This document shows, piece after piece, positions 1 through 64,000 of a stretch of DNA of 64,000 nt. Under the pieces are notes generated by a model that was given only the letters and a program-made list of their open reading frames with translations, was not told the DNA's origin and ran no database searches. Where the stretch lies: the sequence record PV544171.1. One strand, 5' to 3'. Position 1 is the stretch's first letter. The number at the start of each line of letters is the position of its first letter. The stretch comes from Enterococcus phage AllMyExes. Made by a program: the position numbers and the translations under genes.

Positions 1-2915
1 TAGCAGAAAGAACTTATGATGAGTCTGGTTCATATCGTGTTCGTGGTTTTGATATGTACACAGAAGTTCATCCAACAGACCCTAACAATAAAATTCAGTT
101 AGTTGTCGATTCAGGTCGAGCATATGTTTTAGGTTTTAAAGTAGATAAACCTACAACTACTCGTATTGATATTGAGAAGTCAAGAGAGTTAGAAACAATC
201 AATAACGAAGGTTTCTACTATAGCAATGCAACTCGTAAAAATAAATTAGGTAATTCCCCAGTATCTTCTGTAGACCGTGTAACCGCACAAGTTGAAGTTG
301 CTAAAGAACAGGTTTCTCGTGGGGTCGTAGGTGGAGGCACCGATTACCTTAAAAACACCTCTGTAACAAAAGTTATCCGTGTATGGACTGAGGGTTCAGG
401 AGCACAGGAGTACAAACAAGGTGAAGACTTCCAATTAGTAAATGGTCAAGCAATATCTTGGGCACCTACAGGGCAAGAACCTCCTGCAGGGGGAACCTAC
501 TTCGTTCAATATGTTTATAATAAAACAATGATTGAAAATACAGATTACAAAGTTGTAATTACTGGTGAAGGCGATGCTAGGGAATGGTATATTGACTTTA
601 ACGAGATGACAGGTTCTAAACCAGTCGATGAATCACTTGTTAACGTAGACTATAAATACTTCTTAGCTCGTAAAGACCTAATTGTATTAGACCATAACGG
701 GAATTTCACTGTCCATAAAGGACAACCTAATGCTCTAAGACTAGTAGAGGCACCTAACCATGTAGACCCATTAGTTTTAGCTATTGGTACAGTAGTAGTT
801 TACCCAGACTCAAATACTGCTGATGCTAAACAATGGACAATCACACGTCTAACAATGGAAGAACTACAGAAGTTATCTGTTCGTGTGGAAAACATGGAGT
901 ATAACCAAGCAGTGTTCTACTTAGACCAACCGGCAATGGCAGGAGAAAACCCTATCTATCTACGTGGAGTATTCTCGGATGCGTTTATCTCACTAGATAA
1001 ATATGACGTTAGTCACCCAGATGCCACAATTGCTTTTGACTTTGACACAGCAGAAATAACATTGCCTTATGCAGAAATTAATAAAACAGTTCCAACAATT
1101 ATCGAAGGTTCTAGTGAAGCACATGTGTGGGGTAGACTAGTAACAGCACCGTTTACCGAAGAAGTGGGTATTAGACAGCCATTTGCTACGGAAGCAATGA
1201 ACGTTAACCCATACAACACCTTTAACAAACAGGGTGCCTTAAAGCTAAACCCTTCTGCAGATAACTGGATTGAAGATGAGCGTATCACAGTTACCAAAGA
1301 AGAAACATCTACTATGACTGTTCGTCAATGGTGGAGACATGGTGGAGCATCTTGGACAAACGATGAGATGAACATGGTATCTAACATCACGCTCGACCCC
1401 GGACAATCTTGGGGAGGTGCCTCTGGTACAGAAGACCAACGTAAACAAGGGTTATCCGGTTCTACTTTAACCAGTGGCGGTCAGCAAACCAAAGAATCAA
1501 TGATTGAGTTTATGAGACAAATTGATGTTGAGGTTTACGCAGAGAACTTGCAACCTAATGCTAACAACTTATACGTAACATTCGATGGCTTGAGAGTACC
1601 TGTTACCCCATCTTCTGGTTACCGTAAAGGTGCCACAGAAGGTACTGGTATGGCAAATGCAGACGGAACATTTAAAGGGGTATTTAAAATACCTGCAGGA
1701 GTTCGTTGTGGTACTCGTGAAGTATCTGTTAGAAACGATACAAACTTAGCAAGTACTACGTTCACTGCGCAAGGTACGTTAAAAACAACTGAGGATATTA
1801 TCATAAAAACCCATGTTACTATTAACTTGGTTGACCCTTTGGCACAATCATTCAGTTTTAACACTAACAGAGTTGCAACAAGCTTTGATGTATTCTTTGC
1901 ATCTAAGGATAACAGTACAAATATTATTTGTCAAGTACGTGGAATATCAGAAGGTGGGCAACCTAATAAAACTGTGTATGCTGAAAGAGTGTTAAAACCT
2001 TCCGAAATCAAAGTATCAGATGATGCAAGTGTTCCTACGAAAATCAGTTTTGATGACCCACTAATGTGTAAAGCAGGTCAAGAATACTGTTTGGTATTCA
2101 TTACTGACTCTGATAAATACACAATGTGGATTGCAACTATGGGTCAAAATAGAGTAGACGAACCAACACAAACAGTAACATCAAACCCTTACTTGGAAGG
2201 TGTCCTATACAGTTCATCTAACGCAAGTGCATGGTCTATTCACCAACTGTCTGATTTGAAGTTCACTGTATACACGGCTAAATTTAACGAAGAAGCTGTA
2301 CTTGAGTTCGATGTTATGAAGAACGTTAATGTAGACCGTATAGTGTTAATGTCTACCTACCTAACACCTGCAAACACTGGTTGTAGATGGGATATGAAAC
2401 TAGTCCTTGATAATGAGCCTGCAGGTACAACAGTAGATGATAAACCTTGGTTACCTATTGCTAACTACGTAGACTTAGATGTTAACCAGTTAGCTCGTGA
2501 GGCTAAGCTTAGAGCAACATTTAAAGCTAACCAATACATCTCACCAATGCTATCCTTGGACGACATTATGTTCGCAGGATTTTTAACAGCATTGAAAGGT
2601 AGCTATGTATCTCGTACAATAGATTTAACAGAGGCTCCATACAACACGGTTAAAATGTCATATGAACAATTTACACCTGCCGGAACTGTTGTGACTGCTA
2701 AATATAGTACAGATGAAGGTAAAACATGGAAGACATTTACAGTACAGCCTACAACAACACAACGTACACAAGACTTTGTTCGTGTAGACTATGTTGAAAA
2801 GATTAATACGGGTGGGACATTTAAGTCCATTAAATTCCGTCTTGATATGACGACCCAAAACTCCTTCCTCCGTCCAAGAGTAAGAAGACTTATGACTAAC
2901 ATGACAGATAAATAG
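1..2915 (+). CDS. Large virion structural protein, 5'-partial (putative tail fibre / baseplate-associated protein)
   Basis: The reading frame is open from the window start. There is no in-frame stop upstream of the first ATG at 54, so the gene begins outside the window. It ends at TAA 2913-2915 and is at least 953 aa. Composition is Thr/Ser/Asn/Gly/Val-rich and beta-rich. A strong hairpin terminator follows. It sits directly upstream of the helicase that opens the replication module, as in SPO1-like genomes. Confidence 0.4.
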   Translation, partial: AERTYDESGSYRVRGFDMYTEVHPTDPNNKIQLVVDSGRAYVLGFKVDKPTTTRIDIEKSRELETINNEGFYYSNATRKNKLGNSPVSSVDRVTAQVEVAKEQVSRGVVGGGTDYLKNTSVTKVIRVWTEGSGAQEYKQGEDFQLVNGQAISWAPTGQEPPAGGTYFVQYVYNKTMIENTDYKVVITGEGDAREWYIDFNEMTGSKPVDESLVNVDYKYFLARKDLIVLDHNGNFTVHKGQPNALRLVEAPNHVDPLVLAIGTVVVYPDSNTADAKQWTITRLTMEELQKLSVRVENMEYNQAVFYLDQPAMAGENPIYLRGVFSDAFISLDKYDVSHPDATIAFDFDTAEITLPYAEINKTVPTIIEGSSEAHVWGRLVTAPFTEEVGIRQPFATEAMNVNPYNTFNKQGALKLNPSADNWIEDERITVTKEETSTMTVRQWWRHGGASWTNDEMNMVSNITLDPGQSWGGASGTEDQRKQGLSGSTLTSGGQQTKESMIEFMRQIDVEVYAENLQPNANNLYVTFDGLRVPVTPSSGYRKGATEGTGMANADGTFKGVFKIPAGVRCGTREVSVRNDTNLASTTFTAQGTLKTTEDIIIKTHVTINLVDPLAQSFSFNTNRVATSFDVFFASKDNSTNIICQVRGISEGGQPNKTVYAERVLKPSEIKVSDDASVPTKISFDDPLMCKAGQEYCLVFITDSDKYTMWIATMGQNRVDEPTQTVTSNPYLEGVLYSSSNASAWSIHQLSDLKFTVYTAKFNEEAVLEFDVMKNVNVDRIVLMSTYLTPANTGCRWDMKLVLDNEPAGTTVDDKPWLPIANYVDLDVNQLAREAKLRATFKANQYISPMLSLDDIMFAGFLTALKGSYVSRTIDLTEAPYNTVKMSYEQFTPAGTVVTAKYSTDEGKTWKTFTVQPTTTQRTQDFVRVDYVEKINTGGTFKSIKFRLDMTTQNSFLRPRVRRLMTNMTDK

Positions 2916-2932
2916 CAACAGAATAAGTATAA

Positions 2933-2977
2933 TAGACTCTATATGTTATAATAGACATATAGAGTCTATTTTTTTTG
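2933..2977 (+). terminator. Rho-independent terminator
   Basis: A perfect 13-bp inverted repeat, tagactctatatg ... catatagagtcta, is followed by a T8 run immediately after the stop of the large structural gene. Confidence 0.8.
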
Positions 2978-2992
2978 TTAGGAGGAATAAAA

Positions 2993-3199
2993 TTGCCAGA
3001 AACACATAGACAAACAAGCTCAGGTGCACTTATATTTAAACCAACTATAGCTGAACAAGAGCATAAAAATGCTATGGAATCTATAAAACAAGAGAGAACA
3101 GAGCTAGAGAAAGAACTAGCTAATGTTAAAGCTATCAAAGATGAGTTGTCAAAAGAGCTAGCAGATATTAAACAACTGAAAGACGAATTATCAAAATAG
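2993..3199 (+). CDS. Small coiled-coil protein with heptad-like 'ELxKELA(D/N)(I/V)K' repeats
   Basis: The RBS aggagg (2979-2984) is followed by a TTG start. The ORF-track start at 2975 is in frame with it. The C-terminus repeats KDELSKELADIKQLKDELSK. This is a low-complexity coiled coil. Confidence 0.35.
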   Translation: MPETHRQTSSGALIFKPTIAEQEHKNAMESIKQERTELEKELANVKAIKDELSKELADIKQLKDELSK

Positions 3200-3235
3200 T
3201 TTCTAAATTGTCCTATTTAGGATTTCTGGTTCCCT

Positions 3236-3300
3236 TATATTATTAACTAATATATTTAAATAACTATATATAAAATATATAATATATAAATAATATATAA
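3236..3300. repeat. AT-only (TATA/TAAATA)n low-complexity tract
   Basis: The sequence is ...tatatttaaataactatatataaaatatataatatataaataatatataataag.... It lies upstream of a consensus promoter and may act as an UP element or bent DNA. Confidence 0.5.
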
Positions 3301-3348
3301 TAAGACTACGAAAAACATAAAATAGGACAAATCAACTCTGTATACACC

Positions 3349-3376
3349 TTGACAATTACCTGCTATGTGATATAAT
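3349..3376 (+). promoter_or_regulatory. Sigma-A-type promoter (TTGACA-16-TATAAT)
   Basis: TTGACA is at 3349-3354 and TATAAT at 3371-3376. It lies upstream of the helicase gene, whose RBS is aaaggag. Confidence 0.65.
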
Positions 3377-3453
3377 GAATATATTGATTATACTAAGGTG
3401 GGTATGTCAAGGAGCATGTATACTAATCTAACTTAAAGGAGATTTATTAATAA

Positions 3454-5226
3454 ATGAGACTAGTAGTAGATATTATGCATACTCAGATAAGGTATGAAGA
3501 TTCGGAAAATTATCTTAGACCAGAAATCCATAAGGTAATGCATTCAGAATTAGGTGTTAAAGCAGATGGATACCAATTCAGCCCTGCGTATAAAGCGGGT
3601 TACTGGGATGGTATTATTGATTTTTTTGATAAAGAAAATGATACGTTCCCCACAGGGTTACTACCCCATGTAGAGACAATATTAGGGAATCTCCAATCAA
3701 CTTTATCAAAGTCAGGTTATATTTTTCAGTTTGAAATAATTGATGATAGACCTGATGAGTTCATGTCAGTAGAGGACATGGATAAGGAGATAGTACTTAA
3801 TGGAGATAACAATGACAAGATAACATTAAGAGACTATCAATATGAATCTGTGGAGCAAGTTATTAAGAACAGAATAGGTATTGTAAACGTTAGTACTGGT
3901 GGAGGTAAAACAGAAATAGCATCAGGGCTTATACAACAAATAACCCCTTACTTAGAGTCAGGAGAGCGTATTGCATTTTTTACGAATAGTTCTTCTATTT
4001 TTTCACAGTCAATTGACCGTATTGAGAAAAGACTTGGAATAAAAGTAGGTGCTTTTGGTGCAGGTAAGAAGGACATTCAGCAAGTTACTTTTGTAATGAT
4101 ACCTACGATTGTATCTGCAATATCTGCAGACCCAGAGGCTAAGCTTAAGCTGACTGCTAAAGAAAGAATGTACAAGAAAATTGCTAAGGATATAGCTCCA
4201 AAATTTGAAAGAGGGTTTAACCAAAGGAGTTTGCTTGAAGGATACCTAAATAACTTTCAAGTTAAGACAAAAGCAGACTTGCAGTTGAAACATGAACTAG
4301 AAGAAATTTTTTATTCATGTGGTACGAATAAGCAGGTTATTATGAAAATGAAAGGGTATCAAGCAGAATACCAAAAGATTGTTGAAAAGAAAAATGGTAA
4401 AGTTCTTAAGAAGTACAATGAGGCTATGGAGTTTTTAGATTCCATATCTGTAATGATTGTGGATGAGGCTCACCATACGAGTTCAGATACTTGGTATAAA
4501 GTGTTAACATCTTGTAATAACGCTCAGTATAGAATGGCACTTACTGGTTCGATTGACCGTACAAATCATGTGCTTTGGCAAAGACTTCAAGCTATATTCG
4601 GGGAGATTACGACCAAGGTGTCTAACAACACACTCATTGAATTAGGTCACTCAGCTAAACCTAAAATAACAATATTTCCTATTATAGCCCCTGTAGATAT
4701 TCAAACCACTACGTATATGGATGCCTATCAAAAAGGTATAGTAGACAACGAATATAGAAATTCTCTTATTGCAAAGTTGACTAAGAAGATGTATGATAAA
4801 GGTAATGGGATTTTAATTATAATTAATCGTATAGAGCACGGAGAGGCTATTAGTAACTTGCTAAAAGAAGAGGGAGTAGCTCACTACTTTATCAATGGAC
4901 AACTTGAAAATGATTTAAGGGATGAAAAAATTCAGGACATGCGTGATGGGGCACTTAAAGTAATGATTTCTTCTACGATTATAGATGAAGGTGTTGACAT
5001 TTCAGGGATTGACACATTAATTCTTGGTGCAGGAGGTAAGTCCTTAAGGCAGACACTACAACGTGTTGGTCGGGGCTTACGTAAGAAAAAAACAGGAGAA
5101 AACAAAGTAGAAGTATTCGATTTTTATGATTTAACAAACAAACATTTGAAAAAACATTCAGAGCAGAGAAGAAAAATATATGAAGATGAGCAATTTGAAA
5201 TTGTTGATATTCCTATTCCTAAATAA
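3454..5226 (+). CDS. Superfamily-2 DNA/RNA helicase (DEAH-type)
   Basis: Motif I VSTGGGKT, motif II MIVDEAHH, motif III LTGS and motif VI QTLQRVGRGLRK are all present. It is 590 aa. Confidence 0.8.
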   Translation: MRLVVDIMHTQIRYEDSENYLRPEIHKVMHSELGVKADGYQFSPAYKAGYWDGIIDFFDKENDTFPTGLLPHVETILGNLQSTLSKSGYIFQFEIIDDRPDEFMSVEDMDKEIVLNGDNNDKITLRDYQYESVEQVIKNRIGIVNVSTGGGKTEIASGLIQQITPYLESGERIAFFTNSSSIFSQSIDRIEKRLGIKVGAFGAGKKDIQQVTFVMIPTIVSAISADPEAKLKLTAKERMYKKIAKDIAPKFERGFNQRSLLEGYLNNFQVKTKADLQLKHELEEIFYSCGTNKQVIMKMKGYQAEYQKIVEKKNGKVLKKYNEAMEFLDSISVMIVDEAHHTSSDTWYKVLTSCNNAQYRMALTGSIDRTNHVLWQRLQAIFGEITTKVSNNTLIELGHSAKPKITIFPIIAPVDIQTTTYMDAYQKGIVDNEYRNSLIAKLTKKMYDKGNGILIIINRIEHGEAISNLLKEEGVAHYFINGQLENDLRDEKIQDMRDGALKVMISSTIIDEGVDISGIDTLILGAGGKSLRQTLQRVGRGLRKKKTGENKVEVFDFYDLTNKHLKKHSEQRRKIYEDEQFEIVDIPIPK

Positions 5227-5253
5227 CTATAATAAAGAAAGGGTGGCATACAA

Positions 5254-6882
5254 TTGCAAAGTCCATGCCTAAATATTGAATTAAAAGAAAAATTTAAATT
5301 AAACAAAGGTATAACAGACTTTTTAGAGAGAGTTGCAGATAAATCTCAGAGATGGGGTGAAACAGTAGCCTCCCCTATCCGTAAAACGGATATGGCAAAA
5401 GAGACTGGAAAAAACCCTAGAACAATTACAAGATATATTAATCAATTAGAGGAACTAGGTTTAATAAAAACCGAAACAAAAAGAGGAATGAATGGAGGGA
5501 CTTTAGTCGTGTTTAACACAGATATGCTTAATTTTGAGCCAAAGGAAAATCCTATCACGTCTGATACTAAACAAGCAAAGGAGATTAGAGAACAAGTCTT
5601 CCCTAAAGCCCCAACTAAAGTACCAAAACGCAGATATAGAACAAAAGCGGAGATAGCTGAGGCACGTATACTTAGTGAAAAACTTAAAAAACGTGAAGAC
5701 ATTTTAAATGATAAAATTGAGTTTAACGTTGTTACTAGAAGTTTTTTCGACAGTTTTGACGAACCAGAAGCGTACTTTAAAGGCTATTTAATTTCAAGAA
5801 TGTATAATGCTTATGTGACAATCATTCCTTATGAAAAATATAATAGACTGAAAAATTTAGATGAGAAAAAGGCTAAGCAACAACTACGAGCATACGAAAG
5901 CTCTTACAATTACGATGTGTTGCCTAGAAGATTTGTTGGGACACCTCAGTACAAAAAATTTGTAGAGCTAGCTAAATATTGTGAAGAGAATAATATCAAT
6001 CCTTTAGTTTATTTAACAGTTCAATTTGATAGAACAGAGTTTTTGATTTCTGTAGGTAAAGCACGGGTAGGGGCTACACCCTATGTAAATACTTTGTTAT
6101 GTGCAGAGGCTAAAGAGGCTTACACAAATAGAAAACTGTTCTACAGAATGTTACAGAACCAATATGGATTGTATACGTCTATCAATTCAGAAGCTACTTA
6201 TTATGGTGCAACTTATCCAATTATTTCAGGACTATTGAATGCTTACAATATGCCACAGAAGGACTTGTCACAGTTAGACACTGCTATTTGTGACTTAGAA
6301 TATAAAAAAGATATTGACAAAAAAGCAGGTACGTTGTACTCTTATTATACAGCAACACTTAAATCGTTAGATGAATCTGACGTATCTAGTGAAGCTAAAG
6401 AAAGTATTGCTAACTTCTTGAAAGAACAAGTTGCAAACTTTTCTAGTAAACGTGGACTAACTTCAACACAGTATGCCTTAGCATTCCCTATTCAGATAAA
6501 CTCTGCACGCAGTTTATTAATGAATGAGGAAGACGAAGAACTACTTTATTTATTGTTAGGTAACCAGTCACGATTATCTAATGTAACAAATGATGAAGCT
6601 GAAATGTTTATTAAACAAGGTAGAAAATTAAGTATGTCTTGGTGGGGCTCACAGAACTTCTCAAGAACAATGTTCATGTTAGCGGACTACTATGGGTTTA
6701 AAACAAATATATCTAAGTTAGGTATGTACATTAAAGAATTTGGTGAGGAGAAAATTCCTTTAGATTCTGTAGGTATGTTAGATGTAAATAGAATCTATGA
6801 TGTCTTAATGACTGAACAAGAGATTTTAGAGATTGACAAAAGTAACTGGGAGAACCAAAAAGATATGCGTGACGACAAATAA
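5254..6882 (+). CDS. HTH-containing protein, putative replication initiation / origin-binding protein
   Basis: It has a TTG start after the RBS aaagggtgg. The N-terminal winged-HTH-like segment reads PRTITRYINQLEELGLIKTETKRG. It sits between two helicase genes. The function is inferred from position only. Confidence 0.35.
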   Translation: MQSPCLNIELKEKFKLNKGITDFLERVADKSQRWGETVASPIRKTDMAKETGKNPRTITRYINQLEELGLIKTETKRGMNGGTLVVFNTDMLNFEPKENPITSDTKQAKEIREQVFPKAPTKVPKRRYRTKAEIAEARILSEKLKKREDILNDKIEFNVVTRSFFDSFDEPEAYFKGYLISRMYNAYVTIIPYEKYNRLKNLDEKKAKQQLRAYESSYNYDVLPRRFVGTPQYKKFVELAKYCEENNINPLVYLTVQFDRTEFLISVGKARVGATPYVNTLLCAEAKEAYTNRKLFYRMLQNQYGLYTSINSEATYYGATYPIISGLLNAYNMPQKDLSQLDTAICDLEYKKDIDKKAGTLYSYYTATLKSLDESDVSSEAKESIANFLKEQVANFSSKRGLTSTQYALAFPIQINSARSLLMNEEDEELLYLLLGNQSRLSNVTNDEAEMFIKQGRKLSMSWWGSQNFSRTMFMLADYYGFKTNISKLGMYIKEFGEEKIPLDSVGMLDVNRIYDVLMTEQEILEIDKSNWENQKDMRDDK

Positions 6883-6914
6883 GAAATATAAATGGGAGAG
6901 GGACGGATAGTAAG

Positions 6915-8387
6915 ATGAGTCAAATTCAAAAACAAGTTATTTATAGAGCATTAAGTGAGCCATTCTTTGCAAAGGAAATTCTAAGTAAAATTCCAATGGA
7001 TGAGTTTAAAGATTCTGGATATGAGATGATTGTTTCTACAATCAACTTATATTACAGAACACATGATGAGAGCTTAGAGGAACAGAGTTTATTAACACTA
7101 GTAGAAGATAAGATGTTAAAACAAAACAAAAGTTTGGAAGCTCAAAACAAAGTCTTTGAGGTAGTTAGCGACTTATACGAACTAGAGAACGAAGATGTAG
7201 ACTCAGAAGTTATCAGTGAGAACATTCAGAACTACGTTCGTAAGGTACTAACACGAGAAGCAATCATGAAATCTGTAACAAATGAAGGCACACTAGGCTC
7301 TGATAGTAATATTCAACAGCTAATGGATGACTTGAGAGACATTCTTACTATCGAGACAGCAGGCAATAATTCAGAATTGCTAGACTTCTTCGATGACGTA
7401 GATAAAAAGATGGAGTTACTTGCAAACTTGCAACAAAACAAATACCCAACTGGCTTCACAGCCATTGATGCTATTTCCGATGGTGGGCTAGCTCGTGGAG
7501 AAGTCGGGATGGTTGTTGCGCCTACTGGTGGTGGTAAAACTACTTGGGCAGTTAACCAAGCTAGAAACTATGTTGTACGTGGTTTAAATGTTCTTTATGT
7601 TCCTTTAGAGGAAAAAGTAGACCGTATGATTGTTCGTTTTGAACAATTATTATCACAACAAAGTAAGAAGAACATCTTAGTTGATGGTGAATTGAATAAA
7701 GACTTGTATACCCAAATCCAACAGGCGTATGGAGCAGGTAAAGAACAGATGAATTGGGGTAACCTTTGGATTCGTAAATATAAACCACAAGAGCTAACAC
7801 CTAGCGGTTTATCTCAGTTAATCTCCGATGTAATGATTCGTAAAGGACAGCAAATTGATGTTGTCATTATTGACTACCCAGATTTAATGAAAAACCCTCA
7901 TGCAAGCGGAAGCAATGGTGAATCAGATGCAGGAGGTAAACTGTATGAAGATATTCGTGCGATTGCACAAGAATATGATTTTGTTTGTTGGACGTTATCC
8001 CAGTTGAACCGAGCAAGCTATGGTCAAGATATTAAAAATGCAGGAGCTATCGAAGGTTCTAAACGTAAAATGAACGCAGTAGAACTTATTTTTACATTAA
8101 ACCAAACATCAGAGGAGTTTAGTAACGGATATTTGAGAGCTTATGTAGATAAGTTACGTAATAATAGTGGGATTGCCTATGATAAAATGTTGTATTTTAA
8201 AGTACTCCCAGAAACTATGACTATTAGAGATGAAACACCAGAAGAACGAGCAGAACATGAAGCACTGTTAGCAGATAATGCGATGAATAGAGCAAGTAGC
8301 CATTCTGATGAGAATAACTACACAGCAAACGATGTTAATAAAAAGATAAGTAATTTGAATAATACCCTTTCAGGAGGTTGGAATTAA
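6915..8387 (+). CDS. DnaB-like replicative helicase (RecA-fold ATPase)
   Basis: Walker A is VAPTGGGKTT. Walker B-like VVIIDYPD and an H-motif region are present. An N-terminal helical domain is also present. It is 490 aa. Confidence 0.65.
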   Translation: MSQIQKQVIYRALSEPFFAKEILSKIPMDEFKDSGYEMIVSTINLYYRTHDESLEEQSLLTLVEDKMLKQNKSLEAQNKVFEVVSDLYELENEDVDSEVISENIQNYVRKVLTREAIMKSVTNEGTLGSDSNIQQLMDDLRDILTIETAGNNSELLDFFDDVDKKMELLANLQQNKYPTGFTAIDAISDGGLARGEVGMVVAPTGGGKTTWAVNQARNYVVRGLNVLYVPLEEKVDRMIVRFEQLLSQQSKKNILVDGELNKDLYTQIQQAYGAGKEQMNWGNLWIRKYKPQELTPSGLSQLISDVMIRKGQQIDVVIIDYPDLMKNPHASGSNGESDAGGKLYEDIRAIAQEYDFVCWTLSQLNRASYGQDIKNAGAIEGSKRKMNAVELIFTLNQTSEEFSNGYLRAYVDKLRNNSGIAYDKMLYFKVLPETMTIRDETPEERAEHEALLADNAMNRASSHSDENNYTANDVNKKISNLNNTLSGGWN

Positions 8388-9442
8388 TGAAACATATTAT
8401 TAATTTTTCAGATTTTCATATGCACTTTTTTAAAGATTTTTCAAAACCAGACCCAGAGTATGGAACTGATAGGGCAAAAGAGCAAATTACTATATTAGAC
8501 AACTTGATGAACTATGCACGAAACAAAAATGGGGATGTTTTATTTAATGGGGACATGTTCCATAAACGAGTATCTATTGATGTTAGAATATTTAATATGT
8601 TATTTCAAGTAATTAGTAGTTACCCCGATGTCGATGTTATCATGGTCAGTGGTAATCATGATAAGGTAACTAACTCTCTATATTCAGATAGTGCTTTAGC
8701 ACCATTTAGTGCTTTACCAAATGTTACAGTTTGTTCTACGTTAAACAAGATTGTGAAAGATGATTATACGTTGTATGCTGTTAGCTATGGGGAAGAGGTC
8801 GAAGAGATGAAAGCTTGGATAAAAGAACAAGCTGACAATTTAGACCATGAAACAGTTAATATTCTAAGTGCACACATTGGTGTAGATGGTTCATCTACTG
8901 GGAAGTACTCCCATACACTTGGTGGTGCTTTTAAAGTAGCTGATTTATACCCTGACAAGTTTGACATAGTTACATTGGGTCACTATCATAAACGACAATT
9001 TTTGGGAAACCTATCTAATGTGTTTTATGTGGGCAATACCTTACAGACTTCTTTTGCGGATGAAGGTCAAGAAAAAGGTTTTTATGATATTACTATAGAG
9101 GGTAAGAAGTGGGAACAAAAATTTATTAAAACTGACTATACTCCGTTTGAAACAGTAACAGCTGATAGTCCATCAACAACAGGTTCTATGGAGAAATCTT
9201 ATATCCAGTTTATCGGTAATGTGGACGAGGTTGAGGCTGTGAAGAGAATAAAAGAAGAGAACAACTTAAGTAATATTAGAATAAAAGTTCAGAAGGACTA
9301 TCATGTTGAGCCACGTATAAACATAACAGCAGGTTCGACACCTAGTGAAGTTGTCAATGCATTTATTAGTAAAAAGTACCCTAACGCAAAAATAATTAAA
9401 GAAAAAGCTCTCGACTGTTTGAGAGAAGCAATGGAAGTGTAA
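8378..9442 (+). CDS. sbcD: Mre11/SbcD-like nuclease (calcineurin-like metallophosphoesterase)
   Basis: Phosphoesterase motifs DFH, GDMFH, GNHD and GHYH are present. It overlaps the upstream gene by 10 nt and is followed by a Rad50-like gene. Confidence 0.75.
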   Translation: MELMKHIINFSDFHMHFFKDFSKPDPEYGTDRAKEQITILDNLMNYARNKNGDVLFNGDMFHKRVSIDVRIFNMLFQVISSYPDVDVIMVSGNHDKVTNSLYSDSALAPFSALPNVTVCSTLNKIVKDDYTLYAVSYGEEVEEMKAWIKEQADNLDHETVNILSAHIGVDGSSTGKYSHTLGGAFKVADLYPDKFDIVTLGHYHKRQFLGNLSNVFYVGNTLQTSFADEGQEKGFYDITIEGKKWEQKFIKTDYTPFETVTADSPSTTGSMEKSYIQFIGNVDEVEAVKRIKEENNLSNIRIKVQKDYHVEPRINITAGSTPSEVVNAFISKKYPNAKIIKEKALDCLREAMEV

Positions 9443-9452
9443 TAATTGTTCA

Positions 9453-9476
9453 GCCTAGATATATCTAGGCTTTTTT
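9453..9476 (+). terminator. Rho-independent terminator
   Basis: The hairpin gcctagat-at-atctaggc is followed by tttttt. Confidence 0.7.
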
Positions 9477-9487
9477 GCGTTGTACTA

Positions 9488-9516
9488 TTGACTTTATTAG
9501 TATTTTGAAGTATAAT
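9488..9516 (+). promoter_or_regulatory. Sigma-A-type promoter (TTGACT-17-TATAAT)
   Basis: TTGACT is at 9488-9493 and TATAAT at 9511-9516. Confidence 0.6.
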
Positions 9517-9557
9517 ATGTTTATTGAAATAATTAATTAATATTTTGGGAGGAAAAG

Positions 9558-11450
9558 ATGTTAAAGTTTAAACGAGTTAGCGCAGAGAACTATATGTCCA
9601 TTGGCTCTGTATCTATTGATTTAGACAACCAAGGACTCGTACTTATCGAAGGTATAAATGATACAAACGAAACATTTCAGAGTAATGGCTCAGGTAAAAG
9701 TACTTTACTGTCTACCGTTACTTATGCATTGTATGGAGCTACCCCTAGTGGTTTGAAAGCTGATGCTGTAATTAATAAACAAGCAAAGAAAAATATGTCA
9801 GTGATTTTAGAATTTGAAAAAGATGGGGTACCATATCGTATCGAACGTTATCGTAAACACTCTAAACATAAAAATACTACTAGATTTTTCCAAGGAACAA
9901 ATGATATAACTCAGAAATCTGTAGCAGACACCGACAAAAAGATTCAAGATGTGTTCGGTATTGACTACCTGACTTATGCTAATAGTATCATGTATGGTCA
10001 GGGTAACGTAGAAATATTTGCTACAGCGACTGATAAGGGTAAAAAACAAATCTTAGAGAATTTAGCTGATATTGGTGTTTACCGATATGCACAGGATGTT
10101 GCTAAAGAAAGAGCACAAAAAGCACTAGCTCTTGCAGAAGAGCTGAACAGACAGTACATTGCTAAGACATATGAAAAAGATGGGTTAACTCAATCTTATA
10201 ATAGTGCTTTACAACAATACGAGAATACAGAAAAGCTGATTCAACAAAAAGAGAGTGAGTTAGCTAATGCAGAATTAGCTATTAAACAAAGTGAGAAGAA
10301 TTTATCAGAGGGAAGAGCACTACGTGAACCCGAATTAGAAAAGCTAAGAGAGCAGATGGCACAACTAACTTCCCCTGCAGACGTTCGTGAAATTGATGTA
10401 GAAGTTGAAACACAGTATTCTAACGTTAGTAGATTGTCTAGTGCAAAAACACAGAATGATACTGCTATTGAGAAATTAAAAAAAGAACTAGAAGATGTTA
10501 AAACAAATACAAATTGCTACCTATGTGGTGCTTTATTGAGTCCACAGCATAGAGAACAAGAAATTCAACGCATTCAAAGAGAAATAGCGGATAAAGAAGT
10601 GTTTATCGAAAAGCTTAATAGTGCATTAGCAGTGTATTCCCCTCTGTTAGAGCAAGCAAGAGCTAAACAAGAGGAAGCAAGAAAAGCTATTCAAGAACAT
10701 ACTAATATTTATCATAAACTTAATGGTGAAATGAATGCGTTGTATCATGAGATAGATACATTAGAGAACACATTGAACACCTCTATTAATAATAGGGACA
10801 GCATTAAGGATATGTTAGCAAGACTACAAGAAATACCTAAACCTCAGTATGACTATGACAAAGACCGAGAAATAGAAGATGAACTAAATAACATTAATCA
10901 ATTAAAGTTAGATGCCGAAGAAGAAGCTAGTCAATATAAAACTATTGCACAAGAAATTTTCTCCAATAAAGGCATACGCTCTGAGGTACTTGACCTAGTT
11001 ACACCTTTCTTAAATGAAAGAGCAAACCATTACTTATCTACCCTTTCAGGTTCAGATATTGAAATAAACTTTAGTACCCAAACAGAGAAAGCAGATGGTA
11101 GTTTAGCTGATAAGTTTGACTTAGAGGTAGTGAATGGCTCTGGTGGAAACACATATCAAGCAAACTCCGAGGGAGAGAAGAAGAGAATTGATTTAGCAAT
11201 ATCTTTTGCTATTCAAGATTTAGTTCAGTCAAAAGCAAACATTGCTGTTAATTTAGGTTTGTACGATGAGTGTTTTGATGGTTTAGATGCAATTGGTTGT
11301 GAGAACGTTATTAAAATATTGAAAGAACGCCAAAAGAACATTAGTAGTATTTTCGTAATAACTCACTCGGAGAACTTGAAGCCATTGTTTGAGAACGTAA
11401 TCACTATGAAAAAAGTTCAAGGTCGTTCTTACCTTGAAGAAAGTAAATAG
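9558..11450 (+). CDS. sbcC: Rad50/SbcC-like SMC ATPase
   Basis: Walker A is QSNGSGKSTLL. Long coiled-coil arms are present. A central CxxC zinc hook reads NCYLCG. The signature-like segment is EGEKKRIDLAISFA. Walker B is LYDECFDGLD and the H-loop is VITHS. Confidence 0.8.
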   Translation: MLKFKRVSAENYMSIGSVSIDLDNQGLVLIEGINDTNETFQSNGSGKSTLLSTVTYALYGATPSGLKADAVINKQAKKNMSVILEFEKDGVPYRIERYRKHSKHKNTTRFFQGTNDITQKSVADTDKKIQDVFGIDYLTYANSIMYGQGNVEIFATATDKGKKQILENLADIGVYRYAQDVAKERAQKALALAEELNRQYIAKTYEKDGLTQSYNSALQQYENTEKLIQQKESELANAELAIKQSEKNLSEGRALREPELEKLREQMAQLTSPADVREIDVEVETQYSNVSRLSSAKTQNDTAIEKLKKELEDVKTNTNCYLCGALLSPQHREQEIQRIQREIADKEVFIEKLNSALAVYSPLLEQARAKQEEARKAIQEHTNIYHKLNGEMNALYHEIDTLENTLNTSINNRDSIKDMLARLQEIPKPQYDYDKDREIEDELNNINQLKLDAEEEASQYKTIAQEIFSNKGIRSEVLDLVTPFLNERANHYLSTLSGSDIEINFSTQTEKADGSLADKFDLEVVNGSGGNTYQANSEGEKKRIDLAISFAIQDLVQSKANIAVNLGLYDECFDGLDAIGCENVIKILKERQKNISSIFVITHSENLKPLFENVITMKKVQGRSYLEESK

Positions 11451-11458
11451 GTGATTAC

Positions 11459-12124
11459 ATGAAGATTTATACATTAAGTAGAGAGTTAAACGAAGGTACT
11501 ATATTTGTACCTACAAGTAGTAGTAATGAAGGGAAACTATTTAGCTTCCCGTTAGAGACACTGTTCGATTGGTACCCTTGTTGCCCAAGATATGAGTATC
11601 AGTATAGTACTTCTCGAAAAAAACTATATTTGAGATTGTTAGACTCAGACAAAACATTAGTAGCTAGATACGGTGTTGTGGATAATAAAAAGAGAGTTAT
11701 TTCAAAAATAGCTTGCTTTAATGAGAATGAATGGTATAATGAAGAAGTGGCAAATGAGAATGCAGAGTTGTTTAACTTTGCTGAACAATATGACATTGTT
11801 ACACCTTTAAAAGACGATTATACATTAAAAGAAGTAGATGATAGCATTTCTAAAGTACTGGATATTCTTGATTTACTTTATACAAACCAAAAAGTTAAAG
11901 TAGAGGAAGAGCTCATAAATAAAGTGGATACTCTACAATTGAGCAAGCCAGACTCAGATGAACTTAAACAAGCGTATAAGGACATATCTGAGTATATGCG
12001 ATTAGACAGAGAGGAAAAGGCTACTTATGTGTTAAGCAGGTCACTAGACTCTTTAAATAGTGTTTATGAAAAATTTGGTAATGTGTATACAATGTTAAAT
12101 ATTATGAGGAAAGTAGTGGCTTAA
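11459..12124 (+). CDS. Hypothetical protein
   Basis: A 221-aa ORF is tightly packed between the sbcC-like and primase genes. No motif was recognised. Confidence 0.5.
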   Translation: MKIYTLSRELNEGTIFVPTSSSNEGKLFSFPLETLFDWYPCCPRYEYQYSTSRKKLYLRLLDSDKTLVARYGVVDNKKRVISKIACFNENEWYNEEVANENAELFNFAEQYDIVTPLKDDYTLKEVDDSISKVLDILDLLYTNQKVKVEEELINKVDTLQLSKPDSDELKQAYKDISEYMRLDREEKATYVLSRSLDSLNSVYEKFGNVYTMLNIMRKVVA

Positions 12125-13183
12125 ATGTTTACAGACTTGTTATCTAACGAATTAGGTTCACCTAAATATGCAGTAAGGGACTACAGGTACAATTGCCCTT
12201 TTTGCGACTACGATACTAAGTATAAGTTTTATGTTAGGGTAGAAGAAGGACACCCAAAGAATAACTTATGGCATTGTTTTAAGTGTGGTAGTTCAGGTAA
12301 CCCAGTATCTTTTGTAATGAAGTATTACAACGTGTCTTTTAAAGAAGCGCTAGAGATATTAGAAGAATATGGCTATAGGTTTAATAATAAAAATTATGTG
12401 CCTAAATCAGATAAGTTAACTGATGAGGAATACTTATTACTTCTTCTAGGTTCGTTAGGTAAGCCAAAAGAAGAAACTAAACAAGCTAAAAAAGAGTTAG
12501 TAGCACCCCCACTGCCAGATGGTTTTAAACTACTAAGCCAGAACCTGAGAGAGCCAGAAGCGTACCCTTTCTTATTATACTGTAATAAGAGGGGGTTTAC
12601 ATTGAATGATATTTATATGCACAATATTGGATATGTAAAAGATTCTTGGGTACCCTTAGAAAATGGTAAGTCAGTCAGACTCAAAGACCACTTAGTTTTT
12701 TTAACTCATGGAAAAGATGGTAAGTATCAATATTGGAATACTAGAGCTATTGGGGAAAGCTTTATTAAGTCTTTGAACGCTCCAAGTAAAGAGGGTGAGC
12801 ATTCAAAAAAGGATACTATATTTAATATTAATAGAGCTAGTCAAACCCCTCAGATAGTTATAACAGAAGGTGTTCCAGATGCATTAACAATTGGTGAGTC
12901 TGGTGTAGGTACTTTTGGTAAACAAGTGACTGACGAGCAAGTTGAACTTATTTTAGATAGTGTGAATGAAGAGCAAAAAATATTTATCTATTTAGATAAA
13001 GATGCTAAAAAAGAAATTAAGAAGTTAGCAGAGAAACTATATAAGAGACATAACGAGACTTATGTAGTTATAAGCCCAACAACTCAAGATGCAAATAGTC
13101 TAGGGAGAGAAGAAGCTTGGAATATTATAAATAACTACTCTGTAAAAGCAGATGGAGTAGGGTTAATAAAATTAATGTTATAG
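12125..13183 (+). CDS. DNA primase (CHC2 zinc finger + TOPRIM)
   Basis: The zinc finger is CPFC...H...CFKCG. The TOPRIM motif is ITEGVPDALT, followed by DKD acidic residues. Confidence 0.75.
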   Translation: MFTDLLSNELGSPKYAVRDYRYNCPFCDYDTKYKFYVRVEEGHPKNNLWHCFKCGSSGNPVSFVMKYYNVSFKEALEILEEYGYRFNNKNYVPKSDKLTDEEYLLLLLGSLGKPKEETKQAKKELVAPPLPDGFKLLSQNLREPEAYPFLLYCNKRGFTLNDIYMHNIGYVKDSWVPLENGKSVRLKDHLVFLTHGKDGKYQYWNTRAIGESFIKSLNAPSKEGEHSKKDTIFNINRASQTPQIVITEGVPDALTIGESGVGTFGKQVTDEQVELILDSVNEEQKIFIYLDKDAKKEIKKLAEKLYKRHNETYVVISPTTQDANSLGREEAWNIINNYSVKADGVGLIKLML

Positions 13184-13199
13184 ATAGGAGAGGGAAAAA

Positions 13200-13832
13200 A
13201 TGAGGTATACACTAGAAGATTTACATGCAGGTATGAAACTACGCTGTACAGATGATAAAGAGTTTAGCCATTGGACTACTGGTAAAATCTATGAGCTAAA
13301 GGAAGACCCTGCAGGTCGCATGTATATTAGGGACGACAACGGAGGGAAAGTCTGTGATACAAGCATCTTATCACGTTTAAATGGCAACACAGGGAACGCA
13401 GAATTTGAGGTTGTTGCTAAGGTGATAAAGGATACAGGTTACACAGAAGAAGACCTTGAAGAAGGGATGTTACTTCACTGTAAAGATGATATGAACCTCC
13501 CATGGTGGGCTACAGGGCAAACCTATGAAATCTATAAGGGTGAAAAAGGAATTTTATTTACTAAGTCAGGAGACGGTAACCAATACTGTGCTAAAGAAAT
13601 AGTAGCTCGATTAAATGGTGGTGCAAGCGGGTCTTTTGAATTACTAGAAAGACCACATAAAGCAGAGTTGGAAAAGAAAGTAGAAGCAAGAATTAAGGAA
13701 CTAGAAAAAGAGAAACGGCGTTTATTCGACAAGCAACAGCAACTTAAGGTGGAAGAAAGTGAAGTAGCTGTAGAAATCAGTAAACTACGTGAAGCATTAA
13801 AAGCAATTGACATACTAAGAGAATTTGAATAA
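13200..13832 (+). CDS. Member of a 'GMKLRCTD' N-domain / C-terminal coiled-coil paralog family
   Basis: The N-terminus LEDLHAGMKLRCTDDKEF is duplicated internally (LEEGMLLHCKDDMN). The C-terminus ends in a conserved coiled coil, ...LFDKQQQL...LREALKAIDILREFE. Paralogs lie at 48426, 49061 and 49916. Confidence 0.6.
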   Translation: MRYTLEDLHAGMKLRCTDDKEFSHWTTGKIYELKEDPAGRMYIRDDNGGKVCDTSILSRLNGNTGNAEFEVVAKVIKDTGYTEEDLEEGMLLHCKDDMNLPWWATGQTYEIYKGEKGILFTKSGDGNQYCAKEIVARLNGGASGSFELLERPHKAELEKKVEARIKELEKEKRRLFDKQQQLKVEESEVAVEISKLREALKAIDILREFE

Positions 13833-13857
13833 GAATCACTATAGGAGGCTAACAAGG

Positions 13858-14742
13858 ATGGGAAGAGTATCAGTATATTTTCTAAATAGCAGAAATATTA
13901 TGGATGAGGATGAGACAAAGCGTACTTATCATGGAACATTTAACTCGATGAAAGAAGCAGAGCAGTCAGTTCGTGACTGGTGGAAAGCAAATGACTTTAA
14001 GTGTAGTACCCTTAGAATTATTGAAGGTACTGAGGATGGGATTGTTCGTTGGGACTACGGAAACCATACTGGGTTCTATCTATTTGTACCAGAAGGTGCT
14101 GTAGTAAAATACACAATCCGTGAAGGCGCTAAGAAACCAAAACGAGGAAGAGAAAATGATGTAGCACATGACTTATTTACAGCAGACGATGGGGTGGTTA
14201 TTCCCGGGAGATTAGGTTCAAATGTTATTTCTACTGGAATAAAAACATCGTTTGACCCCAAACAATATGGTTTATTCATTAACCCTCGAGGTGGTATGAT
14301 GAAATACCCAATCACTTTAGGAAACACACAAGGTGTAGTGGAAGGGGAATATCGTGGAGAGGTTGGTTTGCCACTTAAAAATACGTTCTCTTTACAATTA
14401 GATGCAAGAGCTGTTTCTAAGAACGTTTTAACAATCAATGAAGAAGGTAAACTTATTAACATCCCAGTAACAGTAGCTCGGTCAATGTATCCAAGCTTCA
14501 ATACTCTTTATGAAAAACAGCTAGAGAAGCTAAGTGAGGAACTACAGCTAGTCTATGGAGGAGAAGTTAGAATATCTAATGCTGATGAGTATGTGGTTGC
14601 GGGAACACTATTTATCCCAAAAGGCACTCGTTTATGCCAAGCTTTCTTACTACCACGATACGACACACAGTTTGTTGAAGTATCAGCGTTAGGCACAACT
14701 GAACGAGGAGAAGGCGCATATGGTTCATCTGGGGTGGTATAG
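13858..14742 (+). CDS. dUTPase-like / dCTP-deaminase-fold nucleotide pyrophosphatase
   Basis: The ATG follows the RBS taggagg. The ORF-track start at 13825 would be TTG and is less likely. Motif III-like GVVEGEYRGEVGLPLKN and a beta-rich jelly-roll-like sequence are present. The assignment is tentative. Confidence 0.45.
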   Translation: MGRVSVYFLNSRNIMDEDETKRTYHGTFNSMKEAEQSVRDWWKANDFKCSTLRIIEGTEDGIVRWDYGNHTGFYLFVPEGAVVKYTIREGAKKPKRGRENDVAHDLFTADDGVVIPGRLGSNVISTGIKTSFDPKQYGLFINPRGGMMKYPITLGNTQGVVEGEYRGEVGLPLKNTFSLQLDARAVSKNVLTINEEGKLINIPVTVARSMYPSFNTLYEKQLEKLSEELQLVYGGEVRISNADEYVVAGTLFIPKGTRLCQAFLLPRYDTQFVEVSALGTTERGEGAYGSSGVV

Positions 14743-14744
14743 CC

Positions 14745-14975
14745 ATGCTCATCCCAGAATTTAAACCACCATTATTGTACGTTATGGGTAGCTTTTCTGT
14801 TATGTTAGAAAAACACCAGTGCAGTGTAACTTTTGATTTAAGAGAGCCTTATTTAGGTACCTCTTACGATAAAATAGTGAAGCTTATTAAAATGACTTAC
14901 CCAAACTACAGCTTAACTTATGTAGGGATGACAGATAATAAATATAAGTTCACATTAAAGAATAAGGAGGACTAG
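14745..14975 (+). CDS. Hypothetical small protein
   Basis: A 76-aa ORF, tightly packed. Confidence 0.45.
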   Translation: MLIPEFKPPLLYVMGSFSVMLEKHQCSVTFDLREPYLGTSYDKIVKLIKMTYPNYSLTYVGMTDNKYKFTLKNKED

Positions 14976-14976
14976 C

Positions 14977-15285
14977 ATGTACACCAAGAAAGAAGAAGTA
15001 GTAACAGTTAAACACCTAGTTGATAAAGAGCAAATTAGAGTAGGGGACATAGTAGGTTACAAAAAGATTATTAGAGGGTTCGATGCAAAAAGAGTAAAAG
15101 ACACACTCTCAGTAACAAATCAAATAGGTGTAGTTTCTCGTGTATGTGACGAGTATATTACTGTTCATGACTTTTTTGATAAATGCTCACGAGAAATATG
15201 GGCAAAGACATTTGAAAATTTAGAAGTTCGCAAAATAGAGGACGGCAACAGCCTACTACGGAGGTACGAAAATGAATTTCGTTGA
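14977..15285 (+). CDS. Hypothetical small protein
   Basis: A 102-aa ORF. The RBS is aaggagg. Confidence 0.55.
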   Translation: MYTKKEEVVTVKHLVDKEQIRVGDIVGYKKIIRGFDAKRVKDTLSVTNQIGVVSRVCDEYITVHDFFDKCSREIWAKTFENLEVRKIEDGNSLLRRYENEFR

Positions 15286-15583
15286 TTATTTTAATCAGAT
15301 GCAGAATTTAGTGATTGAAGAAAAAACAGATGAGTATGTTTTACTAGAGAAAGAACATGGTCAAAAGTATGTGACATATCAAGAGCTAGAAGGAGCGTTA
15401 AGCACAGTAGCACGCAACACTGCATTTATGGTAGAGAATTATAACCTTATGCAAGATATTAATTTAAAAATTGTATTGAAAAAATTAAAAGACAGTGGTA
15501 CAATTACAGAAGAGCTTGAAAAAGAGATTCTTAAAGAGTTCAAAAATATTGAAAGTTTAATGGAGGACGAAACATATGAGTAA
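15272..15583 (+). CDS. Hypothetical small protein
   Basis: A 103-aa ORF that overlaps the upstream gene by 14 nt. Confidence 0.5.
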   Translation: MNFVDYFNQMQNLVIEEKTDEYVLLEKEHGQKYVTYQELEGALSTVARNTAFMVENYNLMQDINLKIVLKKLKDSGTITEELEKEILKEFKNIESLMEDETYE

Positions 15584-15947
15584 AGAGAGTAAACGCAACA
15601 AACGTATCGGGGAGTTATCGGAAGCAGACATGAGAGTGTGGGCTGAGTGGTTAGCCACAGGGCAGGTTCATGATAAAAACCACCAAAAACAGTTAGAACG
15701 CTTAAGTAAACGTTCAGTATCATTATCTGATGTAACTACTATTGTCGAATTTATGGGCAAACGGAATGATGGTTATATTTCTTCTTTAATTGAACAGCAG
15801 GCTGTATTTGACAATTTATTAACAAAACTAGGTGTAACGGAAGAAAACCGCTTAGAGGCTAAGGCAGAGTATGAAAAAGAGTTGAATGCTATTCAAGAAA
15901 AAATCCAAAAAGAGTTAGAGTCTATTAAAGAAAATAAAGAAAAATAA
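15576..15947 (+). CDS. Hypothetical coiled-coil protein
   Basis: A 123-aa ORF that overlaps upstream by 8 nt. Confidence 0.5.
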   Translation: MSKESKRNKRIGELSEADMRVWAEWLATGQVHDKNHQKQLERLSKRSVSLSDVTTIVEFMGKRNDGYISSLIEQQAVFDNLLTKLGVTEENRLEAKAEYEKELNAIQEKIQKELESIKENKEK

Positions 15948-15966
15948 TATGAAAGAGGTTAGCTGA

Positions 15967-16635
15967 ATGACAGACTACAGCGCAGTAGGCAAGAAAAGTC
16001 GTAACAAAGGCGGACGTTTTGAACGTCAAATGGCTAAAGAACTCACAGAGTGGTGGGGATATGAGTTTAACCGAGTACCTGCTTCTGGGGGGCTTCACTG
16101 GGCTTCTAGTAATAACGTTGCCGGGGACATTGTAGTCCCTAGCGATGCTAACTTCCCATTTGTTATAGAATGTAAAAATCGTGAAGACTGGACGATTGAA
16201 AACTTGTTCTTAAATAACAAAGAAATTAAGAACTGGTGGGCGCAAGTTGTGGGGGATGCAAAAGAAACGAAAAATATCCCACTACTTATATTTACTAGAA
16301 ACAGAGCAAAGAATTTTGTTACTATGGCATATAATGAAAAACTTGTTAATGAGATTGAAAAAAGAGGTTACCCTTTGATGGTCTCTAACATAACATATGT
16401 AGACGACTACAAGGATACTCATTGTTACAAGACATTTACTACAGTTTTAGATGCAATAACTAGCTTTAAGCCTTATGGTAGCAAAGACAAAGACTACTTT
16501 TTATTTTATTTTCCTAGTGACTATAACTGGGAAGATAGTCTAGTTTATGAAACAACCATAATGGATGATGCTAAACAAATGGATGCAGAGGATTCACTAG
16601 ATGCACTAGTTAATTCTTATTTAGGAGGAGAATAG
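15967..16635 (+). CDS. PD-(D/E)xK-type nuclease, putative Holliday-junction resolvase / recombination endonuclease
   Basis: The basic N-terminus reads GKKSRNKGGRFERQ. A D...ECK catalytic-like core reads VPSDANFPFVIECKNRED. It resembles the RecU / phage resolvase arrangement. This is an inference. Confidence 0.4.
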   Translation: MTDYSAVGKKSRNKGGRFERQMAKELTEWWGYEFNRVPASGGLHWASSNNVAGDIVVPSDANFPFVIECKNREDWTIENLFLNNKEIKNWWAQVVGDAKETKNIPLLIFTRNRAKNFVTMAYNEKLVNEIEKRGYPLMVSNITYVDDYKDTHCYKTFTTVLDAITSFKPYGSKDKDYFLFYFPSDYNWEDSLVYETTIMDDAKQMDAEDSLDALVNSYLGGE

Positions 16636-16636
16636 T

Positions 16637-16936
16637 ATGGCTAAAACATATCAGGAAGCTCTAGCAACAGTACAGTCGTATCTCGAATCAGATAGTGTAA
16701 TGAAAGAAACCTCAAGTATATCTGTTAGTTTCTCAGCTAACTGGACAGGTGAGCGGGAAGACTACGTTATTGATACATTGACATACGACATTGATTTACG
16801 AGTATTCAGCTTAGAAACTGCACATGTTGTAGCTATAGGGAAGAAACTACCTCAAGATAGCAATGAGCATGCTGAACTCCTTAAAAGACTTAAAAAAGAA
16901 TTTAAACAAGCTTCTAAAAAACTACGGGAGGACTAG
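16637..16936 (+). CDS. Hypothetical small protein
   Basis: A 99-aa ORF. Confidence 0.5.
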   Translation: MAKTYQEALATVQSYLESDSVMKETSSISVSFSANWTGEREDYVIDTLTYDIDLRVFSLETAHVVAIGKKLPQDSNEHAELLKRLKKEFKQASKKLRED

Positions 16937-16941
16937 AGTAG

Positions 16942-17421
16942 ATGATAGACAACGTTAATAGCCCTAGTCATTATACGCAAGGAGAAATAGAGGTAATAGA
17001 GGTTATAGAATATATTACTGCTAAGTACCCTGCGGAAATTAGATACCATTTAGGAAATGTTATTAAGTATATTTGTCGAGCACCTTTCAAGGGAAAGCTA
17101 CAAGAAGACCTTAACAAAAGTTCTTGGTACTTGAAACGAGCACAACTGGTTTTAACACAGTCACCAAGTAGCTATACAGGTAAGTGTAAGAAATTTTTAG
17201 AGAATTTCCTATTTAAGAATAGCCATATCAGAGATGCTCAGCTAATAGAAATTCCAGAAGAACCTATTATTGAGAAATTTTTATTTCAAACAGCACAGAG
17301 TTACAATAAAGAACAGCAAAACTATATTATTTCAGCCTTAATGGAATTAAACAGTAGGTCAGGTGATGTGAAAACTGTTCTTGAAAATACAGAAAACTAT
17401 TTAAAATTTATTACAACTTAG
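16942..17421 (+). CDS. DUF3310-like phage protein
   Basis: The N-terminus NSPSHYTQGEIEVIEVIEYI matches the characteristic 'PxHY...IE.I..I' opening of the DUF3310 family common in phages. Confidence 0.45.
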   Translation: MIDNVNSPSHYTQGEIEVIEVIEYITAKYPAEIRYHLGNVIKYICRAPFKGKLQEDLNKSSWYLKRAQLVLTQSPSSYTGKCKKFLENFLFKNSHIRDAQLIEIPEEPIIEKFLFQTAQSYNKEQQNYIISALMELNSRSGDVKTVLENTENYLKFITT

Positions 17422-17513
17422 TACAATATAATGCTCTTTCTACGAAAAGCTATCTTTTATATTTATGGTATAATAGAGATAGGGAAATTAAAAAGTAGAA
17501 GGAGCATTTTATA

Positions 17514-18308
17514 ATGACAAAAGCACCCAGAGTGAAAAGACTTAATATTTATAACACTGACCGGTACTTTAATATTAATTTAATGAAAAAAGAAGATATA
17601 GCAAAAAAAATTAAAGTTAACCGATTGAATGAAGAAGAGATAGAGAGGGAGATGGATGAACTAGCAAACAACCCATTGAAGACCCCTATAGGTTACATGG
17701 ATAGAACAAATGAAAAATCTTATATACTTTATCAAGAAAAGTATACGAACGACAGACTTATTCAGAAATTATTTAAACATGCGGGCTCTGTGTCCTATTA
17801 CACAGATACAATCGTACCATACTACATAATTGAGCAAATATCTAAGAATTTAACAAGTGAAGTAATCTATCCTACAAAAAATAGCTATGAGAACAGAGAG
17901 ATTGAAAATGTTCAACTAGCTTTCACTGCCTGCCCTGTAACGATTGATTGCCCAGTAGTGCTACCTGATGTTAGCCCGTATGATGTGTTATTTGCACTAC
18001 ACCCTCTAAAAACAAATGTAGACAAGATTCAAATATCGTTTCCTTGTCTTACAGAAGAAGAGTTCGATACTAGACATGAAGAATACTACCACAAAGTAGG
18101 TAACCACTATGAGGTTAAATCAGAGTACAAATATAAATTCTTTAAGTATGTACAAACTTCCTTATCTATTTGGGCTATGAACATTTGGTTAGTGTGCGAT
18201 AGTGATGAGGACTACAATAAAATAGACAGATATATTCAGAAAGAAAAAATTAAACGTAATGCTAACAGAGAGCGTGCATTAAAGAGAAAGGGTAATCAGG
18301 ATGAGTAA
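17514..18308 (+). CDS. Hypothetical protein
   Basis: A 264-aa ORF. It is preceded by a TGnTATAAT-like extended -10, tggtataat, near 17463. Confidence 0.5.
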   Translation: MTKAPRVKRLNIYNTDRYFNINLMKKEDIAKKIKVNRLNEEEIEREMDELANNPLKTPIGYMDRTNEKSYILYQEKYTNDRLIQKLFKHAGSVSYYTDTIVPYYIIEQISKNLTSEVIYPTKNSYENREIENVQLAFTACPVTIDCPVVLPDVSPYDVLFALHPLKTNVDKIQISFPCLTEEEFDTRHEEYYHKVGNHYEVKSEYKYKFFKYVQTSLSIWAMNIWLVCDSDEDYNKIDRYIQKEKIKRNANRERALKRKGNQDE

Positions 18309-18612
18309 AGATAAAACGATTAACCGAACAGACATAGCTCGAACAATCTCTCACCATACTGGTTATCGAATGAAAGATATATTGAAGATTTTAGAAGTAG
18401 AAGATGAAGTAGTAGCTCAAGCAGTATCACAAGGTATCTCTGTAAAGAATCACAAATTATGGAAACTAAACATTAAAAAAAAGCCAGAGAAGGTAGCATG
18501 GGATGGTATAAACTCTAAAAGTTTTATACAACCTGAGAAATATGTAGTTAAATTTGTACCATTATCTAAGTTGAAAGAGTCAATAGACACTTATAATAAA
18601 GAGAGCAAATAA
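18301..18612 (+). CDS. HU/IHF-family histone-like DNA-binding protein (SPO1 TF1-like)
   Basis: It is 103 aa. The helix-arm-helix pattern, TDIARTISHHTGYRMKDI...VKNHKLWKL...KVAWDGINSKSF..PEKYVVKFVP, aligns with the HU beta-arm architecture. Confidence 0.5.
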   Translation: MSKDKTINRTDIARTISHHTGYRMKDILKILEVEDEVVAQAVSQGISVKNHKLWKLNIKKKPEKVAWDGINSKSFIQPEKYVVKFVPLSKLKESIDTYNKESK

Positions 18613-18626
18613 AGCTCTCTTTTTTG
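18601..18626 (+). terminator. Rho-independent terminator
   Basis: The hairpin gagagc-aaataaa-gctctc is followed by tttttt. Confidence 0.7.
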
Positions 18627-18637
18627 CTCTTTCTATA

Positions 18638-18666
18638 TTGACAAATAACATAATACAAAGTATACT
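18638..18666 (+). promoter_or_regulatory. Sigma-A-type promoter (TTGACA-17-TATACT)
   Basis: TTGACA is at 18638-18643 and TATACT at 18661-18666. It lies upstream of the DNA polymerase gene. Confidence 0.6.
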
Positions 18667-18701
18667 AGTGTCATAGAGCAACAGAGAGGAGAAAAGTGTA
18701 A

Positions 18702-21077
18702 TTGAAAATTCTATTCTTACAAGAGTATATTAGAGAAAATCATGTCCATAATGGAAAGAACGGACAAACAGTTGATTTTAAAAGAACAGAAATGGGTAAA
18801 AAACTCACGGGTCTGTTAAATACAATAGGGCTGACAGGTAGGGACTATGCTGTAGACTATGTGTACGACATGATTCCGGAAGTACAGAAAGTTAACCCTA
18901 GAACAGGTAAACCAATTAAGTATAAGACACCTACGTTAAGACAGCGTAAAGAACCAGAGGAACGGTTACTCAGACGTTTAATGAAATACAAACCAGATAT
19001 TATCATCCCAATGGGGGAGATGGGTTGTAAAAATTTATTAGGAAGTACTTCTATCACAAAGAATAGAGGAGTACCAACTAAGAAAACAATTACGAATGAG
19101 AACATACTGAGAACGGCTGATGAGCAAGGACTTGAGGTAGACGAAGTAGTAGACTCTTTTGAAACTTGGGTACTACCTATGTTTAGTATGGAATACTGGA
19201 CAGCTAACCCAAACATTGAGAACTTTATCATGGCGGATATTGATACATTGGGTAAGTTTGTTCAAGAAGGGGAACAAGCATTTATACCTAAAAAAGTAGA
19301 TTACGAATTTGTTGATAACATTGAACGTGTAAGACAAATTTTCGGTTTTTTAGACAAAACGAAGCCAGTAACTGCATGGGACTTGGAGACAAATAGTTTA
19401 CGTGGTGACTTATTAGGAGCTAAGCCTCTTGTAATGTCTATGAGTTGGCTAGAGGGGCAAGGTGTGACTATACCGTTAGAACACCATGAAGCTAAATGGA
19501 GCCCAGAAGAACTTAACGAAATATATGACTTATTTGAGAAGTTTTTAGCGGACAGACAGCAACCAAAAGTAGGACAAAATATCCAGTTCGATATTAGATT
19601 CTTAATGAACACAAAAGGATTTACAGAGTTTGAAGACAACAGAGATACAAAAATTGCTTACTATCTAATTGTTTCTCAGAAAGTAGACACTTCAAAACGA
19701 CTATCCGATATTGCATATGAATTAACAGATATGGGAGGCTATGACGAACCGTTAGAGCAGTATAAAAAACAGTATAAAGAGGACTATATTGCTCGTAAGA
19801 AAGCAGAGATTGATGCTTTCAAAGAAGCTGAAAAAGAACGAGTAGAGGGTGAGTTCAAGATAGCAATGGATAGATATAAGCAAGAAGTTAAAGAAGCTAA
19901 GCTTATTGGTAAACCTACTAAGTCCATTATTAAACCAGTAAAAGAAAAAGTTGTAGTACCTAAGAAATCGGATATTAAACTTATTAATGAGATTGACGGT
20001 GGTAACTTTAACTACGACTGGATTCCATTAGAAATTATGCACCCATATGCTAGTGGAGATGTCGATTGCTGTCTACGTATCTATAATGTTCTATATAAAC
20101 GAATTGAGGAACATCCTAAGATGTTGGGATTATGGTTGGGCTTTTATCCTAGACTAACAGCAACATTAGCACACATCGAGGCTTCTGGTGTTCTATTAGA
20201 CTCTGAATACGCAGAATTAGTAGAGAACATCTATACAGAAGAAGAACATCGGTTGCTTAATGAAATTAGAAAGTTACCAGAAGTAAAAGAAGTAGAAGAT
20301 GAACATATGATGTTCTACAAAGAGGGGCTTAAAGAAATGACAAAGCCTGTCAAAGATAGAGATGCCTCTGTTGCCAGACTACGAGATAAATATAAAATTA
20401 CTGATAGTGAGAACAAAGTACATTTTAAACCAAGTTCGTCTGAACATAAGGGTAGACTGCTATTTAAAGTAATGGGACTTACACTACCTTATGATAAAGA
20501 ATCTATTAAAAAAGAAACTTTTGACAATGGGGTACCAGAACATCAGCTAACATGGAGAGATTATAAAACAGATAAACATGCACTAGCTTATATTGCAGAA
20601 AATTATCCAGAGGCTAAACATGTTGCTGAACTTTTGCTAGAGTATTCTAAAGTAAACACACTAAAAAATAACTTTGCTCAAAAGTTACCTAAATTAGCAT
20701 CTAACAAAGATGGCATGATTCATGGTTCATATAACAGTACAGGTACAGAATCTACACGATTGAGTGCAAACAACCCGAATATGCAACAATTAAGTAGTAA
20801 GGTTGGAGACCCTAGACGTTTTGACTATAAATATCCAATTAAACGTTTATTTAGAACAAGATTTGAGGGAGGCGGAATGCTACAACTAGACTACTCCGCC
20901 CTAGAAATGCGTATTTTAGGTTTGATTGCAAAAGATAAAGCAATGACACAAGCATTTATTAATGGTGAAGATATGCATGAGGCAACTGCATCTCTTGTAT
21001 GGAAGTTACCTAAAGATAATGTACCAAAAGATATGCGACAACGTGCGAAGAGTGTCAACTTCGGCATCGCTTACGGT
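18702..21077 (+). CDS. Family-A DNA polymerase (Pol I-like), exon 1 (3'-5' exo and N-terminal polymerase domains to motif B)
   Basis: It has a TTG start. It ends in motif B, RQRAKSVNFGIAYG. The reading frame then runs into a stop at 21102, while the Pol I homology resumes about 450 nt downstream in another frame. The exon boundary is approximate, within about 10 nt. Confidence 0.8.
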
Positions 21078-21531
21078 AAACACAATTGCCGTCTTGTAGC
21101 GTAAGCTACTCGATTAAACTTACCTAAACGGGCATAGCTGAATAATCAATAAGCTGATAAGAGAACCTAAGTCCTGAAAAGGATAGAGGCAATCCCGTGC
21201 TAAGTTGCTATAGTAAAAGAAGAGTGTAGGTAGCTAGAATACTTACAGGGTAGTGACGTATGTGGTGTACTGGTAAGCACTGCATATCTGAACCTTTATA
21301 GGGTTATGTGTGAACTCCTCAAACCAGTAAAGAAAACACACTATAGCATAAATGCCGAACGACTATCGAAAAGTGAGTAGCTGTCGAGAGGACACCTACA
21401 ATATAACTGAGTAGAGTACACCAACAGGTGGAAATGGTAAGGCTCCTAGAGTAACGACTAGGAGCGTGATATAGTCTAAGCCCCTAATAAATATCGGGAA
21501 ACCGAGGGTATAACTGGAAAGTCCTTTTTCA
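21078..21531 (+). other. Group I self-splicing intron (ORF-less) interrupting the DNA polymerase gene
   Basis: The segment is about 450 nt with no ORF. A candidate P7 pairing, acgacuag ... auagucuaag, lies near 21455-21480. Pol I homology is continuous across it, ...NFGIAYG | I(A/S)PKLGVTVEEAERIFEEYF.... SPO1-family phages are known to carry group I introns in the polymerase gene. Boundaries are approximate. Confidence 0.7.
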
Positions 21532-22212
21532 ATTGCACCTAAGTTAGGTGTAACTGTAGAAGAAGCAGAGCGTATTTTTGAAGAGTACTTTGCAAGTAAG
21601 CCAAGTATTAAACAATTTATTGAAGAGACACATCAATTTGCTCAACGTTATGGCTACGTAGAAACACTACAAGGACATCGTAGACTATTGCGTGACTCAT
21701 TCTCTAAAGATAAGAAAGTATTTAATGGCGCAATGCGTAAATCAGTAAATACAATCATTCAAGGAACTGGTGCCTACTTAACTAACCTATCAATGGTATA
21801 CATTGACGAGTATATCAGAAAACACAATAAGCGTTCACGTATTGTTATCACTGTACATGACTCACTTGTTATTGATTGCCCACGTGATGAAGTGGACGAG
21901 ATGGCAAAAGTGGCTAAATATATTATGGAGAACTTGCCAATTGATTTCTTAATGATTGAGTGGGAAGGTAAAGAGATGCGTTACCCTATTGTGGCAGATG
22001 TAGAGATTGGGGAGAATTACAATGATATGGTTGATTATGATGCAGAAATTATCAACGAGTTTGCTTCTTACCGAGGATACGTAAAATACTTCAAAGACCA
22101 AGCTAAGATTAAAGATTACTATGATAACAAACTTATCTCAGAAGAGCAAAAAGACCAAGGTATCAAAGTTATCCAAGATGCAATAGAGTCATATAAACAA
22201 ATGACAATTTAA
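21532..22212 (+). CDS. Family-A DNA polymerase, exon 2 (motif C / C-terminal palm-thumb)
   Basis: The in-frame sequence IAPKLGVTVEEAERIFEEYFASKPSIKQFIEETHQFAQRYGYVETLQGHRR begins upstream of the first ATG at 21688. Motif C is VITVHDSLVID. The frame ends at 22212. Confidence 0.75.
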   Translation: MAPKLGVTVEEAERIFEEYFASKPSIKQFIEETHQFAQRYGYVETLQGHRRLLRDSFSKDKKVFNGAMRKSVNTIIQGTGAYLTNLSMVYIDEYIRKHNKRSRIVITVHDSLVIDCPRDEVDEMAKVAKYIMENLPIDFLMIEWEGKEMRYPIVADVEIGENYNDMVDYDAEIINEFASYRGYVKYFKDQAKIKDYYDNKLISEEQKDQGIKVIQDAIESYKQMTI

Positions 22213-22234
22213 TAAAAAAATGTTAAAAATAGCT

Positions 22235-22263
22235 TGACTATTGACGTATAGTATGTTATTATA
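22235..22263 (+). promoter_or_regulatory. Sigma-A-type promoter (TTGACT-17-TATTAT)
   Basis: TTGACT is at 22235-22240 and TATTAT at 22258-22263. Confidence 0.5.
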
Positions 22264-22314
22264 ATATGGCAGACAAGTTTTCTGTATTAATACAAGAAGG
22301 GGGAGTTAGAGAGT

Positions 22315-22857
22315 GTGCTTAATTTACGAGTAGATGATTTAGAGTTCAAAACAATTAAAATTATTGATGATAACGGAGAAGTTGTGACACATGATTTACA
22401 AACAGAGTTACAAGTCAATGAATTTAATGTGAGAACAGCATTTTTAGAGCAACCTGCTAAGTATACTTATTGGACTTCGATACTAGAGCGCTTGCGCATG
22501 TATCAAGAAAACTATGAGTTAAAAGCAGAGAAGAAGAAAGCAGAACTATATGAGCCTTCTCGGGTTGCCTTAATCAATCAAGGAGTAGCTAAACCTACAA
22601 AAGACCAGATTGAGGCACAGATTATGTTAGATGAAGACTATTACAAACTTAGACAGAGTATAGTTAACCTATCATTTAACGTGAGACAACTGCAATATAT
22701 AGTTAAAGCTTTTGAACAAAGAAAAGATATGCTTATTCAGTATGGAGCAGACCTTCGTAGGGAATATGAGTATAGCCAAAAGGTTAGTATGCCAGACCCA
22801 ATGAAAAATAAGGTAAATAATGGTTTCTCAGACTTTCAATGGAATTTAGAACAGTAA
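22315..22857 (+). CDS. Hypothetical protein (replication-module)
   Basis: A 180-aa ORF with a GTG start after the RBS aagaaggggg. Confidence 0.5.
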   Translation: MLNLRVDDLEFKTIKIIDDNGEVVTHDLQTELQVNEFNVRTAFLEQPAKYTYWTSILERLRMYQENYELKAEKKKAELYEPSRVALINQGVAKPTKDQIEAQIMLDEDYYKLRQSIVNLSFNVRQLQYIVKAFEQRKDMLIQYGADLRREYEYSQKVSMPDPMKNKVNNGFSDFQWNLEQ

Positions 22858-22912
22858 AATTAGTGATAAAAAAAATAATATAATATAAAAAAATAGAAAT
22901 GGAGAAATTTAA

Positions 22913-24202
22913 ATGAATTTTCAAGAACAATTACAACAACAATTAAAACAACAAAATATTGGAGAACGTGAAGCGGTAGACTACCCATCAAATCATTTAA
23001 AACATAAAGAATTATACTTCCCTAAAGCAGAAAATGGTCAACCATCAACTCTATATGTACGTGTGTTACCTCCTGCAGTACCGGGAGAAAACTATAATGT
23101 TAGCGCTCGTGAGGCATTCTTAACAACTCGTAATCGTAATGGTAAAGATTTAAAGAGCAACTTTATCTTTTCAGAACACCCTAATGCAGAAGACATCTTA
23201 GAACAAGCTATGATTCGTTGGAACGCAGAAAATCGTGTACCAAACCCTTATAGCCGTAATACAAAACCTCGTCAACGTTACTACGTTAACGTAGTGCAGT
23301 TAATTATTAACCAACAAACAGGAGAAGTTAGCTACGAAACAGATTCTAATGGTCAGCTAATGGTTCGTTTACTTAAGTTACCACAAACAGCTTGCATGGC
23401 TATTAATGAGAGCTTAAGTAACCCAATGTTACGTCCACAGTTTTCACCTGATGTACCAGAAGAAGTAGCACAATACAGCTTCATCTCTTCTGCAGATGCG
23501 TTCCCTATTTCAATTACAAAACCACCACGTAGTAACAAACCTACTTCGTACAATGTACAAGTGATTAGTAATCGTAGCTTAGGTGCATTACCACAAGGTT
23601 GGGAAAACTTATTAGAAGACTTGAAATACCAAGCTACACCTTCTGTAGAGTATAATCGTGAGTTTATTGAGTACTTTATTGATGTAGTAGACGGGAAAGA
23701 ACCTGTGCATCAAGGAGCTCAAAGTCAAGGAACCCAAGCTCCACAATTTAATCAGCAACCAGTACAGCCTCAATTTAATCAACAGCCTGTACAACCACAA
23801 TTTAACCAACAACCTGTACAACCAATGCAACAAAATACTGGTTGGTCGCCACAGCAAAGCCAACCACAACAACCTGCTACAGGTTTTAACGCAACGAACA
23901 TGGGGACACCTCCAAACATTAATGGAGGGTTTAACCAACAACCTGTACAACAACCTGTACAACAGCAACAACCGATGGGTTCTTTCAATGAACAACCAGT
24001 GACAGACCCTTCCACCATTTCTGATGCGGATATGCCTTTCAATATGCAGTCCATGCCTGATGTATCACCACAACAAAATGCTGTACCTGAGCAACCTGTG
24101 ACTAATACACCAGAGCCAGTCAGCCAACCAGTTGTTAACCAACAGCCAAATAACACACCTAGTGTAGACGACCTATTAGCAGGTATGGTAGGCAACGTTT
24201 AA
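22913..24202 (+). CDS. Putative single-stranded DNA-binding protein with Q/P-rich low-complexity C-terminal half
   Basis: It is 429 aa. It sits between the polymerase and RecA genes. The C-terminal half carries a tandem QFNQQPVQP x3 repeat and an acidic 'SDADMPF' motif that resembles the SSB 'DDDIPF' tail. The assignment is tentative. Confidence 0.35.
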   Translation: MNFQEQLQQQLKQQNIGEREAVDYPSNHLKHKELYFPKAENGQPSTLYVRVLPPAVPGENYNVSAREAFLTTRNRNGKDLKSNFIFSEHPNAEDILEQAMIRWNAENRVPNPYSRNTKPRQRYYVNVVQLIINQQTGEVSYETDSNGQLMVRLLKLPQTACMAINESLSNPMLRPQFSPDVPEEVAQYSFISSADAFPISITKPPRSNKPTSYNVQVISNRSLGALPQGWENLLEDLKYQATPSVEYNREFIEYFIDVVDGKEPVHQGAQSQGTQAPQFNQQPVQPQFNQQPVQPQFNQQPVQPMQQNTGWSPQQSQPQQPATGFNATNMGTPPNINGGFNQQPVQQPVQQQQPMGSFNEQPVTDPSTISDADMPFNMQSMPDVSPQQNAVPEQPVTNTPEPVSQPVVNQQPNNTPSVDDLLAGMVGNV

Positions 24203-24220
24203 CAATAATGAAACAGTTAG

Positions 24221-24242
24221 GAGGGGCATACTGCCCCTTTTA
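24221..24242 (+). terminator. Rho-independent terminator
   Basis: The hairpin aggggca-tac-tgcccct is followed by ttt. Confidence 0.6.
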
Positions 24243-24286
24243 ATTCTGTGTTAACTATCCAAAATATTTAGTAGGAGTGAATAATA

Positions 24287-25534
24287 TTGGCAAGAAAAAG
24301 AAAAAGTGAAGAAATAGATTTTGGAACTATCGATTTGACAAAAGAGGTAGGGCTAACTACATTTACGGACACAAAGTTCTCTAATGTATCAGACAGACTA
24401 CCAACAATGATTCCACAACTTGATTACATTTTAGGTGGAGGATTGCCATTTGGACGTATGGTCGAGGTCTTTGGTAAGAACTCTAGTGGTAAGTCCACTT
24501 TAGCAGTTCATCTGACAAAGGTAGCACAGATGCTAGATGTACCAACTGTATGGATTGACGTTGAGGGTACCGCAGACCCAGAACGCTTAGCAGAATTAGG
24601 AGTAGACTTTAGTGCAGGCGGGGTATTCATGGTAGAACCTAAACAGAACAAAGACGGTAGTAAGGATACAATCACGGTAGAACGTGTAGCAGAAGAGTTA
24701 CAACGACTTCTACCAGTATTCAGTAAGCTTGGAAAACCTGTATTAATTATTTGGGACTCGGTAGCGCAAACAGCTTCTGAGAAAGAGTTAGAAAAAGGTG
24801 TAGGTAACCAACAGCCCGGAATTAAGGCAAAAGCAATGGCACAGTTTGCTCAAATCATTGCACCTTTAATGACAAACTCAAAAGCATTATTTATTGCTAT
24901 TAACCAAGCACGTGATGAGCTAGGTAGTATGTTTGGTGGAGTAGATTCCCCCGGAGGACACGCCTTACATCACTGGGCTAGCTTACGATTAGAAGTAGTT
25001 AAAGCAAGTCAGATTAAGAATAAAGAGCTGAATGCATTCGGTGCGGAGGAAGAGACTTATGTAGGGCATATTCTACGTGTTAAAACGGCAAAATCAAAAG
25101 TGTCTCGTCCTAATCAAAAAGCGGAAATGTATTTAATGTCAGATACAGGTCTGAACTTAGAGGAAAACATTTATCGTTCATGTTTTGCAACTAATAAGCA
25201 GTATGCTTTGATTAGTGGAGGCACATGGAAGTCTTATACAACGGATGCAGGACAAGAGATTAAATTCAATTCAGACAAAGCTTGGGTGGCTTATTTACGT
25301 TCAGAAGAGGGAAGACCTGTTCGAGACGAACTATTTGCTAAAATGATGGTACGCTCATTCCCACATCGTTATGCCCCATTTAATAATGAGGACGTGGACG
25401 TATGCAAAATTCCATTATATGAATTTACTAAAGAATATATGGAAAATCATAAGGAACAACCTAACCAAGCTACTAAAGAAGAAGTCCCCGAAACAGGAAC
25501 AGATGTTTCAGATTTACTTAAACAGGTAGACTAA
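24287..25534 (+). CDS. RecA/UvsX-like recombinase
   Basis: It has a TTG start. Walker A is FGKNSSGKSTLAV. Walker B-like LIIWDSVAQT is present. The loop-2-like segment is AINQARDELGSMFGG. Confidence 0.75.
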   Translation: MARKRKSEEIDFGTIDLTKEVGLTTFTDTKFSNVSDRLPTMIPQLDYILGGGLPFGRMVEVFGKNSSGKSTLAVHLTKVAQMLDVPTVWIDVEGTADPERLAELGVDFSAGGVFMVEPKQNKDGSKDTITVERVAEELQRLLPVFSKLGKPVLIIWDSVAQTASEKELEKGVGNQQPGIKAKAMAQFAQIIAPLMTNSKALFIAINQARDELGSMFGGVDSPGGHALHHWASLRLEVVKASQIKNKELNAFGAEEETYVGHILRVKTAKSKVSRPNQKAEMYLMSDTGLNLEENIYRSCFATNKQYALISGGTWKSYTTDAGQEIKFNSDKAWVAYLRSEEGRPVRDELFAKMMVRSFPHRYAPFNNEDVDVCKIPLYEFTKEYMENHKEQPNQATKEEVPETGTDVSDLLKQVD

Positions 25535-25540
25535 CAGATA

Positions 25541-25564
25541 AGGGGGCAATTAGCCCCTTTATTA
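25541..25564 (+). terminator. Rho-independent terminator (weak U-tract)
   Basis: The hairpin agggggc-aatta-gccccct is followed by ttatt. Confidence 0.5.
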
Positions 25565-25587
25565 GCTATAAAGGAGAGGAACTTATT

Positions 25588-25974
25588 TTGCGCAAAGGAC
25601 TAGCACCTAACCCATTTTTTGAAATATTAGAAAAACATCAAGACTCCTCTAAACGTACTATGACTATGAACAACAGTGGTACACCTAGTTCACTACAACC
25701 AATAAGAGATATGTTCTTAAAGGCAATGAGAGAAGGTAAGAGAGTCCTAATAGAGAACTCTGACTTAAGTAGTGCGAACTCTGTTGTTATAGAGATAGAA
25801 TATGTAGGTAATCGTTGGTGTTTAGGTTATCAACGAGTCTTATTTTATGGTATGGAGTTAAAAATACCACACACTATCCACTTCTGCGATGTATATGGAG
25901 CCTACGGGCACGATGCTCAGAAGGTTAAGAGACAAGTTAAGGTAGTGTTCGAGGGGGACAACCCTTTTGAGTAG
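25588..25974 (+). CDS. Hypothetical protein, putative late-transcription co-factor (gp33-like by position)
   Basis: It is 128 aa and overlaps the downstream sigma-like gene by 8 nt, which implies translational coupling. The function is inferred from position only. Confidence 0.35.
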   Translation: MRKGLAPNPFFEILEKHQDSSKRTMTMNNSGTPSSLQPIRDMFLKAMREGKRVLIENSDLSSANSVVIEIEYVGNRWCLGYQRVLFYGMELKIPHTIHFCDVYGAYGHDAQKVKRQVKVVFEGDNPFE

Positions 25975-26581
25975 AGATGTTCAAAAAGAGGAAAAAGAAA
26001 TACGTAATGGTAATCGGTTTATTACAGAGACTCATGGAAAAGGAGTGTTTCCTAGAGATGTAGACCGATTGTATCATAAGTATAGTAACCTTAGATATAA
26101 AGTCTATAACACTCATAAAGATTCGTTCAATAGTGAGGCTTCACGTAAGGAGCTCAAGAGCTATATTGATGAGCAATTTATAAAGTTAACAAAAGAGTAT
26201 GATATAAATGGAGAGGTAGACTTTCCGGGATATATTAAAAAAGCTCTGAATTTACGAGTAAGGCACAGCTATGTAAAAGGACGGTTCCGAGATACCGCTA
26301 GAGAACGTCTAGGCACCCAAGATAACGAAGTAGAGTTATTGTTAGGGATTGACGATAGCTCTCAGGCAGATATTGAGGATGCAGAACTTATTGAATCGTT
26401 ATTATCAAAAGCCAATTTTTCAGAAATTGAATTAGCAGTATTTCAGCAGTTAATTCAAGGAACAGTAAGGGATGCTCGTATTATTACTGAATTGTCAGAA
26501 AACTACGGGGTGTCTAAGAAAGCCGTAAAAGATGCTATAAAAAATGTTCGTGAGTTTGTCTTAATAAATTTAACAGATTAG
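25967..26581 (+). CDS. Phage sigma-70-family RNA polymerase sigma factor (gp34-like)
   Basis: It is 204 aa. The C-terminal region-4-like HTH reads ELAVFQQLIQGTVRDARIITELSENYGVSKKAVKDAIKNV. An N-terminal region-2-like aromatic segment is also present. Confidence 0.55.
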   Translation: MSRDVQKEEKEIRNGNRFITETHGKGVFPRDVDRLYHKYSNLRYKVYNTHKDSFNSEASRKELKSYIDEQFIKLTKEYDINGEVDFPGYIKKALNLRVRHSYVKGRFRDTARERLGTQDNEVELLLGIDDSSQADIEDAELIESLLSKANFSEIELAVFQQLIQGTVRDARIITELSENYGVSKKAVKDAIKNVREFVLINLTD

Positions 26582-26586
26582 AGTAA

Positions 26587-26650
26587 TACCTCCTTTATGT
26601 CTGCTATATTAGCAGTAGAAACATAAAGGAGGTATTTTTTAGTGGAACAA
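26587..26650 (+). terminator. Rho-independent terminator (long hairpin)
   Basis: The 14-bp stem tacctcctttatgt ... acataaaggaggta is followed by tttttt. Confidence 0.75.
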
Positions 26651-26917
26651 AACAACACTGGCAAGTATGCACCATTTATTCGTTTAATTGTGATGGGAAT
26701 CTCATTTGTAGCAACTGGTTTGACTACAATATTTGGTTGGGAACCTTTACCATTCACAGACGAACAAATGAACCAAGGTTTAATGTTAGTACTATCTGTA
26801 GGTCTTGCCATCTACAACTGGTACAAAAACAACGCTGTAACTTCTTATGGTAAAGCAAAAGAAGAAGCAGGAAAAGAAGTAGTCGGAACTAGACAAGACT
26901 TCAAAAACAGAGACTAA
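26642..26917 (+). CDS. Small membrane protein (2 predicted TM helices)
   Basis: It has a GTG start after aaggaggt. The hydrophobic segments are FIRLIVMGISFVATGLTTIFGW and LMLVLSVGLAIYNWY. Confidence 0.5.
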   Translation: MEQNNTGKYAPFIRLIVMGISFVATGLTTIFGWEPLPFTDEQMNQGLMLVLSVGLAIYNWYKNNAVTSYGKAKEEAGKEVVGTRQDFKNRD

Positions 26918-26964
26918 GTACGAGGGGTGTAACCCCTCCTTAGTTAATACAAAGGAGCTTCGAC

Positions 26965-27927
26965 ATGAAGATAGACGAGATAAGCAAATTAGAATTGCCT
27001 AATCTATTTGGAAAATTCCTTGTGGTAGAGACTATTTCGGATGGGTACACTGGAACCGTATCTGGTCACTATAACTACGAGATAGACCAAAAATCTGAGG
27101 AAACTTATATTTACCCTGTATTTTGGAATGATAAGCTTAACAAATTTATTAGGTCAGATGAATTAGTTGTATACACTAATAAAAATAAAGTATACTATGT
27201 TTGTAAAACAACTATAGACCCATATAATCATGCAGTAGTAGATGAGCTCACAGTAGAGGAAGGTATGGACAAAGATAAGCGTACCCTTCAAGCGTTTAAA
27301 CTTTTTGTAAATGACCTATTCTCATTTGGTAGCTACAATATCTTTCTAACAGGTAACCTATCATTAGAAAATAACCCTGATATTGTTCTAGTTAGTAGTG
27401 TATCATTAAACAAACAGACCGCTAAAATGTACACAGAACGGACATTAGAACTAACTGCTACGATTCTACCAGAGGGTGCTACAAACAAAAAAGTTAGTTT
27501 CTCAGTAGATAAACCAGAACTATTAGGGTTAACAGTCTCTGACAATAAAGCAACTGTCACAAGTAAAGATAAGGCAGGTACTGCAATTGTTACCGTAACT
27601 ACTGAGGACGGAGACCACACTGACAAGTGTACAATTCAGATAGAAGAATACATAAAAGTTACAGGAATTAATGTTAGTGGAGAATCTGCTTTAGAAAAAG
27701 GCAAGACGTACAAATTTACTGCTAGTATTGTACCTGATACTGCAACGAATCCTAAATTTACTTGGTCTTCTAGTAATGACACCATAGCTAGTGTTAACGC
27801 AAGTGGTGACGTTGTAGCTTTAGCATTAGGTGAAGCAGACATTATAGCAACAACTGAGGAAGGTAGCCATGTAGGTAAGGTACATGTTACCGTATCAGAC
27901 CCAGAACCAGTAGAACCAACTGAATAA
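26965..27927 (+). CDS. Bacterial Ig-like (Big_2) domain protein, probable virion decoration/adhesin
   Basis: Two Big_2-like repeats are present (TATILPEGATNKKVSFSVDKPELLGLTV...TAIVTVTTEDGDH and FTASIVPDTATNPKFTWSSSNDTIASVNASGDV). The N-terminal domain is paralogous to 27948..28391. Confidence 0.6.
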   Translation: MKIDEISKLELPNLFGKFLVVETISDGYTGTVSGHYNYEIDQKSEETYIYPVFWNDKLNKFIRSDELVVYTNKNKVYYVCKTTIDPYNHAVVDELTVEEGMDKDKRTLQAFKLFVNDLFSFGSYNIFLTGNLSLENNPDIVLVSSVSLNKQTAKMYTERTLELTATILPEGATNKKVSFSVDKPELLGLTVSDNKATVTSKDKAGTAIVTVTTEDGDHTDKCTIQIEEYIKVTGINVSGESALEKGKTYKFTASIVPDTATNPKFTWSSSNDTIASVNASGDVVALALGEADIIATTEEGSHVGKVHVTVSDPEPVEPTE

Positions 27928-27947
27928 CATAGAAAAGAGGAAAGAAA

Positions 27948-28391
27948 ATGGCTAAAGAAATATTAAATATTGAAGACCTGTTAAAACCAGAGACACTAGA
28001 AGTAGCAATAGATGGTAAATACCTTATTGTACCAACATTGTCGGATGGGTTTACAGGTACAGTAGCAGGTGGATATGCATATGCTGTTACAAAAAAAGGA
28101 ACAGACTATACAGTTAACGAATTAATTTATAACAAAAAGGATAATACATTTAAACCTTCTGATGAACCGATTATTATAACTGATGATAATGAAATATTCT
28201 TCATTACTCGTACATTAGAAGACCCATATAATTACCCTGTAGTTGCTACAGAGAAACTTAAAACTAAAGATGTAAAAGAAAAACAAGTTTTACAAGCGTT
28301 CTTAGCATTTGCTGATGACAGATTTAAGTTAGGTGTTTACAATGTGTTCTTAGCAGATGAACCATTTGTGTATGGGGACAAAACAGAATAG
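27948..28391 (+). CDS. Paralog of the N-terminal domain of the Ig-like protein
   Basis: Compare LIVPTLSDGFTGTVAGGYAYAVT...EDPYNYPVVATE...VLQAFLAFADDRFKLGVYNVFL with LVVETISDGYTGTVSGHYNYEID...IDPYNHAVVDE...TLQAFKLFVNDLFSFGSYNIFL. Confidence 0.6.
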   Translation: MAKEILNIEDLLKPETLEVAIDGKYLIVPTLSDGFTGTVAGGYAYAVTKKGTDYTVNELIYNKKDNTFKPSDEPIIITDDNEIFFITRTLEDPYNYPVVATEKLKTKDVKEKQVLQAFLAFADDRFKLGVYNVFLADEPFVYGDKTE

Positions 28392-28401
28392 TTTCATTAT
28401 A

Positions 28402-28429
28402 AGAGACCCGTTAAGGTCTCTTTTTTTTT
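28402..28429 (+). terminator. Rho-independent terminator
   Basis: The hairpin gagacc-cgttaa-ggtctc is followed by ttttttttt. Confidence 0.75.
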
Positions 28430-28439
28430 GTATATAGTG

Positions 28440-28468
28440 TTGACAATGTTGTAGTTTAGTTATATACT
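28440..28468 (+). promoter_or_regulatory. Sigma-A-type promoter (TTGACA-17-TATACT)
   Basis: TTGACA is at 28440-28445 and TATACT at 28463-28468. Confidence 0.6.
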
Positions 28469-28497
28469 ATACTTATACTGTATAAGGAGGTAACCAC

Positions 28498-28803
28498 ATG
28501 AACGACAATAAGGAAAAATGTATTAAACAAGGAATACGAAATACTTATAAAGGGTACGATATTTTATTAGATGAAGAGAATGGATTTTTCTATGTTAGCG
28601 TACTTGACCCAGATGGCAAAGAAATCATTAGTGGGTTTGTAGAGGCGGATAAACCTATTGAAGAATACTATAAAGAGCTCCTAAGTAAATGCGACCAAGA
28701 CATATTATTCAAAGACCTTTTAAGACCCTTAAATGGACGTAGAGACACTGAACGTACAGACATACGTTTTTTTAAAAAGAGATGGTGGGGTATAAGTAAA
28801 TGA
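28498..28803 (+). CDS. Hypothetical small protein
   Basis: A 101-aa ORF with the RBS aaggagg. Confidence 0.55.
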   Translation: MNDNKEKCIKQGIRNTYKGYDILLDEENGFFYVSVLDPDGKEIISGFVEADKPIEEYYKELLSKCDQDILFKDLLRPLNGRRDTERTDIRFFKKRWWGISK

Positions 28804-28828
28804 CAAAGATAAAACTTATTACAAAAAA
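28785..28828 (+). repeat. 44-bp direct repeat, copy 1 (RBS + first 11 codons 'MTKIKLITKKN')
   Basis: The sequence tggggtataaGtaaatgacaaagataaaacttattacaaaaaa is repeated at 29598-29641 with one mismatch. Confidence 0.85.
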
Positions 28829-29588
28829 AAATAAGAGAGGTCAGCACAATATGGGAAAAAAGTTAGAATTAAATAAGATTCACAAAATTTCTTGGGAGAA
28901 GGGGTTTTCAAGCCTAGACGACGGTTCAATAGACCTAATTATAACGTCACCTCCATATAATCTAGGAGGCAGATTTCATACAGGTAACACTGTATATAAA
29001 GCTTACAACACATACAATGATAATATCCCAGAAAAAGAATATCAGCAAAACCAGATAGATTTCTTAAATGCTTGTTACGACAAATTAGAGGAAAATGGGA
29101 GCTTGTTTTACAACCATAAACCTAGAATAAAAAATGGGGTGTGTACTCACCCATTGGAGTGGATACTTCAATCAAAATTTATTTTGAAACAAGAGATTGT
29201 TTGGAGGAATGGAGGTCAGAATTTCGATAAAATAAGATTTTACCCTCTAACCGAGAGAGTATATTGGCTAGTTAAGAATCCAAAAACAAAACTGCATAAT
29301 GCTTTAGGTTTATCTGATATATGGGAGTTTAAGAACAGAAAGAGACATAAAATCCATAAAGCAACATTCCCAATTGAGCTACCCAAATCAATAATTTCAT
29401 GTTTTCCTAACGCTAAAACAATACTAGACCCATATATGGGTGTTGGTACGACTGCAAAAGCTGTAATTGAATTGAATAAGCAAGATGGTGGAAACAGAGA
29501 TTTCTTAGGATTTGAAATTGACGAACTTTATATAAATGATTTTTATAAAGAAATTACAGAAGATAACAAACTTATTGATAATAACTAG
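28800..29588 (+). CDS. DNA methyltransferase, beta-class amino-MTase (N6-adenine or N4-cytosine)
   Basis: Motif IV DLIITSPPYN lies N-terminal to motif I DPYMGVGTTAKA. It is 262 aa. Confidence 0.75.
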   Translation: MTKIKLITKKNKRGQHNMGKKLELNKIHKISWEKGFSSLDDGSIDLIITSPPYNLGGRFHTGNTVYKAYNTYNDNIPEKEYQQNQIDFLNACYDKLEENGSLFYNHKPRIKNGVCTHPLEWILQSKFILKQEIVWRNGGQNFDKIRFYPLTERVYWLVKNPKTKLHNALGLSDIWEFKNRKRHKIHKATFPIELPKSIISCFPNAKTILDPYMGVGTTAKAVIELNKQDGGNRDFLGFEIDELYINDFYKEITEDNKLIDNN

Positions 29589-29597
29589 AGATAAACA

Positions 29598-29641
29598 GTG
29601 GGGTATAATTAAATGACAAAGATAAAACTTATTACAAAAAA
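29598..29641 (+). repeat. 44-bp direct repeat, copy 2
   Basis: This is the same sequence as 28785-28828. It provides the RBS and the first 11 codons of the downstream gene. Confidence 0.85.
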
Positions 29642-30566
29642 GAACACCCAAGGCTATGTCATGAACACGCTGTTACGCAGGTTCTATAAGGACATTGTAG
29701 ATGTAGAATTTCTTAATAAATTCAATCTACCTGATATTCACAACCATATAGGAGAATATGATGCTGTTATTATAGCAGGGTTTCCTTTCTTTGAAAGCCA
29801 ACGAGGTGCATTAGATACAGCATTATCATCTATGGATAACCCATTTAGCAAGGTGTACCATTTAGCAACATTTGGAGACACCTATCGTAATGAGGGTAGT
29901 TTTCGTTCATTTGTAGATGAAGTTGTAAGCCCTGTTGGACACTTTTCAGAGTTGATAATCGACTTAGTTAAGTTCACTAACACAGGTACAAAAGAGGACG
30001 AGGATAAGGTAATAGCGCTTGCTAAAACTATGCTAGACTTTTCTAAAGATATTATAGAAGAGACAGACAACTACAATCGTTATGAAGTAACAGACAGAAC
30101 TATCTCTTGGGTTCTTCTTGTAGATTTGCTTGGAGAAAATCTTTATAAGGTAGCAGAACCTTGTAAAGAGCTAGGCACTATCTTGAAAGAACAAGAAGTA
30201 CTTGTAGATGCCTTGAACATAAATATGCAGGACTATGTGCTAAGAACAATAGGGAAGATGTCTGCAAACGTCATTAATGGAACAGTGGTTTGTTTTGGTT
30301 ATGCAGAACAGCATGTTAACGAAGTAGCCCATAAATTAATTAATTTTTATAAGTCACATAACTATCAAAAAGTTATTGTCTTTATTGGTAGACACACAAA
30401 AGGTGACGACATGTTTAGTGTAAGGAGCTATGGTGTGAATGCCGGAGAGGTTGTCTATAAAGTTCATAATGGTAAAGGGAAAGATACAACGGCAACCGTC
30501 TTCTTAGGTAAACCTAGTGAAGCTGTAAATAACACACTGTTAAGTGTGCTTTCTGAAATCTTATAG
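29613..30566 (+). CDS. Hypothetical protein (N-terminus duplicated from the MTase gene start)
   Basis: It is 317 aa. It shares MTKIKLITKKN with the upstream gene at the DNA level. Confidence 0.5.
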   Translation: MTKIKLITKKNTQGYVMNTLLRRFYKDIVDVEFLNKFNLPDIHNHIGEYDAVIIAGFPFFESQRGALDTALSSMDNPFSKVYHLATFGDTYRNEGSFRSFVDEVVSPVGHFSELIIDLVKFTNTGTKEDEDKVIALAKTMLDFSKDIIEETDNYNRYEVTDRTISWVLLVDLLGENLYKVAEPCKELGTILKEQEVLVDALNINMQDYVLRTIGKMSANVINGTVVCFGYAEQHVNEVAHKLINFYKSHNYQKVIVFIGRHTKGDDMFSVRSYGVNAGEVVYKVHNGKGKDTTATVFLGKPSEAVNNTLLSVLSEIL

Positions 30567-30619
30567 TTTAACTTTGTGGTATAATAAAGATAGATAAATT
30601 TTGATAGGAGTGTAAATTT

Positions 30620-31903
30620 TTGAAAAACAACGAACCTTTAGAGAAGTTATTAGACAAATTAGATGAACCAAGAATTTTACAAACAATTATTATAGGTAGT
30701 TTACAACGGAGCTTTAATCGAGTACACGTTGGTAAATTTAATAAACTAGCACAGGAGTTTGACTTAGATAAGGAGAACCTGTATAGCTTAAAGGCACTAG
30801 TTAAGGAAATTGAAGAAGATAAAGAGTTACACGAACTTTACGAAGCTAGCATGGCAGGCAAAATTACGCTAGAGGCTGTTCGTAAAGTATTGTTACAAGA
30901 TGATAAATCATCGTTTGATGTACTGTCTTCTTACGTAGTAGAGAATCAAGCAGTGCTAGCCCGTAACCGAGAGTTCGGTAAGTTACAACGTGAGGGAGCT
31001 TATCTTGACCATTTAATTAGTGGTTTGAAAACATACTTATTAGCTGAACTAAAAGACATGTCTAGTTTAAAATATATCAATAAAAATTTAAAGGCACCGA
31101 AAGTATCCTCAGACCGAGAACTTATTCTGTGCCTATCCGACTGGCATATTGGTGCTTTTGTTAATAACATTGACACAGGTGGATACAACTTTGAAATCTT
31201 TAAAGAACGACTTGAAAAGTTATTAGAAGAAGTATTCCAAGTGGCTATGGAACAGGATATTAAGAAAATTCATGTTTACCATATTGGGGATATTATTGAA
31301 CACATTAATATGCGTAATGTTAACCAAGCATTTGAAGCGGAGTTTCCTGCTACGGAACAGATTGCTAAAGGAATTAGAGTTCTTGCTGATACACTTAATT
31401 TACTAGCTAAGGCAGAATTTGAAGTGTCTTTCGGTATGGTTGGTGGTAACCACGACCGTTTCCAAGGTAACAAAAATGATAAAATTCATAATGATAATGT
31501 GGCTTATCTTGTAGTAGACCAACTTCATTTCTTACAAGAATTAGGGGCGTTAAACAAAGATATTAAACTTGTAGACAACAGAAGTGATGTTTATAGTTTT
31601 AAAGATACAGTTGCAGGGAAACGTATTAAAGTAACGCATGGTGACACTGAGGGCAAAAAAGTAGATGTTAAAATCCCTAAACATATCAAAGATGAAGTTA
31701 TTGACTACCTAATCATGGGACACATTCATACAACACGTATTATTCAAGAAGACTTTTCAAGATTCCATGTGTATGTTGGCTCTCCTATGGGGGCAAATAA
31801 CTACTCAGCAGAGAATAACTTGCCAACAACAAGCCCTGCACAGCTAATTATGGTATTAGACCCTGAGCGTGATACACCACAATTCATGCCAGTATTCTTA
31901 TAG
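30620..31903 (+). CDS. Calcineurin-like metallophosphoesterase (second Mre11-like / phosphodiesterase)
   Basis: It has a TTG start. Motifs DWH, GDIIEH, GGNHD and GHIHT are present. The N-terminal 150 aa are helical. Confidence 0.55.
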   Translation: MKNNEPLEKLLDKLDEPRILQTIIIGSLQRSFNRVHVGKFNKLAQEFDLDKENLYSLKALVKEIEEDKELHELYEASMAGKITLEAVRKVLLQDDKSSFDVLSSYVVENQAVLARNREFGKLQREGAYLDHLISGLKTYLLAELKDMSSLKYINKNLKAPKVSSDRELILCLSDWHIGAFVNNIDTGGYNFEIFKERLEKLLEEVFQVAMEQDIKKIHVYHIGDIIEHINMRNVNQAFEAEFPATEQIAKGIRVLADTLNLLAKAEFEVSFGMVGGNHDRFQGNKNDKIHNDNVAYLVVDQLHFLQELGALNKDIKLVDNRSDVYSFKDTVAGKRIKVTHGDTEGKKVDVKIPKHIKDEVIDYLIMGHIHTTRIIQEDFSRFHVYVGSPMGANNYSAENNLPTTSPAQLIMVLDPERDTPQFMPVFL

Positions 31904-31914
31904 GAGGTACCTGT

Positions 31915-32289
31915 ATGGAAGGTAATTTAGTTTATATTTTATTGGCTATTGCATATGTAGGTGAAGGTATAACTGCCTTTACTAATACTAAGCGTAAAGA
32001 AAGATACATGATTGAAGAAGGAGAGGCTCCTTTGCCACGTAGCTCTTATGTATTTTTAGGTATTAACTACCTTTTAAGAATAGCTATAGCAATTTCTCTT
32101 ATCTTCATCATACCAACTAGCTTGCAACTTAACGTAACAGGTATTGCTTTGTTCACACTAATGGTATTTGTAGTTCCTTTTATAGCAAGAATTATCGAAG
32201 TTGTTATTAGAACTGCAATTGTTCGTTATGTTCAAAAACAATATATTAAGCAGTTAGAAGAACGAAAAGGTAAAAGAGAGACTAACTAG
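31915..32289 (+). CDS. Membrane protein (3 predicted TM helices)
   Basis: The hydrophobic segments are LVYILLAIAYVG, IAISLIFIIPT and IALFTLMVFVVPFIA. Confidence 0.5.
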   Translation: MEGNLVYILLAIAYVGEGITAFTNTKRKERYMIEEGEAPLPRSSYVFLGINYLLRIAIAISLIFIIPTSLQLNVTGIALFTLMVFVVPFIARIIEVVIRTAIVRYVQKQYIKQLEERKGKRETN

Positions 32290-32299
32290 TCTCTTTTTT
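32276..32299 (+). terminator. Rho-independent terminator
   Basis: The hairpin gagagact-aact-agtctct is followed by tttttt. Confidence 0.65.
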
Positions 32300-32327
32300 G
32301 CTATATTGAATAATGAGGTGACTAAGT

Positions 32328-32948
32328 ATGAATTTTACAGAAGTAATAAGCCCTAATGGGGAGACATCATTAATAGATGTAAACAACCCACCAACATTAA
32401 TCAGACGTGGGGTCTTATCTATTAAAACAAAGGTTAATAATGAAGTGAAGGAAACCCCTGTCTATATTGTTGAACTAGCTGAGGAGCTAACGGGTACTGA
32501 TGTAGTATCTGTCTATAAAGTAAAAGAGATTGGAGATTCTATCCAAAAAGACTACATTGAAGAAAAAGTGACCCCTAGGTTCAAAAGCACAACATATCTG
32601 GGTGAACTAGCGCAAAAGATTAAAGGACGGTCGATAAAGGAACAACGAAGAGTTGAAACAAAACCACCGTTATTCCTAGCCCCAGTAGTTAATGGAATTG
32701 ATACATTCACAGGAATCGAAGGTAAGGGTTTCTACGAACGTGAAGAGGACAGACATATTCTACTACCTGATGGAAAACCGGGCATAGCCTATGGAGATAA
32801 TACAGGGGTTTTTATCGGTTTGAGCTCGATTAAGTGGGACAAGGCATATGTAGACGTGGAGTCTATAACAAAGGGTTACTTGTCGCAGAAACAGATATGG
32901 TTTAACCTAGATGGTCAAAGACCACAATTTAGAAGTGAGACACTATAA
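32328..32948 (+). CDS. Hypothetical protein
   Basis: A 206-aa ORF with the RBS tgaggtg. Confidence 0.5.
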   Translation: MNFTEVISPNGETSLIDVNNPPTLIRRGVLSIKTKVNNEVKETPVYIVELAEELTGTDVVSVYKVKEIGDSIQKDYIEEKVTPRFKSTTYLGELAQKIKGRSIKEQRRVETKPPLFLAPVVNGIDTFTGIEGKGFYEREEDRHILLPDGKPGIAYGDNTGVFIGLSSIKWDKAYVDVESITKGYLSQKQIWFNLDGQRPQFRSETL

Positions 32949-33688
32949 TGACAGATAAACAATTTTATGAGGCAGATATTCAAGAATTAATTTTAAATAA
33001 GCAAAGAATATTCGGAGACATAGGAAAGAGTGCTATCGTTTTTGAGAAAGCAATCATGCAAGGTAATACAATATGCGATTGCCTAGTCTTCACAGAAAAA
33101 CGAGGGCTCATTGGCATAGAGATAAAAACTGAGCGTGACTCGACAAAAAGATTAAATAAACAACTATCTGATTATGAAAAGGTGTGTGACTATGTATATG
33201 TATTATGCCACGACAACCATGTACCTAAAGTAGAACAAATACTTACTAGACATAATCATAAGCACGTAGGTATTCTAGCTTACACAGAGTTCATGGGAGA
33301 GGCAATGTTAGGTGAGTATAAACAACCTAGCCGTTCCCCTAAAAAATCAGCTTATCATATGTTAAATATCTTGTGGAAAGAAGATTTAATAAGAATGCTT
33401 GGTACATTCAGACGGTATGGTGATAGGCTAGAAGCTAATGGAGCTAAGGTTATGAAAACAAACAGCCGTTCTGGTGGGGTATCTGGGCTTTATGTTAAAT
33501 CTACGACTGCTAGAAGAATGACTAAACCTGAACTCATTAATAATTTAATAAATAGAGTAGGCGGTACCGAAGAGGCTACGAGAGTGTTCTGTGATGTGTT
33601 TATCCATAATAGGAATCACCCAGAGAAAGCAATTAAGTTAAGACATTTTAAAGCAAAAGAGAATAGGGGTGACCTAGATGGGGTTTAA
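32948..33688 (+). CDS. Hypothetical protein with PD-(D/E)xK-like motif
   Basis: The segment ICDCLVFTEKRGLIGIEIKTERD carries a D...E.K arrangement typical of the restriction-endonuclease fold. The call is tentative. Confidence 0.35.
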   Translation: MTDKQFYEADIQELILNKQRIFGDIGKSAIVFEKAIMQGNTICDCLVFTEKRGLIGIEIKTERDSTKRLNKQLSDYEKVCDYVYVLCHDNHVPKVEQILTRHNHKHVGILAYTEFMGEAMLGEYKQPSRSPKKSAYHMLNILWKEDLIRMLGTFRRYGDRLEANGAKVMKTNSRSGGVSGLYVKSTTARRMTKPELINNLINRVGGTEEATRVFCDVFIHNRNHPEKAIKLRHFKAKENRGDLDGV

Positions 33689-34184
33689 AGGTGCAAAATA
33701 TGGTTCTTGGAATACTGTAGTTGGTAAGAACTATGTAGGTACTGGGGGCAGAACAAGTGGTAGTAACACAAAACGGCTGTCCACAAAAGGCTACTACCAA
33801 GTAGGATTTGTTAAAGAATATCAGAACTTGACAGAAAAAGATATTATGTTAAAATTAGAGTATGGAAAAGACTTAGTGTCTAGTTACACTGGTGTACCTG
33901 CAGATATGATTAAGCTACGTAAGAAGAAAGAGGAGCAAACCCTAGCATCTTTAGACACAGTTTATTATGTTAGCATTGGTAAGGAACCTGTAGGTAAGCT
34001 GTCTATACGAGCTCAGAGACGTTTTAGAGAGGTAGGGTTAACATTTATATACCTAGAGAAGAACTACGTACAGAGGAAGCTTAGAGGCGGTAATGTACGT
34101 AGTGTAGGGTATACTAACGCAACCAAATCTCAGAAACGTAAAGCAGATAGACGGAAGAGCAATAAGTCTAAAACAACTAGATAG
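33678..34184 (+). CDS. Hypothetical basic protein
   Basis: It is 168 aa with a very basic C-terminus (KSQKRKADRRKSNKSKTTR). It overlaps the upstream gene by 11 nt. Confidence 0.45.
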   Translation: MGFKGAKYGSWNTVVGKNYVGTGGRTSGSNTKRLSTKGYYQVGFVKEYQNLTEKDIMLKLEYGKDLVSSYTGVPADMIKLRKKKEEQTLASLDTVYYVSIGKEPVGKLSIRAQRRFREVGLTFIYLEKNYVQRKLRGGNVRSVGYTNATKSQKRKADRRKSNKSKTTR

Positions 34185-34197
34185 ATGGAGGACTACT

Positions 34198-34548
34198 ATG
34201 AGTATTTATGATGAGCTAATTGGTAAAAGTGTTATAGCCCTAGAATATGCGGAGGATGGATGTGAGGCAAGCCTTGTACTAAATGATGGGTCATGCTTAA
34301 AAGTATCTTGTAACCCAGAGCCAGACTGTTGTGGTTATAACGATTTTGAAGTTATTCTTCCAGATGGTTTTGATTTCACAGATAACATTATTACAAAAGT
34401 TGAAGATAATAGTGAAGAATGTTACGGTGGTTCAACAGTTAGGATAGGTATTTTTACCAATGATGCACGGATAGCTATTGAAGGGGACTACGGAAGTGGT
34501 TCTGGGTGGAACTATGGAGAGTATGTAGACGTAGAAATTGTAAAATAA
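34198..34548 (+). CDS. Hypothetical small Cys-containing protein
   Basis: A 116-aa ORF with a CNPEPDCCGY segment. Confidence 0.45.
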   Translation: MSIYDELIGKSVIALEYAEDGCEASLVLNDGSCLKVSCNPEPDCCGYNDFEVILPDGFDFTDNIITKVEDNSEECYGGSTVRIGIFTNDARIAIEGDYGSGSGWNYGEYVDVEIVK

Positions 34549-34572
34549 TTTACTATTAGATGGAGGTAAGCT

Positions 34573-35430
34573 ATGCTTAAAAAAGGGAAAGAAGTAACAC
34601 TAAGAAAATTTTATAATATTATCACAGATAAGGAATCAGTATTACTAGGGGCACGCTACACAAGCTCAATAATGACTACAGATATTCCTATTACAACAAC
34701 TTTTGAAGATGTTGAGGTAGACCTTAAGAAAGAAACAGTTGCAGGAACTATTTCATTCAGACCAGTAGGAGAAAGACAGATTAATGCATTAAGTTTACTA
34801 AAAGAAGCAAGCACAGCTTATGGAGGTTATGGAGAGTTCCTAGATGATACTATTGAGAAACCTTTAATCAATAGTGATTTTGCAGTAGATGTTAGCCTAG
34901 CAGACTCTGCTTTCTCTAACCTACAAGAGATTCCATTTAACCTATATATGTCCTCTCCAAAAGTTTTTTATACAGAAGTATCAATTAGAGGGCGTAAACA
35001 TATGCAATATGTATTAGAGGATGAGTCTTCTAGCGGTGTAACAAGTACGTTAGCACTGGTATTCCGTAAAAAATTGTATGATGGGGAAACATTGCTAGGT
35101 GTGCATACTTACACCGAAGCACTAGCAAGAGTAGAGGGAATTAAAGTATTACAGTTTATCGCAAACGGTTCTGTACTAGAACAAGTAGTCGGTGCAGTGT
35201 CTGTTTTAGGGGGTAGCACAGGAACAACCCTGTTCCCTATGTTTGACGATATGGTGATGCAATTTGTGATGATTGAGTCTGTTCCTTGGGTGCACATTTC
35301 TTGTGATACAGGAGCAATTGCTTTTAAGGAGGAAGACATCCGCAATGTAACCATTAAGTCAGCTAGACCGGGAGAATATAAGGTGACTATCTACTTGCTA
35401 GACGAAAAAGTTACATTATTAATTGGATAA
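34573..35430 (+). CDS. Hypothetical protein
   Basis: A 285-aa ORF with the RBS atggaggt. Confidence 0.5.
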   Translation: MLKKGKEVTLRKFYNIITDKESVLLGARYTSSIMTTDIPITTTFEDVEVDLKKETVAGTISFRPVGERQINALSLLKEASTAYGGYGEFLDDTIEKPLINSDFAVDVSLADSAFSNLQEIPFNLYMSSPKVFYTEVSIRGRKHMQYVLEDESSSGVTSTLALVFRKKLYDGETLLGVHTYTEALARVEGIKVLQFIANGSVLEQVVGAVSVLGGSTGTTLFPMFDDMVMQFVMIESVPWVHISCDTGAIAFKEEDIRNVTIKSARPGEYKVTIYLLDEKVTLLIG

Positions 35431-35438
35431 AATTTTAA

Positions 35439-35475
35439 AGGAAGTTGACAATATATGTTGACTTCCTTTTTTGTA
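35439..35475 (+). terminator. Rho-independent terminator
   Basis: The hairpin ggaagttgaca-atatat-gttgacttcc, which includes G-U pairs, is followed by tttttt. Confidence 0.6.
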
Positions 35476-35533
35476 TATGCTAAGATAACTACAGTTGGAT
35501 AAAAAATAAATGGTATAGAGGGAGAGATTTAAC

Positions 35534-36379
35534 ATGGACTACAAAACAAAGGTATATGTAGGAGCGCTTAGTTGGTTAGGTACTTTAGGAGAGAAACGAT
35601 ATTTAGGGCAAATGCGTGATGTATTAGCTGTGTACGAGCTAGGTAGTCGATACGCAGGTTACTATACAGAAGATAGTGATTATGACTATATGGTTGTATA
35701 CATGCCGTCCCCTTATGATTTAATGCATCCTACAACAATCTATAAACAGGAAACAGAGATTGATGGAAATAAGGTAGAGGTAAAATATATGTCTATCGTG
35801 GAATATGTTTACCGTATTGAAAATGGAGATTTAGAGGCTTTACAAATGCTAAATGCCACAAGCTCCCAAAGTTTCTTCGGAGAGTCTATTGAAGGTATTG
35901 ACAATAAGCGTACTCGTTTAGTTACGTATATGAAAGAGCTAGAATACAGAAGAGAAACATTTACTTATTTAGCACCAGAGAAATTGTTTAGAGGAATTAA
36001 TGGTCGTATTAAAGCCACAAAAGCACGTATGGATAAGGCTATTGAGAATGACGATATGGAAGTAGCGGTAAAATGTGCTATCCTTATTCGTTATTTTATG
36101 GACTTACTAGTTGTGCTAGCGGACGGGGAATCTATTCGTGAAGGTCTTACGTTCTCTCCTATTATTGCAAATATCATTAGAGAGTTTAGGGAAGACTGTG
36201 AGTCAGCACAGGCTAAGACACTTATCAGTACTGCACAAGTGCTATTAGAGGCGGATAGAGAAGAGATTTTAAATAGTATTAAAGACCATGGGTTATCAGA
36301 TGGTTACGCTCAATCAGTTAGACAATATAGTTTAACAGGTCGATTGATAGATGTACTATTAGGAGGATATTATGATTAA
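35534..36379 (+). CDS. Nucleotidyltransferase-fold protein (Pol-beta/minimal NTase superfamily motif)
   Basis: The segment ELGSRYAGYYTEDSDYDYMVV fits the h-G-[GS]-x(9-13)-D-h-[DE]-h NTase signature (GS-x10-DSDYD). It is 281 aa and overlaps the downstream gene by 8 nt. Confidence 0.4.
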   Translation: MDYKTKVYVGALSWLGTLGEKRYLGQMRDVLAVYELGSRYAGYYTEDSDYDYMVVYMPSPYDLMHPTTIYKQETEIDGNKVEVKYMSIVEYVYRIENGDLEALQMLNATSSQSFFGESIEGIDNKRTRLVTYMKELEYRRETFTYLAPEKLFRGINGRIKATKARMDKAIENDDMEVAVKCAILIRYFMDLLVVLADGESIREGLTFSPIIANIIREFREDCESAQAKTLISTAQVLLEADREEILNSIKDHGLSDGYAQSVRQYSLTGRLIDVLLGGYYD

Positions 36380-38009
36380 GTTAGAACAAAATAAAGAAAT
36401 CTTAGATATATTTAATAGAAAAGGAAAAGTAACAGATAAAGTAGAAGAATCTGCCAAAATTATGCTAGAATTAGACCACGATTATGACTTTGGTACAGGA
36501 GACATTGCTTATACAGAGCGTGGCACAGATAAGAAAGGACGTTTCTACCTAGAAAGTCACTTGTTTATCCATAAGATTATGCCTTATGGGTTCATCTTAA
36601 ATGCGGTAGTAAGTAAAGTACACTATGGAGACCAAGAGGAGACCTTAGAACGAGAGGTATCTCGTGTATATGAGCTAGAATATAACCTACGAGATAAGGT
36701 AGCTGTGCTGATTAAGAATGGTAAACCACTAAACTTCTCAGAAAATAACATTAGTAACATGTTTTCTGGGCACGTAGCAAAGAATATTCTTGAACAATTA
36801 GATACAATGTCTGGTTCAGATATGTATGTGTCCGTGTATGAACGAGTTAGTCGGGTGAAAGACGAACAAATCGGTAAAGTATCTCGTTTCTTTGACCGAT
36901 TGATGAAGTATAACAAGATTGAATTAATTTACAAGAGCGGTGTTCCTAAAGACTTTGCTTTGGCTTACGCTTATCGAGTAGTTGTTGTAGGTGAAGGGAA
37001 AAGTAGAAATAAATGGTATGAACCTATAAAGAATGTGAACTATTTAGACAAGGAACAAACAAATCCGACTAAGCACTTAGGTATCCCAAAGTCTATCTTC
37101 AAGATTATTTGTGAAGGCGGACTAGAGTGGACATTCTACCAAAAAATGGCTAGTCGTTTCCATAAGTCAGTGGATAACAGAAGTATTGTAAAAACCCCTG
37201 AATCTCCTACTGCTATGAAGAAGGCAGAGAAAGAGGTTGCTAAGCTACGACAAGCCTATGCTCGTTTTGGTGGGGTATTGTACAACCTTTATCAGTTTAC
37301 TAAAGAACTAGACGAACAATATGGTATCTCTCGTAGTAAAGATATTATCCAAATAGAGTGGGAACCTATATACGACCATATTATTGCAGGAGTAGTTAAC
37401 GATGAATATAACAGTACAACTACTTATGATATTTCTATGGTTGCAAACCTAGACTTCTATAGAACTGTTCGTTATCTCTACTATCAAGTATACGTTGAGC
37501 AAGGACTTACTTCACAAGCAGAGGCTAGGTACACATACAGAGACTACTTGAGAGCACACCATTATATGAATGCGGTACCTGTTAAGTACCCTAAAGCTCT
37601 TAAGACTGCTCATGACATTATTAATATGAATTACCGAACAATGAAAGATGAGGTATTGAATAATAACTTTGCAAGTAGCGTAGCTAAATATAAAGATTTA
37701 GAAGAAGTATCAGTTAGAGGTAACTATATTGTTAAAGTTCCTGATAGTGTGGAAGACTTAACTAAAGAAGGTTCTAGTTTACACCACTGTGTTGCTACTT
37801 ATGCTCGTCAAGTGGCAGAAGGTTCTACTCGTATTTTGTTTATGAGAGACAAGCAAGAGCCAGACACTAGTCTAGTTACTTTTGAGGTAAAAAATAATAA
37901 ACTAGTACAAGCAAGGGGACTAGCTAACCGTGAATTGACAAATAAGGAGCAAGAGTTCTTAGACAAATGGCTAGTCAAAGCAGAAATTGGTAAGTACTCA
38001 TTTGTTTAA
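36372..38009 (+). CDS. Hypothetical protein (545 aa) co-transcribed with NTase-fold protein
   Basis: It is translationally coupled to the upstream gene. A conserved-looking C-terminal segment reads GSSLHHCVATYARQVAEGSTRILFMRD. The function is unknown. Confidence 0.5.
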   Translation: MIKLEQNKEILDIFNRKGKVTDKVEESAKIMLELDHDYDFGTGDIAYTERGTDKKGRFYLESHLFIHKIMPYGFILNAVVSKVHYGDQEETLEREVSRVYELEYNLRDKVAVLIKNGKPLNFSENNISNMFSGHVAKNILEQLDTMSGSDMYVSVYERVSRVKDEQIGKVSRFFDRLMKYNKIELIYKSGVPKDFALAYAYRVVVVGEGKSRNKWYEPIKNVNYLDKEQTNPTKHLGIPKSIFKIICEGGLEWTFYQKMASRFHKSVDNRSIVKTPESPTAMKKAEKEVAKLRQAYARFGGVLYNLYQFTKELDEQYGISRSKDIIQIEWEPIYDHIIAGVVNDEYNSTTTYDISMVANLDFYRTVRYLYYQVYVEQGLTSQAEARYTYRDYLRAHHYMNAVPVKYPKALKTAHDIINMNYRTMKDEVLNNNFASSVAKYKDLEEVSVRGNYIVKVPDSVEDLTKEGSSLHHCVATYARQVAEGSTRILFMRDKQEPDTSLVTFEVKNNKLVQARGLANRELTNKEQEFLDKWLVKAEIGKYSFV

Positions 38010-38156
38010 AAAGGTGAAATATGAGGTGTGTATAGACCAATTCACAATGAAAAAAGTACACTAAACAGTTGTTATTTCATTATTAGGTAAAACAACTTAT
38101 TTTAGATAGCTGATATTGACCGACAAATATTTCATAATGATTTAGCTGTTAAAGTT

Positions 38157-38187
38157 ACAAAAACCCTACTAATATGTGGGGTTTTTG
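38157..38187 (+). terminator. Rho-independent terminator
   Basis: The hairpin aaaaccc-tactaatatgt-ggggtttt is followed by tg. Confidence 0.55.
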
Positions 38188-38318
38188 CTTGTTTCAATTA
38201 CATATGAAATTTTACAGATGTTCTGCTATATTAGTTACAGAAGCTAATAAAACAAAGGGTTTCGACCCTTAAAAATGATATTTCATATAATTAAAAGTTG
38301 AAGGAGTTTATAACTAAA

Positions 38319-39008
38319 ATGGCTAAAAAAGAAGTGAATAACAGTTCAGTATTACTGAATCTATACAATAATAAATTGCTTGTATCTAAGGTAGACGAGG
38401 CGTTAGACGAGGGTAAACCATACGATTTCATTATTGCTTTTTGTAAAGAGAAGTTCGATTTTGAAATTAATAAACCCGCATTATCTAGGTACAAAGAGAA
38501 ACGAAGAGAGTCTTTAGAAACAGGAGTAGACTTGGAATCACTACTTGACAAACGTAGAAAATCAGGTAAAATTATTGATATTAAGTCTAAAGAGGTAACC
38601 CCACTTCCTAATGAAACATACGATAACACATTTGGACAAGTGGAACAGATATACAATGATGTAGAGGTGTTAGACACAATCATACAAAAAGGTTTTAACT
38701 CTCTAAAAGAGGTAGACTATGTTGAAGCCCCACTTGCTATGAAAGCAATTGAAGTAAAAGCTAAGATAACAGCTAACCAGTTCCAAGGTCTAAGTCTAAC
38801 AGGTTTAAGAGAGCTAAGATTAAGACAGTCTGCTAAAGAACAAGCAATGACTGAGATTATTCTACAGTTTATTCCAGAAGAACAGCATGAAGAGGTATTC
38901 AACGCAATTGAATCAGCAGAGAAAGAGTTCTATGAAAACTTAGATTTAACAGAGGAAGACCAAAGAATCACTAAAGCGTTGCAAGCATCAGGTATGGATA
39001 TAATTTAG
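38319..39008 (+). CDS. Hypothetical protein
   Basis: The ATG at 38319 follows the RBS gaaggag. The ORF-track start at 38298 is less likely. It is 229 aa. Confidence 0.5.
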   Translation: MAKKEVNNSSVLLNLYNNKLLVSKVDEALDEGKPYDFIIAFCKEKFDFEINKPALSRYKEKRRESLETGVDLESLLDKRRKSGKIIDIKSKEVTPLPNETYDNTFGQVEQIYNDVEVLDTIIQKGFNSLKEVDYVEAPLAMKAIEVKAKITANQFQGLSLTGLRELRLRQSAKEQAMTEIILQFIPEEQHEEVFNAIESAEKEFYENLDLTEEDQRITKALQASGMDII

Positions 39009-39018
39009 GAGGGTTATA

Positions 39019-39486
39019 ATGGTTGAAAATTTGAGAGAGGTAAATTATAAAACGTTAACCTTAGAAGAAAGTTTACATGCATTACTTGAAGGGAAGACCC
39101 TTATTGTAAAAGGGCTAGAACAAAGACGTAAGTTAGATGTGCTAGTAAGGATTTTCTCAGAAGGTGTTGTACCTGTTACGCAGATAAGTTATGATACAAC
39201 CCCTGCGGATGGTTATTGGAGAACAGGATATTGGCAGATATACGATTTGCCAATTAATGCCCTTAGCACATACCCATGTTTTATCTATGATGATTTAAAT
39301 ACGGATGAACTCCCTAAATTTATGATAGGGGACACTGTTTACTACACAAGTAAAGAGGACTCTATCAAAGATTCCGCCATTGTAATCAGTGTATACAAAG
39401 ACGATGCTAACAATAAGTGGTACTACAAGTTAAGTAGAGATAACGAAATATATGCAGAGAGTGAGATTAGAAGAGACAGGTTGTAA
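39019..39486 (+). CDS. Hypothetical protein
   Basis: A 155-aa ORF with the RBS aggaggg. Confidence 0.5.
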   Translation: MVENLREVNYKTLTLEESLHALLEGKTLIVKGLEQRRKLDVLVRIFSEGVVPVTQISYDTTPADGYWRTGYWQIYDLPINALSTYPCFIYDDLNTDELPKFMIGDTVYYTSKEDSIKDSAIVISVYKDDANNKWYYKLSRDNEIYAESEIRRDRL

Positions 39487-39514
39487 GCCTGCCTCTTTTT
39501 TTTTAAATTTATTG

Positions 39515-39543
39515 TTGACAAATATCTATAACTTTGTTATAGT
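39515..39543 (+). promoter_or_regulatory. Sigma-A-type promoter (TTGACA-17-TATAGT)
   Basis: TTGACA is at 39515-39520 and TATAGT at 39538-39543. It follows a hairpin with a T9 run at about 39470-39500. Confidence 0.55.
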
Positions 39544-39583
39544 ATAAATATCAAGGATATTGATAATAAATTTTGGAGGTGCC

Positions 39584-41860
39584 ATGATGGCAAATATTTT
39601 AGACACATTAAAGTGGTTAGATAAAGGGGACAAAGTTACTATTGAATTTGATAAAGAGCGGTCGAAGTATGCAAAACTGACTTTGCACGATTCATCAGCT
39701 AAGACAAATATTGTCCGTAACATTGTTTTTTATGATTTAGACAAAGGAGTGTATGCTTACACTGGTGAATACACCCCTGTATGGGATAACTTATTAGATG
39801 ATATGCGTAAGACACAAGGCGCAGAACCTGAAATTAAGACTACAAAAGTAAATCAGTTAGCTACCTATGAAGATGCCTTAAAGTTTATTGAAACAAATGG
39901 TACGTTTTATGTAATTGGTGAGGAAGTAATTGTTAAGGTTAAAGATGCAAAAGAGCTAGCATTGATGTTAATGTACTTTAGAGATGCTATTGAAGAACTA
40001 AGAGGAGAATACGACCCTAAAAAACATCATGTAGATATGACAATTGAATTATCAAAAGATGTTTTGAAAAAAATGGCAGTACCTAGACATGAATTAGACT
40101 TATCTTTAGGTGGCTTAATGAGAGCTGTATCACATAATGTTGGAGAAGACCTTTTTGAAACTCTTGGGTTTGACTACATGAAGCAAGCTTGGGAAGTCTT
40201 AGTTAATTGCTTGTCACTAGACACTATCCATGAGGTACCTTTCCGTGTGCTAGACGAATTAGAGAAAGTAACAGATAGCATGTCTACTACAGACCATATT
40301 GTTACCTTGTATGCCGGTAGAGAACTTAAAAAATTCTATTCAGAGGAAGAGTACTTTGATGTAATCACACACAATTTAGCTGATGTGATTATGGATTGGT
40401 CAACTATTTTTACTACAGCTGTTCTTAATAATACAGAAGATGATGAACACCTTAAAGAGTTACAGCTTAACTTTGAGAGATTCAAGTTAGATGTAGCAGA
40501 GGTTCTATTAGGTAATGTTGCAAGACATTTGCTATATGCAGGAGTTACCGATAGCTTTAACGAAGTTAACCATTATGTTGTCGGAGCAGGTAACCTGATT
40601 AGAACAGAAGGTTTGGTTAGAATAGAAGAATTAACTGGGACATTAGACGACTCTAAAGACGGAGATAGCTCTGAAACAGATAATAAAGAGTCATTAGATG
40701 ACATCTTTACAAATACAGGTGATGATGGTGTTGAAGACTTTACAAAAGAAGTAGACGAGCTTGCCATGTTTGAGAACGAACATGCTGAGGAACTTTTGGA
40801 AGTCAATAACAAATTAAAAGATAATCAAGAGTTATTACGTAAAACTGTGGAGGCGATGGGTATGGCTTCTTACTCTACTATTGATTCATCATTTGAACAA
40901 GAGGAAGAAACAGATAGCAACCACACAGAGACTTGTGAGGATACCAGAGCTTTCCAAATGTTAAGCTATGCAGTACGTTCAGGAGACAAATTACTTGAAC
41001 GTGTAGAGAATCACCCACAAACTGAAAAAGGGTTGAGAATGGCTAAAGATTCTCTAAAAGAGTTTGACCATACAGTTAAACCAGAATTAGAAGCTTATTT
41101 AAAAGCAGAAGAGTTAGCGGAAGACGTTGATAGACATGCAATTGTAACTACAATTATCCGTATCAAGGACACTATGGAAGCAGATATGGACGGCTGTACC
41201 GACCCAGTAGAGCAAGGTTTATTCTACGCAGGAAGCCTAAATATGTTAGAAGAAATGGAATCATTGTTACGGGCTAGCAATAGAGGTTATGGTTGGGACG
41301 TAACAGCTATCTATCTTATCTTGTCCATTGAACTAGCTTATGGGACTTACGGGTTGTCTGATTTAGACTTTACAATTAAAAATAAAGAGGAAACTCGTAA
41401 AGAAGAACAAGATGCAATTAATGGCATTGTAAACTTCTTAGCCAATCTTTTAAATACAGTACTAGAAGAAGAATCAGAATCAGAAGAAACAACTGTAGTA
41501 GTCGAAGAGGAAGAAGAGGGTAAGGATGACTTCTCACTATCTACAGAAGACACTGCTAAGCTATTGGCAGACTGGTCAAATGGTCTACCTACGTATGTCG
41601 TTACTCGTAAATACGGAATTAGTATGGGAGCTTTATACTCTATCTTATATGCAAATGGGGCAGACGTTAAATCTTCTAAAGTAGCAGAACGAGTGGCTCA
41701 TGTGGAAAATGACAAAGATATGTTAAACGCAGTCATTCGAGACTACAAGAAAGGTACTCGTTTAGTAGATATTTATACTAAATACAAATTATATAAAAAT
41801 GGTTTGTTCTATCTTTTAGATAAATATCGAGTTCCACGTAGAGGACATACAAAGAAATAA
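39584..41860 (+). CDS. Large highly acidic protein with C-terminal HTH-like segment
   Basis: The ATG at 39584 follows the RBS ggaggtg. It is about 758 aa. Long D/E-rich tracts are present (EEESESEETTVVVEEEEEGKDDF). The C-terminus reads LADWSNGLPTYVVTRKYGISMGALYSILY. Confidence 0.55.
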   Translation: MMANILDTLKWLDKGDKVTIEFDKERSKYAKLTLHDSSAKTNIVRNIVFYDLDKGVYAYTGEYTPVWDNLLDDMRKTQGAEPEIKTTKVNQLATYEDALKFIETNGTFYVIGEEVIVKVKDAKELALMLMYFRDAIEELRGEYDPKKHHVDMTIELSKDVLKKMAVPRHELDLSLGGLMRAVSHNVGEDLFETLGFDYMKQAWEVLVNCLSLDTIHEVPFRVLDELEKVTDSMSTTDHIVTLYAGRELKKFYSEEEYFDVITHNLADVIMDWSTIFTTAVLNNTEDDEHLKELQLNFERFKLDVAEVLLGNVARHLLYAGVTDSFNEVNHYVVGAGNLIRTEGLVRIEELTGTLDDSKDGDSSETDNKESLDDIFTNTGDDGVEDFTKEVDELAMFENEHAEELLEVNNKLKDNQELLRKTVEAMGMASYSTIDSSFEQEEETDSNHTETCEDTRAFQMLSYAVRSGDKLLERVENHPQTEKGLRMAKDSLKEFDHTVKPELEAYLKAEELAEDVDRHAIVTTIIRIKDTMEADMDGCTDPVEQGLFYAGSLNMLEEMESLLRASNRGYGWDVTAIYLILSIELAYGTYGLSDLDFTIKNKEETRKEEQDAINGIVNFLANLLNTVLEEESESEETTVVVEEEEEGKDDFSLSTEDTAKLLADWSNGLPTYVVTRKYGISMGALYSILYANGADVKSSKVAERVAHVENDKDMLNAVIRDYKKGTRLVDIYTKYKLYKNGLFYLLDKYRVPRRGHTKK

Positions 41861-41919
41861 CAATGATTAAGGTAGTGGTGTTCAACTACTACCTAATCTT
41901 TTATTAGGGAGGAACTTAA

Positions 41920-42126
41920 TTGATTCTTTTTATATTTAGCATTATTACAATGCTATCCATGTTCTTACTATATTTGTTTGGGATGGCTTCCGTAGCTCTA
42001 CTTCAACTAGGACTCCTTATAGGTAGTCAAAATGATATAGCTAAAGGCATGCACTCTTTGCTTTTCACAGGTGTCGCACTTACTGTAGTCACCGAAATAA
42101 CTAAGCAGTGTTTACTATTATTTTAA
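41920..42126 (+). CDS. Small membrane protein
   Basis: It has a TTG start after gggagg. Two hydrophobic helices are present. Confidence 0.4.
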   Translation: MILFIFSIITMLSMFLLYLFGMASVALLQLGLLIGSQNDIAKGMHSLLFTGVALTVVTEITKQCLLLF

Positions 42127-42148
42127 AAAAAAAATTGGAGGATTTAGC

Positions 42149-42655
42149 ATGTTGTTTTTTATTGTTTTAGCAGTATTTATAGGCGGGCTTGCTTTATGGG
42201 GAATGTATGATAGTTATGGGTACCTAGACTGGACTTCATGGTTATTTAGTATTGTGGTAGGCTCTGCTGTAGCTACTTTTTTCACACTGGCAGTGGTCGG
42301 AATTACTTTCGATGTTGCACCAAGTCATGGGGTAACGAAAAGCTATGAACTACACCCTATCTATGAGAACAGTAAAGTAGCTGTAGAGGCTAAAAAAGAC
42401 CAGTTTGAGATTAATGTAGATGGCGGTTTGACAGCTATCGATGCAGAAGGCACTACTATCTTATCTACTAAAGGAGAGATTAAACCTAAAATTGTGTTTA
42501 CAGAGAACTATATAAACACCAACTGGTGGACTCGTTTCCTAGGTATAGCAGATAAGGTAAAAGACACCTCATCAGTTCTTTATTTAGACTCAGATACCTT
42601 AGTGTACAATAAGCCGGAAAAGAACAGTAGCGCACCAGATTTAAAAATTAAATAA
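42149..42655 (+). CDS. Membrane protein (2-3 TM helices) with extracytoplasmic C-terminal domain
   Basis: The hydrophobic segments are MLFFIVLAVFIGGLALWGMY and LFSIVVGSAVATFFTLAVVGITF. The RBS is ttggagg. Confidence 0.5.
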   Translation: MLFFIVLAVFIGGLALWGMYDSYGYLDWTSWLFSIVVGSAVATFFTLAVVGITFDVAPSHGVTKSYELHPIYENSKVAVEAKKDQFEINVDGGLTAIDAEGTTILSTKGEIKPKIVFTENYINTNWWTRFLGIADKVKDTSSVLYLDSDTLVYNKPEKNSSAPDLKIK

Positions 42656-42665
42656 ATAATTTAGA

Positions 42666-42694
42666 AAAGGGGCTTGCATAAAGCCTCTTTTTAT
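42666..42694 (+). terminator. Rho-independent terminator
   Basis: The hairpin aggggctt-gcata-aagcctct is followed by ttttt. Confidence 0.55.
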
Positions 42695-42728
42695 GTTAGT
42701 ATGTATTTATAGATAGGAGGTAAGCAAT

Positions 42729-42899
42729 ATGTCTTATACGAAAAGAGCGTTAGGAGCTAGAGGATATGACTTTGACACAATGTCTATGCTAGAGAAGATG
42801 AATGCTTTACTAGAACTATTAGAAGAACCAGAATTTCAAGAACAGATGAGGAAAGAGTATGAAGAGTTTTCTAAGGAGTGTGCTACAAATGGAGAATGA
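42729..42899 (+). CDS. Small hypothetical protein (56 aa), below ORF-track cutoff
   Basis: It has a strong RBS, ataggaggt, plus an ATG. It overlaps the next ORF. Confidence 0.45.
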   Translation: MSYTKRALGARGYDFDTMSMLEKMNALLELLEEPEFQEQMRKEYEEFSKECATNGE

Positions 42900-43164
42900 A
42901 AAGTTGGAGTCTTACTTTATGAAAGAGATTGCACCTATTTTAGATGAAATAGAGATGAGTGAAGAGTTGATAAAGGGAATGGAGGAGAACAACAACCCAT
43001 CCGATATGATTACAGTCTCTTTTACAAAAGAGGAAGTAAACATACTTGTGGCAATGTTAGACCTTGAGTTACCTAGATTAGACAGTGGTTCTGAATTGTT
43101 TAGCCCTAATCTGGTAAGGGAAGCTAAACTACAATTAATTAAGAACAAGCTAACTTCAAAATGA
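42859..43164 (+). CDS. Hypothetical small protein
   Basis: A 101-aa ORF. The alternative in-frame start at 42889 would overlap the upstream small ORF by 11 nt. Confidence 0.45.
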   Translation: MKSFLRSVLQMENEKLESYFMKEIAPILDEIEMSEELIKGMEENNNPSDMITVSFTKEEVNILVAMLDLELPRLDSGSELFSPNLVREAKLQLIKNKLTSK

Positions 43165-43209
43165 TTTCTCACTAGAATTAATTAGTGAGAAAAAAATTAA
43201 ATAAAACTA

Positions 43210-43271
43210 TTGACAAATAACAAAACATGATGTAAACTAAGTTTATAAGATAAAGAAGAGGAGAGATACAC
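43210..43271 (+). promoter_or_regulatory. Early promoter + conserved leader repeat (copy identical to 44631..44693)
   Basis: TTGACA is at 43210 and TAAACT at -10. The leader is gtttataagataaagaagaggagagat and the ATG is at 43272. A 58-bp exact match exists with the copy at 44630. Confidence 0.7.
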
Positions 43272-43523
43272 ATGAATGAACAAAAGAAAGTATATGCAAA
43301 ATTAACAGAGGACGAGGCAGTATTTGCTTGTGAACTAGGAGATAAAATTAAACAAATTAGAGAGAGCCAAGAGCTATCTCGATTAGAACTTGCAAAACGA
43401 GCAAAAGTAGACCACTCAACATTAATCTTAATTGAACAAGGTAAACGACTACCAACATTACGTATTATGATGAAGTTGAGCAAAGCGCTACACCGAGAAC
43501 TAGCTATTAGCTTTACAGATTAA
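43272..43523 (+). CDS. XRE-family helix-turn-helix transcriptional regulator
   Basis: The HTH_3 pattern reads LGDKIKQIRESQELSRLELAKRAKVDHSTLILIEQGKRLPTLRIMMKLSKAL. It is 83 aa. Confidence 0.7.
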   Translation: MNEQKKVYAKLTEDEAVFACELGDKIKQIRESQELSRLELAKRAKVDHSTLILIEQGKRLPTLRIMMKLSKALHRELAISFTD

Positions 43524-43534
43524 GGAGGGGCATC

Positions 43535-43822
43535 ATGAAAGGGAGCCTAGATTATTACAACTATTTGTACCAAACAATTGAAAATCGACCTACGGAGGAG
43601 CTAGATGTCCTTTATGATGGTCTTTATAAAAAAGCCGGTGACCTGTTTGCAATAGATAACTTCCAAGGAGTTAAAGAAGGCAGACTAATTTTAAAAATAT
43701 TAAAGGCTATTAGAGAAGAAATTAATAGTAGAATTGATGAAGAAATTGACATTTACTTGTATAATATCTATGACAGTGTATCAGATGAAGACAAACGAGT
43801 AAATTGGCTATATGAGGTGTAA
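43535..43822 (+). CDS. Hypothetical small protein
   Basis: A 95-aa ORF with the RBS aaggagggg. Confidence 0.5.
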   Translation: MKGSLDYYNYLYQTIENRPTEELDVLYDGLYKKAGDLFAIDNFQGVKEGRLILKILKAIREEINSRIDEEIDIYLYNIYDSVSDEDKRVNWLYEV

Positions 43823-43824
43823 GT

Positions 43825-44613
43825 ATGTTTAGTGTTGTTAAGGCTGACAGCTATGTTAAATCAGACATAGAAATGTATGAATTTAAGAATGTAAAAAGTT
43901 TGGCATTGACTAAGAAAGAGAAAGAACTATGGTCAGGCAAAATTGCTAAATATGCTAATGAGTTTATTGTAGATGCTTATGGAGACTACCATGGTAATAA
44001 AATACCTGAAATAGATGTTGTAATCAATGGTAAGCTAAGAAGAACCCTAGGTTCTTTTGTCCAATTCACTAACACAAACAAACACTGTATAGAGATAAAT
44101 GGTAGGTTTGTTAAAGAAGTTATTCTATTACAAGAAACACCCTTAGCTCAAAGAGCGCTTGATATTTTAATGGATGTAGCCAGACATGAAGCTATCCACT
44201 ATACACTTTGTTATTTAAATAGTTTAAGTGGGGGAGACCTACCAACGTTCAACTACCATGACGGTGGGGAAGACTTTGAAAAAGATTTATGTTTGACAGG
44301 AACTTCACCTAGTGGCGCTACGAAAGAAGAGTATATTTATAGTTCTTTTACACTAGGAGCCATCAGATGCCGACACCATAGTACTTGCCCTGAATGTGGG
44401 TTGGAAACATACATGTATACACGAGGACGGTACTATTGCTATAATGGGTGTGTAGGGGATAACGGTAGAAAAATTATATTTAGACCACAAGGTGATATTG
44501 CAATTTATATTGATGAACCAAAATCTAAAGCTAAACCAAAAGTAGAGGAAGCTCTGAAAGACTATAAAGGAGCGTTAAAGCTACCTTATACAGGTACAGA
44601 AGAAATAAAATAA
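43825..44613 (+). CDS. HExxH zinc metallopeptidase with C-terminal Cys4 zinc ribbon (SprT-like / ImmA-like)
   Basis: HEAIH lies within DVARHEAIHYTLCYL. The C-terminal ribbon is CPECG...CYNGC. It is 262 aa. Confidence 0.5.
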   Translation: MFSVVKADSYVKSDIEMYEFKNVKSLALTKKEKELWSGKIAKYANEFIVDAYGDYHGNKIPEIDVVINGKLRRTLGSFVQFTNTNKHCIEINGRFVKEVILLQETPLAQRALDILMDVARHEAIHYTLCYLNSLSGGDLPTFNYHDGGEDFEKDLCLTGTSPSGATKEEYIYSSFTLGAIRCRHHSTCPECGLETYMYTRGRYYCYNGCVGDNGRKIIFRPQGDIAIYIDEPKSKAKPKVEEALKDYKGALKLPYTGTEEIK

Positions 44614-44630
44614 AAAAATAGTTAAATGTA

Positions 44631-44693
44631 TTGACAAATAACAAAACATGATGTAAACTAAGTTTATAAGATAAAGAAGAGGAGAGATTTATT
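44631..44693 (+). promoter_or_regulatory. Early promoter + conserved leader repeat
   Basis: TTGACA is at 44631. It has the same 58-bp sequence as the copy at 43209. The ATG is at 44694. Confidence 0.7.
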
Positions 44694-45767
44694 ATGGCAT
44701 ACGTAACAAATATTGATGTAGTAGCAGATGGGTTAGATTTATATAATGGGAACTATGTGGTAGAACGAGGTCAAGTAGTTACTTTTAAACTACATGTAGC
44801 GACATGGAACAATGAGCCTACACCCGAAAATGCTTATGCGATTATTCGTAATAATGGAATAGATTATAAGAGTAAGGTTGATGAATTTGGCAATGCAGAG
44901 GTTACCTTCCCAGTTAATGGTCGTCCTGACCAAGTAACAACTAGCATCTTTGCATTAACTTCTGGATATGAGGGGGATATGCCTCGTGTAATGTCAGCTA
45001 TCTTTAGTGACGAAACAGAAATTAAACAAACTGTAATGAACGTTACAGCATCTATTAATGGGGAGCCAGTTAGTCGTGAAGGTGTATTTTTAGAACGAGA
45101 CCAAGTAGTCACTGTAGATGTTAAAGCAACATTATCTACAGGTAAGTTCTGGGAAGGCGCACAGGTAGGCGTGTACAATAACAACACGGAATACTTAGGT
45201 GACCTAGATGCAGATGGTTATGGTTCAGTAACTTTCCAAGTAAAAGGAAAACAAGGGATGGACACATCAGCTATCTACGTATTCGTTAAAGACCATGAAC
45301 GAGAAGCTACACTAACAGTTCCTGTGAAGTTCACTAATACTACTGCTACTACAGAAACTTCTACAGAAGAGTCGTCTACTGTTGATACGACTACAGGAAC
45401 AGAGGAGCCTTCTACTACGGATACAACAACTGTAGAAAGCTCTACAACGGATTCTACGTCCTCTACAGTAGATTCTACAGAAAGTACAGTAGAAAGCTCT
45501 ACAGAGCAAACAGTGACCAATGAAGACACTTCTACTGATTCAGAGGTAGTTGAAACTACAGAAACTTCCCAAGTAGCAGGCTACACAGAGTCTACTTCTA
45601 GTTCTACAGAGTCTAAAGAAGTTAAGGAAACTCATACTAGCACTACAGAACCTGCTAAAGAGTTGCCATCTACAGGCACAGAGGTAGATTATGGGCTTGT
45701 TGGGTTCGGTGGTGTAACATTAACAGTTGTAGTGGCACTAGTAATTAAAAAATTGTTGAATAAGTAA
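44694..45767 (+). CDS. Ser/Thr-rich protein with C-terminal LPxTG-type cell-wall sorting signal (LPSTG + hydrophobic segment + KKLLNK)
   Basis: The C-terminus is KELPSTGTEVDYGLVGFGGVTLTVVVALVIKKLLNK. About 120 aa form a T/S/E-rich stalk. The N-terminal region of about 200 aa is globular. There is no N-terminal signal peptide. Confidence 0.6.
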   Translation: MAYVTNIDVVADGLDLYNGNYVVERGQVVTFKLHVATWNNEPTPENAYAIIRNNGIDYKSKVDEFGNAEVTFPVNGRPDQVTTSIFALTSGYEGDMPRVMSAIFSDETEIKQTVMNVTASINGEPVSREGVFLERDQVVTVDVKATLSTGKFWEGAQVGVYNNNTEYLGDLDADGYGSVTFQVKGKQGMDTSAIYVFVKDHEREATLTVPVKFTNTTATTETSTEESSTVDTTTGTEEPSTTDTTTVESSTTDSTSSTVDSTESTVESSTEQTVTNEDTSTDSEVVETTETSQVAGYTESTSSSTESKEVKETHTSTTEPAKELPSTGTEVDYGLVGFGGVTLTVVVALVIKKLLNK

Positions 45768-45835
45768 GAAACACAATATTGCGACCCTCATTAATTGGGG
45801 GTTGCAAATTATATTATTTTTTTTAAATAAACCTA

Positions 45836-45892
45836 TTGACATTTAACAAACTATAAGGTAAACTAAGTTCATAAGATAAAGGAGGGAAACAA
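45836..45892 (+). promoter_or_regulatory. Early promoter + leader (diverged family member)
   Basis: TTGACA is at 45836 and TAAACT at -10. The leader is gttcataagataaaggagggaaacaa and the ATG is at 45893. An upstream hairpin with a T-run lies at about 45781-45825. Confidence 0.6.
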
Positions 45893-46195
45893 ATGAGTCA
45901 AGTAAGCAAACATGGAGAAAAACGTGTACGTGAACGTGTAGGAGTGAATAAGAGTTCGGTAGACCGTCAGTTTTACTTAGCGTTAGAACGAGGATACCGA
46001 CAACATGAGCTAACAGGACGTTTAAAGAAATGGGTAGTATCAAGAGTATTTAACTCTAAGTACCCTCAAACATGTATTTTATATAATGGTAAATGCTTCA
46101 TTGTTAGCAGTGAAGGTACACTAGTTACTGTGTTAAACATCCCAAGTAATTTACTAAAAGATTTTGCAAAATTATCTAAGAAAAGAGGAAAATAA
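45893..46195 (+). CDS. Hypothetical small early protein
   Basis: A 100-aa ORF and the first gene of a tightly packed operon. Confidence 0.55.
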   Translation: MSQVSKHGEKRVRERVGVNKSSVDRQFYLALERGYRQHELTGRLKKWVVSRVFNSKYPQTCILYNGKCFIVSSEGTLVTVLNIPSNLLKDFAKLSKKRGK

Positions 46196-46196
46196 A

Positions 46197-46499
46197 ATGG
46201 ATATTATGGATATTGAGTTTTTAGAAGAACATAAACAATTAGTAAAAGAACATGTAGAACAAGAATTAAAATTAATGCACCCTCTTAAGAAGTTACAAGT
46301 AATGACAGACTGGTTAGGAGATACAGAAGACAAGCTTTCTCAAGGAGACTTAGATTACTTCAATGACTTAACAGAAACAGAGCTAATAGAGGCAATGGAT
46401 GCTAGTGAGATTGTAGAGTTTTATTCAGATAACTTGTTAGATTTTATTGACTACTACAATATTGATTTAACTGGTTTAGAGGAACAGCTAGGTGTGTAA
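46197..46499 (+). CDS. Hypothetical small acidic early protein
   Basis: The ATG is at 46197, 1 nt after the upstream stop. The RBS is aaagaggaaaa. Confidence 0.5.
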   Translation: MDIMDIEFLEEHKQLVKEHVEQELKLMHPLKKLQVMTDWLGDTEDKLSQGDLDYFNDLTETELIEAMDASEIVEFYSDNLLDFIDYYNIDLTGLEEQLGV

Positions 46500-46501
46500 C
46501 C

Positions 46502-46786
46502 ATGGATAAGGCTGAAAAGGTAGATAACATTGTAAGACAGGTCGCAGGGGCTATTATTAAAACAACTGCAAAAGCAGCTTTTATTGTTTTTGTTTTAACC
46601 TTTGCAGGTGTTTTAGTAAGTTATTGTAGTTATTCATTTTTAACAAATGTAGGCTGGTTTACCCTACCTATGGTGGTATCAGTAGACTTGCTGTATGTTG
46701 CAATACTGTTAGGTGGACTAGCTTTTATATTTGTAGAGGTATACAAGGTAGTTTTAGAAGTGAAAAAGATAGTTAAACGAGGTTAG
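46502..46786 (+). CDS. Small membrane protein (2-3 TM)
   Basis: The hydrophobic segments are AAFIVFVLTFAGVLVSY and LLYVAILLGGLAFIFV. Confidence 0.5.
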   Translation: MDKAEKVDNIVRQVAGAIIKTTAKAAFIVFVLTFAGVLVSYCSYSFLTNVGWFTLPMVVSVDLLYVAILLGGLAFIFVEVYKVVLEVKKIVKRG

Positions 46787-46807
46787 AAAATATAGGAGGA
46801 ACTTATT

Positions 46808-47161
46808 ATGAATAAAAAAGTAGAGGAAATGACAATGGAAGAAAAGGATAAAGCGCTAATTGCAATGGGACTTATTGATGTAACACAAGAATTGGACTGG
46901 TTAGTGTTAGCTACTTGTGAAGACTGTGGGGAAGAGTATGAAGAAGAAGACTGTGCAGAGTGTGAGCATTGTGGTGGAGAAGACTTTATGATTGAAACAG
47001 GACTAGAGGGTACTCGTTGTGGACGTTGTGATAGCTACTTTGAGATGTGGGATGACTACTTTGAGTTTGAGAACGAAGGTAACCCATACAAAGATAAGCG
47101 TATCTGTGAACATTGTCATGATGAACTAGTATCTATGGGAATGGAAGAAAAGAAATTTTAA
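46808..47161 (+). CDS. Small Cys-rich protein with multiple CxxC zinc-ribbon motifs
   Basis: Motifs CEDCG, CAECEHCG, CGRCD and CEHCH are present. The RBS is taggagga. Confidence 0.55.
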   Translation: MNKKVEEMTMEEKDKALIAMGLIDVTQELDWLVLATCEDCGEEYEEEDCAECEHCGGEDFMIETGLEGTRCGRCDSYFEMWDDYFEFENEGNPYKDKRICEHCHDELVSMGMEEKKF

Positions 47162-47187
47162 AATATTACTAAGAAGGAGACTTAATC

Positions 47188-47565
47188 ATGAACGAATTAG
47201 AGGAACTTAAGAATACGCTGACTAGGCAAAAGCTTTCAATGTTGGAAAGTTACGAAATGAGAGAAGCATCATTTTGGATAATGTTTAATGGGACAATGCG
47301 TACTATCATGTCAGTAGCTGTAGTAGCCTTTGTGAGCTACGCTAAGCATGTAAGACCAGATAATGTAGCCACATGGTTTCTAGCTCTGATTTGGGTTATT
47401 TTCCTAGCAGAAGGTGCTAAAGGTGCTTATGATGCTATTGCATTCGGTATTCACCGCAAAAAATTTGCTAAACATATTAAAAATATGCGTGGAATAATCA
47501 CAATCACACAATTACTTATTAAAGAAGACGAAGAGAAATTAAACGAGGGTAAACTAGATGAGTAA
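47188..47565 (+). CDS. Small membrane protein
   Basis: The RBS is aaggag. The hydrophobic segments are IMSVAVVAFVSYA and WFLALIWVIFLA. Confidence 0.5.
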   Translation: MNELEELKNTLTRQKLSMLESYEMREASFWIMFNGTMRTIMSVAVVAFVSYAKHVRPDNVATWFLALIWVIFLAEGAKGAYDAIAFGIHRKKFAKHIKNMRGIITITQLLIKEDEEKLNEGKLDE

Positions 47566-47788
47566 AGATGAGAAATTAGTTGAGTGGTTTGTAGTTGCTT
47601 TAATGGTGATTATGTGGTTGCTTATCACGTTTAGTATCCTGTACACAATAGTTTCCTTACCTTTCATGGTACATGAAGGGGACTGGCTAGGGATTGTACG
47701 AAACGTACTACTGGACATTATAGTATTGGTAATTGGGGTTGTCGCTACATGGTTGCAATTAAGATTTAAAAAAGGAATGGAGGAATAA
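47558..47788 (+). CDS. Small membrane protein (2 TM)
   Basis: It overlaps the upstream gene by 8 nt. The hydrophobic segments are WFVVALMVIMWLLITFSILYTIV and LLDIIVLVIGVVATWL. Confidence 0.5.
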   Translation: MSKDEKLVEWFVVALMVIMWLLITFSILYTIVSLPFMVHEGDWLGIVRNVLLDIIVLVIGVVATWLQLRFKKGMEE

Positions 47789-47791
47789 TTA

Positions 47792-48166
47792 ATGGGATAT
47801 TTAGAGAGTGCAATTGAAGAAATTGAACGAGTACTACTAGGAAATAAAAGTCGTGACACCGAAGAAGTTTATTTAAACAATGCAATTCGGTATATCAAAA
47901 AAGAGTTAAAGAAAAAAGAGGTAGAGCCAACGTGGTTAAATGAACCACAGACATTGTTCCTTAATTGGTTTAACGAATTATACGCAGTAGGTGGTTTAAC
48001 TCATGTAACAGAGGCAGTAGGTTTTTTAGAATCCACAGGAGGTAGAATTAAGTATCCAGAAGCATATTCTGCTTTCAGTAATTTAAGTGAGAATGAATTG
48101 CTTGAGGTTTACAGTAAATTTTATACAGGGTTATTCTTAAAAGCACAAGGAGGTGAATTAGAATGA
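47792..48166 (+). CDS. Hypothetical small early protein
   Basis: A 124-aa ORF with the RBS ggaatggagg. Confidence 0.5.
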   Translation: MGYLESAIEEIERVLLGNKSRDTEEVYLNNAIRYIKKELKKKEVEPTWLNEPQTLFLNWFNELYAVGGLTHVTEAVGFLESTGGRIKYPEAYSAFSNLSENELLEVYSKFYTGLFLKAQGGELE

Positions 48167-48420
48167 ACTTTCATGGTAAAGTATTTCATGATAAAGTATT
48201 TGACATTCTTTCTCGTGATTACCCTGATTGGCAGAGGTATCAGACAGAGAAACGACCACATCCCAATGAGCTTAGAAAAGACTTTGCCATTGATAGTACA
48301 GATAGTAGATATGAAGAGTATGTTATGGGAGAGTTTAATGTAGAAACGGCTAGCGGAGATGTTAAAGTATACGCAGTAGGAATTAGAAGAGTAGTTCATA
48401 AAAGAGCTGAGGAGGAGTAA
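48163..48420 (+). CDS. Hypothetical small early protein
   Basis: An 85-aa ORF with a 4-nt overlap. Confidence 0.5.
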   Translation: MNFHGKVFHDKVFDILSRDYPDWQRYQTEKRPHPNELRKDFAIDSTDSRYEEYVMGEFNVETASGDVKVYAVGIRRVVHKRAEEE

Positions 48421-48425
48421 ATCAA

Positions 48426-49019
48426 GTGGAGTACACAGAGAAAGACATTAAAGAAGGTATGAAGTTACGTTGCACAGATAATAGTAATGTAGGTTACTGG
48501 GAAGTTGATAAGGTTTACGAGGTAACACGTAATAAAGACCTTGGCTTAGTTATCGCAGGGGAAGGTGAAAGGAGTCACAGAACCGTAAAGTATATTTTAG
48601 GGGTGTTAAATGGTGACAGCAAAATTAAATTTGAAGTTGTAGAGGAAAAGCCTGTACGATTTGCTAAGGTAACTTGTGTATACCCTCCTGATAGAGGTCT
48701 TGTAGAGGTTGGGCATTGTTACAAAGTACTTAAAGAGTTCCCTGAGGGACGTGTGCGTATTTACCTTAATAGTAAACTAGGGAACCATGTGTTACTCCCA
48801 GACCAGTTTGTCTTTGTAGATGAGCCATCAAATGATGGAGAAAAAGACGTAGAAGAGCTAGATGTAGAAGCTAAGATTCTAGCCAAGATTGAACAGTTAA
48901 CAGCAGAAGCAGAACAACTGTTTGCTAAACGTGACCGTGTAAATGAGCAAGCACTTAACTTAAATGCAAAAGCTCGTAAGTTAGAAGAATCTTTAGAGGT
49001 ACTAAGGGAGTACATGTAG
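48426..49019 (+). CDS. Paralog of the 13200..13832 coiled-coil family
   Basis: It has a GTG start. Compare MEYTEKDIKEGMKLRCTDNSNVGYW with MRYTLEDLHAGMKLRCTDDKEFSHW. The C-terminus ...QLFAKRDRV...LEESLEVLREYM matches the family coiled coil. Confidence 0.55.
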   Translation: MEYTEKDIKEGMKLRCTDNSNVGYWEVDKVYEVTRNKDLGLVIAGEGERSHRTVKYILGVLNGDSKIKFEVVEEKPVRFAKVTCVYPPDRGLVEVGHCYKVLKEFPEGRVRIYLNSKLGNHVLLPDQFVFVDEPSNDGEKDVEELDVEAKILAKIEQLTAEAEQLFAKRDRVNEQALNLNAKARKLEESLEVLREYM

Positions 49020-49060
49020 CTAAGTGTTTTTATGATTACATCTATTAAGGAGATGAGAGA

Positions 49061-49903
49061 ATGATTTATTATATTAATTTTTTAGAAGATTTCGCATCAA
49101 GTTGGAGTGCAGATAAGCGTTATCGTGTTCGTAGAATTATGACAACTGGTAGCTACGCTATTATTGACAACTACGGTCATGTCAGGTTTAGCAGTGACAC
49201 AGCACGAGGTGTTCTTAAGAATATAGAGCAGGAGTATGCCACTCATAAGGTTGAGCTTACACTAGCAGAAGAAGAAACAACGAATAAGCCTAGGTTTAAA
49301 GTAGGGGAACGAGTGAAAGTGTCTAATGATTTACAGGCATCCGGGATAGAATATAAGACTCACATAGCCTCTAAGATGCTAGGCTATGCAGGTAATGAGG
49401 CTACTATTACACGTGTTTGGGGGAGTAACGTACGCTACTTTATTAACATCGATGGTATACATCAAGATTGGTGTTGGACGGAGGATATGTTAGATAAGAT
49501 TGAAGAAGAGCCTACACTATCTGTTAGATGTGTTGAGACAGTTCACCCCTTTTGGACAAAAGGTAAAGACTACGAGATAAACCTTACATCCGATGGTCGC
49601 TATCGGGTCTGGGATGATGAGGAAGATGGTAGCAGTGGCAAATCCATAAAAGAACTACTGGACGTTATTAATAGTAGCGGTAACAAATTTGAGCTACTAG
49701 ATGAAACACCCTCAGAAGCAGAACCTAGACTAAACCATGACATGTCTGACTTAGAGAAGATAGAGGCTAAGATTACTGCCTTATCGGAAGAATCTTATCA
49801 GTTGTTCGAGAAGAGTGAAGAGTTAAGTACTAGAGCAATTGAACTGCAAGATGAGTCAATAGCTTTAGAAGAAGCATTGTATACTATTAAACAATATTTA
49901 TAG
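49061..49903 (+). CDS. Coiled-coil family member (divergent N-terminal domain)
   Basis: The C-terminus KITALSEESYQLFEKSEELSTRAIELQDESIALEEALYTIKQYL matches the family tail. Confidence 0.5.
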   Translation: MIYYINFLEDFASSWSADKRYRVRRIMTTGSYAIIDNYGHVRFSSDTARGVLKNIEQEYATHKVELTLAEEETTNKPRFKVGERVKVSNDLQASGIEYKTHIASKMLGYAGNEATITRVWGSNVRYFINIDGIHQDWCWTEDMLDKIEEEPTLSVRCVETVHPFWTKGKDYEINLTSDGRYRVWDDEEDGSSGKSIKELLDVINSSGNKFELLDETPSEAEPRLNHDMSDLEKIEAKITALSEESYQLFEKSEELSTRAIELQDESIALEEALYTIKQYL

Positions 49904-49915
49904 GAGGAGATTTAA

Positions 49916-50545
49916 ATGCGTAAAAATGTAATTTGTAGATTAGAATGTGTTTCAAAAGACAAAGATAGCTTAGGTGAATGGACTGTAGATAATATTTACC
50001 CTGTGTTTGAATCAGAACTAGGGAAAGTATATATCCTCGATGATGAAGGTACCACTTGTTCCAGAGATAGCGTGTCTCTTATTATCTCTAGTATGGCTAG
50101 CTTTGGGGTAACATTTAGGGTAGCAAAAGATAAAGCAGAAGACCCTATCCCTAGCAATCCACAAAGCAGTACATCATTAGAAATAGTTAAAGGGTATGAA
50201 CACTTAGCGGAGTTTATAGACTCATTAAGTAGCAACCAACGTGTAGTGTCTCACTCAGTAGACCCTAACTCTCAATGGCACTATATCATTTATGAAACTA
50301 AGTCAGCTGAATTGGGCGGAGTAACCTTAGAGGAACTACTAGACACACTAGTGTATAATGTACATGTTGTAGTGATGGAACGTAGTAAGAGAACATACGA
50401 GCCACTAGAAAGTCACACGTTTAAGTGGGAATATGGAACAAAGAATACCGAGGATTGGGAAAAAATTGTACCTTTATTAGGTTGCAAGGTGTTTACTACT
50501 AACCTCAATAGTAACCGAGGGTTCCATATTACTATTTTGAAATAA
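49916..50545 (+). CDS. Hypothetical protein, N-terminus related to the GMKLRCTD family
   Basis: It opens MRKNVICRLECVSKDKDSLGEWTVDNIYPV. No coiled-coil tail is present. Confidence 0.45.
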   Translation: MRKNVICRLECVSKDKDSLGEWTVDNIYPVFESELGKVYILDDEGTTCSRDSVSLIISSMASFGVTFRVAKDKAEDPIPSNPQSSTSLEIVKGYEHLAEFIDSLSSNQRVVSHSVDPNSQWHYIIYETKSAELGGVTLEELLDTLVYNVHVVVMERSKRTYEPLESHTFKWEYGTKNTEDWEKIVPLLGCKVFTTNLNSNRGFHITILK

Positions 50546-50549
50546 ACTG

Positions 50550-50578
50550 TTGACAACTACTATAGTCCATGCTATAGT
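50550..50578 (+). promoter_or_regulatory. Sigma-A-type promoter (TTGACA-17-TATAGT)
   Basis: TTGACA is at 50550-50555 and TATAGT at 50573-50578. Confidence 0.55.
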
Positions 50579-50622
50579 AGGTACATAGATAAAAAACAAA
50601 CAATATTAGGAGGTAACGTAAA

Positions 50623-50865
50623 GTGAAAGAAACAGAAAAGAAGTATAGCAGAAAGTATAAGGGGCTAGAATTTGAAATTATTATCACTTATTACCCTGAA
50701 CAAGACATGTATTTTGTAATTGTAGCGAACGGACAGTATCGTACACTAACTAAGGTTACAGGGAAAGAGTGGGGAATGAGTCCTCATACAAAGGAAGCTG
50801 TTATTGAGATGGCACTTGATACATGCTACACCTATATTGAAAATCAAGAAGCGCAAAAGAACTAG
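50623..50865 (+). CDS. Hypothetical small early protein
   Basis: It has a GTG start after the RBS taggaggt. It is 80 aa. Confidence 0.5.
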   Translation: MKETEKKYSRKYKGLEFEIIITYYPEQDMYFVIVANGQYRTLTKVTGKEWGMSPHTKEAVIEMALDTCYTYIENQEAQKN

Positions 50866-50879
50866 ATTAAGGAGGGGTT

Positions 50880-51023
50880 ATGATGGTAGGGGATTTCATT
50901 TTATGGTTTAAACAAGCATGGAAAGAAACATTCTGTATTCATGACTACACGGTTAAAGGTGTGTACAAAACACTAGATAACCATGGGTACTTAAAATGTA
51001 AAAAGTGTGGAAGAATTAAATAG
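50880..51023 (+). CDS. Small zinc-ribbon-like protein (47 aa), below ORF-track cutoff
   Basis: The RBS is aaggagggg. The C-terminus is H..YLKCKKCGRIK. The stop overlaps the next gene's RBS. Confidence 0.45.
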   Translation: MMVGDFILWFKQAWKETFCIHDYTVKGVYKTLDNHGYLKCKKCGRIK

Positions 51024-51035
51024 GAGGACAACAAC

Positions 51036-51368
51036 ATGAACCAGAGACAGATTAAAAAACGAATGAAGAAAGTTTTAGCTATTTTAAATGAGGTAGAAGT
51101 TGTAGATTCAGATTACGATTCAGGTATGGTATTGTATGTAGACGTTGAGGATAACGAGCAGAATAGAGATATTATTAAAGAGGTATGCGGAATCTTAGGT
51201 CTTGATAAAGAGAAGTTTATTGCAGAGTGCAAAGAATCAAGACTCTATGAGGAAACATTGAATTTAGCAAGTTGTTGGCACTATCTTATGCAAAAAGAAC
51301 CTAAAAAACTTACTATTTGGCATAGTGTTAGTAAAGGGTTCTCTTTAGAAAGATACAGTGAAGATTGA
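51036..51368 (+). CDS. Hypothetical small early protein
   Basis: A 110-aa ORF with the RBS taggagga. Confidence 0.5.
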   Translation: MNQRQIKKRMKKVLAILNEVEVVDSDYDSGMVLYVDVEDNEQNRDIIKEVCGILGLDKEKFIAECKESRLYEETLNLASCWHYLMQKEPKKLTIWHSVSKGFSLERYSED

Positions 51369-51432
51369 GTATTGTTATATGAGAAGTGTTGGGCTGTCGT
51401 TATCAGATTTTATTTAAGGAGATGAAATACTA

Positions 51433-52074
51433 ATGTTTAAAAAAGATAAAAAAGAAGAAAAGACTTATAGAGAAGGAGACCTTCTTAAGGCTGTAGGAGG
51501 TTATTATCCGGATGCTAGGTTGAGTTTAGGAATCACATATCCATTGTATAAAACCACCAATGAGGGTTGGTATATTATCAATAACGAAGGTAGTCGGGTA
51601 ACCTTAATCGAAATGGATGCTTTAGGCATTGACTACGCTGTGATGGAAGAACCCTTATTAGAATTAAAAGAAGGAGACCCATTACTAGTCGTGTCCGACC
51701 TTAAGAGAGGTGTTCGAGGCTTAGCAGGTGCAGAAGTACAGTGTTTAAACATTACCGGTGAAATGGCTTCACTAGCAGGTACAGTTGTTCATTATGATAA
51801 AGATATGAGCCATATTGCAAAGGGGCTGTTCACTGTTAAAGAGAACGATTCTTATTGGTGTGTAGCGATTGCTATTCCACTAAATAAAGTAGCTGACCCT
51901 GATTTTGCATTAGAGCATTTGCTTGCTACGTTAAATAAAAAAGCCTCTACTAAACGTCTGATATTGAATGAGATAAAATATGATTTAAACCTTCTTCACA
52001 AAGAGCTAGACGAGGTGTCCAACGAAGTAGAGAAGCTAACAAAAAACATTGAAACAATCTATAATAACCGGTAG
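51433..52074 (+). CDS. Hypothetical early protein
   Basis: A 213-aa ORF with the RBS aaggagatg. Confidence 0.5.
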   Translation: MFKKDKKEEKTYREGDLLKAVGGYYPDARLSLGITYPLYKTTNEGWYIINNEGSRVTLIEMDALGIDYAVMEEPLLELKEGDPLLVVSDLKRGVRGLAGAEVQCLNITGEMASLAGTVVHYDKDMSHIAKGLFTVKENDSYWCVAIAIPLNKVADPDFALEHLLATLNKKASTKRLILNEIKYDLNLLHKELDEVSNEVEKLTKNIETIYNNR

Positions 52075-52085
52075 GAGGTACTTAG

Positions 52086-52529
52086 ATGAGTATGCCGAGT
52101 GATTTAGGGAAAACATTAAAGAAACCTATTGCAATAAATAAGAACCCTGATTTTTATGAGTTAGCGGTAGGTGGTAAAGTTATCTACAACGAAGAAGTAA
52201 TGGAGATTGCTAAAGCTTTCTCTAATAAGAAGACTAAGTATTACCTGTTAAACACACGGAGTAACAAACAAGTATGTGTGCCAGTGTACCATGTAAGACC
52301 TTATGATACCCAAGTAGAAGGTCTTAAACTAGGTGATGTCCTAGATGCTATGCACATTATGACAACTGTAACGTTAAGGGCAGTGAACAAGCACGGGTTT
52401 GCTGTCGATGAGGATATTATTGAATGTTTAGTAGATGACATCCCAGAAAATGCGCTTATTGTTACCAGTGAGGTATCCCGTATTCAGCCAGAGGATTTTG
52501 GTAAGGTAACTATTGACTATTTTGTTTAG
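52086..52529 (+). CDS. Hypothetical early protein
   Basis: A 147-aa ORF with the RBS taggaggt. Confidence 0.5.
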   Translation: MSMPSDLGKTLKKPIAINKNPDFYELAVGGKVIYNEEVMEIAKAFSNKKTKYYLLNTRSNKQVCVPVYHVRPYDTQVEGLKLGDVLDAMHIMTTVTLRAVNKHGFAVDEDIIECLVDDIPENALIVTSEVSRIQPEDFGKVTIDYFV

Positions 52530-52690
52530 ATATGTTAGGATAGACTTAAGATAGGATAGGATAAACTTAGGATGCACTTTGGTTTAGGATAGGTTTAGGA
52601 TAGGTTTAGGATAGGTTTAGGATAAGATAGGATACAGGATAGGATAAACTTAGGATAGACTTAGGATGCACTTTGGTTTAGGATAGGATG
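52530..52690. repeat. Tandem short-period repeat array ('aggatagg(ttt)' units, with a ~35-bp sub-unit 'ggataaacttaggatgcactttggtttaggatagg' present twice)
   Basis: The array was read directly. It reads ggataggataaacttaggatgcactttggtttaggataggtttaggataggtttaggataggtttaggataagataggatacaggataggataaacttaggatagacttaggatgcactttggtttaggataggatggggg. Confidence 0.85.
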
Positions 52691-53134
52691 GGGGATATGA
52701 CTATGAGTTACGTTAATGAGTTTGAAACAATTGGAGATTGGTTAGATAGAGAAATTTATGATGTGTTACTAAGAGATGGGCATGATATTGACGAATTAGA
52801 TAATTGGGGAATGGCTTTATCTGCCTTAAGTGAAGGTTACGTTCTAACAGATGGACTTGACAAACCATTCCTAGAGTTAACTAGAGAAGACCTAGTAGCA
52901 GGCTACAACCACTTTAAAGAAGAACTGAATGGGTGGTTACGAGGGGGTAAACTGCTAGAAGTCTCTGATAACTTATCTACAATTCAGGGGTTCAGTTTTG
53001 ACCATGACGATGTTTTATTCTTAGAGGATAACAACAAAGCTTATGCAATGCTAGTAGGTATTATCATTGAATCAAGAGACACATATAAAAATGGTTTCTG
53101 TAAGGGTCACTATGTAATACCTTACCAAGATTGA
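52688..53134 (+). CDS. Hypothetical early protein
   Basis: It is 148 aa. The first ATG lies within the repeat array, so the true start may be the ATG at about 52700-52706. Confidence 0.45.
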   Translation: MGDMTMSYVNEFETIGDWLDREIYDVLLRDGHDIDELDNWGMALSALSEGYVLTDGLDKPFLELTREDLVAGYNHFKEELNGWLRGGKLLEVSDNLSTIQGFSFDHDDVLFLEDNNKAYAMLVGIIIESRDTYKNGFCKGHYVIPYQD

Positions 53135-53167
53135 GTTAGCCTTATGGCTAGCTTTTTCTTTTACCTT

Positions 53168-53273
53168 AAGTAGCAGGCTACAAAATCTCCTAAGTAGCTG
53201 GCTACAAAACGAAAAATCCTCTAAGTAGCAGGTTGCAAAATGAGAAATCCTCTAAGTAGCAGGCTACAAAATC
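53168..53273. repeat. Four 20-bp iterons 'taagtagc(a/t)gg(c/t)t(a/g)caaaa(t/c)', each containing the dyad gtagc-NN-gctac
   Basis: Copies lie at 53168-53187, 53191-53210, 53223-53242 and 53254-53273. The spacers are ctcc, gaaaaatcctc and gagaaatcctc. A GC-rich stem-loop follows at about 53275-53340. Confidence 0.8.
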
Positions 53274-53403
53274 CGGATGCGCCCGGCTAGCGGTGGAGAG
53301 CCAAGCCATGCGGGTTCACCTTAATAGCTACCGTCCCCAGATTGTCGGTTTTTCTCCCTTTATATAGTAAGAAAAATTATTTAAAAAAAATGAACTTTTC
53401 TAT

Positions 53404-53489
53404 TGACAAAAAACAAAAGCTAGTATAATATAGAGCGTGTAAGGAACAACAACAATAAAAAAAAATAAAGATAAAGGGGCGCTATTAAA
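53404..53489 (+). promoter_or_regulatory. Early promoter + leader (family member, longer leader)
   Basis: TTGACA is at 53404 and TATAAT at 53424-53429. The ATG is at 53490. Confidence 0.55.
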
Positions 53490-53789
53490 ATGAACAAGTA
53501 TAAATTTACCTATGCAGACATTAAAAACCTACCAGAGGAAGAAAAAGAAAAAGAATTAAAAAATCGGTGTGGTGTTTTAGCGGTAGAATGCTTAAGCACT
53601 AAACAGCTACAAAAGAAAAAACCTCGGTTTATGGTTTTCTTAGATACTATTATTTTTGATAGTACCGCAGAAACAGGCGGACAATACGCAACGGCAACCG
53701 TTAAAACCGAACCGATAGGGGACGGACGTTTTCGAGTGTGTGACGGTTGGGGACAGCTTTCTAATGGAATTATTGAACTGTTAAAATAA
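53490..53789 (+). CDS. Hypothetical small early protein
   Basis: A 99-aa ORF with the RBS aaagggg. Confidence 0.5.
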   Translation: MNKYKFTYADIKNLPEEEKEKELKNRCGVLAVECLSTKQLQKKKPRFMVFLDTIIFDSTAETGGQYATATVKTEPIGDGRFRVCDGWGQLSNGIIELLK

Positions 53790-53806
53790 TTTATAAAAAA
53801 AAACTA

Positions 53807-53868
53807 TTGACAAATAACAAAAGATAAACTACAATAAACTTGTCAGATAAAGAAAGGAAGTTATAAAC
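53807..53868 (+). promoter_or_regulatory. Early promoter + conserved leader repeat
   Basis: It reads aaactattgacaaataacaaaagataaactacaataaacttgtcagataaagaaaggaagttataaacATG. Confidence 0.65.
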
Positions 53869-54159
53869 ATGTTTAAAAGATTAGAAGAGTACCGCAAAAA
53901 TTTATCTAATGAAGAACTTAAAATTTTCAACAATACAATGAAGCTATTAAATGATAATAAGACAGACTTTCAAGAAAGAACAAAAAATTTTGATAAAGAA
54001 CTACAATATACAGAGCTAGAAAATGAAAAAGAAAAAATTTTGATAGTATTAGACACTATTCGAGTGAGTAACGAAAATTACAAGAATGTTATATCTGAAA
54101 ACTTATATCATTCTATTAAAGAAATGACAATTATTTTTGAGTTACTTTATAACTTATAG
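53869..54159 (+). CDS. Hypothetical small early protein
   Basis: A 96-aa ORF. Confidence 0.5.
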   Translation: MFKRLEEYRKNLSNEELKIFNNTMKLLNDNKTDFQERTKNFDKELQYTELENEKEKILIVLDTIRVSNENYKNVISENLYHSIKEMTIIFELLYNL

Positions 54160-54179
54160 AAAAAAATTAATCAAAACTA

Positions 54180-54235
54180 TTGACAAAAAACAAAAGATAG
54201 TGTATTATAAATTTATAAGATAAAGAAAGGAAGTT
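54180..54235 (+). promoter_or_regulatory. Early promoter + conserved leader repeat
   Basis: TTGACA is at 54180. The -10 region is gtgtattataaat. The leader is tttataagataaagaaaggaagttatgaacATG. Confidence 0.65.
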
Positions 54236-54565
54236 ATGAACATGAATGAATTAGAAGCAGTGAAAGAATGGAATAATAAAATTGAGGAACAACAAGAAGT
54301 GCTAAACAAGGTTATTACTACTTTTTATAAAGAAATCGACTTAAAGGTTAAAATGGTAAACCGTGGCTTGCTAGGTCAGTTATCAGCTTTTAACGAACTA
54401 AAAGGAATGTTATTAGGCATTGAGCTAATAGCAAAGGTTATTGCACCCGATAACGTGCTACCTATTACAACCCACAATTTTTTAGAAAATTTATTTCTAG
54501 GGGATAACGAACAACGGGCATATGCAAAAGAATACCTAGACGGCTTTTTAAAATCAGTAGAATAA
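54236..54565 (+). CDS. Hypothetical small early protein (N-terminus MNMNELE shared with 56270 gene)
   Basis: A 109-aa ORF. Confidence 0.5.
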   Translation: MNMNELEAVKEWNNKIEEQQEVLNKVITTFYKEIDLKVKMVNRGLLGQLSAFNELKGMLLGIELIAKVIAPDNVLPITTHNFLENLFLGDNEQRAYAKEYLDGFLKSVE

Positions 54566-54600
54566 GGGGAGGAAAATTTTCCTCCTTTACATAAAAAAAA
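54566..54600 (+). terminator. Conserved hairpin element 'gggagg-N-cctcctttacata(g)aaaaaaa' (putative terminator / transcript-end element), copy 1
   Basis: The hairpin is ggggaggaaaattttcctcc followed by tttacataaaaaaaa. Only 3 U follow the stem, so termination may be partial. Confidence 0.5.
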
Positions 54601-54603
54601 TAG

Positions 54604-54660
54604 TTGACAAGTTAAAAGAACCATGATAACATATAAATGTAAACAAGGGAGGGGCTTTAT
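54604..54660 (+). promoter_or_regulatory. Early promoter + leader (diverged)
   Basis: TTGACA is at 54604 and TAACAT-like at -10. The RBS is aagggagggg and the ATG is at 54661. Confidence 0.45.
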
Positions 54661-54801
54661 ATGATGAACGGACTAAAAAGACTTATGAAAGCTAAACGAT
54701 ACAAGAAAGAAGTAAAAGAAATTATCACTATGCAAAAGAAAGCAATAAACGAACTAGAAACATTAAATAAAAATTTAAAATTAATTAATCAAAACTATTG
54801 A
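54661..54801 (+). CDS. Small basic protein (46 aa), below ORF-track cutoff
   Basis: It reads MMNGLKRLMKAKRYKKEVKEIITMQKKAINELETLNKNLKLINQNY. The stop TGA lies inside the next promoter's TTGACA. Confidence 0.4.
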   Translation: MMNGLKRLMKAKRYKKEVKEIITMQKKAINELETLNKNLKLINQNY

Positions 54802-54859
54802 CAAATAACAAGAACTAATGTATAGTAAACTTATCAGATAGAGGGAGGGAGGTTTAAAC
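54798..54859 (+). promoter_or_regulatory. Early promoter + conserved leader repeat
   Basis: TTGACA is at 54798. The leader is cttatcagatagagggagggaggtttaaacATG. Confidence 0.6.
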
Positions 54860-55126
54860 ATGACAAAAGAAGAGCTAAAAAGTTACTTAGAGAATTATAA
54901 CAAGCCTTTTTCAACTAGTATGGATAATGTTTTCTCACTGTTTATAAACGATGTGAGAGCCGTTGCAGATGATTTTAGAAAAGGTGAAGCGTTTATATAT
55001 ACATGTGCCGAACTTATAGAGGAACAAGCCGAAACGCTAGAAAAAAGTGACTTAGAGGAATTAGAAGAAAAATCGGGAGAAAGCCTTGTTATACAGGACA
55101 TAAACGGCTATTTATATTTTGTTTAA
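54860..55126 (+). CDS. Hypothetical small early protein
   Basis: An 88-aa ORF. Confidence 0.5.
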   Translation: MTKEELKSYLENYNKPFSTSMDNVFSLFINDVRAVADDFRKGEAFIYTCAELIEEQAETLEKSDLEELEEKSGESLVIQDINGYLYFV

Positions 55127-55134
55127 AAAAACTA

Positions 55135-55196
55135 TTGACAAATAACAAAAGATAAACTATAATAAACTTGTCAGATAAAGAAAGGAAGTTTTAAAT
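55135..55196 (+). promoter_or_regulatory. Early promoter + conserved leader repeat
   Basis: It is near-identical to the 53807 copy (ttgacaaataacaaaagataaactataataaacttgtcagataaagaaaggaagttttaaatATG). Confidence 0.65.
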
Positions 55197-55424
55197 ATGA
55201 TTATCGCAGAAAATGAGTTATACTTAGTTAAAAATCCATTAAATGAGTGGGATATGAACTACCATTTAATTGAAAAAGAAACAGGAAAAGACTTTTTGAT
55301 TGATATAGGTGACGTGGCAGACAATGAAGAAGAAAGAGAAAAATATGAATTAGGTTTACTATTTTCAGACTTGAAAAATCTTATAGTTGATTTGCTTATT
55401 GAGTATAGTTGGAAAACTATTTAA
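55197..55424 (+). CDS. Hypothetical small early protein
   Basis: A 75-aa ORF. Confidence 0.5.
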   Translation: MIIAENELYLVKNPLNEWDMNYHLIEKETGKDFLIDIGDVADNEEEREKYELGLLFSDLKNLIVDLLIEYSWKTI

Positions 55425-55444
55425 AAAAAAATTAATCAAAACTA

Positions 55445-55506
55445 TTGACAAAAAACAAAAGATAGTGTATTATAGGTTTATAAGATAAAGAGAGGAAGTT
55501 ATTGAC
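55445..55506 (+). promoter_or_regulatory. Early promoter + conserved leader repeat
   Basis: It reads ttgacaaaaaacaaaagatagtgtattataggtttataagataaagagaggaagttattgacATG. Confidence 0.65.
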
Positions 55507-55800
55507 ATGACAGAACAACAATTTAAAAAAGAGCATTTATTAGAACCAACAGAATGGCGTAGTGGGGGCTACTTAGACACTAGTAAAATCAATCAAAAAC
55601 AATCTTACTATATCGAGTCAAGACCTCGTGTATATGGTGGCTGTTATGTTTACCAATATGTTACAATGAAAGATGGCACGGTCTACGAGCTTTACAGCAT
55701 GACGGCAAGCACTAGAGGAATTGTTGCACATAACTGCCACGCTAGAAACGTATTACAAAGAGATGTAAAACAATATAGAGATAGTGCTATTCATTATTAA
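55507..55800 (+). CDS. Hypothetical small early protein
   Basis: A 97-aa ORF. Confidence 0.5.
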   Translation: MTEQQFKKEHLLEPTEWRSGGYLDTSKINQKQSYYIESRPRVYGGCYVYQYVTMKDGTVYELYSMTASTRGIVAHNCHARNVLQRDVKQYRDSAIHY

Positions 55801-55836
55801 GGAGGGGAGGGCTTTCCTCCTTTACATAGAAAAAAA
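55801..55836 (+). terminator. Conserved hairpin element, copy 2
   Basis: It reads ggaggggagggctttcctcc-tttacatagaaaaaaa. Confidence 0.5.
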
Positions 55837-55848
55837 TTGTCTTTTCTA

Positions 55849-55910
55849 TTGACAAATAACAACAATTGATATATACTTAATTCATAAGATAAAGAGAGGA
55901 AGTTTTAAAT
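55849..55910 (+). promoter_or_regulatory. Early promoter + conserved leader repeat
   Basis: TTGACA is at 55849. The leader is ttaattcataagataaagagaggaagttttaaatATG. Confidence 0.6.
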
Positions 55911-56117
55911 ATGAAATTATCTGATATTATTCTAGTAGGTTTATTAGTTAGCGTTGTACTACTTTGGGGCTACCTTAGCATTATGATTTGCTTACAAGTT
56001 TTCAGAGCGTTGGGCGGTTGGGATATTAGAACGTTAACGGTTTGCAGTGGTTTGCTATTTGCTTATGTTTTCGGTTTAAAAGGAATTTGGGAACAAGGGA
56101 TAGGGAAAAATAAATAA
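55911..56117 (+). CDS. Small membrane protein (2 TM)
   Basis: The hydrophobic segments are IILVGLLVSVVLLWGYLSIMICL and LTVCSGLLFAYVFGL. Confidence 0.5.
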   Translation: MKLSDIILVGLLVSVVLLWGYLSIMICLQVFRALGGWDIRTLTVCSGLLFAYVFGLKGIWEQGIGKNK

Positions 56118-56136
56118 AAAAAATTAATCAAAACTA

Positions 56137-56193
56137 TTGACAAAAAACAAAAGATAGTGTATTATAGGTTTATAAGATAAAGAGAGGAAGTTA
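56137..56193 (+). promoter_or_regulatory. Orphan copy of the promoter-leader repeat (first unit of a 77-bp tandem duplication)
   Basis: The full promoter + leader ends in ...gataaagagaggaagtt and is followed directly by the second copy rather than by an ATG. Confidence 0.6.
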
Positions 56194-56213
56194 AAAAAAA
56201 TTAATCAAAACTA

Positions 56214-56269
56214 TTGACAAAAAACAAAAGATAGTGTATTATAGGTTTATAAGATAAAGAGAGGAAGTT
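56214..56269 (+). promoter_or_regulatory. Early promoter + conserved leader repeat (second unit of tandem duplication)
   Basis: TTGACA is at 56214. The leader is ...gataaagagaggaagttatgaacATG. Confidence 0.65.
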
Positions 56270-56521
56270 ATGAACATGAATGAATTAGAATGTATTTACG
56301 ACAGTAGAAAGAGCTTTTATGGAAAAGCTAACCTAGTAGAAGAGGAAAACGGTATTTCTCTTTATTCATATGATACAAAAGTTGCGACAATTTACACTAA
56401 TGGACTAGCAAAGGTTTTCGGTACGTACTCACAGACAACGTTGCGACATATTAAGGAATTTTTTAAGCAAAACGGACTAAAAGCAGACACTAAAAAACAA
56501 ATTGAAAAAGATTATCTATAA
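56270..56521 (+). CDS. Hypothetical small early protein (N-terminus MNMNELE)
   Basis: An 83-aa ORF. Confidence 0.5.
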   Translation: MNMNELECIYDSRKSFYGKANLVEEENGISLYSYDTKVATIYTNGLAKVFGTYSQTTLRHIKEFFKQNGLKADTKKQIEKDYL

Positions 56522-56550
56522 AGGAAGAAGGGGGAGAAGAATAGAAAAAC

Positions 56551-56580
56551 GGGGGAGGGGCTTCCTCCCTTTACATAGAC
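56551..56580 (+). terminator. Conserved hairpin element, copy 3
   Basis: It reads gggggaggggcttcctccc-tttacatagac. Confidence 0.45.
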
Positions 56581-56594
56581 TAGGGGGGCTTGAG

Positions 56595-56801
56595 ATGACG
56601 ACAGAGGAGAAAGCACTAAACATTGCAGAGAATAGAGGTATAACAGATTATAAGGTTAAAGGGAACGTATTAAGCTATTATACTAGTTATCCAATGGAAC
56701 GGTGTACATACCTCGTAACTATTGACATTGAAACGCTAGAAGAAGAAAGAAAAGAACTCAAAAAATATTATAAAAAAGGCTTGCAAAATGCTTGCTTATA
56801 A
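56595..56801 (+). CDS. Hypothetical small early protein
   Basis: The ATG at 56595 follows the RBS agggggg. The ORF-track start at 56502 overlaps the upstream gene and the hairpin and is less likely. Confidence 0.45.
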   Translation: MTTEEKALNIAENRGITDYKVKGNVLSYYTSYPMERCTYLVTIDIETLEEERKELKKYYKKGLQNACL

Positions 56802-56819
56802 TCTATAATATAAAGAGGG

Positions 56820-57158
56820 GTGGCGGTTACTATTAATAATAGAATAAAAAAATTGCAATATGAAAGAATCAGAAAGCTAGAAAAGAGAAAAAGAGGTGAA
56901 CCACCTGAATTTATTTTCAACGGTAACTATTCATTGGAAGAAATAGAATTATTCTTACATTTTAGAAAAAAAAGTGAGGGCAAAAAAATGTTAAAAACAG
57001 AAGAAATTAATAATTCAGAGCATACAGGATACCTTATACTAGATGGAGATAATCTAGTTGTGCGAGTAGAGAAAAATAGAGAAACAGGGGAAACCTTTTG
57101 TTATGTTTATGCAGATAGCAATGATGATGATTTTACAGCAAAATTTAAAATTGAATAG
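56820..57158 (+). CDS. Hypothetical small early protein (start uncertain)
   Basis: The GTG at 56820 abuts an RBS-like aaagagggg. The alternative ATG at 56986 (RBS gtgaggg) would give 56 aa. Confidence 0.4.
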   Translation: MAVTINNRIKKLQYERIRKLEKRKRGEPPEFIFNGNYSLEEIELFLHFRKKSEGKKMLKTEEINNSEHTGYLILDGDNLVVRVEKNRETGETFCYVYADSNDDDFTAKFKIE

Positions 57159-57167
57159 TCAAAACTA

Positions 57168-57228
57168 TTGACAAATAACAAAAGATAGACTATAATAGGC
57201 TTATAAGATAAAGAAAGGAATGGTAAAG
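57168..57228 (+). promoter_or_regulatory. Early promoter + conserved leader repeat
   Basis: TTGACA is at 57168. The leader is gcttataagataaagaaaggaatggtaaagATG. Confidence 0.6.
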
Positions 57229-57525
57229 ATGACAAAAACAGAACTACAATATAAAAAAGCAATAGGAGTTGCAATCTTTGCAACAAGTGGAAAGGATAAA
57301 AAGCAACTAGGAAACGTGGCACCGTTTAGCATTTATGAGATTTTAGAAATTGACTTAAATAAAAATCGGGTATATTATGCTTTAAATTGTGGGGAACGAC
57401 ATGCAGTATGCTTTACTAAACTACGCAAAGAAGAAGAAACAGGGAACGATTTTATTTTAATCAATAAACAACCATTTTTCTTAAAAGATATGCACAAAGG
57501 TTTAAGTTGGTCAAAAAGTTTATAA
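57229..57525 (+). CDS. Hypothetical small early protein
   Basis: The ATG at 57229 is placed by analogy with the other leaders. The ORF-track start is 57220. Confidence 0.5.
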   Translation: MTKTELQYKKAIGVAIFATSGKDKKQLGNVAPFSIYEILEIDLNKNRVYYALNCGERHAVCFTKLRKEEETGNDFILINKQPFFLKDMHKGLSWSKSL

Positions 57526-57532
57526 AAAACTA

Positions 57533-57594
57533 TTGACAAATAACAATAACTAATATACAATAGGTTTATAAAATAAAGAGAGGAAGTTTTTAAC
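57533..57594 (+). promoter_or_regulatory. Early promoter + conserved leader repeat
   Basis: TTGACA is at 57533. The leader is gtttataaaataaagagaggaagtttttaacATG. Confidence 0.6.
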
Positions 57595-58029
57595 ATGACA
57601 AAAGAAAACAACGTATTTTTAAATGAAAAAGAACTAATGAAAGAAATTATCGAAACTTTGGAAAATGGTTTTGATGGTTGTTACTGCGACTTGCACAGTG
57701 AAGTTTTTAACTATGGTACAAATACAGATACCGAGGAATTAGAAGAATATGGAATTTTTAACGCAATTGGAGAAATACAAGAATACGAAGAAGAAAATTT
57801 TGGGGAGGTTTTGACAGACCTTGGGAACGCTTCGGCAGTTGCTGATATGCTTTACTATATTAAAGGCTACGAGTTTTTATATGGTAGATTAGACTTTAAT
57901 GATGTTTTAGCAGATGTTGCAGAGGGGCTAAAATTAGATAAAGACTTATGGAACGAGGAAGCCACCGAGGAAGTGAACAAGGCTATTATTGAGTGTTTAA
58001 AAAAAGAAGTGCCTTATTTAATAGATTAG
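57595..58029 (+). CDS. Hypothetical small acidic early protein
   Basis: A 144-aa ORF. Confidence 0.5.
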   Translation: MTKENNVFLNEKELMKEIIETLENGFDGCYCDLHSEVFNYGTNTDTEELEEYGIFNAIGEIQEYEEENFGEVLTDLGNASAVADMLYYIKGYEFLYGRLDFNDVLADVAEGLKLDKDLWNEEATEEVNKAIIECLKKEVPYLID

Positions 58030-58035
58030 AAAAAC

Positions 58036-58070
58036 AGGGAGGAGTTTCCTCCCTTTACATAGAAAAAAAA
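58036..58070 (+). terminator. Conserved hairpin element, copy 4
   Basis: It reads agggaggagtttcctccc-tttacatagaaaaaaaa. Confidence 0.5.
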
Positions 58071-58094
58071 TATAAAATAAGGGAAGTGCTAAAC

Positions 58095-58220
58095 ATGGAA
58101 ACATTAGAAAAATTCGGTTATACATGGCAAGGAATGAAAGAAGTTACAAAAGAAGAAGCAGAGAAAAACATTAAGAACGGGGTCGGCACTTTTCTATTAT
58201 ATCCAGATAACAACAATTGA
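58095..58220 (+). CDS. Small hypothetical protein (41 aa), below ORF-track cutoff
   Basis: The RBS aagggaag is followed by an ATG. It reads METLEKFGYTWQGMKEVTKEEAEKNIKNGVGTFLLYPDNNN. Confidence 0.4.
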   Translation: METLEKFGYTWQGMKEVTKEEAEKNIKNGVGTFLLYPDNNN

Positions 58221-58420
58221 AGCAGTGAAAGAAAGCAATGCAATATTAGATAAAGTATTGAGAGCTTGCAACTTGTTACCAACTGAAAAGAACGTGCAAA
58301 CAGCTAAAAACTTTTTAGAAGAACAAGGCTTTAAAGTAGAAGCTAGTAAAGAGTTAGCGGGAAAATACCTTGTAAAATTTTCAATTTAATAATAAAGAAT
58401 GAAGAGGGGAAGTTATAAAA

Positions 58421-58618
58421 ATGAAACTAACAGAAAAGGAACTAAACACAATTTTAAGAGATGATGAAACAGGGAACGGGGGAGCGGCTTTCTTAGGTGA
58501 AACACTAGCCGACTTCTTAGAAGAATCAGGTATTGACTTTACAAACCTAACTATTTTAGAAGTAAATGAATTACTAGAAAATAATGGAATTGAACCAATT
58601 GAGGTAGTGCCATGTTAA
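58421..58618 (+). CDS. Hypothetical small acidic early protein
   Basis: A 65-aa ORF with the RBS agaggggaag. Confidence 0.5.
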   Translation: MKLTEKELNTILRDDETGNGGAAFLGETLADFLEESGIDFTNLTILEVNELLENNGIEPIEVVPC

Positions 58619-58815
58619 AAAATATCAAAAAATCAGATAAACTTACTAGAAAAGATATACAAGGCTTTTGGGGAGATGAAACAAAAACATTAGAAGAATG
58701 GTATAAGTCAATTTCAAAAGAATCAGACACCGAAAAAATAGAAACTACTAAAATGATTAATACATTGAAAGAATATGCAAATAACAACGAATTTCATTTC
58801 GTAAAAGAAAAGTAA
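58612..58815 (+). CDS. Hypothetical small early protein
   Basis: A 67-aa ORF with an 8-nt overlap. Confidence 0.45.
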   Translation: MLKNIKKSDKLTRKDIQGFWGDETKTLEEWYKSISKESDTEKIETTKMINTLKEYANNNEFHFVKEK

Positions 58816-58852
58816 GGACAATAACAAACACTATTAAGGAGGAACAAGAAGA

Positions 58853-59044
58853 ATGGAACAATTAAAAGGGCTAACAATTAGAGAATTGATTAAGAAACTA
58901 GAAGAAGTGCCAGAAGAAAATAAGGACTTGCCTATTTATACTTTTGAAAATGAAAACTCTTTACTTATTAAAGATGTTTCATTATATGATGAAAATGCTA
59001 AACACTCACAAGAAAACCCGTTAAGTTTTGATGTAATCAGATAA
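58853..59044 (+). CDS. Hypothetical small early protein
   Basis: A 63-aa ORF with the RBS aaggaggaa. Confidence 0.5.
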   Translation: MEQLKGLTIRELIKKLEEVPEENKDLPIYTFENENSLLIKDVSLYDENAKHSQENPLSFDVIR

Positions 59045-59056
59045 GGAGGAGGAAAG

Positions 59057-59416
59057 ATGAACAGCTTTACAGATAAACAAGCTAAACAGGTAAAAAGAAG
59101 TAAAGAAATAAAACTAGTGGAAGAAGTAAGAAGAGAAAACGTAAAGAAACGCTTTTCGGAGGAAGTGAAAAAGTACTTAGAAAAAGGGTATACAATCAGA
59201 CTAGAAAATAAAGTTTTTCCATTTGCTTTAATGTCTATTGACCTAGAAAAAGGGGAAAAGGTCATAAGTCTTATTCTTGTGAACGAATATGATGGAATAG
59301 CAAACTATACTGTAATGAAAAAGGTTACCTTAAGAGAAAAAGGGAATAGAGCTATCCTAAAAAGAACGCTAACGGATAAAGATGTAAAAATAATAAGTTT
59401 ATGGAAAGGAATATAA
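59057..59416 (+). CDS. Hypothetical small basic early protein
   Basis: A 119-aa ORF with the RBS aaggaggagg. Confidence 0.5.
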   Translation: MNSFTDKQAKQVKRSKEIKLVEEVRRENVKKRFSEEVKKYLEKGYTIRLENKVFPFALMSIDLEKGEKVISLILVNEYDGIANYTVMKKVTLREKGNRAILKRTLTDKDVKIISLWKGI

Positions 59417-59420
59417 AAGA

Positions 59421-59522
59421 ATGAGTGTATACAGTTTAAAATTACTAGCAATCTTAGGGATAGTATTATTCTTTTCAGTTATCGGGATAGTGTACGATAA
59501 TAAACAGGACGAAAAGAAATAA
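59421..59522 (+). CDS. Small hydrophobic peptide (33 aa, single TM), below ORF-track cutoff
   Basis: It reads MSVYSLKLLAILGIVLFFSVIGIVYDNKQDEKK. It lies 4 nt after the upstream stop. Confidence 0.35.
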   Translation: MSVYSLKLLAILGIVLFFSVIGIVYDNKQDEKK

Positions 59523-59559
59523 ATATATAAAGAGGTAAAGAGATAAGGAACTATAGAAC

Positions 59560-59800
59560 TATAAAACTATATACACTTATAGGGGAAGAGATGGAGGAGG
59601 GGAGGAGGTAAAGGAAAGAAGAGGGAGAAAGAAAGCAATAAGGAATAAGGCAATAAAGAAAAAAAGTTGTTTACCTATATACTTATACACCTATGTACCT
59701 ATATACAGATAGCCACTAACAAGCAATAGTAAGGGAATAAAGGAATAAGAGAGAGAGGAAAGAGGAAAGAGGAAAGAGGAAAAAAAGTTGTTTACCTGAG
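59560..59800. repeat. Polypurine (A/G-rich) tract with (aggaaag)n repeats and two copies of 'aaaaaagttgtttacct'
   Basis: The plus strand is nearly pyrimidine-free: ...ggaggaggggaggaggtaaaggaaagaagagggagaaagaaagcaataaggaataaggcaataaagaaaaaaagttgtttacct ... gagagagaggaaagaggaaagaggaaagaggaaaaaaagttgtttacct. Confidence 0.8.
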
Positions 59801-60341
59801 ATTTTAAAGAACCGACCTCATCAGAAACCCGACAAGGGGGCGCATAAGTCTATTTCAAAATAATCTGAAATAAGTATAGTTATTACTGTTTATAGATGAT
59901 TATCCTTAAATATCTGAAAATAGGGGCGTTTATCTTATTATATAGTTAGCTATCTTACACTATTAATCATCTAGCCTATTACTGCATTCATTGCTATTAT
60001 ATTCTATATAGGGAGCGCTTATACTGTTTATAGTGTAATTATGAGGGGAACGGCTAGGAACGCTTATACGGGCTTATAGGGGGCTTTAAATGCATAGGCT
60101 ATTTATACATATATTAGAATACACAAGGAGGAGGGGCAGAAAGTTAGTAGGTTAGACTGTTAAAAACAAACGGGGGCTAGATGCACATTGTTATTTTACT
60201 GATTGAGTTAGGTTAGCTAGCTAAAATAAGAATGCTATTGTAGCAACGTTTATAAGAAATAGGGGTGTACTTTTCCCCTAGGGAGGTTTTAAAAGGGTAT
60301 AAAATTCTTTTGTTATTTAATTAAAAATTTCATCTTAGCTA

Positions 60342-60405
60342 TTGACTTTTAACAATAACTATTGTATAGTTAACTTGTAAGATAAAGAGAGGGGAAAACT
60401 TAAAA
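60342..60405 (+). promoter_or_regulatory. Early promoter + conserved leader repeat (TTGACT variant)
   Basis: It reads ttgacttttaacaataactattgtatagttaacttgtaagataaagagaggggaaaacttaaaaATG. Confidence 0.6.
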
Positions 60406-60672
60406 ATGAAATTAAAAGAATTTATCAAACTAGCAGAATCAAAGGGCGCTACATTAGAGGCATATAACGAGCTAGGAGGTTATGAACTAACTAGAGGGGA
60501 CATAGTAGACCAGAATCCCGTTTTAATTGCTTACATGCAAGGGACTCACAGCGTAGAAATATCAAACGAGGAACTAGAAAACAAAGAGTTAACAGAGCTA
60601 GCGTTTGTCTATAAAAATGCAAGTTTTATTTATCCAAACGAAAAAGAATTATTGTCAGGACTAGGACTATAG
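60406..60672 (+). CDS. Hypothetical small early protein
   Basis: An 88-aa ORF. Confidence 0.5.
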   Translation: MKLKEFIKLAESKGATLEAYNELGGYELTRGDIVDQNPVLIAYMQGTHSVEISNEELENKELTELAFVYKNASFIYPNEKELLSGLGL

Positions 60673-60769
60673 CACAACGGCGTATAAAGCCCGTAACTAA
60701 GTTTTAACGGGCTTTATATATAAATACATTATGAGGGCTTATAAGGGCTTATGAGGGGGACTAATAAGA

Positions 60770-60937
60770 ATGCTAGAGGTGGGCAAATTTGTACGAGGTA
60801 ATAACGGCGCAAGAACTTGGGTGGGTCAGATTGTAGGTATAGACAGGCTAGCGGGGGAATATCGTGTGCGTGACGTTGTAACAGGAATATACTTTTATGT
60901 ATCTTGTAGCGCTGTTTATGAATGCGCTAGACCATAA
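60770..60937 (+). CDS. Small hypothetical protein (55 aa), below ORF-track cutoff
   Basis: The RBS gaggggg is followed by an ATG. It reads MLEVGKFVRGNNGARTWVGQIVGIDRLAGEYRVRDVVTGIYFYVSCSAVYECARP. Confidence 0.4.
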   Translation: MLEVGKFVRGNNGARTWVGQIVGIDRLAGEYRVRDVVTGIYFYVSCSAVYECARP

Positions 60938-60968
60938 AACATTTAATAAAAAAATTTCATCTTATCTA

Positions 60969-61030
60969 TTGACTTTTAACAATAACTATTATACAATAGG
61001 TTTATCAGATAGAGAGAGGAAGTTACAAAC
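60969..61030 (+). promoter_or_regulatory. Early promoter + conserved leader repeat (TTGACT variant)
   Basis: It reads ttgacttttaacaataactattatacaataggtttatcagatagagagaggaagttacaaacATG. Confidence 0.6.
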
Positions 61031-61207
61031 ATGGAATACAACACATTAGACGAATTACTAGAAGAGGAATACAGCACACTAGACGAATTGCTAGACAGTG
61101 AAGAATTTAAAAAACAAATGAACAACCTTAATCACGTTCCGCAAATGCAACCGCAAAGCCACAACAGCAATACGCTAGCAGACACGGGACGTTATCCAGA
61201 AAAATAA
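61031..61207 (+). CDS. Small acidic protein (58 aa), below ORF-track cutoff
   Basis: It reads MEYNTLDELLEEEYSTLDELLDSEEFKKQMNNLNHVPQMQPQSHNSNTLADTGRYPEK and has an internal TLDELL repeat. Confidence 0.45.
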   Translation: MEYNTLDELLEEEYSTLDELLDSEEFKKQMNNLNHVPQMQPQSHNSNTLADTGRYPEK

Positions 61208-61286
61208 AATTGAAAAAAAAGGGGTTGACAAGTTCAGCCCCTAATGATATACTAGGTACATAAGATAGATAGGGAGGAATTTTATA

Positions 61287-61421
61287 ATGACAATCGAACA
61301 GATTAACGCAGAAGTAAAACAACAAGAAATGCTTGGTAACAAATTAGAAGTAATTCAGTTAGGTAATGATATTTACATGTATATTAACGGTGAACCATAC
61401 AAAACAATCGAATTAATTTAA
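61287..61421 (+). CDS. Small protein (44 aa, N-terminus MTIEQ), below ORF-track cutoff
   Basis: The RBS is tagggagga. A paralogous start lies at the 61502 gene. Confidence 0.4.
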   Translation: MTIEQINAEVKQQEMLGNKLEVIQLGNDIYMYINGEPYKTIELI

Positions 61422-61439
61422 AAAGTTTCATCTTTTCTA

Positions 61440-61501
61440 TTGACAAATAACAACAGCTAGTATATAATAGGTTTATAAGATAAAGAGAGGGAGTTATTAC
61501 T
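61440..61501 (+). promoter_or_regulatory. Early promoter + conserved leader repeat
   Basis: It reads ttgacaaataacaacagctagtatataataggtttataagataaagagagggagttattactATG. Confidence 0.6.
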
Positions 61502-61660
61502 ATGACAATCGAACAAGTGAAAGACTACGGCAAAGCATACGGAAAAGAGCTATCAACTAAGGAAGTAAAAGAATTTTTTGAGAAACACAACGACATGCCT
61601 TCACTAATGGACTTAGCAAAGTTTTGCGGGGCAATGAACGAGGACGGAACAAAAAATTAA
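61502..61660 (+). CDS. Small protein (52 aa, N-terminus MTIEQ), below ORF-track cutoff
   Basis: It reads MTIEQVKDYGKAYGKELSTKEVKEFFEKHNDMPSLMDLAKFCGAMNEDGTKN. Confidence 0.45.
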   Translation: MTIEQVKDYGKAYGKELSTKEVKEFFEKHNDMPSLMDLAKFCGAMNEDGTKN

Positions 61661-61670
61661 AAAAAAACTA

Positions 61671-61794
61671 TTGACAAATAACAAAACATAATGTAATATA
61701 ATAAGTGTAAGAGGGAAAGGGTTAAACCTAAAAAGGAAAATGAGTACTTCTTTCTTACACAATACATATCAGATAAAGAGAGGAAGTTATTACT
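61671..61794 (+). promoter_or_regulatory. Early promoter + leader carrying an inserted hairpin (gtgtaaga...tcttacac)
   Basis: TTGACA is at 61671. About 55 nt of extra leader sequence with an 8-bp inverted repeat precede the conserved ...atcagataaagagaggaagttattactATG. Confidence 0.55.
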
Positions 61795-62034
61795 ATGACG
61801 CCAGAACTAGCAGAAATGAACCTAACTAAAAATGATAGCCCATTTTCGTTTATTAATGAATCAGGTGTTTTCATTGAACCGATTAAGAACCCGTTTTCTT
61901 GTGAGGGTACTTATTTACAAGCTTGTAAGGACGTAGCGGGAGAGCTAGAAACAAATAAAGAGGTAGGGAACGAAATCGACAACTATTTAAAAATGCAGAA
62001 TTGGCTAAATAAGTTAGCATATGAATATATTTAA
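61795..62034 (+). CDS. Hypothetical small early protein
   Basis: A 79-aa ORF. Confidence 0.5.
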   Translation: MTPELAEMNLTKNDSPFSFINESGVFIEPIKNPFSCEGTYLQACKDVAGELETNKEVGNEIDNYLKMQNWLNKLAYEYI

Positions 62035-62052
62035 AAAGTTTCATCTTTTCTA

Positions 62053-62113
62053 TTGACAAATAACAACAATTAGTATAATATAATAGGTGTAAGAGAGAGG
62101 GAGGAATTTCATA
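62053..62113 (+). promoter_or_regulatory. Early promoter + conserved leader repeat
   Basis: It reads ttgacaaataacaacaattagtataatataataggtgtaagagagagggaggaatttcataATG. Confidence 0.6.
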
Positions 62114-62338
62114 ATGAAATCAATTATCATCAAACAAATCAAGGACGGTTACAAAGGCATTTTAGAACGTAGGAACAACGGTTGGGCAGATGAGGAACTA
62201 AACAGCTACACAACAGGCGTAAGCAATACACTATTCGAGCTTATAAACGACTTACAAGACAATGGTGTTATCAGTGAAGAGGAAGCCGAAGAAATCGAAG
62301 AAGTATTTTCAAACACTATCGATATATTAAATTTTTAA
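62114..62338 (+). CDS. Hypothetical small acidic early protein
   Basis: A 74-aa ORF. Confidence 0.5.
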   Translation: MKSIIIKQIKDGYKGILERRNNGWADEELNSYTTGVSNTLFELINDLQDNGVISEEEAEEIEEVFSNTIDILNF

Positions 62339-62347
62339 ATAAAGTTA

Positions 62348-62435
62348 TTGACAAAAAACAATAACTAGTGTAGTATAATAAGTGTAAGGAGGAATAAACC
62401 TCTTTACACCACACAACAGAAAGGAAGTTTTTACT
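62348..62435 (+). promoter_or_regulatory. Early promoter + leader with inserted hairpin (gtgtaaggagg...cctctttacac)
   Basis: TTGACA is at 62348. The -10 is gtgtagtataat. The hairpin precedes cagaaaggaagtttttactATG. Confidence 0.55.
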
Positions 62436-63131
62436 ATGACAGAATGGGCAAACATGAATAAAGAAGAGGTACTAGAATTACTTAATGATTGGTTTGGCGT
62501 TAGTGACTATGATACAGTTATGGAAGAAGCAGAAGAGATGAAACAAGTCACCTTTACAGGTAGCACAAACCGACCTTTATTAGGTGGTAACAATGACTTA
62601 ATCGGTTTACCTCAATTCTTTAAAGACAATGAAGCAGAATCAGAGTTCCCAACTTATGAAGAATTACTAGAGGAACTAGAGAAAGATACATGGAATCTTG
62701 AAGCAGAGGACAACACTTATAACTACGGCGGTTTCTTAGAACGTGAAATGGACTTTAAAACTATTCAGGCAGAAAATTCAGACACGACTATTGCATTCTT
62801 TGCAATCCATACGGGGGTAGATGTGAGAGCGGGCTACTCAAAAGCAATCCCAGTTATTTTTGAAACTTATTACGATTTTCAAGAGTTCCTAGGTAACTAC
62901 TTTTATAGTCAAGGTTACTATGCTTTTAAACACGACAACAAGGAATACACAATCAGTTTAGATGTTTCGGCTACCTCGGAATATGTACGAATTTATATAA
63001 CTGATAATAATAACAACGAGTTACAACTAGACTACGAACAAGAAACTTGTATGGACTTAGACAAAGAGAGCGTAGCAGAATACCTGACTAGCCAAGGAAT
63101 TGAGTTTAAAGACTTGAAACCTGCATTGTAA
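62436..63131 (+). CDS. Hypothetical acidic early protein
   Basis: A 231-aa ORF. Confidence 0.5.
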   Translation: MTEWANMNKEEVLELLNDWFGVSDYDTVMEEAEEMKQVTFTGSTNRPLLGGNNDLIGLPQFFKDNEAESEFPTYEELLEELEKDTWNLEAEDNTYNYGGFLEREMDFKTIQAENSDTTIAFFAIHTGVDVRAGYSKAIPVIFETYYDFQEFLGNYFYSQGYYAFKHDNKEYTISLDVSATSEYVRIYITDNNNNELQLDYEQETCMDLDKESVAEYLTSQGIEFKDLKPAL

Positions 63132-63237
63132 CCATATAAGGCACTAGGGAGCTTATACAATAGAGCTACAAGCTTCCTAGTGTAATTATAAGGTAAATAA
63201 CTAGAAACGCTTATACGAAAGAATAGGGGGCTTTAAA

Positions 63238-63486
63238 ATGAAGTTTAAACGAGCAATCGAGGAATTGGAAGAGAAAGAGGGAATCACCTTAGAACCAGAA
63301 TATAACGGGGTATATACAGTTAAGGGCTACTATTCTAACTTAGAGGTATTACATTGTAGCGACTACGATGAAGAATATAATAACGAGGAACTAGAGGACT
63401 GCCATTTACATGAACTTGTATTCAGGTATGAGGGAGAGCAAGCATATAAGAGCGGATATTATGAACTGCTAAAATTATTGAGTTAA
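63238..63486 (+). CDS. Hypothetical small acidic early protein
   Basis: It is 82 aa. It is preceded by the alternative leader aacgcttatacgaaagaatagggggctttaaaATG. Confidence 0.5.
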   Translation: MKFKRAIEELEEKEGITLEPEYNGVYTVKGYYSNLEVLHCSDYDEEYNNEELEDCHLHELVFRYEGEQAYKSGYYELLKLLS

Positions 63487-63490
63487 TCTA

Positions 63491-63562
63491 TTGACAAAAA
63501 ACAAAAACTTTGGTATTCTATATTTGTAAGATAAATAAAACAAATGAAAGAGAGTGTTAAGA
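63491..63562 (+). promoter_or_regulatory. Early promoter + leader (family member)
   Basis: It reads ttgacaaaaaacaaaaactttggtattctatatttgtaagataaataaaacaaatgaaagagagtgttaagaATG. Confidence 0.5.
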
Positions 63563-63712
63563 ATGGAAACTAACAAAGCATATGAAAGACTATTGAAAGA
63601 AGTAGAACTATTACAAAATGATTTAATGGATATTGAAGACTATTCAGAAGAGGTTTACCAAGCTTTCCAGAAAGTAATTGACGAATTAGAATATGTGATA
63701 GAAGAGGGATAG
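63563..63712 (+). CDS. Small acidic protein (49 aa), below ORF-track cutoff
   Basis: It reads METNKAYERLLKEVELLQNDLMDIEDYSEEVYQAFQKVIDELEYVIEEG. Confidence 0.4.
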   Translation: METNKAYERLLKEVELLQNDLMDIEDYSEEVYQAFQKVIDELEYVIEEG

Positions 63713-63930
63713 ACCGATATTATAGGACTAGACCATTTGACCTCCCCCCGTGGTTTTTTGACCGTACTTTGGGGGTGGGGCTATTTGCCTACCCCGACCC
63801 TCGGGTACCTATTTTTTCTAGGAAAATTATTTTTTATATATTTAGAAAGTCAACACCCTACATATAAAGTCAACATAAGGGCTCACCCTAGGGCTCCTAT
63901 ATAGGCTCACCTAAATACCGCCATATAAAA

Positions 63931-63972
63931 AGACCCCTCCCCGTTGATAAGGATAGGGTCTTTTTTATTTAT
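63931..63972 (+). terminator. Rho-independent terminator
   Basis: The hairpin agacccctccccgttgataaggatagggtct is followed by ttttttatttat. Confidence 0.55.
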
Positions 63973-64000
63973 CCGTCTGCCCTATGATTGGTTATTAGGT

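Follow-up and report, generated by a model that had tools for sequence, protein, structure and literature searches.

Several phages of the Brockvirinae are known to carry long direct terminal repeats (DTRs). The EF1TV record (MK268686) has annotated left and right direct repeats, for KEN04 a DTR of 2,849 bp has been determined by PhageTerm (PMC11360260), PhageTerm terminus coordinates have been published for the Schiekvirus phage 163 (PMC9860891), and the ends of the Schiekvirus iF6 were mapped by RAGE and restriction (PMC10054541). These genomes have homologous ends (AGATTTT... / ...GACCCT) and share with the locus described here a layout in which plus-strand early genes with sigma-70 promoters lie inside the repeat and the coding strand switches just past the right boundary. 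In the Kayvirus (Twort-like) phages, 12-bp inverted bracket repeats, TAAGTACCTGGG and CCCAGGTACTTA, flank the long terminal repeats, according to the accounts of Lobocka 2012 given in PMC7596081, PMC6022877 and PMC4111496. In the Kayvirus record MN047438 we found that both boundaries are cut at TAAGTACCTG|GG, the right one on the opposite strand to the left, with four extra TAAGTACCTT copies upstream, embedded in G-poor TAC/TATTAC repeats. The ends of B. cereus SPO1-like phages (5'-AGGTTTT... and ...CTACCT-3'; PMC5418689) are of the same flavour as those described below. The unique region of SPO1 itself ends in 61-nt tandem repeats that carry CCTTACCTGAGG and show no purine bias, and its cut context, ...GGGACCCT|GTCCCG, is a different one.

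The T7 concatemer junction contains the SRL and SRR arrays of short repeats beside a 160-bp terminal repeat; in the T7 sequence that we inspected, CCTAAAG arrays stand beside the terminal repeat and are 50% purine. T7 shares with our locus the 7-8-nt repeat arrays, which adjoin a non-permuted terminal repeat, and about 500 bp of non-coding leader ahead of the first strong promoter of the host type (A1 at 498; here at 60342, 544 nt from the end). It differs in that there is zero sequence similarity, the terminal repeat has 160 bp rather than 4 kb, and the arrays lie on both sides of the repeat, whereas here they lie on the left side only, and have no purine bias. Considering the arrays of Kayvirus, SPO1 and T7 together, repeats or iterated cut-site-like motifs beside a terminal repeat are a recurring and known theme.

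In this study we analysed a DNA stretch of 64,000 nt (the window; all coordinates refer to it), whose source is, as judged from its sequence, an EF24C-like Enterococcus phage (Kochikohdavirus, Brockvirinae, Herelleviridae). The region of interest, 59523-60405, is matched by 37 Kochikohdavirus records at 90-96% identity. Homology makes it probable that this region straddles the left boundary of the DTR and represents the concatemer-junction region. It is a terminal-repeat boundary of a known kind, already annotated in close relatives. The landmark proper is the junction 59798/59799 with its TACCTG motif, rather than the purine tract as such.

Predicted position of the genome ends

The original prediction had described an ORF-poor region of about 0.9 kb, and this description proved correct: the gene-free stretch opens at the stop codon of a 33-aa gene (59522), the next real gene starts at 60406, and a scan of all frames of 59523-60405 found no ORF of at least 38 aa, the largest being a low-complexity ORF of 37 aa on the minus strand. 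The flanking genes and those of the terminal repeat had zero matches in Pfam, their PHROGs matches were to families of unknown function only, and the small early genes borne by the repeat are all of unknown function. A tRNA search found none, no terminator was predicted between the last gene and the genome end (59522 to 59799), and an exact-match scan of IMG/VR with a 24-mer of the junction returned no match. A replication origin was considered and dropped, as the cumulative GC skew climbs smoothly here and switches only at the strand change after 63700. The features of the locus are listed in the table.

Table. Features of the junction region and the terminal repeat (coordinates of the 64,000-nt window)
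Feature	Position	Strand	Details
Last gene of the right genome arm	59421-59522	+	33 aa, phrog_29866; annotated in relatives
Pre-terminal spacer	59523-59798	+	276 nt, non-coding, 74% purine
Purine block 1	59575-59667	+	87% purine; 26-nt pure run 59610-59635
Internal motif copy	59658-59677	+	GAAAAAAAGTTGTTTACCT then A (TACCTA); part of a 121-nt tandem duplication
TACCTATA 8-nt repeat block	59672-59711	+	between the purine blocks; 59678-59720 is 44% purine
Purine block 2	59721-59787	+	92.5% purine; 41-nt pure run 59747-59787
Terminal motif copy	59779-59798	+	GAAAAAAAGTTGTTTACCTG; closes the non-redundant genome, with the physical end immediately 3' of it
Direct terminal repeat	59799-63801	+	4,003 bp; single collapsed concatemer-like copy in the window
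Non-coding leader at the left genome end	59799-60340	+
Terminal 31 nt	59799-59829	+	AGATTTTAAAGAACCGACCTCATCAGAAACC; 20/31 identical to iF6, first 7 identical
Gene-less copy of the repeated intergenic leader element	60031-60090	+	80% identical to 63178-63237
First of seven predicted sigma-70-type early promoters in the repeat	60342-60370	+	TTGACT-17-TATAGT
Inverted counterpart of the boundary motif, right boundary	63800-63817	-	reads AAAAAATAGGTACCCG^AG; cut between 63801/63802

The GenBank records EF1TV, ENP2309 and A155 all open with the base that corresponds by homology to position 59799 (AGATTTTAAAG), and the annotated start of the right repeat copy in EF1TV aligns to the same base; the Ef2.3 record starts 10 nt inside the left boundary. 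At the other side, the last base of the EF1TV and ENP2309 records is homologous to 63801, their final sequence being ...GGGGCTATTTGCCTACCCC(T/G)ACCCT, and the right-end sequence ...GGGGCTATTTGCCTACCCCGACCCT has a unique match in the window, ending at 63801. As these two records start at the homologue of 59799 and end at that of 63801, the repeat in the window extends between these two bases. It contains, at 60323-63520, seven copies of a 49-nt promoter cassette of the form TTGAC(A/T)-17-TAnnnT. Repeat lengths among relatives include 1,911, 2,849 and 4,515 bp (span 1,911 to about 5,800), varying because the small-gene cassettes differ; both boundaries nevertheless fall on homologous bases.

Further support comes from ends that were determined in other ways. 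In the KEN04 record the distance from TACCTG|GGATTTT to CCCCGACCCT| is exactly 2,849, so that the published PhageTerm length equals the predicted distance between the left and right boundaries, and this support is independent of record starts. The mapped iF6 genome starts with AGATTTTC and finishes in ...GACCCTC, and the phage 163 sequence at its PhageTerm coordinates starts with AGATTTTCAAAAG (AGATTTTC as in iF6) and finishes in ...GACCCT. Hence the Schiekvirus ends, determined by RAGE or by PhageTerm, open with AGATTTT as at 59799, and they too are independent of the Kochikohdavirus record starts. One Logan contig starts at TG|AGATTTT, which supports the boundary weakly and ambiguously. Two observations speak against it: the bases before the left boundary read AACCCC in Schiekvirus versus TACCTG in Kochikohdavirus, and in phage 149 the whole junction is absent. 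The suggestion that this region might mark a genome end of an SPO1-type terminal redundancy is thus well supported by the three record starts, the EF1TV repeat start, the KEN04 length and the Schiekvirus ends. A cos-related landmark had been suggested as well. A cohesive-end site does not agree with the direct repeats of 1.9-4.5 kb that relatives carry at both record ends; the term 'cos' in the KEN04 paper (PMC11360260) is a loose usage.

Boundary motif and pre-terminal spacer

The spacer that precedes the left end is a patchwork of 7-8-nt microsatellites (AAAGAGAT, GAACTATA, AGGGGAGG, AAGGAAT, TACCTATA, TAAAGGAA and AGAGGAA). The plus strand of 59560-59800 had been described as almost entirely A and G, which overstates its actual purine content of 74%: two purine blocks are split by the TACCTATA repeats, and because of this interruption the spacer as a whole reaches only 74% purine. 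The aggaaag repeats are present as predicted, with (AGGAAAG)x3 in tandem at 59756-59776 and a further single copy at 59612; (AGAGGAA)x4 is found at 59754-59782, inside purine block 2. The pure runs of the two blocks are the two longest of the window, with a chance expectation of about 6e-6 for runs of at least 41 nt and 0.02 for runs of at least 26 nt, and the spacer region is the top purine peak of the 64 kb at every window size tested.

The duplicated motif that had been noticed is an exact 19-mer, GAAAAAAAGTTGTTTACCT, at 59658-59676 and 59779-59797, 121 nt apart; no similar sequence was found elsewhere in the 64 kb. With its second copy the spacer ends in A7GTTGTTTACCTG, abutting the physical end. 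We compared 15 Kochikohdaviruses, this window among them. Their spacers range from 183 to 436 nt in length and from 68 to 82% in purine content, with differing numbers of microsatellite units. The module of purine microsatellites followed by A6-9 GTTGTTTACCT occurs once in six of these phages, twice in eight (the window included) and three times in ECP3; the internal copy is therefore missing in 6/15 and present twice in ECP3. All internal copies have TACCTA with TACCTATA repeats behind it; in the copy adjoining the terminal repeat, TACCTG is constant and (A/G)GATTTT comes next. The G at position -1 of the terminal copy is thus invariant (15/15), the internal copy having A at that position. 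The upstream copy is a dispensable paralogue that arose from the 121-nt tandem duplication.

A related sequence is found in inverted orientation at the other end of the repeat: TTTACCTG^AG stands at the left boundary (top strand) and AAAAAATAGGTACCCG^AG at the right one (bottom strand), with a weak 5-bp palindrome at the right cut. These two boundaries, left (+) and right (-), are the sole matches of the composite motif in the 64 kb, a rarity that is biased because the pattern was defined after seeing both sites. TACCYGRG, its bare core, is no less frequent than expected by chance, so the argument for an inverted motif rests on its position and its recurrence across genera, not on statistics. 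This recurrence is seen in Kayvirus, where the geometry is the same (a top-strand motif just before the left boundary and its inverted counterpart just after the right one), the core TACCTG is shared (LG1 and the KEN phages even have TACCTG|GG), and in 515A1 the cut has the same position relative to the core as here. In both groups the extra upstream copies are embedded in short tandem repeats, and their base adjoining the cut position is altered: Kayvirus has T in place of G, our locus A. However, only 6-8 nt are in common, the arms here are imperfect (TACCTGAG versus TACCCGAG), and the Kayvirus spacer is G-poor (TAC/TATTAC, 37% purine) instead of purine-rich. Perfect 12-bp bracket repeats of the Twort-like kind were not found; what is present is the core, TTTACCTGAG on the left and GGTACCCGAG (minus strand) on the right. 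The boundary motif works like the Twort-like bracket family and is not a sequence member of it.

What then is the role of the spacer? A purine tract stands directly upstream of the homologous end in iF6 and phage 163 (81% purine in both) and in Revolver as well (range of the three 74-81%). In Revolver the first 80 nt are only 78% identical, yet the layout is the same, with purine microsatellites and two ACTACCT copies. The spacer composition and a TACCT motif beside the end are retained across Brockvirinae, while sequence and length are not conserved. In Kayvirus and SPO1, repeats without purine bias lie upstream of the boundary, and the bias appears to be specific to Brockvirinae. We found nothing relevant in the literature on polypurine tracts at phage terminal repeats, and the papers on Brockvirinae DTRs that we found contain no description of a pre-terminal purine tract or a repeated motif.

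Most likely the purine-rich spacer has an auxiliary role or is tolerated, and slippage lets its sequence and length drift. A somewhat doubtful alternative is that the boundary is real and the purine/microsatellite tract and the extra motif copy are functionless debris of slippage and unequal crossover, accumulated in the sole non-coding gap beside a site that is repeatedly nicked and primed. Spacer length and the number of motif copies (one to three) vary among phages with about 95% identity in the adjoining sequence, and microsatellite unit numbers differ between relatives, which is what such debris would look like; the repeats of Kayvirus and SPO1 without purine bias fit it as well. So does an ENA metagenome contig, ERZ28514750 NODE_1149 (L028), in which ...GGAATAAAGGAA is joined directly to TGAGATTTT, without purine block 2 and the A7GTTGTTTACC motif; if this junction is real, both are dispensable and recognition takes place inside the repeat. 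However, the invariant terminal G argues against mere debris, and so does the purine content of 74-81% upstream of the end, which persists in Schiekvirus and Revolver although the sequence there is unalignable. Purine richness that is kept without alignable sequence suggests selection or a persistent mutational bias.

The leader and other readings of the gene-free stretch

The sequence downstream of the junction had been called non-coding, and the leader is indeed without genes. Its column conservation across the 15 phages is 94-100% with only 2 gap columns, and divergence starts at the first early promoter. With iF6, only the terminal 31 nt and the promoter/leader part are alignable, and of the leader these 31 nt only; on this comparison they are the probable terminase recognition sequence. 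Short direct repeats had also been reported here. Two copies of cgcttatac were confirmed (60016 and 60061), a third lying at 63208. Of the three gggcttata copies, one is inside the region (60070) and the other two are outside it, at 60735 and 60745. These repeats are pieces of the repeated intergenic leader element (60031-60090 / 63178-63237), the first copy of which ends in an ATG with an ORF of only 21 aa.

A conserved leader of 540 nt without coding capacity could also be read as a sign that a non-coding RNA or a regulatory leader, unrelated to genome ends, is encoded in the 0.9 kb without genes, and a promoter-like site does exist on the minus strand at 59966-59937. We consider this unlikely: an Rfam search gave no match at E<=1, folding of the 542-nt leader RNA gave z-scores of -1.0 and -0.2 against shuffles, promoter-like matches were not above chance (23 against 17.7 +/- 4.6 in shuffles), nor was their number in the spacer, and the location is already explained by its coincidence with mapped termini.

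The original prediction further noted that homopurine tracts of this kind can form triplex (H-DNA) structures; an intramolecular triplex might mark or open the junction for the packaging or replication machinery. The long pure purine-pyrimidine run is there, uninterrupted over 41 nt and 11 nt from the cut, and the purine bias is conserved in Brockvirinae. However, its mirror symmetry is not above that of shuffled sequences (a mirror arm of 9 nt with 1 mismatch versus a shuffle mean of 10.7; 465/500 shuffles equal or exceed it), neither the sequence nor the unit number of the tract is conserved, Kayvirus and SPO1 do without such a tract, and DNA folding around both boundaries gave nothing beyond shuffles, with no favoured single-strand structure at the left boundary. 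A role of H-DNA is accordingly improbable.

A further comparison can be drawn with the retroviral polypurine tract (PPT), which sits immediately 5' of the 3' LTR (PPT-U3). It shares with our locus a purine-rich sense-strand tract that abuts the upstream edge of a terminal repeat. By analogy, read-through transcription of the upstream plus-strand genes might produce a stable hybrid of purine RNA and pyrimidine DNA, the 3' end of the RNA near TACCTG then priming strand-displacement copying of the repeat and setting its left edge. The active form of the tract would be an RNase-H-resistant R-loop at the end of the right-arm transcription unit, a PPT analogue in a DNA phage, and we regard both the priming and this form of it as improbable. 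In their favour, the upstream genes have the purine-rich strand as their sense strand, with no terminator predicted before the end, and the geometry is that of PPT-U3; if true, R-loop priming would explain why three Brockvirinae lineages have the tract exactly 5' of the edge of the repeat. On the other hand, the same strand of the Kayvirus counterpart is rich in pyrimidines and poor in G, L028 does not have the proximal tract, and the A7GTTGTTTACCTG between tract and cut is not purine-only. In addition, the retroviral PPT differs in that a DNA phage has no reverse transcription and the RNA primer is hypothetical here, and the phage tract is much longer (70-130 nt) and variable.

It is very improbable that the starts and repeat annotations of the deposited records merely reflect convention or software and that this phage has its true ends elsewhere: many Kochikohdavirus records were deposited as circular or with other start points (Carl ends at window position 60339), A155 and ENP2309 were possibly re-oriented to match EF1TV, and some record starts may have been taken over from older entries instead of being measured, but boundaries at homologous bases in repeats of unequal length, the common terminal sequences of iF6 mapped at the bench and the agreeing phage 163 coordinates all speak against it.

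Proposed packaging scheme and consequences

With a probable physical end at 59798/59799, a packaging scheme can be proposed. In the replicating concatemer a single repeat copy would stand between successive genomes. The terminase would recognise the sequences that are conserved at the termini, ...TACCTG^AGATTTT at the left boundary (top strand) and AAAAAATAGGTACCCG^AG at the right one (bottom strand), and would cut or nick a different strand at each boundary. The repeat might then be copied by strand-displacement synthesis that starts at both 3' ends, so that both ends of each packaged genome receive it. Nicking by terminase followed by strand-displacement copying is the Watson/T7-type scheme, and for this phage we infer such nick-and-copy duplication by analogy. 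To our knowledge the mechanism of terminal-repeat duplication in Herelleviridae has not been worked out, and we know of no phage of this family for which nicking polarity or strand-displacement copying has been shown. The conserved leader and the seven sigma-70-type promoters would suit an end that enters first and attracts the RNA polymerase of the host early.

In conclusion, placing the genome ends at 59799 and 63801 by homology allows a correct linear annotation of this genome, in whose assembly the repeat has been collapsed. For Kochikohdavirus the ends follow the rule ...TACCTG|(A/G)GATTTT ... GACCCT|, which in the one case that can be checked against a published length (KEN04) is exact to the base. 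Together with the Twort-like brackets and the B. cereus SPO1-like termini, the Brockvirinae sequences hint at a single conserved logic of terminase cut sites across Herelleviridae. The natural alleles (one to three motif copies, G or A at -1, a possible tract-less variant) are material for testing how the terminases of long-repeat phages recognise their sites. Phages of this group are used in therapy, and defined, sequence-specific genome ends bear on the risk of transduction.

Promoter cassettes and small genes of the terminal repeat

In the terminal repeat, the cassette in front of the small genes is composed of AAAAATTTCATCTT, CTATTGAC, TAACAA and TAtAaT, in this order and with spacers between them, followed by a purine-rich leader and a ribosome-binding site (see table). 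Relatives differ in the genes that they carry between these cassettes, and hence their terminal repeats are between 1,911 and about 5,800 bp long. The promoters of the terminal repeat look like recombination joints at which cassettes are shuffled. The otherwise invariant leader seems to retain a remnant of a gene cassette that has been lost: the leader element usually found 5′ of the 82-aa gene (63238) occurs there in a second copy, and only a 21-aa ORF follows it.

Most of the last small gene (63560-63705) shares 92-94% DNA identity with the Enterococcus siphophages EFap05-1, KEN17 and VD13, which have genomes of ~56 kb and are unrelated to AllMyExes. This degree of identity suggests a recent horizontal exchange across phage families. 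We also noted that the 58-aa ORF contains an in-frame tandem duplication (33-nt unit, 1.9 copies, 90% identical).

Features in and beside the terminal repeat (window coordinates)
Feature	Position	Strand	Details
Second copy of leader element	60031-60090		within conserved leader
Region with 21-aa ORF	60090-60155		follows leader-element copy
Promoter cassettes	60323-63520		7 copies, 49-85 nt each; upstream of small genes
58-aa ORF	61031-61207		tandem duplication at 61033-61095
Last small gene, ORF	63554-63712		52 aa
Leftward promoter	63826-63853	minus	TTGACT-16-AATAAT with motif AAAGTCAACAC; 25-50 nt past right boundary

Possible left junction variants and record endpoints

Two sequences deviate at the left junction. 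In a metagenome contig (L028 2380-2400; ENA ERZ28514750 NODE_1149) the sequence ...GGGAATAAAGGAA is fused straight to TGAGATTTTAAAG, with neither the A7GTTGTTTACC motif nor the proximal purine tract in between; the contig either represents a variant with a natural deletion or was misassembled. The Kochikohdavirus phage vB_EfaH_149 (L034 620-700; CAJDJZ010000002.1) lacks the entire left junction, and its repeat is missing the initial 79 nt; a different small gene and a promoter cassette are joined there at the homologue of window 59878. Its left end must be situated elsewhere, or else its assembly is rearranged.

The Carl record (ON113167) stops at the homologue of 60339, directly 5′ of the first early promoter, and the Riverwalk record (PV544179) at that of position 64000. 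Both ends are probably arbitrary linearisation points, and Kochikohdavirus genomes have thus been deposited inconsistently.

In SPO1 (NC_011421; L021 310-663, last 350 nt) the unique region closes with about four tandem units of ~61 nt, of which the final two are identical and carry CCTTACCTGAGG, a sequence resembling the boundary core of the Enterococcus and Staphylococcus phages.

The right repeat boundary

At the right boundary (63741-63820) the plus strand is richer in pyrimidines than anywhere else in the window, with 27.5% purine in 40 nt, mirroring the purine-rich left boundary. The same region holds G/C blocks (GGGGGTGGGGCTAT), which were found at Schiekvirus and Kayvirus right ends as well. 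The motif of the leftward promoter just outside the repeat is kept in Kochikohdavirus, Schiekvirus iF6 and Kayvirus 515A1. A divergent transcription start beside the repeat edge is therefore a feature shared across the family.
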